A DNA stretch of 64,000 nt from Octopus bimaculoides. Taxonomy: Eukaryota. Below the pieces are notes generated by a model. It did no database searches and was not told the origin of the DNA. It was given only the letters and a program-made list of their open reading frames with translations. Of the stretch, positions 1-64,000 are shown piece by piece. Location: NCBI RefSeq assembly GCF_001194135.2, contig NC_069010.1, positions 9,735,102 to 9,799,101 on the forward strand, given 5' to 3'. How positions within the stretch are numbered: the first letter of the stretch is position 1; every line of letters starts with the position of its first letter. The translations under genes were made by a program, and so were the position numbers.

Positions 1-121
1 GCTGCCTGGGGCAACCCTTGAATTTGCTCCAATGTGCCGTCGCTGTCTTTCTTCCCCCCCTCCCCCTTTTGTCTCCGCTCCCCTCTCACTCTCACTCTCC
101 CTCTCTCTCTTCCTCCCACAG

Positions 122-1201
122 CATCAACCGTACAAGCCTCGGCGGGGTTCGTATCAAGAACAACTACAGCACTGAGGTGGACCCTGAGATCAGTAAATCC
201 ATCTGGCAGCGATGTACCTCAAGGATACCCAGTCTGCAGGTAAGTAGGGAAGGGCAGGCCACAACACTCCACCCCATTGTCATGTCCTGGGGTGGCGGGG
301 GATGGAGAACATGTGGCTGTGTCATTGCGTGTGTATGCGGGGGAGACCTGATTGTGCATTTGGAGCAAAATCATTGTATGTTTGCATGTGTGTGTGTGTT
401 AACAATGTTCCCTAAAATAGGGGATGCCTTGCTGTTGTTCTTTGCTTTCTTTGTGATGAAGGGGGCAGTTGCGTTACTGCTGTAGCTATATTTAAACATT
501 CTTTATCTTCCTTTTTCTTTCTTTCTTCTTTTCTTCCCTTCTTTCTTTCATTCGCTTGTTCCTACCTTACTTCTTTCCTCTCTTTTTCTTTTTTTGTTAG
601 TTCGTTCATTCATTCGTTCCTTTCTTTCATTCCCTTCCACCTCATTTCTCCTTCAGAAAGCTAAAGTCCTGTGGGAGTGGGCAGGCTTACGTCCACACAG
701 GGACCCGATCCGCCTCGAACAGGACATCATGAATTTTCCAAAGGGCACACTAAAGGTGAGGAAGCTCTTCGTCATCACCATCAACATCATCATCACCATC
801 GTTGTCATTGTCATCATTATAACTATTTGTTCCATTTACTTGTTTTATGACAAGCACACACCATACACTCATACCACACACCACTAACACACACACACGT
901 GCACTCACACATACTACTCTCACACATACATACTGCACTCACACACACACACACACACACACACACGTGTTGACCCCTCATCACATAACCCTTTGTATAT
1001 GTTTTTTTTTATCATGTTTTATTTAATCTTTCATTTTCTATTTCACTTCTTCTTCTTCTCTGTTCGTTAATTAAACAGGTTGTTCATAATTATGGCCACG
1101 GGGCCAATGGAGTGTCTTTAAGCTGGGGCACGGCCAAACACGCCACAAGACTTGTCAGACAATTCCTCGAGAATGACCCCGAACTGCGTTCAAAACTTTG
1201 A
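122..1201 (+). CDS. DDO: D-aspartate oxidase / D-amino-acid oxidase family, last three exons (5' part outside window)
   Basis: Exons 122-239, 657-755 and 1079-1201 have AG/GT ends and consistent phases. They give INRTSLGGVRIKNNYSTEVDPEISKSIWQRCTSRIPSLQ-KAKVLWEWAGLRPHRDPIRLEQDIMNFPKGTLK-VVHNYGHGANGVSLSWGTAKHATRLVRQFLENDPELRSKL*. The GLRP and VVHNYGHG motifs and C-terminal PTS1 SKL are DAO/DDO hallmarks. The Arg in LGGxR matches DDO (LGGTRQ) rather than DAO (LGGIFQ). Confidence 0.9.
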
Positions 1202-2410
1202 TGACAAGACCCTGCACTTTGAAGCANNNNNNNNNNNNNNNNNNNNNNNNNNNNNNNNNNNNNNNNNNNNNNNNNNNNNNNNNNNNNNNNNNNNNNNNNN
1301 NNNNNNNNNNNNNNNNNNNNNNNNNNNNNNNNNNNNNNNNNNNNNNNNNNNNNNNNNNNNNNNNNNNNNNNNNNNNNNNNNNNNNNNNNNNNNNNNNNNN
1401 NNNNNNNNNNNNNNNNNNNNNNNNNNNNNNNNNNNNNNNNNNNNNNNNNNNNNNNNNNNNNNNNNNNNNNNNNNNNNNNNNNNNNNNNNNNNNNNNNNNN
1501 NNNNNNNNNNNNNNNNNNNNNNNNNNNNNNNNNNNNNNNNNNNNNNNNNNNNNNNNNNNNNNNNNNNNNNNNNNNNNNNNNNNNNNNNNNNNNNNNNNNN
1601 NNNNNNNNNNNNNNNNNNNNNNNNNNNNNNNNNNNNNNNNNNNNNNNNNNNNNNNNNNNNNNNNNNNNNNNNNNNNNNNNNGATGTGCTAGCATGGCTGC
1701 AGTCCAATGACAAACAAATAAAAGATAAAATTCGTACATACATACATATATATATATATACACTTGCACATATACAGGGTGGCCCAAAAGCCGGTTTACA
1801 GTTATCACGTAGGCACTTTAAATTTCTTTTAAAACATTTTAATTACGTTTAAATTTCTATCAAACTGAAAAGGGAGTTTGACAAAATTAACTAAATTAGC
1901 ATAGAATAATGGTTTGATATCTTTTCATAATTAAGATCTAATCTGTTAATATATGAATGCAAAAGAAATAGTTGAATAACTGCGAACCTACTTTTGGGTT
2001 GGTGCATAATTATTGCAGCTTTTTTCAATAGCTGATATGTGCAGTACCTGAGATACAAGTTCAAATCCCACCTTCTAAAACCTGGTGCTATATTTTCTTT
2101 TCATCTAAAATTATTTCTGAAAACAGTTACTGCAGTTTATAACCATAATGATAATTTGTTTGTTCTTGTGATGTTTTTTTAAAAAATATATTTTTATGAT
2201 ACATATATTTTTTAATAAAAATTATATTGAAAATTTGAAATTTATGATTTGAAAATAAAATTTACCTTTTGTCGGGGTAAAAACATTTATTGCTTAGTGC
2301 AGAATCAAAACCCAGATGTCATCCAAGGTTGAGCCTTTCTTTTGTTTTTCCTTCTTTGCTTTTTGACCTGCTTTCAAATTCCAGAGGGATGGCATCTAAG
2401 GTACACAAGT

Positions 2411-2780
2411 GGAGGCGCAATGGCCCAGTGGTTAGGGCAGCGGACTCGCGGTCATAGGATCGCAGTTTCGTTGTGAGTGTTTATTGGGCGAAAACACCTA
2501 AAAAGCTCCACGAGGCTCCGGCAGGGGATGGTGGCGAACCCTACTGTACTCTTTCACCACAACTTTCTCTCGCTCTTACTTCCTGTTTCTGTTGTGCCTG
2601 TAACTCAAAGGGTCAGCCTTGTCACACTCTGTGTCATGCTGAATATCCCCCCCGAGAACTACGTTGAGGGTTACACGTGTCTGTGGAGTGCTCAGCCACT
2701 TGCACGTTAATTTCACGAGCAGGCTGTTCCGTTGATCGGATCAACTGGAACCCACGACGTCGGAAGCGACGGAGTGCCAC
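2411..2780 (+). mobile_element. tRNA-derived SINE, family A (other copies at about 31802-32060 and 39808-40090)
   Basis: tRNA-like head GGAGGCGCAATGGCCCAGTGGTTAGGGCAGCGGACTCGC with an A box. The body ctgtggagtgctcagccacttgca recurs near 40020. Confidence 0.75.
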
Positions 2781-2799
2781 TATATAAGGTACACACACA

Positions 2800-3290
2800 C
2801 CATAGGGTCCTATAAGAAACCAATATCATAATATTTTCCAGCTGAATTCCCAAGCATTGCCAACTGAGGCTATGGGTATTAGGCAGCTCTCCCATCCTTG
2901 GTCTCCAGTGAAGTTGGCTCGACTTGAAGACCCTGTTTGTGATTCTTTCCTGTGGCACCCTAATCGCATGTCTGTAGAACCACAGCTGTGACTTCTCAAT
3001 GATCAAGGATACTGTCCAACCATCTCACTTGAAGGATCCCTCTTATGAATTGTTCCTCTGGCACCCTGATTGCACGTATTCGGTAGAACCACAACTGTGA
3101 CCTCTCATTGCAGAAAAAGTTGAAGCTTGACCTGGCGGGGTGGGGGAGAGTCCGTGAGACTATGAACATTACCCAACCATCTTGCTTTGGGTCTACTCCC
3201 TAAGTCCCCTACCAGTTAGCTTGGCTTAAAGAACCTTGACCTGCAGAGACTCCCTAATCTCCAAGCTAAGCACCCTCTTGAGTAACCTTG
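2800..3290 (-). mobile_element. Iterated 3' fragments of an RTE-like LINE
   Basis: Minus strand reads IEKSQLWFYRHAIRVPQERI..RPR..HSLSWQCLGIQLEN, a decayed SQLRW.GH..RM..GRPR..W motif. The segment occurs about twice. Confidence 0.6.
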
Positions 3291-5013
3291 GGAGAACCCT
3301 ATTTTCACGAAAAAGAAACTGTCTCAAGAAAACAAAAAATAACACCACCACCCCCTCGGGTCTCACATCAACTAATCTTGTCCCCGACTCACTTTTTTCC
3401 CATTTTACTCACCAACCCTGGAATCTGCTCTTTCGGAAATATTTGGGAAGTATCTTTATATAAAGTCCATGCCTGCCCAACACAAGAGCTGATTTATTCA
3501 CCAAGTTGGATCATGCCATCTGCAAAAACTATGGTAATGGCATTCACGACGACGGTGATGATGATGATGATGATAAAGTTAATTACATACCTGTTACTTG
3601 TATACTTGTTTACTGTTCACGTATGCAAAATGTGCACGTTCGTGTGTGGGTGTGTGGAGAGGGGGAGGTGTTAACAAACACAAGGCATAAACATCAACAC
3701 CTGGCTACACACAGAGTTGCACATACATACACACACATGCATACGCGTAGCCATATATATATATACACGCATGCCAACATCTTTGCATGTCTGTATGTGT
3801 TGAACGTCATCAAAGCCACACAATTCCCACCCGTTCCCTTTTTTCTTACAAATATTTAAAAATGTATAAACATATTGGTGTTCGTGTGTATATATCATCA
3901 TCATCATCATTGTTTAATGTCCGCTTTCCATGCTAGCATGGGTTGGACGATTTGACTGAGGACTGGTGAACCAGATGGCTGCACCAAGCTCCAATCTGAT
4001 TTGGCAGAGTTTCTACAGCTGGATGCCCTTCCTAACGCCAACCGCTCCGAGAGTGTAGTGGGTGCTTTTACGTGCCACCGGCACGAGGGCCAGTCNNNNN
4101 NNNNNNNNNNNNNNNNNNNNNNNNNNNNNNNNNNNNNNNNNNNNNNNNNNNNNNNNNNNNNNNNNNNNNNNNNNNNNNNNNNNNNNNNNNNNNNNNNNNN
4201 NNNNNNNNNNNNNNNNNNNNNNNNNNNNNNNNNNNNNNNNNNNNNNNNNNNNNNNNNNNNNNNNNNNNNNNNNNNNNNNNNNNNNNNNNNNNNNNNNNNN
4301 NNNNNNNNNNNNNNNNNNNNNNNNNNNNNNNNNNNNNNNNNNNNNNNNNNNNNNNNNNNNNNNNNNNNNNNNNNNNNNNNNNNNNNNNNNNNNNNNNNNN
4401 NNNNNNNNNNNNNNNNNNNNNNNNNNNNNNNNNNNNNNNNNNNNNNNNNNNNNNNNNNNNNNNNNNNNNNNNNNNNNNNNNNNNNNNNNNNNNNNNNNNN
4501 NNNNNNNNNNNNNNNNNNNNNNNNNNNNNNNNNNNNNNNNNNNNNNNNNNNNNNATGACAATGGCTATAGTACAATGAAGGCGGTGAAGCAAGAGGGGGA
4601 AGGAATAGGAATGACAAGCAGGAGGAGGAGGAGGGGGGAGGTCGAGGGTTGAGGGAGGAGGGTGGGATGAAATTTGTTGTTGATTGTTTGTTGTTTTTTT
4701 TTTACATAAATATTTTTGATATATTTTTAATGAGATTTGGTGGTGGCTGTCATGGTGGAGTAGGGGGTAACAAACAGACAGGTGTTTGTGGAGGGGTGTG
4801 CAGGGGGGAGATGTAGGGCAGGGCATTCGGGTGGCCTGTGTGTGTGCGTGTGTGTGTATGTATGTATGCATGTATGCGTGAGTGTACATGTGCGTGTATG
4901 TGAGTATGCATGTGTATTTGTGAGTGAGCGTATGTGTGTGTGTATATTGTGTATCTGTATATATATACATACATACATACATACATATGTATATATGTGT
5001 GTGTGTGTGTATG

Positions 5014-5054
<41 letters not shown>

Positions 5055-5204
5055 GTATGTATGCGTGCGTGCGTGTGCGTGCATGTATATATGTGTGTGT
5101 GTATGTATGTTTGGACATACATGTAAGTATGTATACACATGCGTCTGTGAACTGACTGGACTGCAAGCATGGATGCGAGGCAGGCACAACCCACGGCCAT
5201 CCGC

Positions 5205-5233
5205 TATAAATACAAGCCGTCTCCGGTTCAGTC
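5205..5233 (+). promoter_or_regulatory. TATA box and initiator of the His-repeat/defensin-like gene
   Basis: TATAAATA at 5205-5212 and TCAGTC (Inr-like) at 5228-5233. CCACCATG start context at 5301-5308. Confidence 0.6.
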
Positions 5234-5305
5234 CAGAACACAGCAAACTTTTGTAGCCTCACTGCAAGATCTTCCCTCATCGCAGCCACATCTTTTATTT
5301 CCACC

Positions 5306-7364
5306 ATGAAAGCATTCTTCCAGGCTATATTCCTGCTGACGGCGCTGTCGGTCAGCCTCCATGCATTCCAGTCTGAACTCGAACAGGTTGGTTATGCCTC
5401 TGCTCTTAGTGAGAAATATGATGGGGACTACTACAAGTACAGTAAGTTGGTCCGAAGAGACGCAGGCCACCCCAGTGAAAGATCTCTTGTGAAACGCTCG
5501 TATCATCACACCTATGCTCCTGGTGACCGTCACACCTATGGCCCAGGAAGACATACTTATGGACCCTATGACCGTCACACCTATGGCCCAGGAAGACATA
5601 CTTATGGACCCCATGGTCATCACACCTATGGCCCACNNNNNNNNNNNNNNNNNNNNNNNNNNNNNNNNNNNNNNNNNNNNNNNNNNNNNNNNNACCCCAT
5701 GGTCATCACACCTATGGCCCAGGAAGACATACTTATGGACCCCATGGTCATCACACCTATGGCCCAGGAAGACATACTTATGGACCCCATGGTCATCACA
5801 CCTATGGCCCACATCACACTAAGCCAGGTACTTCACTTACTTTTTTATAATATTTATCTTTTTATGGGGGTGGTGTCCCCTGGTGGTCAGTTGTCATTGG
5901 GGAGACAATCTCTTCTAGATTAAGTTAAGTCGGGCAACATTGCTGTGGATGAAACCTTCCCTGGTTCAATGCAGAAGGAAATGGCTGCAGCAACCCACCA
6001 TGGGGTACAGAGAGCACGGTGGGGCCCACTGCATCCATCTCCCTCCCCAGTCGTCTTGACTTGGTCTTGCTTCTCGATTGAAGATGGTCACAGACTGGGA
6101 AGCTATGAGTTGTTTAGTGTAGTCGGGCTTTCCTGTCTATTTATGTGACGACTGGATGCAGTGAACTCTACGAGAGAAACCTTCACAACTTAACAGAGGC
6201 AAAGGTGAGGGGCCAGTAATGCCCTGTGGGGCGCAGAGAAGAAAAGATGAAGCAAGTAAGGTCGTCCACTGCAACCATCTCCATCCCTGGTCATTCTGAC
6301 CTGGTCACTACACAAGTCATTAGACATCATTAGTCATCTGATGGTCAAATGTGCAGGCAAGTTAGGGCAAAGATTTCAACGAAGCACCGTGTCAAGTATT
6401 CCTCTTCAGGAGAAGGCTTGGCTGTGTGGCTGAGAAGTCTGCTTCCTGAGCACATGGTTCTGGGTTCAGTCCCACTATGGAGCATCTTGGGAAAGTATCT
6501 TCTATAATCACTCCAAGCCAACAAAAGCGTTGGTGTGGGTTTGGAAGATGGAAACTAAAAGAAGCCTGTCTGATACATGTATTTATACACACACATACAC
6601 ACATTATTCTTATACAAGAACATTGGTGACAGTGACTCCGAAGTTAGATAAACTACCAGCAGATTGCAATGCATTGAAGTTAATATTTTTCTTGGATGGA
6701 ATGGTGATTAGATTTTTGGGGTGGTTTGTAACAAAGTGGTGTTTTCAAGAAATTTCTTTTGATTATATTTGGAATTATGTTATTGTTTCGAATTTATTTC
6801 CATATATAGAACTCGGTAAACAGGTGGGTCTATTCTGGTGCGATTCTAAGGTTAAGTCGACACAGGACATTATATATATATATATATCTTTATAAGAATT
6901 TATCAAGTAGTTAGCATGAAAAAACCTCATAAGGAAAAAAACCATCATTTTTTTCCATAAATATATATAATTTAATTTATATAAGGGCCCTCTAAGTGTG
7001 AGGCATTATTGTATAGTAATGCCCTTATATAAATTAAATTATATATATATATGCATATATATATCTATAAACATAGACACACACACACACGTGTGCACAG
7101 GTATATAGAATGAGTTTTAGAGAATACAGGTTTTTGAGAACATAATTGACCCAGTATAAATGGTTGGTTATTTTAAAGTGTCTTTTCCACACCTCATTAA
7201 TTCTGAGTGGACACTTTAGAGGTTGGGGTGGGGACATAAGGGTCTATAGAAAGCAAAAGAAAAGAGTGCTTATATGATACACTTGGGAGAGTTGACGTCA
7301 CATGGGTGCTCAACCTTGCAGACATGAAGGAAAAATATATGCCTCTATGCATACGTAAGTATGT

Positions 7365-7397
<33 letters not shown>

Positions 7398-7943
7398 NNN
7401 NNNNNNNNNNNNNNNNNNNNNNNNNNNNNNNNNNNNNNNNNNNNNNNNNNNNNNNNNNNNNNNNNNNNNNNNNNNNNNNNNNNNNNNNNNNNNNNNNNNN
7501 NNNNNNNNNNNNNNNNNNNNNNNNNNNNNNNNNNNNNNNNNNNNNNNNNNNNNNNNNNNNNNNNNNNNNNNNNNNNNNNNNNNNNNNNNNNNNNNNNNNN
7601 NNNNNNNNNNNNNNNNNNNNNNNNNNNNNNNNNNNNNNNNNNNNNNNNNNNNNNNNNNNNNNNNNNNNNNNNNNNNNNNNNNNNNNNNNNNNNNNNNNNN
7701 NNNNNNNNNNNNNNNNNNNNNNNNNNNNNNNNNNNNNNNNNNNNNNNNNNNNNNNNNNNNNNNNNNNNNNNNNNNNNNNNNNNNNNNNNNNNNNNNNNNN
7801 NNNNNNNNNNNNNNNNNNNNNNNNNNNNNNNNNNNNNNNNNNNNNNNNNNNNNNNNNNNNNNNNNNNNNNNNNNNNNNNNNNNNNNNNNNNNNNNNNNNN
7901 NNNNNNNNNNNNNNNNNNNNNNNNNGTATATGTATATGTATAT

Positions 7944-8016
<73 letters not shown>

Positions 8017-8268
8017 CTTGTGGTCCACAGAAAACAATACAAAGTTGAATAAAGAAAGAGTAAAGGAAGAATATCCAAACACAATAAATACACCTCCATT
8101 CAAAATTCCACATGATCCCTAATTGGTGTTTTTTTCCCTTCTATTGCAGAGCCCCGATGTGAAAAAATTAGTTTTTTGAATACATACTGTTTGTCCGTCT
8201 GTCCACCTGGCCACCTCCAGATTTCTAACATTTCTGGCTGTCCAAGGGGTACCATTTGCTGCACATAA
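5306..8268 (+). CDS. Secreted precursor: signal peptide + propeptide (RR, KR) + HTYGP tandem repeat + 6-Cys beta-defensin-like domain (gene A)
   Basis: Exon 1 is 5306-5827 (57-N gap at 5637-5693 inside the repeat): MKAFFQAIFLLTALSVSLHA...LVRR...LVKR-SYHHTYAPGDRHTYGPGR...HTYGPHHTKP, ending in phase-1 donor CCAG|GTACTT. Exon 2 follows the pyrimidine tract TTTTTTCCCTTCTATTGCAG| and spans 8150-8269: (E)PRCEKISFLNTYCLSVCPPGHLQISNISGCPRGTICCT*, stop at 8266-8268. The defensin label rests on Cys pattern only. Confidence 0.85.
5503..5817 (+). repeat. Coding minisatellite, 45-bp unit encoding HTYGPGRHTYGPHGH
   Basis: Unit cacacctatggcccaggaagacatacttatggaccccatggtcat is repeated on both sides of the 5637-5693 gap. 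At least 11 complete HTY(G/A)P pentamers are visible. Confidence 0.9.
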
Positions 8269-8949
8269 GGTACGTATTACAATATCTTCATTTATCTCTG
8301 ACATCTTCTACTCATTGGACTCGTGGTCATGCTGGAGCAGCATGTTGAAAGGGTTTGGTTGAACAAATCGACCCCAAGACAGTTTTTTTTTTTTTTTTAG
8401 AGAATTTGGTATTTACTCTATTGATCTCTCTTGCTGAACCACTATGTTACAGGGTCATAAACAAACCAATGCCAATTATCAAGCCCTGGTGGGACACAGA
8501 CACAACCACAAAAACACATACTTATATACACATACATCACCGTATCAAGTAGACTATTAAATATTGTTATACATCGCTGGTCACAATGCGATTCCTTGCA
8601 TTTTAGTATTTTTCAAATGATGCCGACCTACTGCTCTAGGCAGACGGGCCTGCATTTTCTACTGAACTCAGCACCGGTCCTCCACAGCTCAAGGTTGCCC
8701 CTTGGTGCTATGCAGTGGTACTGAACTAGGAACCATGGGATTGCAAAGTGAGCTTTTTAACCACATGGCCATGCTTGCGTCTATATACATGTGTGTATAT
8801 ATATATTGCGGGGGGGGGGGGGAGAATTTGGATAGAAAAGTGTGAAGGACAGACAGATACACTGAAAGATGTAAATATGTTCAAACTTGTTTCGATTTCA
8901 TTTAATTAAAATTAATTTAATTAATGTCCATTATTATTTTTCTTTGCAG

Positions 8950-9270
8950 CTTGCTCAACGATTTCATCTTCCAGACAAATGAATATATATACCTGTATAT
9001 ATACATATATATGCCTGTGTATATATATATATATGAGTCAGTATATTATATTATATACACACACACAACCTGATGTCATTGGTATATATGTATAATTTAT
9101 ACAGTCTATGAAATACAGTAAAACTTAATATACATGTATATATGTATGTATATGCATGTGTATATATATGTGTGTGTGTATGTATGTATATGCTTTGTAT
9201 TTATATATATATATATATATATGTATATGTATATGTATACATGCATATATATACAAAGGTTTTATATATA

Positions 9271-9340
<70 letters not shown>

Positions 9341-9465
9341 CAACGATAACAATTACAACAATGATGATGATGATGAATATTATAAAACATCTTAATATAT
9401 GAACAACAGAAAAATCATTAAAAAAAAAACTATGTAAAAACAACAAAAAAAGTAATTAATAAAAA
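8950..9465 (+). other. Probable non-coding 3'UTR exon of gene A
   Basis: Donor TAAG|GTACGT lies 1 nt after the stop (8269/8270). Acceptor TTTTTCTTTGCAG| at 8949; AATAAA near 9458-9463. The 3' end is uncertain. Confidence 0.45.
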
Positions 9466-11779
9466 TTAGCAAAAATGATTAACATGTTTGTTTTTATTTT
9501 TTGTATATACGATGTTTTTGTGTGATTTTGTTATTCTTGTAAATTCTTCTTCAGTTATTGGGTTACACCCACCCTGGGGCACTGTTGTGAATGATGGTAG
9601 CGGATTGCATCAAACTATCGGGACTTAGTTTCCATGCATTAGTTCTTTTATCGATCTCTATCTGCTGAACAACTACGTTATGTTTGTGACGTAAGGTAAA
9701 TGGAATTTTGCACTGGTTTGCATCAGGGCAACAGAATGGGAAAGGCACAGGTAAAACTGGACCCGTACAGGTCAAACTAAAGCGTTTGACCACTAGGTGG
9801 TCATCCAATATGCTAGAGGAGAGGGCTCGGAATATACTAGGCTACCCGTGACCTGTTGGATTACCAGAAAACTCTGAGTTTCCCAGGAACAGAGTTTTGT
9901 GGGGGGGGGGTTCATTTCCAGGTTATTTCACATGCTTTGAACGAATGAGACATCAAAATCACATGGAAACGGCCCCTTTCCCCCCGGTAAAGGAAAGATT
10001 TGGCTGCTATTTCTTGCACGCTCTGCTACCACGTAACAGGTATTTCTGGTCCTTTATCACAAATAGCTGTTACGTGGTAGCAGGGCATTCTAGAAATAGC
10101 AGCCAAATATGTTGAATGCCCTCGAAAAATAAAACCTATGGAAAAAAACTATTTTACATTGAGATTACAAACAGGTTTTTTTTTACAAAATATACCAAAG
10201 AATTTTTTTTTTTTACAGTATTCACTTCAAAATAACGTCAAAAAACATTAAAATATTGTCTGTTTAAAGAAAGATAAAATATAGATCCTGTATTTTAGAA
10301 ACATCTTACATTTTTGAAATCACATTTACTTAAAAAAAATATTTCTTAATGATTAAAATATTGTGTTTAACAAGTGAAAACAGTGTAAAACAAATCGAGA
10401 ACTAAACAACCAATTTCATTCAAATTTTACACATGCCTTACTTAGGGTCCAGGTAGTGTTTAAGGCCCCCAAAATCTTTTACTTGTTGCCTGGTGCGAGA
10501 TTACATCTTCATTATTTGAGTATTACTCAAAAGTGTAACAATAACATCCCTCTATTTTGATGTCAGGCAGTTTCACTTTTATACTGTCAGAGTGAAACTA
10601 TTACCTCACATGTATACATCAACTATAAAAACACTGTCTGGTAACATATAAAATATAAACTGAAGCTAAAAATTATTAAAATATTCAACTTACCGGACAA
10701 GGGCTCCTGGCTCCTTTTTCCTGTAGGCGAAGAAATAAAAAAACGAAGATATTTTGATTGTCCAGGCATTGCTATTACAGACGAATTAACAATTCGACTC
10801 CAGTGATAAACACAAACCACAACATCGGGCTCACTACAAAAACCCCGCTAAATTAGCCACAAACACAAACACAAACACACAGACACACACACAAGCACAC
10901 ACGCGCGCACACGCACGACCATTTCATATATCTTTCAATTTTTGCTCTCAGCAAATAACACATTTTCATCTTTATATATATATAGATAAACCATTTTTCC
11001 CCTCTTTCCCCCTTCTCTTTTATTTCTTAATCCATATTTTTCGTATATTATACCCCATATAAAAAAAATTACGTTTTTTTCTCCCATTTCGTTATTTCTT
11101 ACCCCGCTCATAAAATCTACTTCTTTCTATACACTTATTATTTTTTTCGCTTTAATATTCATTTCTGTAGTATATAAACAAAATTTTTTCTCTGAATACT
11201 ATAATATATACATTAATACATACAAACAACGAATTATTAATAACTATAATAATATATATATATAGTTATTTTCCATTTTTATTTCTCAAAACTTTCCCTC
11301 TCAAAAATATTTCATCTTTAATTTTGTCTTTAATACCCTCAACAGCCCATGGCATCCCATATTATAATTAATTGACTTTTTCATGTCCCTCAATCCCTTA
11401 TATATATATTTTTCAAATGCATTATAGTATTTTAGAAAAATTTCAATGTATAATATCTCCTCACATGAGCTCGGCATCCTCAGTTTATTTTGCTGTTCAA
11501 CACGTGAAAGTACACAGTCTTTCCCTGAATATATCCAACTAAATGTGGGGTTTTTTTTTACATGTAAAATAGCTTTCAATGCTGCTAAGTCAAACCTAAA
11601 GCTGGATTGAAATATATGTAGGGTCTCTTTGGTTATTTCATTCGTAGATCCGGTCCCCTGATATTCTGAATTTTATATCTATTACATTTTCATTGAGATA
11701 CTAATAAATTTAACCAAGTGTACAATATATTTTTTCTTCTCCATTTTCTTTTATTTTCTTACATATATGTATGTATGTA

Positions 11780-11818
<39 letters not shown>

Positions 11819-25124: not shown

Positions 25125-26018
25125 TAATTCGTTTTATTGGCCACAAGGGCTAATATCAATTAAAAACATCTAAGGACAAAGACAGGATGAAGGTTACAAA
25201 CGGTTTTGTCCGAAAAGGTAAGAAAGTTCGTCTAAACAGAGGAAGAAAACGGAGAAAGATATAATAAATAAATAAATAAATAAATAGATAAATAAATAAG
25301 TAGAACTCCCAAAGGAGGAGACGCTTCGAAAAAGGAAAGGTTACACGTGGAAAAACCCATCCTGGAAACACAAGGCCTGAGATTTGTGGTCAATTACATT
25401 GACCCCAGTGTTTCACTGGTACTTAATTTATTGACCTCGAAAGGATAAAATGCAAAGTCGACCTCAGCAGAATTTGAACTCAGAACATAGTGGCAAACGA
25501 AATACTGCTAACGGTGTGCTAACGATTCTGCCAGCACACCACTTTCATAATAATAATGGTAAATTCTTTCTACTGGAAGCACAAGGTTTCAAATTTGGGG
25601 GAAGGGATTAAGTCGATTACATTGACCCCAGAGCATAATTGGTACTCATTTAATTGACCCCGAAACGATGAAAGGTAAAGTCGACCTCGGCGGAACTTGA
25701 ACTTAGAACAGAGCGGCAGATGAAATACTGCTAAGCATTTCGTCCAGCATGCTAACGATTCTGCCATCAAAAGATAGTGCTCATGGGAACTGCCCATATC
25801 CTACGTAAAATACTGTCTATGTGATCTCAAATTTTAAAGCAAACATAATTTTCTTATGGTTTCTTAAACATTCTCTAGAACAACACACTACGTACAAATC
25901 CAAATATATGGTACCCTAGGCATAACACCAACATGAACTTCTAACTTGTTGTCTCTTGAGGTCTCTGGGTGAGACTTGGATCCAACTTGTACAAATGCAA
26001 AGCAAAAGTCAAACATAA

Positions 26019-26063
<45 letters not shown>

Positions 26064-26130
26064 TACTGTAATAGTAATTGTAATATTAATCATGATAATG
26101 ATGACAACAGTAATAATAGTAATGATAATA

Positions 26131-26175
<45 letters not shown>

Positions 26176-27288
26176 CCCACCTCTCCCCAACATCATTATC
26201 AGTGCCTCCTCCTTGCCATGTGTTCAATTCGCAGGTGTAGTAATATCGTACAACAAAGAAACAATCAGTGGGAGATGGGGTGGGGGGTGCTATATATTAT
26301 GGTTTATTTGTTTGTTTTTAATTATTATTATCTTTCAGAACTTTCTGTTTTGTCATGATGTGTGTAGGAACGTTATGCTCTCACCTCTACTATGGAAGCA
26401 AAGCAGTGACATAATTGCAGCCTTTACCGTAACGGAACACATTGGGGAGTTAAGCTTTAAACCGAACTTCTGTTGTTGAATGTTTAATCTTACATATTAC
26501 ATCATGTGAAAACTATCACGCTGCTTTTTACGTTGGACACCTATTATTTTAAGGAAATTCATTCCCCCCAAAATACCAGGTATTGAACCAGTGTTTCCTT
26601 AGAAGAAACCATTCCTTCATGAGGTTAAGATATCTTCTAATTAAACTTATATAAATAGATACATACACACACACACATATATATATAGATATATACGATG
26701 GGCTTCTTTCAGTTTCCATCTACCAAATCCACTCACAAGGCTTTGGTCGGCCCAGAGCTATAGTAGAAGACACTTACCCAAGGTGCCATGCAGTGGGACT
26801 GAACCTGGAACCATGTGGTTGGTAAGCAAGCTACTTACCACACAGCCACTCCTGTATATATGTGTGTGTGTGTGTNNNNNNNNNNNNNNNNNNNNNNNNN
26901 NNNNNNNNNNNNNNNNNNNNNNNNNNNNNNNNNNNNNNNNNNNNNNNNNNNNNNNNNNNNNNNNNNNNNNNNNNNNNNNNNNNNNNNNNNNNNNNNNNNN
27001 NNNNNNNNNNNNNNNNNNNNNNNNNNNNNNNNNNNNNNNNNNNNNNNNNNNNNNNNNNNNNNNNNNNNNNNNNNNNNNNNNNNNNNNNNNNNNNNNNNNN
27101 NNNNNNNNNNNNNNNNNNNNNNNNNNNNNNNNNNNNNNNNNNNNNNNNNNNNNNNNNNNNNNNNNNNNNNNNNNNNNNNNNNNNNNNNNNNNNNNNNNNN
27201 NNNNNNNNNNNNNNNNNNNNNNNNNNNNNNNNNNNNNNNNNNNNNNNNNNNNNNNNNNNNNNNNNNNNNNNNNNNNNNNNNNNNNNNA

Positions 27289-27911
27289 ATCTCCTGCAAT
27301 TCTTCTGGACGGTCTCCTTGTTTAAGTCTGTGAATGCAGCCATAACCCTTGCCTTCAGTTCATCTTTGATGTTGCAAGGAGTTTTGTTGGTCTCTTGCTC
27401 AACTGCGCCCCACACATAATAATGAAGCGGGTTGTAATTTGGGGAGTTAAGCTGCTAGATGTTAGGGGTGATGTGGTTGCAGAAATTGTCTGACGACCAT
27501 CACTGGGTTCTCCCTTTTGATCCTGGGCAGCACTACTTCCTCCAGGCACTTGATGTAGGCCTCTGTGTTGAGTCTGAGGCCATGTGGGAAGATGAATGGA
27601 GGCATAACGTCGCCATCACTAGGGATCACTCCAAACACCATGGATGTTTGATTTTTATCACTTTTTGTACATGTCCTCAGGCTGACACTCAAACACTCTG
27701 AAATGTTTCTATTGGAGCTTCTGGCACGAATGCCAAGCAGCAGAGCATGTCGTTTCCAACTTTCTGGCAGAGTGAATCGCGTCTGGTGCTGTTTTTCTCA
27801 CAGATGGTGCCCAACTGACCCTACTATACTGTGTTGTCAACAAAATCAAAAACAAATAATGTGCAAGCGCAAAATTAAAACTATAAGATGACGACAATTT
27901 ACTCATCGCAC

Positions 27912-27914
<3 letters not shown>
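27289..27914 (-). mobile_element. Second degenerate copy of the same Tc1/mariner (maT-like) element
   Basis: Reads MVFGVIPSDGDVMPPFIFPHGLRLNTEAYIK and MWGAVEQETNKTPCN, with a terminal repeat similar to the 16.4-17.1 kb copy. Confidence 0.8.
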
Positions 27915-27943
<29 letters not shown>

Positions 27944-28400
27944 NNNNNNNNNNNNNNNNNNNNNNNNNNNNNNNNNNNNNNNNNNNNNNNNNNNNNNNNN
28001 NNNNNNNNNNNNNNNNNNNNNNNNNNNNNNNNNNNNNNNNNNNNNNNNNNNNNNNNNNNNNNNNNNNNNNNNNNNNNNNNNNNNNNNNNNNNNNNNNNNN
28101 NNNNNNNNNNNNNNNNNNNNNNNNNNNNNNNNNNNNNNNNNNNNNNNNNNNNNNNNNNNNNNNNNNNNNNNNNNNNNNNNNNNNNNNNNNNNNNNNNNNN
28201 NNNNNNNNNNNNNNNNNNNNNNNNNNNNNNNNNNNNNNNNNNNNNNNNNNNNNNNNNNNNNNNNNNNNNNNNNNNNNNNNNNNNNNNNNNNNNNNNNNAT
28301 ATATATATATATATACATGTATCTGTTAGTGCAAATATGTGTGAAAGAGAAAGAAATCAATATAATACATTATACATCTGTAAACAGCAATCTGAGATAA

Positions 28401-28433
<33 letters not shown>

Positions 28434-28664
28434 CATATACAAATATATACATATGTATATAAATATATATATATATATGTGCATACATACACACACAAAC
28501 ACACAGATGCAGTCACTGTCACACACAGAAATACCATATAGGTAATTACATGCAAAGCTCTCATAGACTATATGTGTGTATGGGGGGGGGGGGTTCCATA
28601 CACAAACACACACATAAATATACATACATTATTGTACTTATATGTAGCTATATATATATATATG

Positions 28665-28700
28665 TATAAAGTCGTAAACGATGAAAACGTTTGACCAGTG
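28665..28700 (+). promoter_or_regulatory. Possible TATA/Inr of the serine-protease-homolog gene
   Basis: TATAAA at 28665-28670 and CCAGT about 30 nt downstream, just upstream of CAAAATG (28708). It lies next to a TA microsatellite, so support is weak. Confidence 0.3.
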
Positions 28701-28707
28701 AATCAAA

Positions 28708-28818
28708 ATGACGCTGTACATCTCTTTGGTCCTGATTTTGTGTGTCTGTGGGTCACAAGCAGGTGATTCTCAGCCTTTGCTTCCATGTAAGTAATCTACT
28801 CCTCTGTCTGTCTGTTAG

Positions 28819-28855
<37 letters not shown>

Positions 28856-30706
28856 ATACAATATATGATAATATGCATATATATGTACATGTATGTACAT
28901 ACCTTCATCTACATGTACATATAGATACATAACTGGGTACATGACGTTGAAAAAAAACATAGATAAAATGTTAAACAAAGTACAAAAAACAAGCAGGCTA
29001 CATAGAGAACATTTCTTTCATCAGCTGCCACCATTAAAACACTGGCATTTCGAAGAGTTAGGGCAGGACGCATCGTTAAAGTGGCTCTTCCTATAAGCAC
29101 AAATTAAAATTTTTTTCGTGGAGGATAGTGGCGGATGGAAAACAAAACAGGAAAACGAAACGGTGAAATAAGCAAACAAGAAGGCTGTACAGCCAGACAT
29201 GGAGAAGTGTGTGTATATTGAACGCTGTGAAGCACAAACAAGAAAGGCGAAGAATTGTGTCCGGAGTTTAGGTGGTCAGAGACCGAAAAGAAATATATAT
29301 ATATATATATATAAGTTCAAAAAAACAATAACAAAAAAACAACAAAGTGAGGACGTGATACGGATAGTGTTATGTGCGTATGTATGTATGTATGTATGTG
29401 TGTATGTATGTGTATTCCTATACATATGATTTATAGGCAATTTTGACCTGAGAAAAGTTTGAACTCTGAACATAAAAATGAACAAAATACCGCAGAGTAG
29501 TTTGCCCGGCTTGCTAACCATTCTGCCATCTCGCTGCCCAAAAAATTATCATCTGTAACGAGGCATAATAGCTGGAGGTGTTTAGAGCGTCTGTCTTACA
29601 ATAATGAGGTAGTGAGTTCGATTTCCGGATCGGTCTGTGTGTTGTATTCTGAGCAAGACACTTTATTCCACATTGTTCCAGTTCACTCAGCTGTAGAAAG
29701 GAGTTGTCACGTCTCTGATGCCAAACTGTATCGGCCCCTTTGCCTTTCCCTTGGATAACATCAGTGGTGTGGAGAAGCGAGGCTGGTATGCATGGGCGAC
29801 TGCTGGTCTTCCATAAAAACAACCTTCGGTTGTCACCAGTGAGGTGACATTCCGCCCGGACTTATACCCCAGGAGGGAACCTCTTAGGTGCACCCATGGC
29901 CATCGATAGACGCAAGTCAACCATAGAGTCAACCCTGAAGATATTGTTGATACTCACATTCAGCTGAGTAAATTGAAACGGTATGAAATTGGGTGCCTTG
30001 CTCAAGGATAGTTTGCACTAAAACTCAAACCCATGATCACAAATCTATACCAAAACCACTGTGCCAAGCATTTTACCTCATTGTTTGAAATATTTTTTTC
30101 TGATACAAAGAATGCAATATTTTCCCCATTAACACAGTATGGAATATTTTTCTGGCGTATGTACTTGATATTAATATTTTTCTGACATACATTGTATGTA
30201 ATAATTTTCTGACTTGCATCACACACAATATTTTTGGCACATTTCTTTCGACAGGTTTCTCTGGCACTGATATTCAGCCTTTTTCGTCTTACTGTCCAGA
30301 TGGCTACAAGTTCATAATGAAATGTTCATTTGCTAAAATATATACAGTGAATCTGTGTTATAAGCTACCACCAACGACAACATCGAAGCCTTTACCAACG
30401 ACAACATCGAAGCCTTTACCATCAACTCAGTCAAGCACACTCCTGTCCACTCTAAGCACTCTTCAATCTACTCTACCAACCACCACGCCAACAACAGAAC
30501 CTACTACCACCCAACCTACTACCACCCAACCTACTACCACCCAACCTACTACCACCCAACCTACAACCACAGTCCCAACAACAACTCCTCAGCCAAGAGG
30601 TAAATATCCCAAACTTTGTGTTTGATAATTTTATTCTAATGAACAAACATCTAATGTAAACGTTTTTCTTTGTCTCTTCACGTCTCTTTCTCACTTCCAC
30701 GAACGA

Positions 30707-30756
<50 letters not shown>

Positions 30757-31634
30757 ACAGCTGTATTTATGTTTTTAACGTTGTTAACACCACCAGATTG
30801 AATGGCACAGCCCAGTGTCGAAACCACAATGATATCCGTTTGGCATCTGATGATGGGAATACATACTTGTTCCATTTGTTTATGAATTTCTAACGTCTTA
30901 GTCTCGTTGTTCTGAGTTGTCCTTCATTCTAGTGAAGTGGGAAGTGTTTGTGGATTCATAGTTTACAGGGATCGCTTTCTTTGGCTCCGACCATATCGGC
31001 ATGCCTTAGCTTTCCGAACGCACAGTTTACTGCTTCTGCCGCATTCCATTTCCTCCCTGTTCGTACCTTTGGAGGGTTTTCTCGGATGCTCTGATCTTTT
31101 GAATACCTTAGCATCATTACTGTCCTTGCTTTTCCTGCCTTATGTTCTTCAGAGATTGATGTTATCTGTAGTCTTCTATAAAGCGCAGTCGTATTCAGTG
31201 GTTTCGGCAGACCAAACCATTCTCCGATAAACCCACTGCATCTTTGTTCCATCCTTTCTACTCTACTCGAGGCTGTTTCGTACATTTGCAATGGCCACAT
31301 TACCCTTGCGTTCAGTCCAAATTGCAATATCCAGCATTTTGAATTTCACCGTGGGACAACTCATTTAAACAAAAGGGTTAGGAAATACTGTTGGGAACCC
31401 CTGCATCAGTGGGAATTGAAAGGGACAAACACACACACGCACTCATACAAACACACACACATAGACATATCCACAAACGCACATATTTATGCATTTGATA
31501 TGGATGAAATAAACAAATCATTAATTCATGACTTTATGTGGAGTTTGGGTGTGGCTTGGAATGGATTCCTCCTACCCCACCCCCTATTCATATGTATTTC
31601 AATTACTCACATGTAATGAACAATTGAGTTAATA

Positions 31635-31728
<94 letters not shown>

Positions 31729-33823
31729 TATGTATGTTTGTGCGTCTGTATTTGTCTGTGTTCGTCACCCCAACATCACTTGACAACCGATGCTGGTGTG
31801 AAGAGGCGCAATGGCCCAGTGGTTAGGGCAGCGGACTCGCAGTCGGAGGATCGTGGTCTCGATTCCCAGACCGGGCGTTGTTTGTGTTTCTTGAGTGAAA
31901 ATACCTAAAGCTCCACGAGGCTCCGGCAGGGGATGGTGGCAACCCCTGTTGTACTCTCTCGCCCCATCTTTCTCTCACTCTTTCTTCCTGTTTCTTGAGT
32001 TACGCTGCGATGGACTGGCATCTCGTCCAGCTGGGGGGGAACACATACGCCATGGAAACAGGGCGCATAAAAAAAATATATATATATATATATGATGATA
32101 TCCTTCTTTATAATATCAGTGGCTTAGCATAAAGATAAAATTATCAAATAATAAATAAGGGTCATACCAGTACATTAAAATAGCAATCAGTGTGACTCAA
32201 ACCACAAATTTTCACCGTGATTTCGAACTTTGAGAAACTATCCCTTAGGTCATCCTCAATGAGTCTTACCGACCCAGGGTTAAAGTGCTTGTTCATCTTG
32301 TGGTTTGGGTCATTTTGACTACTATTTTAGCATGCTGGTAGTGCCTGTAGTATCCTTAATTATTAATGTGTATATATGTTTCACTTTTTAAATTTGTAGG
32401 TTGTGGCCGGTATCCAGTGCAAGCTTTTATGATGGGAGCCAGTAGTGCCACCCAGTGCCAACCATGGCTTGGTATTGCTGCCTTTCAGAATTATTATATG
32501 AACAATGCCATCCTAATAGGGGAGGACACAGTATTGTCAATACAACCATTTTTTAGGTAAGTACAATGTTTTTCCTTGAATATTAAACTGAAAGTATTGA
32601 ACTCACATACACACTCTCAATATTGAATTACAGAGGCCATGGAAAGTGAGGGTAAAATGTATCCCACTAGATACCCTAAAATGTATCCCACTATAGATGT
32701 ATTGGGAACTATTCCTAAAGATCTGAACAGATGGATAGAGGAAATAGGCATAAAAGCCAGTTTAGTACAGCTCCAGAAAGCAATATTGTAAGGGACAGCT
32801 AGGATACTGAGGAGGGTTCTTCACATCTAAGCTTATTTGTTGTAGCCCGATGTTAGGATTGTTTTCTTTTCGAACAGTCTAATCTGTTGTGTGTTTATGA
32901 AAATAATAATAATAATGTTCCGTTTACACACACACACATGAACAAATAAATAAATAAAAACAAAAACAAACGAACATGTATTAACAGAGGATATAGATAA
33001 TACTGGCACTCCCCATACACACACATGCACTTACAAAAACATAGTCACACATTGAGGGATGCGCATGCAATAGCAATACAAAATACAAAATGGCTGATAG
33101 TTAGCAAGGTGGGACACACATAAGAAAGAAGAAAGCAAAGGGACCACTGATGAGGTCACAGAAGTGTGACGAAAGAACTCTGGTCGAAATAGGATTAATG
33201 TAATGTAATGTAATATAAAGCTGAAGCAAATTAACACCAAATATACAGTGCGTGTGTTTTTATTGGCTAAACTGGCAACATGACCATCCCCAAGTACAAA
33301 AACATAATAATAATGATAATATAGATTCTGTTATCAATAGGACTGATACTGAATATATAGGAGACACGAACTTATTGATCTATGCAGGAGCTGTAGTAGT
33401 TATGAGAAGATAAGATAATAAAGGGAGTTAACGTTCTGTCTTGTTTCAGAAAAGGAATTACCCTAGATTATCACTTTGGAGAGAAATACAACACAAAAAT
33501 AACAGGAGCTGGATTGGAAGTAGATCAAGAACACAAAGAAGTTGTCAATGGTAAGTCTGATCATATTGGTCTTGTTGTCGTCATTACTTTTGGTTCTAGT
33601 TGTTCTCATTATTATTGTTGTTGTTGCTTTTCCTGTCGCTGTGTATCCCCAGTGTTTTTACGTCTCCAGTCTTATCAGAGAACCCACTTTAAGCGCTTTT
33701 ATAAGATCCAGCTGCACCCAGAAGGTAACAAAGATACCCGTTTACTAATATTGTTAGCCCCATCCCAACCACCACCTACATACCTACATATACATATCTG
33801 TATATATATATATATATATTCAT

Positions 33824-33854
<31 letters not shown>

Positions 33855-36382
33855 ACATATCTATCCTGACGAAGAAGCCGTACCTCAAAAGCCTCATAGA
33901 GAAAACAGAAGATTTTATCCGCAGTATGAGATGGCAGGAAAGAACAACACAATAACACGAATAAGTATGGACTTAAATTTACGAAAAACCCACCACCAAT
34001 CTCGGAATGAGAACCTTTCGACAGGGAGCTGTTCGAACTTGTCAGGAAGATTAAATTTCATGAAATCAGTAACGAATTCCGGAAAACAATGAACGACAAA
34101 ATAAAGAATATTAGGCATATATATATATATATATATACACACACGATGGGCTTCTTTTGGTGTCTGTCTACCAAATTCTCTCACACAGCTAAGGTGCCAT
34201 GCAGTAGGACTGAACCTGGAACCATGTGGTTAAGAAGCAAGCTTCTTACCACATAGCAACGCTTGCGTCTATAAAAAAAAATTATTTTTTAATATCTTTT
34301 CAGGTACAAACTTTATATTAACAAAGTTGAAGGAGAATGTTACCGTATCTGGATGTGTCAACCCTATTTGTATTCCTGAGAAAAGAAGTGATTATTCAAT
34401 GGAAAATTGTTTCGCTGCTACATATGTCAAAGGTGAGTCCTTAGCCACTCATAGCACCATCTATCTATATTTTTATTGCACTACCTATGCAATTAGGGAA
34501 GTGTGGTGTTATGGGCTGTGATGAGCTGTGTGTTGTTGATGGAGAGAGATGAGGCAAACAGAGGTGAAGCCAGACCGGAAGGGCCAGACCGGAAGGGTCA
34601 GACCGGAAGGGTCAGACCGGAAGTCGGCTACACGCTGTCGAAGGCCAGCACTTGGGGTCAGTCAGAAAACAGACATCTTACGAGAAAGACGTGTTTTGAT
34701 CAAGAGGACAAGGTAAGGTCCAGCGTTTCGTTCTGTCCTTTTGCTTCTTNNNNNNNNNNGGTCAGACCGGAAGGGTCAGACCGGAAGTCGGCTACACGCT
34801 GTCGAAGGCCAGCACTTGGGGTCAGTCAGAAAACAGACATCTTACGAGAAAGACGTGTTTTGATCAAGAGGACAAGGTAAGGTCCAGCGTTTCGTTCTGT
34901 CCTTTTGCTTCTTGTCTTTTTCCTCCATCACACCACAGGAAGTATACCAGCATATACAGGGGGGGGGGTGCTTAAAAGTTCTTTGGTGCAAGAGTATCGC
35001 AAAAGGCCTGGCTGGAGACCCAACATTTATTTACAGACCTTAAAAAAAACTAAAGGATAAATGTGTCTACATTCTGATTTGAGCTTGTGGATAGAGTTAC
35101 CAAGTATGGTAGTCGTTTTATATTTAGGATTATTAAAAGAGTTGATGTGAGTTCGATATCTACGCTTGAAATCGGTGATACTACCGATGTATATTTTAGG
35201 TTGTGCATCTTGTGTGGATACCTGACATTTATAAGTAACGTTATATCGCGCACAATATCCCGTAAGGAGACTGGAATCTTTTACGCGACAATTTTTCTGT
35301 CCAGAATGGGGTTATTTTTTCAAGTTAATATTTACATGTTATTATTTACAGCTTGTGCTTCGAGATCCAAACTTCCAAACAATAAATTATTTCACGTTCT
35401 CTCGAAAGCTTATACATTCCTATGACATTAATTCTACTTGTTAATTTCTTATGTATTTTTCATCAGTTTATTTATTTATTTTCCCTAATTTCAGATAGTA
35501 ATAAAATTATGCATGTTGAGATTGGGGAAACGAGGTTGATAAACGGTTCGTGTACGTCCTCAGTCCAACCACCATATACACTTTGTGCGTACAATTTTGT
35601 CCAGATATGTAATAAGCATGTAAGTTAGTGTTCTTTTACATTTTAAGTATTTCTTGGCTGTGTGGTAAGAAGTTTGTTTCTCAACCATGTGGTTCTGGGT
35701 TCAGTCCTGTGCATCGCATCTAGGGCAAGTGTCTTCTACTAAAGACACAGGCTGACCGAAACTGTGCGAGTAAATTTGGTAGAGGGAAACTGAAAGAAGT
35801 CCATATATATATATATATATATATGTATACAAGAATAAGGGCAGGGAATCGTCAATTAATAATAGAATTAACAATTAACAATTTTGCCAAGTAGTTCAGT
35901 ATGAAAAAACCTTTATCGGTAAAACCATTTATCATCATAAATATACAGGGATTAGCATTGAGTTGCTTCTCCAACATACTGAAAATTTAGAAATAGCAGT
36001 CAAAGAACTACTGATTCTAAACTACAAATTTTTCTCTAAATGGATGGCGATATTTATGGCACTAGAGAAAAATTTGTAGTTTAGANNNNNNNNNNNNNNN
36101 NNNNNNNNNNNNNNNNNNNNNNNNNNNNNNNNNNNNNNNNNNNNNNNNNNNNNNNNNNNNNNNNNNNNNNNNNNNNNNNNNNNNNNNNNNNNNNNNNNNN
36201 NNNNNNNNNNNNNNNNNNNNNNNNNNNNNNNNNNNNNNNNNNNNNNNNNNNNNNNNNNNNNNNNNNNNNNNNNNNNNNNNNNNNNNNNNNNNNNNNNNNN
36301 NNNNNNNNNNNNNNNNNNNNNNNNNNNNNNNNNNNNNNNNNNNNNNNNNNNNNNNNNNNNNNNNNNNNNNNNNNNNNNNNNN

Positions 36383-36424
<42 letters not shown>

Positions 36425-36769
36425 GATAGATAGATAGATAGATAGATAGATGTGTGTACATGTGGAAGTGAAGTGCAGTAGTAAGGACAATATTATTTAC
36501 ATTTATGCATTGCATGGGTTTCTTTTATTACCAAACAACCAATCGAACAAACAAACAACAAATGAACTATTATGAAATATTTCTTTCAGAAAGAGAACAG
36601 TGGTGCGTTGATATGCCAGAGTAAAAAAGACAAGAGCTGGATGTTGGCAGGAATGACACGAGAAACTTCCGATGTTTCAGGATGCATTCCAAATGCCTGG
36701 AATGAGCCTGTCTATTATTGGGACACGGTGGAGATTATGAAAGAGATGAATATATCAAGTAATGCTTAA
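28708..36769 (+). CDS. Secreted trypsin-like serine protease homolog (inactive) with N-terminal 4-Cys module and Thr/Pro-rich mucin stalk, 371 aa
   Basis: Exons 28708-28786, 30255-30599, 32400-32556, 33450-33550, 34304-34432, 35495-35619 and 36590-36769 are all AG/GT, with phases 1,1,2,1,1,0 closing a 1116-nt frame. Elements: signal MTLYISLVLILCVCGSQA; (PTTTQ)n stalk; S1-like CG..QPW, LI..VLS, FILTKLKENV..V.PICIP, LCA and ENSGALIC..W.LAG. Confidence 0.85.
30950..31330 (-). mobile_element. Fragment of an RLE-type non-LTR retrotransposon (HERO-like), in an SPH intron
   Basis: ORF 30956-31327 reads ..WPLQMYE..VERMEQ..WFGLPK..LY..EEHKAGKAR..LRYSKD..RTGRKWNAAEAV, a post-RT motif string typical of this clade (recognised from memory). 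Confidence 0.6.
32690..32835 (+). mobile_element. 3' end of an R4/Dong-like non-LTR retrotransposon
   Basis: Reads VLGTIPKDLNRWIEEIGIKASLVQLQKAIL*GTARILRRVL, matching the RLE C-terminal G.IPK.L..QK..L.GTA.ILR.VL pattern. Confidence 0.6.
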
Positions 36770-37029
36770 CACAAAGCCGGATCTTCCCAAAACTCCAGTA
36801 TGGAAACGAAGAAAAAACAAAAAATAATAAAAGCAGCAAGTATATAATAAAAAAAATAATGAATGTTAAGAATGGAATGGGGATGATCTTGGATTATCTT
36901 ATGAAGGATGTCTGTCTCAAGCTTTATAAACCATGGACTTATATTCTTTGTCCCTCTGATGGGTGCCGCTTTAGTGTATATTCTACTCTACCATTTACAC
37001 TTTAGCTTATGGTCTAACTTTAAATCTAA

Positions 37030-37350
37030 TACTAAACCCCAACCTAACCCCAAACCCTAATCCTAAACCCTAACCTTAATCCCTAAACCCAAACCCTAAC
37101 TCTAACCCTAATCATAACCCTAAACTCTAACCTTAAACCCTAATCCTAAATCTAAACCCTAATCCTAATCCTAAAACGCTAACCCACAAACATTAAGTTA
37201 AAACTAATCCCCCCCCTAAACCCTAGCCTAAACCTTAAACCCTAATTCTAAACCTAAATCCTAACCCTAAAACCTAAAACCTAAACACCAAAATAACCTT
37301 AACTTTAATCCTAAATACTAATCCTAACCTTAATCTCTTAATTTCCAATT
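37030..37350 (+). repeat. Degenerate interstitial telomere-like (CCCTAA/CCCTAAA)n tract
   Basis: About 320 bp of aaaccctaatcctaaaccctaaccttaa-type variants. Confidence 0.75.
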
Positions 37351-37997
37351 CTAACTTTAAGACTAACTATAATTCGAACCCATATCACAACATTTCACAA
37401 TATAGACTGCAGATACTACGGTAGACCACATCACTTATAACACATTTACTTCTGGAACTTTCTGAAATCACAATAACAAATAGATAGACAAGAAAAAAAA
37501 AAAAAACTAATGCGGGATTTTCCTCGGACGATATCTGGAAGAGCATAAACTGTGGATTTTCCCATGCATTTCTTATCTAATTTAGCCAAAAAAATGTTCC
37601 AGAAATATCACAGAATGAAAATTATCAATAAAGAATCGTGGCCGTAAATTGTAAATTATCCATTCTTAGAAGAAGTTGTATTCTTAGAAAAAATGGCGGT
37701 GTTTCGTGTAAGGAAAGATATAGGGGTAAGGTTGTGCGAAGAAAAAGGGTCTCCGGTTAATAAGTCCCTTTTTGGTGTTTTAAGGATGAAAAAGAAAATA
37801 TGAGAAAATTAGGTAAAAAAGACAGAAAAAAAACTCAGAAAAATAAAAAGTAAATCTACAAAAATAAAACAAAATTTGCGTTAGAGTTTTTTTTTTATGT
37901 GTGTATCATTCTGCGTTTGTTGTTGTTGGTGCCAGTGTTTCATATATGTATGTATACTTCCACATGTACACATGTAAATATATATATATGTATATAC

Positions 37998-38030
<33 letters not shown>

Positions 38031-51011: not shown

Positions 51012-53399
51012 TGCATGTATGTATGTGTCAGGGATTAAGGTCTTTCATCTACAGATAATCCGTAGCATTTAATCCTCGCCATGATTGTGCCGGTGGTGGT
51101 GGTGGTGCTGGTGTTGGGGGGGATGGTGGTGTCACAGTGATCTTCTGTTGTACAGTAATCGCCAGGAGTGGTGGCGGGTTGAAGGAGGGAGGGCGTGGGA
51201 TGCGACTGAGTTCTATTCTTAGGGTATTCACTGCACACACGCACATATACGTGCGTACATACACACATAGACGCATACACACACATATATAGGCACGAGT
51301 ATACGAACATATATGCATAGTACACCTATATACATACTGACACACTCATACACACACATATTGTGTGGTAAGAAGCTTGCTTTTCAACCACATGGTTCTG
51401 GGGTCGGTCCCACTGTGTGACAACCGACGACTGGCCCCCCCATGACAACGTCTCCTTCATTGGACATTAAATTCTGCTTGCGAAGACCTGTTGGGGCAAG
51501 CGAAAGCAAAATTGTGATGGCACCACCGTTCGAGCGTGATCGTTACCAGCGTCGTCTTCCTGGCACTTGTGCCACAGCTTTGCGTTCCTGGCACTTGTGC
51601 CGGTGGCACGTGAAAAGTCACTCGAGCGAGATCGTTGCCTGTGCCACTGGACTGGCTCCTGTGCAGATGGATGGTAAAGAACACCATTTGCTTGTACCAA
51701 TGTTGTGATATATTTTCATTAATTTGTGGAAGTTCATCTTTTTTCTGTGTACTTATTTGTTTCATTTTATTGTCAGTGAATTTTTCGGTGAGCTCTTCTA
51801 TATCTCTCTCCTGTATATTTTTTTTGCTTATGTGTTTTAATTATATTTTCATTGTTCATTGTGAATCTCTTCACATCTGCTAAGGTTATAAAGAAATATA
51901 TTTTTCCATTGTTCTTTATAAATCTCCATACATTTGCTAATGTGTTTTATTAATTGTTCGTTATGAATCTCCGTACATTTGCTAACGTCTGAATTTATGC
52001 TTTCCTCACCGTCGATAATTGATTCATTTGTCTCCATCACCTGTACATCGCGCGTGTTTCATCAGTTTGTGTCTCATCCATCGATACAACAAAAGCTAGA
52101 CCAAACATGGTACGCTGGCCAACATCGTCTGGAACATTCTGCCCTTCCTCAGAAGATCCTCGGTGTAATACTCATCGTATTATTCTATCCCATACTCCTC
52201 GGCTGCTATCTGATCCAACCAAAGTCACGAGTGAGTACTCATTACATTTTGTTTTTTTATTTTGATTTTTGTTTCTGTTGTTGAAGATGTTCGACCCGGC
52301 CCACGCGTTTTTAGTATATAAGCCAAAAGCCAGATGACTCTCTGTCAGTCTGTCTTTGTCTATATATATACATACACGCATTTCATCACCATCATCTTCA
52401 TCATATCATCGCCAATACTATCATCGTTTAACGTCCGCTTTCCATGCTAGCATGGGTTGGACGATTTGACTGAGGACTGGTGAAACCAGATGGCTACACC
52501 AGGCTCCAATCTGATTTGGCAGAGTTTCTACAGCTGGATGCCCTTCCTAACGCCAACCACTCCGAGAGTGTAGTGGGCCTTCGTAACTAACTACCTTCTA
52601 TTCTCTTTCTCTCTCTCTCTCCCTCAGCTTGGCACCATCATCAGCTACCCCTGTATCAAGTTCATTTGTCACAGTCTGTCCTTCACCGCATTCATCACCC
52701 TCATCATCCTCTCCACCCTGGAGATGTCCAGCTACAGCGAAAACAAACTCTCCACATCGCTACCCGACATCTTCGCACAGTACAACCGTTTCTGCAACAC
52801 TTCGCCCGATTCCTCCTACTTTGGTAACGACTTCCCACTGCGCAAGTGCAACATTCAACCAATGGAAATGCTGCTCATTGTCTTCATTGTCGGTGAGTGA
52901 AATATCTCCTTTCTTTCTTTCTTTCTCTTTTACTTGTTTCAGTCATTAGACTCTGGCCATGCTACAGCACCACCTTCAAGAATTTTTAGTCAAATGAATC
53001 GACTCCAATACTTTTGTTTTTATAAGCCTGGCACTTATTCTGTCGGTCTCTTTTGCCAAACTGCTAAGCTATGGGGACATAAAAAAACACCAGTTGTCAA
53101 GCAATGGTAGGAGACAAACACACACACGCACTCTCTCTCTCACACACACACATACATAGATACATATGCGACGGGCTTCTTTCAGTTTCCATCTACCAAA
53201 TCCACTTACATGGCTTTGGTCGGCCTGAGGCTATAGAATAAGACACCTGTCCGAGGTGCCACGCAGTGGGACTGAACCCGGAACCATGTGGTTGGAAAGC
53301 TAACTTCTTACCACACAGCCACTGTATTTTTTATATATCAATTAGTGAAAGAAATTACTAAAGAGTAAAAATATAAAGAGAAACTATATCTGTTCACTG

Positions 53400-53439
<40 letters not shown>

Positions 53440-56357
53440 NNNNNNNNNNNNNNNNNNNNNNNNNNNNNNNNNNNNNNNNNNNNNNNNNNNNNNNNNNNNN
53501 NNNNNNNNNNNNNNNNNNNNNNNNNNNNNNNNNNNNNNNNNNNNNNNNNNNNNNNNNNNNNNNNNNNNNNNNNNNNNNNNNNNNNNNNNNNNNNNNNNNN
53601 NNNNNNNNNNNNNNNNNNNNNNNNNNNNNNNNNNNNNNNNNNNNNNNNNNNNNNNNNNNNNNNNNNNNNNNNNNNNNNNNNNNNNNNNNNNNNNNNNNNN
53701 NNNNNNNNNNNNNNNNNNNNNNNNNNNNNNNNNNNNNNNNNNNNNNNNNNNNNNNNNNNNNNNNNNNNNNNNNNNNNNNNNNNNNNNNNNNNNNNNNNNN
53801 NNNNNNNNNNNNNNNNNNNNNNNNNNNNNNNNNNNNNNNNNNNNNNNNNNNNNNNNNNNNNNNNNNNNNNNNNNNNNNNNNNNNNNNNNNNNNNNNNNNN
53901 NNNNNNNNNNNNNNNNNNNNNNNNNNNNNNNNNNNNNNNNNNNNNNNNNNNNNNNNNNNNNNNNNNNNNNNNNNNNNNNNNNNNNNNNNNNNNNNNNNNN
54001 NNNNNNNNNNNNNNNNNNNNNNNNNNNNNNNNNNNNNNNNNNNNNNNNNNNNNNNNNNNNNNNNNNNNNNNNNNNNNNNNNNNNNNNNNNNNNNNNNNNN
54101 NNNNNNNNNNNNNNNNNNNNNNNNNNNNNNNNNNNNNNNNNNNNNNNNNNNNNNNNNNNNNNNNNNNNNNNNNNNNNNNNNNNNNNNNNNNNNNNNNNNN
54201 NNNNNNNNNNNNNNNNNNNNNNNNNNNNNNNNNNNNNNNNNNNNNNNNNNNNNNNNNNNNNNNNNNNNNNNNNNNNNNNNNNNNNNNNNNNNNNNNNNNN
54301 NNNNNNNNNNNNNNNNNNNNNNNNNNNNNNNNNNNNNNNNNNNNNNNNNNNNNNNNNNNNNNNNNNNNNNNNNNNNNNNNNNNNNNNNNNNNNNNNNNTG
54401 GAGACCTGCCTTCGTCTACGAATTGGCTTCAAACACGGCCGAGTCTCAAAAACGACCAAAAAAAAATGGCGAAGAAAAGCCGAAAATAATATTAGATAAT
54501 ATCGGTAAATTCGCCACAAAAGGCAGGTTTCCCGTGCAAACAAATTACACAACCGAATGCATTAGTTATTGCACAACTTTGACATATAAAAATATAATCC
54601 CAAAAACAACTTTTTAAGGCAATAAAAGGGTGTTAAAACTATGAAGGATTGACCAGAGCTCAAAAACAAATAAAAAAAAATTCGTGTAAAATAACTGGGA
54701 ACGAATTGGAACAGAAACAGAAAACTGCACGCGCTGGCGAACGGGAGTGGGGTGGGAGGAGAGGGAGGGAAGGTTCAGATCGTCAGACATCGTCAGTCGA
54801 TGGCCTCTGAACTGGAAAGGTTTGACCAGAACTCAAAAACGAAATAAAAAATTAGTGTGAATGCGTGCGTTCATGTTCGTGTTTGTGTGAATGCGTGTGT
54901 GCACCTGTGTGTGTGTAAGTAATTGAACGGGTGACTGTGTGTGTATGTGTGTGTGTGTGAAGCAGACACAGAAGAGAAAGGGAGAGAGTGGATCGTAATG
55001 CATCAGTTGTTGCACAACTTCGACATAAAAAAATATAATCCCAAAAACAACTTTTCTAAGGCAATAAAAAGGGGTTAAAACTATAAATGTTTGACCCCGA
55101 GCTCAGAAACGAAATAAAAAAATTAGTCTAAAACAACTTGGCTGTTGGGAACATAGCAAAAGACAAATATTATTCTATATTTTNNNNNNNNNNNNNNNNN
55201 NNNNNNNNNNNNNNNNNNNNNNNNNNNNNNNNNNNNNNNNNNNNNNNNNNNNNNNNNNNNNNNNNNNNNNNNNNNNNNNNNNNCTAGTTCGTACGATATA
55301 CGAGGTTGAAAATGAAAAATATTATTCGTAAGGGAGACAACTCTGTCATAGCTAACGTGTGCGTGTGTATGAATGCGTGCGTTCATGTTCGTATGTGTGA
55401 ATGCATATGGTGTAAGGGAGACAACTCTGTCATAGTTAATGTGTGTGTGTGTCTTTGTATCTGTTTGTCCCAACCCAGTCTGTCTCTCTCTCTCTCTCTC
55501 TATCTATCCATCTATTTGTCCACCTATCTATCTATCTATTTATCTATTTATTTATCTCTCTGTCTGTCTCCCGTAAATCGTTGAGTATAAATCTGCATTT
55601 TATCTCCATAATTTAATGGTCAAAATCCCTAGTTCGTACGATATACGAGGTTGAACATGTGTTTGTGTGAATGCGTGCGTTCATGTGTGTTTGTGTGAAT
55701 GCAAACGTTCATGTTCGTGTATGCGTGTTTGTGTCAATGCGTGTGTGAGCCTGTGTGTGTGTAAGTAATTTAACGGGTGACTTACAGTGTGTATGTGTGT
55801 GTGAACCAGACGCAGAAGAGAAAGGGAGAGAGTGGATGGGAATTGTGAATGTGTGTGTGTGTGAGAGAGAGAGAGACAGACAGAGAGTGTATGTGTGTGT
55901 ATGCATGTTTGTGTATATGTGCGCGTGTTTACTACACATGACTAAACCATTGGTTCCCCATCTGGGATCCGCCGACCCCTGGTAGTCCCCTGGGAGTCCG
56001 TGAACTAAATTCAAAATTTCAAAATACATAGGCGCAGGACTGACGGTTCCGGGTTCAGTCCTACTGCGTGGCACTTTGGACAAGTGGCTTCTGCTATAGC
56101 CCTGGGCCAACCAAAGCCTGGGAGGATTTAGCAGACGGAAAATGAAAGACGTCCGTCGTGTGTGCGTGTGTTTGTCCCCTCACCACCACCATCGCACGAC
56201 AACCGATGTTGGTGTGTTTACGTCCCTTGAGATCCATAGAATAAACGCTAGGCTTTTACAAATTGCTTGCTTTCTGCCAATATTTGAAATTCAATATTTA
56301 TGTCATTCGAGTTCATTTTTTTAAAATACACTTTCAGGTTTCTCTCCTCTGTATTTA

Positions 56358-56406
<49 letters not shown>

Positions 56407-59400
56407 GATTGGCAGACAGCAGAAAGCGTGTGTGTGTGTATAAGTGCATGAACATGCATGCGTAGTTGTGTATATGTGTGCGTGTTTACTTCATACATAT
56501 AAACCATTAATCCTTTTTTCATTTAAGGGACATTTATATTCTTTTCAAAATTTAGTATCACACCTGAACGTAACTGAAAGTATAGGGGGAATATATTATA
56601 TTCAGGTTACATTGTGGCACACTTAGCATCATCTTGTGGCACACCAGTGTGCCGCAGCACTGGTCTAAATAATGTCCAATGTACTAATCATCATCATCAT
56701 CGTTTAACATCCACTTTCCAAGCTGGCATGGGTTGGGCGATTTGACTGAGGACTGGTGAACCAGGAGGCTGTACCAGGCTCCAATCTGATTTGGCAGAGT
56801 TTCTACAGTTGGATGCCCTTCCTAATGCCAACCACTCCGAGAGTGTAGTGGGGGCTTTTTACGTGCCACCAGCACGAGGGCCAGTCAAGTGGAACCGGCA
56901 TCAGCCACGCTTGAATGGTGCTTTTTACATGCCACCGGCACAGGAGCCAGTCCAGTGACACTGACAACGACCACGCTTGAATGGTGGTCAATCAAATTCA
57001 TCTTCTCTCCTCTGTATCCAAAGTTTTGCAATATTCTGCTAACTCAATTGCTTTATTGATCAAGTTACCCTAAATCCTTCAGTATAATCCTAATTTTTCT
57101 CCAAAATTTAAAGGTCAAGATCCCTATTTCATACGATACNNNNNNNNNNNNNNNNNNNNNNNNNNNNNNNNNNNNNNNNNNNNNNNNNNNNNNNNNNNNN
57201 NNNNNNNNNNNNNNNNNNNNNNNNNNNNNNNNNNNNNNNNNNNNNNNNNNNNNNNNNNNNNNNNNNNNNNNNNNNNNNNNNNNNNNNNNNNNNNNNNNNN
57301 NNNNNNNNNNNNNNNNNNNNNNNNNNNNNNNNNNNNNNNNNNNNNNNNNNNNNNNNNNNNNNNNNNNNNNNNNNNNNNNNNNNNNNNNNNNNNNNNNNNN
57401 NNNNNNNNNNNNNNNNNNNNNNNNNNNNNNNNNNNNNNNNNNNNNNNNNNNNNNNNNNNNNNNNNNNNNNNNNNNNNNNNNNNNNNNNNNNNNNNNNNNN
57501 NNNNNNNNNNNNNNNNNNNNNNNNNNNNNNNNNNNNNNNNNNNNNNNNNNNNNNNNNNNNNNNNNNNNNNNNNNNNNNNNNNNNNNNNNNNNNNNNNNNN
57601 NNNNNNNNNNNNNNNNNNNNNNNNNNNNNNNNNNNNNNNNNNNNNNNNNNNNNNNNNNTGATGTTGAATTTGAAGGGTTTGAATAAATGTTTTGGCTTTT
57701 TTTAACTGATAGGGATAAATATATAAAGGCAATTTACTTAATATTTATTTTTCACTGTCGTTATGACTGTTATTTCTTTATTTTCTGCAAACAAAATGAA
57801 CAAAAAAGGCTACACGTTTGCATTATGTTATATATACAATAATAATAATAAAGGAACTTACCGTATATATTGTTTACAAAGCAAGGATGTTTATTTTCCT
57901 CTCCTGTTGCGTGGTGAAAGCGGGAACAGGTTCGTTCCTCGTTGATGGAAAGAGGGAAAGACAGAAACTAAGCACGCGGTGAGGAGATGGCAGAGACGNN
58001 NNNNNNNNNNNNNNNNNNNNNNNNNNNNNNNNNNNNNNNNNNNNNNNNNNNNNNNNNNNNNNNNNNNNNNNNNNNNNNNNNNNNNNNNNNNNNNNNNNNN
58101 NNNNNNNNNNNNNNNNNNNNNNNNNNNNNNNNNNNNNNNNNNNNNNNNNNNNNNNNNNNNNNNNNNNNNNNNNNNNNNNNNNNNNNNNNNNNNNNNNNNN
58201 NNNNNNNNNNNNNNNNNNNNNNNNNNNNNNNNNNNNNNNNNNNNNNNNNNNNNNNNNNNNNNNNNNNNNNNNNNNNNNNNNNNNNNNNNNNNNNNNNNNN
58301 NNNNNNNNNNNNNNNNNNNNNNNNNNNNNNNNNNNNNNNNNNNNNNNNNNNNNNNNNNNNNNNNNNNNNNNNNNNNNNNNNATCTATTTGTCTATCTGTC
58401 TGTCTATCTATCCATTTATCTATCTATTTGTCTGTCTCTCTGTCTGTCTATTTATCTATTTATCTATCTATCTTTCTCTCTATCCATCTGTCTATCTAAT
58501 CTATCTATTTGTTTGTCTGTCTGTCTGTCTACCTCTGCAGGATTCATTGTCCAGGAGCTTCAACAGATCTATGAAGGAGGACTCTGTGAGTACAGTTACT
58601 CCTACAGCAACATCATGGACTTTGCCATGCTCTCCCTCTACACGATGTGCTTCTCACTGCGGTTCTGCATTTTATTCAAGGTTGGTGGACCATATCTAGT
58701 TTCTTTCATATGTGTGTATGTGTATATATATATGCGTATGTGTGTGTATGTATATATGTCTGTGTGCATACATGTACAGGATACATGTATGTATACATAT
58801 ATGCCTGTATTTGTGTGTGCGCATGTGAACAAACATTTAAATTAGTTCACAGAATGTTTGAGTCATATTTGATCCCTAAACAACCATCCAAGGTGGTGGC
58901 ATGTTATTGTCGAGGGAACAGGCCAGATGGAAAATAGCAGACGTCAAAAGATAGAGAACAGATGCCGAAGATGCAAAGAGCGACTCGCACTTCTTCGTCC
59001 CCTACCAAATCTCCTCTGGGATAAATGTCCCCAGCTCTTCTATACAACCCTTGGCCTGAACAGCCATCTTAGACACCGGTACCATTCGTACCCATCAAGA
59101 TGAAGAAGCCCGATTTCTCGCTCCAGATTAACTACTCGGATAGGACCTAATGCAACCACCAACCACAACGATATACTTGCGTCTATCTATCTACCTACCT
59201 ACCTACCTACCTATCCATCTATCTATCTATCTATCTATCTATCTACCTATGTATCTATATATCTATATACCTATCTATCTACCTATCTACCTACCTACCT
59301 ACCTATATATTTATATATCTATCTATGCATATATGTAACTGCTTATCTATCTGTCTGTTTATTTCAACAATTTCATAAAGTATACACATATTTCTACATG

Positions 59401-59929
59401 CAACAAAAGACTATATCTACACACATTCTCAGTCGCCTTCTCTCTCTCTCTTCCTCCTTCTCTCACAGAGACAACAGTCGACTCAGTATCTGCAAGAACT
59501 CTCCAATGGTACCATCGATTTTATGGAGAAATTCTATGATGTATATTGGTTGAATGCAGGTGAGTGTTGATCTCATACACTTCTGAATAAATCACTTCAT
59601 GTACTCACGCACACACACATATACATACCTATATATAACATATGGCCGTTGCCAGTACCTCCTGACTGGCCTTCGTGCTGGTGGCACGTAAAAGCACCCA
59701 CTACACTCTCTGAGTGGTTGGCGTTAGGAAGGGCATCCAGTTGTAGAAACCATGCCAGATCAGATTGGAGCCTGTTGTAGCCATCTAGTTCACCAGTCCT
59801 CAGTCAAATCGTCTAACCCATGCTAGCATGGAAAGCGGACGTTAAACAATGATGATGATGATATACCAGGCCTTTCGTGACACCCTAAAAGAAAGGAACT
59901 TTTCAGCATCCCATCGTATACATACATGC

Positions 59930-59969
<40 letters not shown>

Positions 59970-60570
59970 GCCACCACATCACCACAGCTACCACCACCAC
60001 CACCACAACCACCTCTACCACTCTACCTTTCCACACCAGATCGTTATTATTGGAACAAAGACGACCCAGAGAATGTAGCTGAGGCCTTGTTCGCTGTGGC
60101 AAATATACTCAGTTTCGCCAGGATCTCATACATTCTGCCAGCTAATGCCACCCTGGGACCGTTACAGATCTCAATCGGGAGAATGGTCAAGGTTAGTAAA
60201 CACACTTTTGTTTATTGGTTATTGTTGTTGTTTATCACATCTTTTATAATAATAATAAGGAACTGGATGATTCCTGGTTTACCATCCTTGCAAGAAATGT
60301 AAAAGATTGTTTTAACTGGTAACCGGTCACCCGTACTGAGAAGAACATTGTCACTGTGAATTTTCTTTCTTTTTTCCTCTGTATTTTCTTTGTTTCTTAT
60401 TTTTTCATTTTTCCTTTTTAAAAAAAACATTTTTCTTCTTCTCTTTATTCTTTCTGCCCCTTTTCGTCTGTTACGTGAGTTTGTAAATGAACAATCTGAT
60501 GTACTTATTTTACTGGTCAACATATGTATACAGCAAGACACTCAGCAAGAAATGGAAATAAAATTGAAAG

Positions 60571-60603
<33 letters not shown>

Positions 60604-61230
60604 GTCAAGACAAAGACAGACGTACAGTTGAAATATCGTTGAATAAAATATCTTACAATCGAATCGCGCTCTTCGTCTTGGCTGTTTACCTTTGTGAAGA
60701 GTTATCTCAATCCTTTTTAAAATATAATAATAATAATAATAATAATGATGATGTGCTTATTTATTTTATAACCAGGAGATATTGAAGTTCTTCCTGCTGT
60801 TCTGTTTGGTGTTGGCAGCGTTTATTGTTGGATTGCAGAATCTTTANNNNNNNNNNNNNNNNNNNNNNNNNNNNNNNNNNNNNNNNNNNNNNNNNNNNNN
60901 NNNNNNNNNNNNNNNNNNNNNNNNNNNNNNNNNNNNNNNNNNNNNNNNNNNNNNNNNNNNNNNNNNNNNNNNNNNNNNNNNNNNNNNNNNNNNNNNNNNN
61001 NNNNNNNNNNNNNNNNNNNNNNNNNNNNNNNNNNNNNNNNNNNNNNNNNNNNNNNNNNNNNNNNNNNNNNNNNNNNNNNNNNNNNNNNNNNNNNNNNNNN
61101 NNNNNNNNNNNNNNNNNNNNNNNNNNNNNNNNNNNNNNNNNNNNNNNNNNNNNNNNNNNNNNNNNNNNNNNNNNNNNNNNNNNNNNNNNNNNNNNNNNNN
61201 NNNNNNNNNNNNNNNNNNNNNNNNNNNNNN

Positions 61231-61297
<67 letters not shown>

Positions 61298-61447
61298 TAC
61301 ACATATATATATATATATATCATATGTATATATGTATGTATGTGTATATATGTGTCTTTCTTGCTTTTAACCCTCCAACGCGGAGTATAGGCCACTTATA
61401 ACTGAATTCCATGTCACATAATTTTTCACTTCTGTACTTATAATGTG

Positions 61448-61493
<46 letters not shown>

Positions 61494-62334
61494 TTATTTA
61501 GGTAGCAGTAAGCAAATGTGTACCAACAAGGAGAACTATAACTGTCATTAAATATACTAATACATCTATTTGTTTTCAACACCACCTGTCTTCATCTGTT
61601 GTTTTTTTGTGAATTCTCCCTATATATATATGTATGTATGTATATACACACACACATATATACATACACACATACATACATATCCTATGGAAAATCTGTG
61701 GAGATAAACTTAAATATATATACCCAGAATAAAAACCCTCTTTGCTCATGGATGACCATGGGATTGCACCTAGGAAGTTCCCCTCCGAGGCACAAGCGTG
61801 GACAAGATTGTTTATAGAAGACCATCAGTCACCCAGACTATCCTCTCCATGTCCCCTGATGTTATCCAAGGGAAAGGCAAAGGGGCTGATACAACTTGGT
61901 ACCATTGATATTGCAACTCATTTCTACAGGAGCAACGTGAAATAAAGTAACTTGCTCAAGAACACAACACAATTGAACTCACTATCTCATGATTGAGAGC
62001 CCGATGCTCTAACCACTGAGCCATTTGTCTACACATACACACACAATCACATATGTATAACTAAACGAACATTTCCCGTTGTATATCTTCCTCTTCTATC
62101 TCTCCTAGTTTCATCAGTACATTCCGCACAGCCTTCTGGTCGCTGTTTGGAAGGGGCGAACCCCATGCCGTCCAACTGGGGGACTATGACAACTCCTTCA
62201 CCGAAGACGTCGGCTACGTCATCTACGGGATATACAATATCGCCATGGTAACCGTGCTGCTCAACATGCTGATAGCAATGATGACCAGGTCATTTGAGAA
62301 TATCGCGGTGAGTATCATCATCAGTAGCAGCAGC

Positions 62335-62401
<67 letters not shown>

Positions 62402-63518
62402 TTTCGCCAGTCGCCACGTTCTGAGTTCAAATTCCACCGCGGTCGACTTTACACACATACATACATTTACAAACATAAACACACACACACATATAAGTAA
62501 TTCTGTCTCTCTTTCTCTCTTTCCTTGCAGACCTATTCCGATGCAGAATGGAAGTATGCCCGTAGCCTCCTCTACATGGAATACATGGACGACAGCCTCA
62601 CGCTCCCTGTCCCCTTCAACATTTTGACCGTGCTGAGGGCCATCTTCTCTGTCTTCTGTTCATTCGTGTCCTACTTCCGCAGATTGTGTAAGCATGCACC
62701 TCACTCGAGCAACACCACAGACTGCGGACACTGCCCTGGAGTTGCCATGCAAAGCAAGTCTGGACAGGACAATGTTGCTTATGAGGTTGGTTGCTGATGC
62801 TGTTGTTGTTGTTATTGTTAGCACGCTGGGCAAAATGCTTAGCGGTTCAGATTCCGCCAAAGTTGACTTTGCTTTTTGTCCTTTTGGGGGGTCGACAAAA
62901 TAAGTACCAGTTGAATACTGGGGTTGATGTAATCGACTAGGCCTTGTGCCTTTGATAGAAAGGATTATTATTATTATTATTATCGTTATTAAAGCAGTGA
63001 TATGGTAGAATCCCTAGCACGCTGGGCAAAATCCTTAGCGGTATTTTGTCCCTTCCAGATCAGTTGAACACTGGGGGCCACCCCACCCCCACACTTGCTG
63101 GCCTTGTGCCAAAATTTGAAACCAATATTATTCTTGTTGTTTTCAATATGTTAGTTAAAATGCAGTTGATCTTGGTGGGGTTTGAACCTGGAATCCAGAG
63201 AGTGCACCAAGAAACCACTGGGCATGGAGCAAAGACAACTTGTGTTAAAATCCATTGGTTAACCTCTTTACTAATATTATTACAAAGTCTAATTTGGAAT
63301 ATATGACAAGATGGTCTTGTTTGGAGCGTCTTTTGTAGACCGTGGGTTTGCTCAATCATGGTGTGCCCAGGGCTAAACAACAGCTATAACAATCAGGTAT
63401 TTTAACAGTTCTTTCCCCAACTGACTGACAATAATTGCTCATCTATTTTCAGGTAACAGACGAGAATAGTGTGAGTTATGGCCAAACTGTGTCTTGCAGC
63501 AAGAAGCTGACATATGAG
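47429..63518 (+). CDS. TRPC: Canonical transient receptor potential (TRPC-family) channel, partial at both ends
   Basis: Exons <47429-47500, 47653-48150, 48720-48893, 52066-52230, 52628-52892, 58541-58680, 59469-59559, 60040-60191, 60776->60846 (runs into gap), 62109-62307, 62531-62785 and 63453-63518. Motifs: ankyrin DVNSVDALGRNALTLAI and TPIILAAQKN; Zn-site HKYNCQCTEC; LKLALRYGEKKFVSHP; LGPLQISIGRMV; pore FWSLFG; S6 LLNMLIAMM; TRP box EWKYAR; LPVPFNI. No specific orthologue is assigned. Confidence 0.95.
49869..50469 (+). other. Two orphan canonical exons (18 nt and 186 nt) inside a TRPC intron
   Basis: 49869-49886 (VKLSSI; TTTTCACAG| and |GTAAGG) and 50284-50469 (62 stop-free codons; TTCTCCTTAAATTCAG| and |GTAAGT). 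Both are open in phase 0. Confidence 0.5.
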
Positions 63519-64000
63519 GTAAAGATATTTTGACAATAATCTTCACTACCATCATTATCATCATCAGATAATTGTATTATACCAACGTCGCCCTCCTGAC
63601 ACGTGAAAAGACATTCGAGCAAGATCATTGCCAGTGCACCTGGACTGGCTCTTGTGCCGGTGGCACATAAAATACACCATTTTGTGCGTGGCCGTTGCCA
63701 GTAGCGCCTGACTGGCCTTCGTGCTGGTGGCACGTAAAAAGCACCCACTACACTCCCTGAGTGGTTGGCGTTAGGAAGGGCATCCAGCTGTAGAAACTCT
63801 GCCAAATTAGATTGGAGCCTGGTGTAGCCATCTGGTTTCACCAGTCCTCAGTCAAATCGTCCAACCCATGCTAGCATGGAAAGCAGATGTTAAACGATGA
63901 TGATGATGTGGAGAATTTCTCCAAAGATACAGATCATATACCGACAGGACAAGATCATATATGAAGAGGATACGTTTTGTATCGAAGAGAAGGATTACAT

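Follow-up and report, generated by a model that had tools for sequence, protein, structure and literature searches.

A His/Tyr-rich repeat joined to a six-cysteine, tentatively defensin-like domain in a secreted precursor gene of Octopus bimaculoides

In big defensin genes, the signal peptide, the propeptide and the N-terminal domain are encoded on one exon, and a phase-1 intron lies at the 5' end of the Cys-coding region (PMC7203481, PMC3182236). The prodomains end in KR or RR. Big defensins have been proposed as the ancestors of the vertebrate beta-defensins, and it is debated by which route, intronisation, deletion or exon shuffling, the N-terminal domain was lost or replaced (PMC7203481). 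Two further systems are relevant here. The ATCUN motif has been defined and is found in natural antimicrobial peptides including histatin, the Cys-rich hepcidin and piscidin (PMC7701195, PMC7232333). In the squid beak, at least four tandem copies of GHGxY drive liquid-liquid phase separation via His deprotonation and Tyr stacking (PMC6884462). In this paper, we describe an octopus gene, here called gene A, in which a His/Tyr repeat is paired with a six-Cys domain. This pairing is new among defensin-like genes.

The analysed stretch of DNA, referred to as the window, is 64 kb long. Judged by its sequence, gene A is a genuine O. bimaculoides gene on the forward strand with two coding exons (exon 1, 5306-5827; exon 2, 8150-8268), and its predicted product is a secreted prepro-protein of 169 or more residues. 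The translation runs from a signal peptide through an acidic, Tyr-rich propeptide with the sites LVRR and LVKR to SYH-(HTYGP)n and the six-Cys domain. All elements listed in the initial annotation (signal peptide, acidic/Tyr propeptide, LVRR, LVKR, SYHH, HTY(G/A)P and Cys domain) were present as described. The ATG at 5306 is in a good Kozak context (ACCATGA) and opens the signal peptide MKAFFQAIFLLTALSVSLHA (5306-5365, by translation), which has a hydrophobic core (GRAVY 1.43). Approximately 95 nt 5' of the ATG, the sequence contains a TATAAATA box (5205-5212, forward strand), which is a putative core promoter element of gene A.

The phase-1 intron (5828-8149, forward strand) starts with GT at 5828-5829 (donor CCAG|GT at 5827/5828) and ends, with a strong polypyrimidine tract, in the acceptor AG at 8148-8149. 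G 5827 and AG 8150-8151 form a split codon for the Glu of ...KP-E-PRC, three codons 5' of the first Cys. The join of the two exons that had been claimed is borne out, as phase 1 fits and the RefSeq protein XP_014779245.1, which is gene A, has the identical join. The intron holds a SINE-like element (6416-6575) and a second assembly gap (7398-7925), which lies between (TA)n runs and leaves the coding sequence untouched. A hidden exon within this gap was considered and is unnecessary: the phases match, the paralogue described below has a gap-free intron of like design, and the RefSeq model goes straight from exon 1 to exon 2. Directly 3' of the gene A stop there is a consensus-like splice donor (TAAG|GTACGT, 8269-8275, forward strand), which suggests that the gene probably has an intron in its 3' UTR.

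RefSeq names the protein "histidine-rich glycoprotein-like". This name is misleading and a compositional artefact. Vertebrate histidine-rich glycoprotein contains GHHPH-type repeats. It has in common with gene A only the His/Gly/Pro-rich low-complexity composition; it has cystatin-like domains, of which Pfam finds none in gene A, and differs in size and architecture. Neither the gene A protein nor its paralogue was assigned to any Pfam family, and no defensin family was retrieved at E <= 10. Rfam and tRNA scans of the 64-kb window gave no matches. A literature search on the accession, on HTYGP and on octopus histidine-rich glycoprotein, defensin or antimicrobial peptide did not return an earlier description of gene A.

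The propeptide (5366-5497, forward strand, by translation) contains two dibasic sites, LVRR (5447-5458) and RSLVKR (5480-5497; LVKR 5486-5497). The latter has an Arg at P6 and Lys-Arg at P2-P1, and basic residues at P1, P2 and P6 are in line with convertase rules. Directly after LVKR follows Ser65-Tyr66-His67 (5498-5506, forward strand; SYHH at 5498-5509), in which His is at position 3 and residue 2 is not Pro, as in an ATCUN-type X-X-His end. This tripeptide would be an N-terminus only if the precursor is cut after LVKR, and the ATCUN end of gene A thus depends on an assumed cleavage. The reasoning behind the earlier proposal, that such a cut exposes Ser-Tyr-His as an X-X-His end comparable to those of histatin, hepcidin and piscidin, is sound (PMC7701195, PMC7232333).

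The His/Tyr/Gly/Pro tandem repeat (5507-5827, forward strand) consists of HTY(G/A)P pentamers with the spacers GDR, GR, YDR, GR, HGH and so on, ends with HHTKP and spans an assembly gap. The spacers had been given as GR or HGH; both are present, but the first spacers also include GDR and YDR. Tandem Repeats Finder (TRF) reports a higher-order unit of 45 nt (15 aa; period 45, matches of 94% to the left and 100% to the right of the gap), and the 45-nt unit matches at 100% over 2.6 copies. The gap itself (5637-5693, strandless) is written as 57 N and breaks the frame. There is one spare base on each side (C 5636 on the left, A 5694 on the right), so that the missing stretch must measure 3n+1 nt. 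Both flanks share the 45-nt register, and the frame is restored if the gap is filled in register with 16+45k nt of repeat.

Eleven complete pentamers are found in the window, 6 to the left and 5 to the right of the gap, compared to 8 in the RefSeq model and 10 to 14 under other joins. The statement that there are "at least 11" assumes that the contigs flanking the gap do not overlap, and RefSeq has fewer. The last base on the left, C, fits the terminal ...GGCCCAC(ATCAC) unit and not ...GGCCCAG(GAAGA); on the basis of this one base, the array may have been collapsed, or the copy number may differ between the two chromosome copies of the animal. Because the gap sits inside the repeat, the copy number is insecure, and the repeat length in the GCF_001194135.2 assembly is unreliable.

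Two pentamer codings, CACACCTATGGCCCA and CATACTTATGGACCC, alternate in the array. The only differences between them are at the third base of four codons, and four differences would all hit third positions by chance with a probability of ~0.004. The two alternative reading frames of the array were rejected, as each either hits a stop codon or cannot be spliced to the Cys domain. Because the two codings differ only at third positions, and because the HTYGP frame is the sole one that splices into the Cys domain, this frame is under selection at the peptide level. The encoded repeat is composed of H 24%, G 21%, P 14%, Y 14%, T 13% and R 7% (GRAVY -1.79), and its computed net charge is +4 at pH 8 and +22 at pH 5.5.

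A paralogue, B, lies 12 kb from gene A on the opposite strand and is identical to UniProt A0A0L8GP88_OCTBM. It also has two coding exons, with a gap-free intron between them. Exon 1, MKVEGLALLFLLSVSYHLVVSERKASTSNPLDSVTWQDNVRITLP(E) (21315-21450, reverse strand), contains no repeat and no dibasic sites and ends with CCAG|GT in phase 1; the split codon is G|AA. Exon 2, (E)PKCGHTTFLKTQCYQICPAGHLIVSGLKGCQKGWHCCTS plus stop (20369-20490, reverse strand), has the same Cys array as A and is 47-48% identical to it without gaps. A donor-like CTCAAG|GTAAAT is located 24 nt 3' of the stop. The two proteins retrieve each other at E ~1e-8 to 1e-10. AlphaFold models the signal peptide of B as a helix, the following 25-residue hydrophilic stretch as disordered (pLDDT < 50) and exon 2 as three beta-strands.

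When the exon 1 products of A and B are aligned, the signal peptides (LLxxLSVSxH...SE) and the last exon-1 residues match and flank the repeat insertion. Because a conserved signal peptide and a conserved exon end lie on both sides of the difference, the alignment points to a gain or loss of the module within this one exon, in agreement with the initial annotation. A DNA comparison of the two loci showed no exon-level nucleotide similarity; only SINE-like elements and microsatellites could be aligned. The duplication is thus old.

To find further members, several collections were searched. When 5.8 billion proteins were searched by word index with the whole A protein, the A+B Cys alignment and B, only the two O. 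bimaculoides entries were retrieved. An exhaustive HMMER search of 1.84 billion representative proteins with an A+B profile found no homologue besides A and B; four repeat proteins in its output were discarded as spurious, since they consisted of multiple short partial matches without a Cys array. By exact look-up, neither the A nor the B protein was on record in assemblies (Logan among them), and two metagenome scans, of which one targeted the Cys domain and the other a degenerate pattern coding for HTYGPHGHHTYGP, gave no matches. The canonical octopus big defensin (Gerdol et al., PMC7203481) is a different gene and absent from the 64-kb window.

Exon 2 of gene A (8150-8268, forward strand) encodes (E)PRCEKISFLNTYCLSVCPPGHLQISNISGCPRGTICCT followed by TAA, with the array C-x9-C-x3-C-x13-C-x5-CC and one N-glycosylation sequon (NIS). 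A loose version of this six-Cys pattern has just two matches in a six-frame scan of the 64 kb, namely in exon 2 of A and exon 2 of B. We measured the loops of 39 big-defensin C-domains (Table S1 of PMC7203481), and the loops of A and B (9/3/13/5) are inside the ranges obtained (4-14 / 3 / 12-14 / 3-7). Loops 2 (always 3) and 3 (12-14) are the least variable pair among these 39 C-domains. A and B also share the big-defensin exon partition and the phase-1 intron. This is weak evidence alone; approximately one intron in three is in phase 1.

The trans-defensin fold of the beta-defensin type is a three-stranded antiparallel sheet with the disulphides C1-C5, C2-C4 and C3-C6. With moderate confidence overall, AlphaFold gave a pLDDT of 77 for the Cys domain of A and of 66-83 for that of B, on an alignment of two sequences, and three of the five models of the A domain were below pLDDT 56. 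In a Foldseek search of the PDB with the A domain, 10 of the 12 nearest structures were beta- or alpha-defensins, none of them significant (best E 0.39), and the top neighbour of both A and B was the crocodile beta-defensin CpoBD13 (TM ~0.5, not significant). AlphaFold may possibly only reproduce the Cys pattern, and the fold evidence is therefore not independent of the spacing evidence.

At the residue level, a family HMM which we built from big defensins scored A at -1.8 bits and B at 5.2 bits, and 546 of 1000 (A) and 65 of 1000 (B) cysteine-preserving shuffles scored as well. There is thus no residue likeness to the family beyond the cysteines, and a PDB sequence search gave chance matches only. 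The hydrophobic globular N-terminal domain of big defensins (beta1-alpha1-alpha2-beta2) is absent from A and B. The Cys domain of A has a pI of 7.9 and a net charge of ~0 at pH 8, that of B a pI of 8.7 and +1.8. Unlike most defensins, the A domain is not cationic, and the charge of gene A sits in the repeat. The initial label of the domain as defensin-like is backed by Cys spacing, exon layout, intron phase and the (non-significant) nearest structures, but not by sequence beyond the cysteines; on these sequence features and models, "defensin-like" has moderate support.

Our best explanation, which we put forward tentatively, is that gene A encodes a secreted two-module effector of host defence or surface protection whose N-module could be switched by pH or metal. 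Proprotein convertases would cut the precursor after LVKR, and the mature protein would remain a single chain, SYH-(repeat)-HHTKPE-Cys domain, as its two modules have no cleavage site between them. A free Cys peptide starting with EPRC, as had been proposed, is not predicted from ...HHTKPEPRC. The repeat would be disordered and hold nearly all of the charge, which would rise about five-fold from pH 8 to pH 5.5; it would bind Cu, Ni or Zn via the X-X-His end and HGHH clusters, and it may self-associate by His/Tyr contacts as the GHGxY repeats of squid beak do. Canonical big defensins have a hydrophobic N-domain that self-assembles; the repeat would stand in for it, and the disulphide-knotted domain would supply target binding. 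As a design that depends on metal and pH, a defensin-like domain with a His-rich module would be new. If the homology holds, the A/B pair shows how one Cys exon can follow exon-1 contents as unlike as near-nothing (B) and a propeptide plus His/Tyr repeat (A).

The repeat could also be the working part of a structural, adhesive or coacervating matrix protein, with the Cys knot as an anchoring or multimerising end-domain, and we consider this a serious, though less likely, alternative. Such a protein would act by pH-triggered phase separation, with His-metal or His/Tyr(DOPA) cross-links, in beak, sucker lining, radula, egg-case cement or mucus. The H/G/P/Y-rich composition and the G-(H/R)-H-T-Y units resemble the GHGxY of squid histidine-rich beak proteins (PMC6884462), but the exact GHGxY motif is missing from gene A, and the likeness was judged from composition and not from an alignment. 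The 100% identical 45-nt units, with a copy number that possibly differs between chromosome copies, are typical of structural repeat proteins, and the neutral Cys domain of A fits this explanation as well. However, a propeptide with two dibasic convertase sites fits the precursors of peptide effectors better than matrix proteins, and paralogue B keeps the Cys domain without the repeat, which suggests that the part conserved for function is the Cys domain.

We think it unlikely that the Cys domain is a six-Cys fold specific to this lineage and without kinship to the defensins (such as a salivary toxin, a peptide in reproductive signalling, or a ligand of a protease or channel) which arrived at the big-defensin spacing by convergence and carries the repeat as a neutral low-complexity expansion. 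This would agree with the missing residue-level likeness to big defensins, with the non-significant structural matches, with an orphan family of two members (A and B) and with the 3' repeat units being perfect DNA copies, so that the expansion is recent. However, four independent features match big-defensin genes (loop 2 = 3 with loop 3 = 13, the terminal CC, the position of the phase-1 intron and the dibasic prodomain end; PMC7203481), and the synonymous-only coding differences of the pentamers speak against a purely neutral repeat.

Within the two-module explanation, a more far-reaching version is doubtful: that in an octopus lineage a big-defensin-type gene lost its hydrophobic N-domain, which forms nanonets that trap bacteria, and grew a His/Tyr repeat of the coacervating beak type in the same exon. 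This would have yielded a defensin-like effector in which pH or Cu/Zn switches self-assembly, deposition on surfaces or the capture of metal. If this were true, gene A would be a natural case of an exchanged N-module beside a conserved Cys exon, and a new path leading from big defensins to beta-defensin-like peptides.

It is very improbable that gene A is a neuropeptide- or hormone-like polyprotein, cut at every Arg to release HTYGP-NH2, HTYGPHGHHTYGP-NH2 and a Cys-rich peptide: the a-type pentamers are each followed by Gly-Arg, the propeptide has classical dibasic sites built for convertase processing, and the pentamer is kept at the peptide level despite synonymous change, but Gly-Arg follows only every second pentamer, the oldest units have GDR and YDR, from which no amide would form, there are no dibasic sites beside the units (in the amplified ones P4 and P6 lack a basic residue and P8 is a His), the Arg adjoining the first Cys is the sole basic residue in front of the Cys domain, so that this domain could not be released cleanly, and neither the HTYGP string in the literature searched nor a related precursor in the databases searched was found. 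The amidated polyprotein, one of the models initially offered, is thus weak. Of the initial reading of gene A, the gene model, the domain order, the SYH logic and a paralogue without the module have stood; its list of spacers was incomplete, its pentamer count is insecure, and a free Cys peptide is not predicted.

Chimeric antimicrobial peptides with a low-complexity N-module (Pro-, Gly- or His-rich) and a Cys-rich C-domain are known from other invertebrates, namely penaeidins, type II crustins, hyastatin and arasin. As in gene A, the low-complexity module comes first and a C-domain stabilised by disulphides follows on one secreted chain. Microplusin/hebraein is a Cu-chelating, His-rich protein with six Cys, and the His-rich ends of microplusin chelate copper. 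Compared to gene A, penaeidins, crustins and microplusin have another repeat chemistry and other Cys folds (WAP, penaeidin, microplusin), and none is related to it in sequence.

Like the product of gene A, the big defensins, among them the non-canonical (beta-defensin-like) forms of Ruditapes and Dreissena, are secreted prepro-proteins with a dibasic prodomain end (Gerdol et al. 2020, PMC7203481; Rosa et al. 2011, PMC3182236). They likewise have the N-module and the Cys domain on separate exons, with the phase-1 intron at the 5' end of the latter, and the array C..C-x3-C-x13-C..CC of A and B is within the family ranges. The adjacent long and short paralogues are comparable to the canonical and non-canonical genes of bivalves. 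In contrast to big defensins, the N-module is a hydrophilic His/Tyr repeat in A and a 25-residue hydrophilic stretch in B, both lack the signature residues GWCR and VCGxYxCC, and B, unlike the canonical forms, has no dibasic site.

Hepcidin-25 and histatin 5 have an X-X-His N-terminus (PMC7232333, PMC7701195), which in gene A is possible only (SYH), and are not related to it in sequence. Histatin resembles the repeat in being a His/Tyr-rich, cationic and probably disordered stretch. Hepcidin combines an ATCUN end and a disulphide-rich domain on one chain, as the product of gene A would, but its ATCUN motif sits directly on the Cys hairpin, whereas in gene A 60-100 repeat residues lie between the two.

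The squid proteins HBP-1 and HBP-2 (PMC6884462) are secreted cephalopod proteins with tandem five-residue Gly/His/Tyr(/Pro) repeats, and they share with gene A a pH-switchable His charge and regularly spaced Tyr, the features that drive coacervation. Their motif is GHGxY, compared to HTYGP or G(H,R)HTY in gene A, where GHHTY and GRHTY are the nearest strings. Unlike the squid proteins, the octopus repeat contains Thr and Arg and no hydrophobic units of the GAGFA type, and it is fused to a Cys-rich domain, with a convertase-type propeptide in front.

The coding sequence of gene A starts at an ATG in good Kozak context at 5306 (+), downstream of TATAAATA at 5205-5212 (+). The N-terminus of the predicted protein is signal-like (MKAFFQAIFLLTALSVSLHA) and leads into a propeptide of 44 residues, five of them acidic and five Tyr, with dibasic sites at LVRR (residues 48-51) and RSLVKR (residues 59-64). 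The propeptide is followed by Ser-Tyr-His and then by the HTY(G/A)P pentamers. The splice donor of exon 1 follows 5827 (+), in phase 1 (...CAC ACT AAG CCA G/GT), the acceptor is a polypyrimidine tract ending in CAG at 8147-8149 (+), and the Glu codon across the splice is composed of G from exon 1 and AG from exon 2. Exon 2 is translated as PRCEKISFLNTYCLSVCPPGHLQISNISGCPRGTICCT and has its stop at 8266-8268 (+). The long third loop of the six-Cys domain contains an N-glycosylation sequon, Asn-Ile-Ser (8227-8235, +), which has no counterpart at the matching position of paralogue B, the minus-strand gene that has the Cys domain without the repeat. Directly after the stop of gene A there is a consensus-like 5' splice site (TAAG/GTACGT, 8269-8275, +); in paralogue B, CTCAAG/GTAAAT is found 24 nt past the stop (~20338-20345, -), with a candidate acceptor near 19507. 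Both genes thus probably share a conserved 3'-UTR intron and a non-coding third (last) exon.

The assembly gap in the intron of gene A (7398-7925, between (TA)n runs) is harmless to the gene model, because the exon phases match, the intron of paralogue B has a like design and is gap-free, and RefSeq joins the exons directly. A further gap (5637-5693, 57 N) lies within the repeat. Each flanking contig has one spare base, C on the left and A on the right, and the missing DNA must therefore comprise 3n+1 nt, so that the 57 N as written break the frame. The sequences on the two sides have a common 45-nt register, and a fill in this register (16+45k nt) restores the frame. Only the HTYGP frame reaches the Cys domain; the other two repeat frames run into a stop or translate exon 2 as SPDVKKLVF followed by a stop. 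As written, the array has 11 complete pentamers (six to the left and five to the right of the gap), a count that changes to 12 or 14 with in-register fills, to 10 with maximal overlap and to 8 in the RefSeq model. The copy number is thus not fixed by the present assembly. The base preceding the gap fits the terminal ...GPH(HTKP) unit and not ...GPG(R), which hints, from one base only, that the array has been collapsed or that its length differs between the two chromosome copies of the animal.

Judged by its codons, the repeat is a selected coding sequence. HTYGP is encoded in two alternating ways, CACACCTATGGCCCA and CATACTTATGGACCC, which differ at four sites, all of them third codon positions and all synonymous; the chance of all four differences falling at third positions is 5/1365 (~0.004). 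The higher-order unit comprises 15 amino acids (HTYGP-GR-HTYGP-HGH). GDR and YDR spacers are found in the older 5' units. The DNA of the 3' units is 100% identical from one unit to the next, and these units were therefore amplified recently. The repeat consists of 24% H, 21% G, 14% P, 14% Y, 13% T and 7% R, and the charge calculated for its 90 visible residues is +4 at pH 8 and reaches +22 at pH 5.5.

In paralogue B, exon 1 extends from the ATG at 21450 to 21315 (-; CCAG/GT, phase 1) and exon 2 from 20490 to 20369 (-). The signal peptides of the two proteins align (LLxxLSVSxH..SE), as do the final residues of exon 1 (T-x-P), and gene A has ~105 or more extra residues between these aligned ends. 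It was therefore within exon 1 that propeptide and repeat were gained or lost, which bears out the proposal of the initial annotation that the module came or went within one exon. The Cys domains are 47-48% identical in a gapless alignment with all six Cys matched. There is no exon-level DNA similarity between the two loci, and the duplication is thus old. The sole DNA similarity between them is a SINE-like interspersed element of ~150 nt, present in 12 copies in the window (69-80% identity): 6416-6575 in the intron of gene A, 21131-21241 in that of paralogue B, and 10 more (e.g. 14780-14931, 26701-26848 and 49189-49340). It had no match in searches against tRNA and Rfam.

The DNA of the window is eukaryotic, AT-rich, and rich in microsatellites and assembly gaps. 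A long (ATG/CAT)n microsatellite lies at 20030-20170, ~200 nt 3' of the paralogue B stop, and the poly-Met, poly-Ile and poly-His ORFs that several of its frames give were rejected as artefacts. ORF fragments at 15885-16493 (-), 16557-16832 (-) and 26831-27415 (-) adjoin assembly gaps and read ...WGA(L/V)E(R/Q)ETNK.PC..K.ELKAR(I/V)MAAFT(N/D)LNKE.VQK; we take them to resemble the C-termini of mariner/Tc1-type transposases, and the one piece searched against Pfam gave no match. A mucin-like ORF at 30317-30625 (+) with Thr/Pro-rich tandem repeats (PTTTSKPL x2, TTQPTTT x4), also without a Pfam match, could belong to a further secreted-protein gene as an exon or be no more than a low-complexity ORF. 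The large gene that follows the two small secreted-protein genes downstream is that of a TRPC-type cation channel, with exons at 47524-48186 (+) and further ORF pieces to ~62800 (+) (Pfam TRP_2, E 2.2e-22, and ankyrin repeats).

When the spliced product of gene A was used as query, the single match was XP_014779245.1 of Octopus bimaculoides ("histidine-rich glycoprotein-like", 169 aa), and UniProt A0A0L8GP88_OCTBM ("uncharacterized protein", 85 aa) is identical to paralogue B; both genes are thus already in the public annotation. No papers on either were found in the literature searched. Gene A is annotated but misnamed and uncharacterised, and a His/Tyr repeat preceding a big-defensin-type Cys exon is undescribed in that literature.

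To place the Cys domain, 39 big-defensin C-domains (Table S1 of Gerdol et al. 2020) were used for comparison. Their loops measure 4-14, always 3, 12-14 (mostly 13) and 3-7 residues, followed by CC, and the loops of A and B (9/3/13/5) fall inside these ranges. In big defensins the prodomain ends in KR or RR, one exon encodes signal peptide, propeptide and N-domain and the next the Cys domain, and the Cys region has a phase-1 intron at its 5' end (PMC7203481, PMC3182236). The dibasic prodomain end, the exon partition and the intron position all recur in gene A. AlphaFold models, built on two sequences only and possibly just echoing the Cys pattern, have three strands (pLDDT 77 for A, 66-83 for B). 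Foldseek matched A to 12 PDB structures, namely four beta-defensins, six alpha-defensins, helianthamide and one sea-anemone peptide; crocodile beta-defensin CpoBD13 was best for both A and B (TM ~0.5), at E-values of 0.39 or worse. A loose Cys pattern, looked for in six frames of the window, occurred in A and B only and speaks for the defensin reading. Against it, the family HMM scored A at -1.8 bits and B at 5.2 bits, neither above the level of cysteine-preserving shuffles (546/1000 for A, 65/1000 for B), Pfam and PDB sequence searches found no defensin, and an exhaustive search of 1.84 billion representative proteins found only A and B. The canonical octopus big defensin of Gerdol et al. is a separate gene, absent from the window. 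The Cys domain of gene A is neutral (pI 7.9). A likeness to non-canonical big defensins in working and in build is a reasonable reading of the domain; membership by descent is no more than putative.

No cleavage site lies between repeat and Cys domain (...HHTKPEPRC), and RSLVKR has the basic residues at P1, P2 and P6 of the convertase rules. The most economical product would be a single chain of SYH, repeat and Cys domain, released by putative cleavage at RSLVKR. This would expose Ser-Tyr-His, an X-X-His (ATCUN, Cu/Ni-binding) end, and the HGHH clusters may provide further metal-binding sites. The evenly spaced His and Tyr residues also recall the squid beak GHGxY repeats, which phase-separate on His deprotonation and Tyr stacking if four or more tandem copies are present (PMC6884462). 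On these grounds we tentatively favour, at somewhat under an even chance, a secreted two-module effector in which the repeat has taken the place of the hydrophobic N-domain by which big defensins self-assemble. A serious rival, although on balance doubtful, is a matrix protein with a structural or coacervating role. Possible, if rather unlikely, is a Cys fold that is convergent, not that of a defensin, and used for another purpose. The polyprotein model, with HTYGP-amides and a free Cys peptide, is very improbable, since Gly-Arg follows alternate pentamers only, GDR and YDR stand in the oldest units, dibasic flanks are absent and the Cys domain would lack a clean release.

For the two-module effector, known systems offer parallels. 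Antimicrobial peptides that are chimeras of a repeat and a Cys domain are a familiar invertebrate theme (penaeidins, type II crustins). An X-X-His end is also a feature of piscidin, histatin and hepcidin (PMC7701195). In hepcidin-25 the ATCUN end belongs to a Cys-rich antimicrobial peptide (PMC7232333), which gives a precedent for the combination of metal-binding end and Cys-rich domain that is predicted for the product of gene A.
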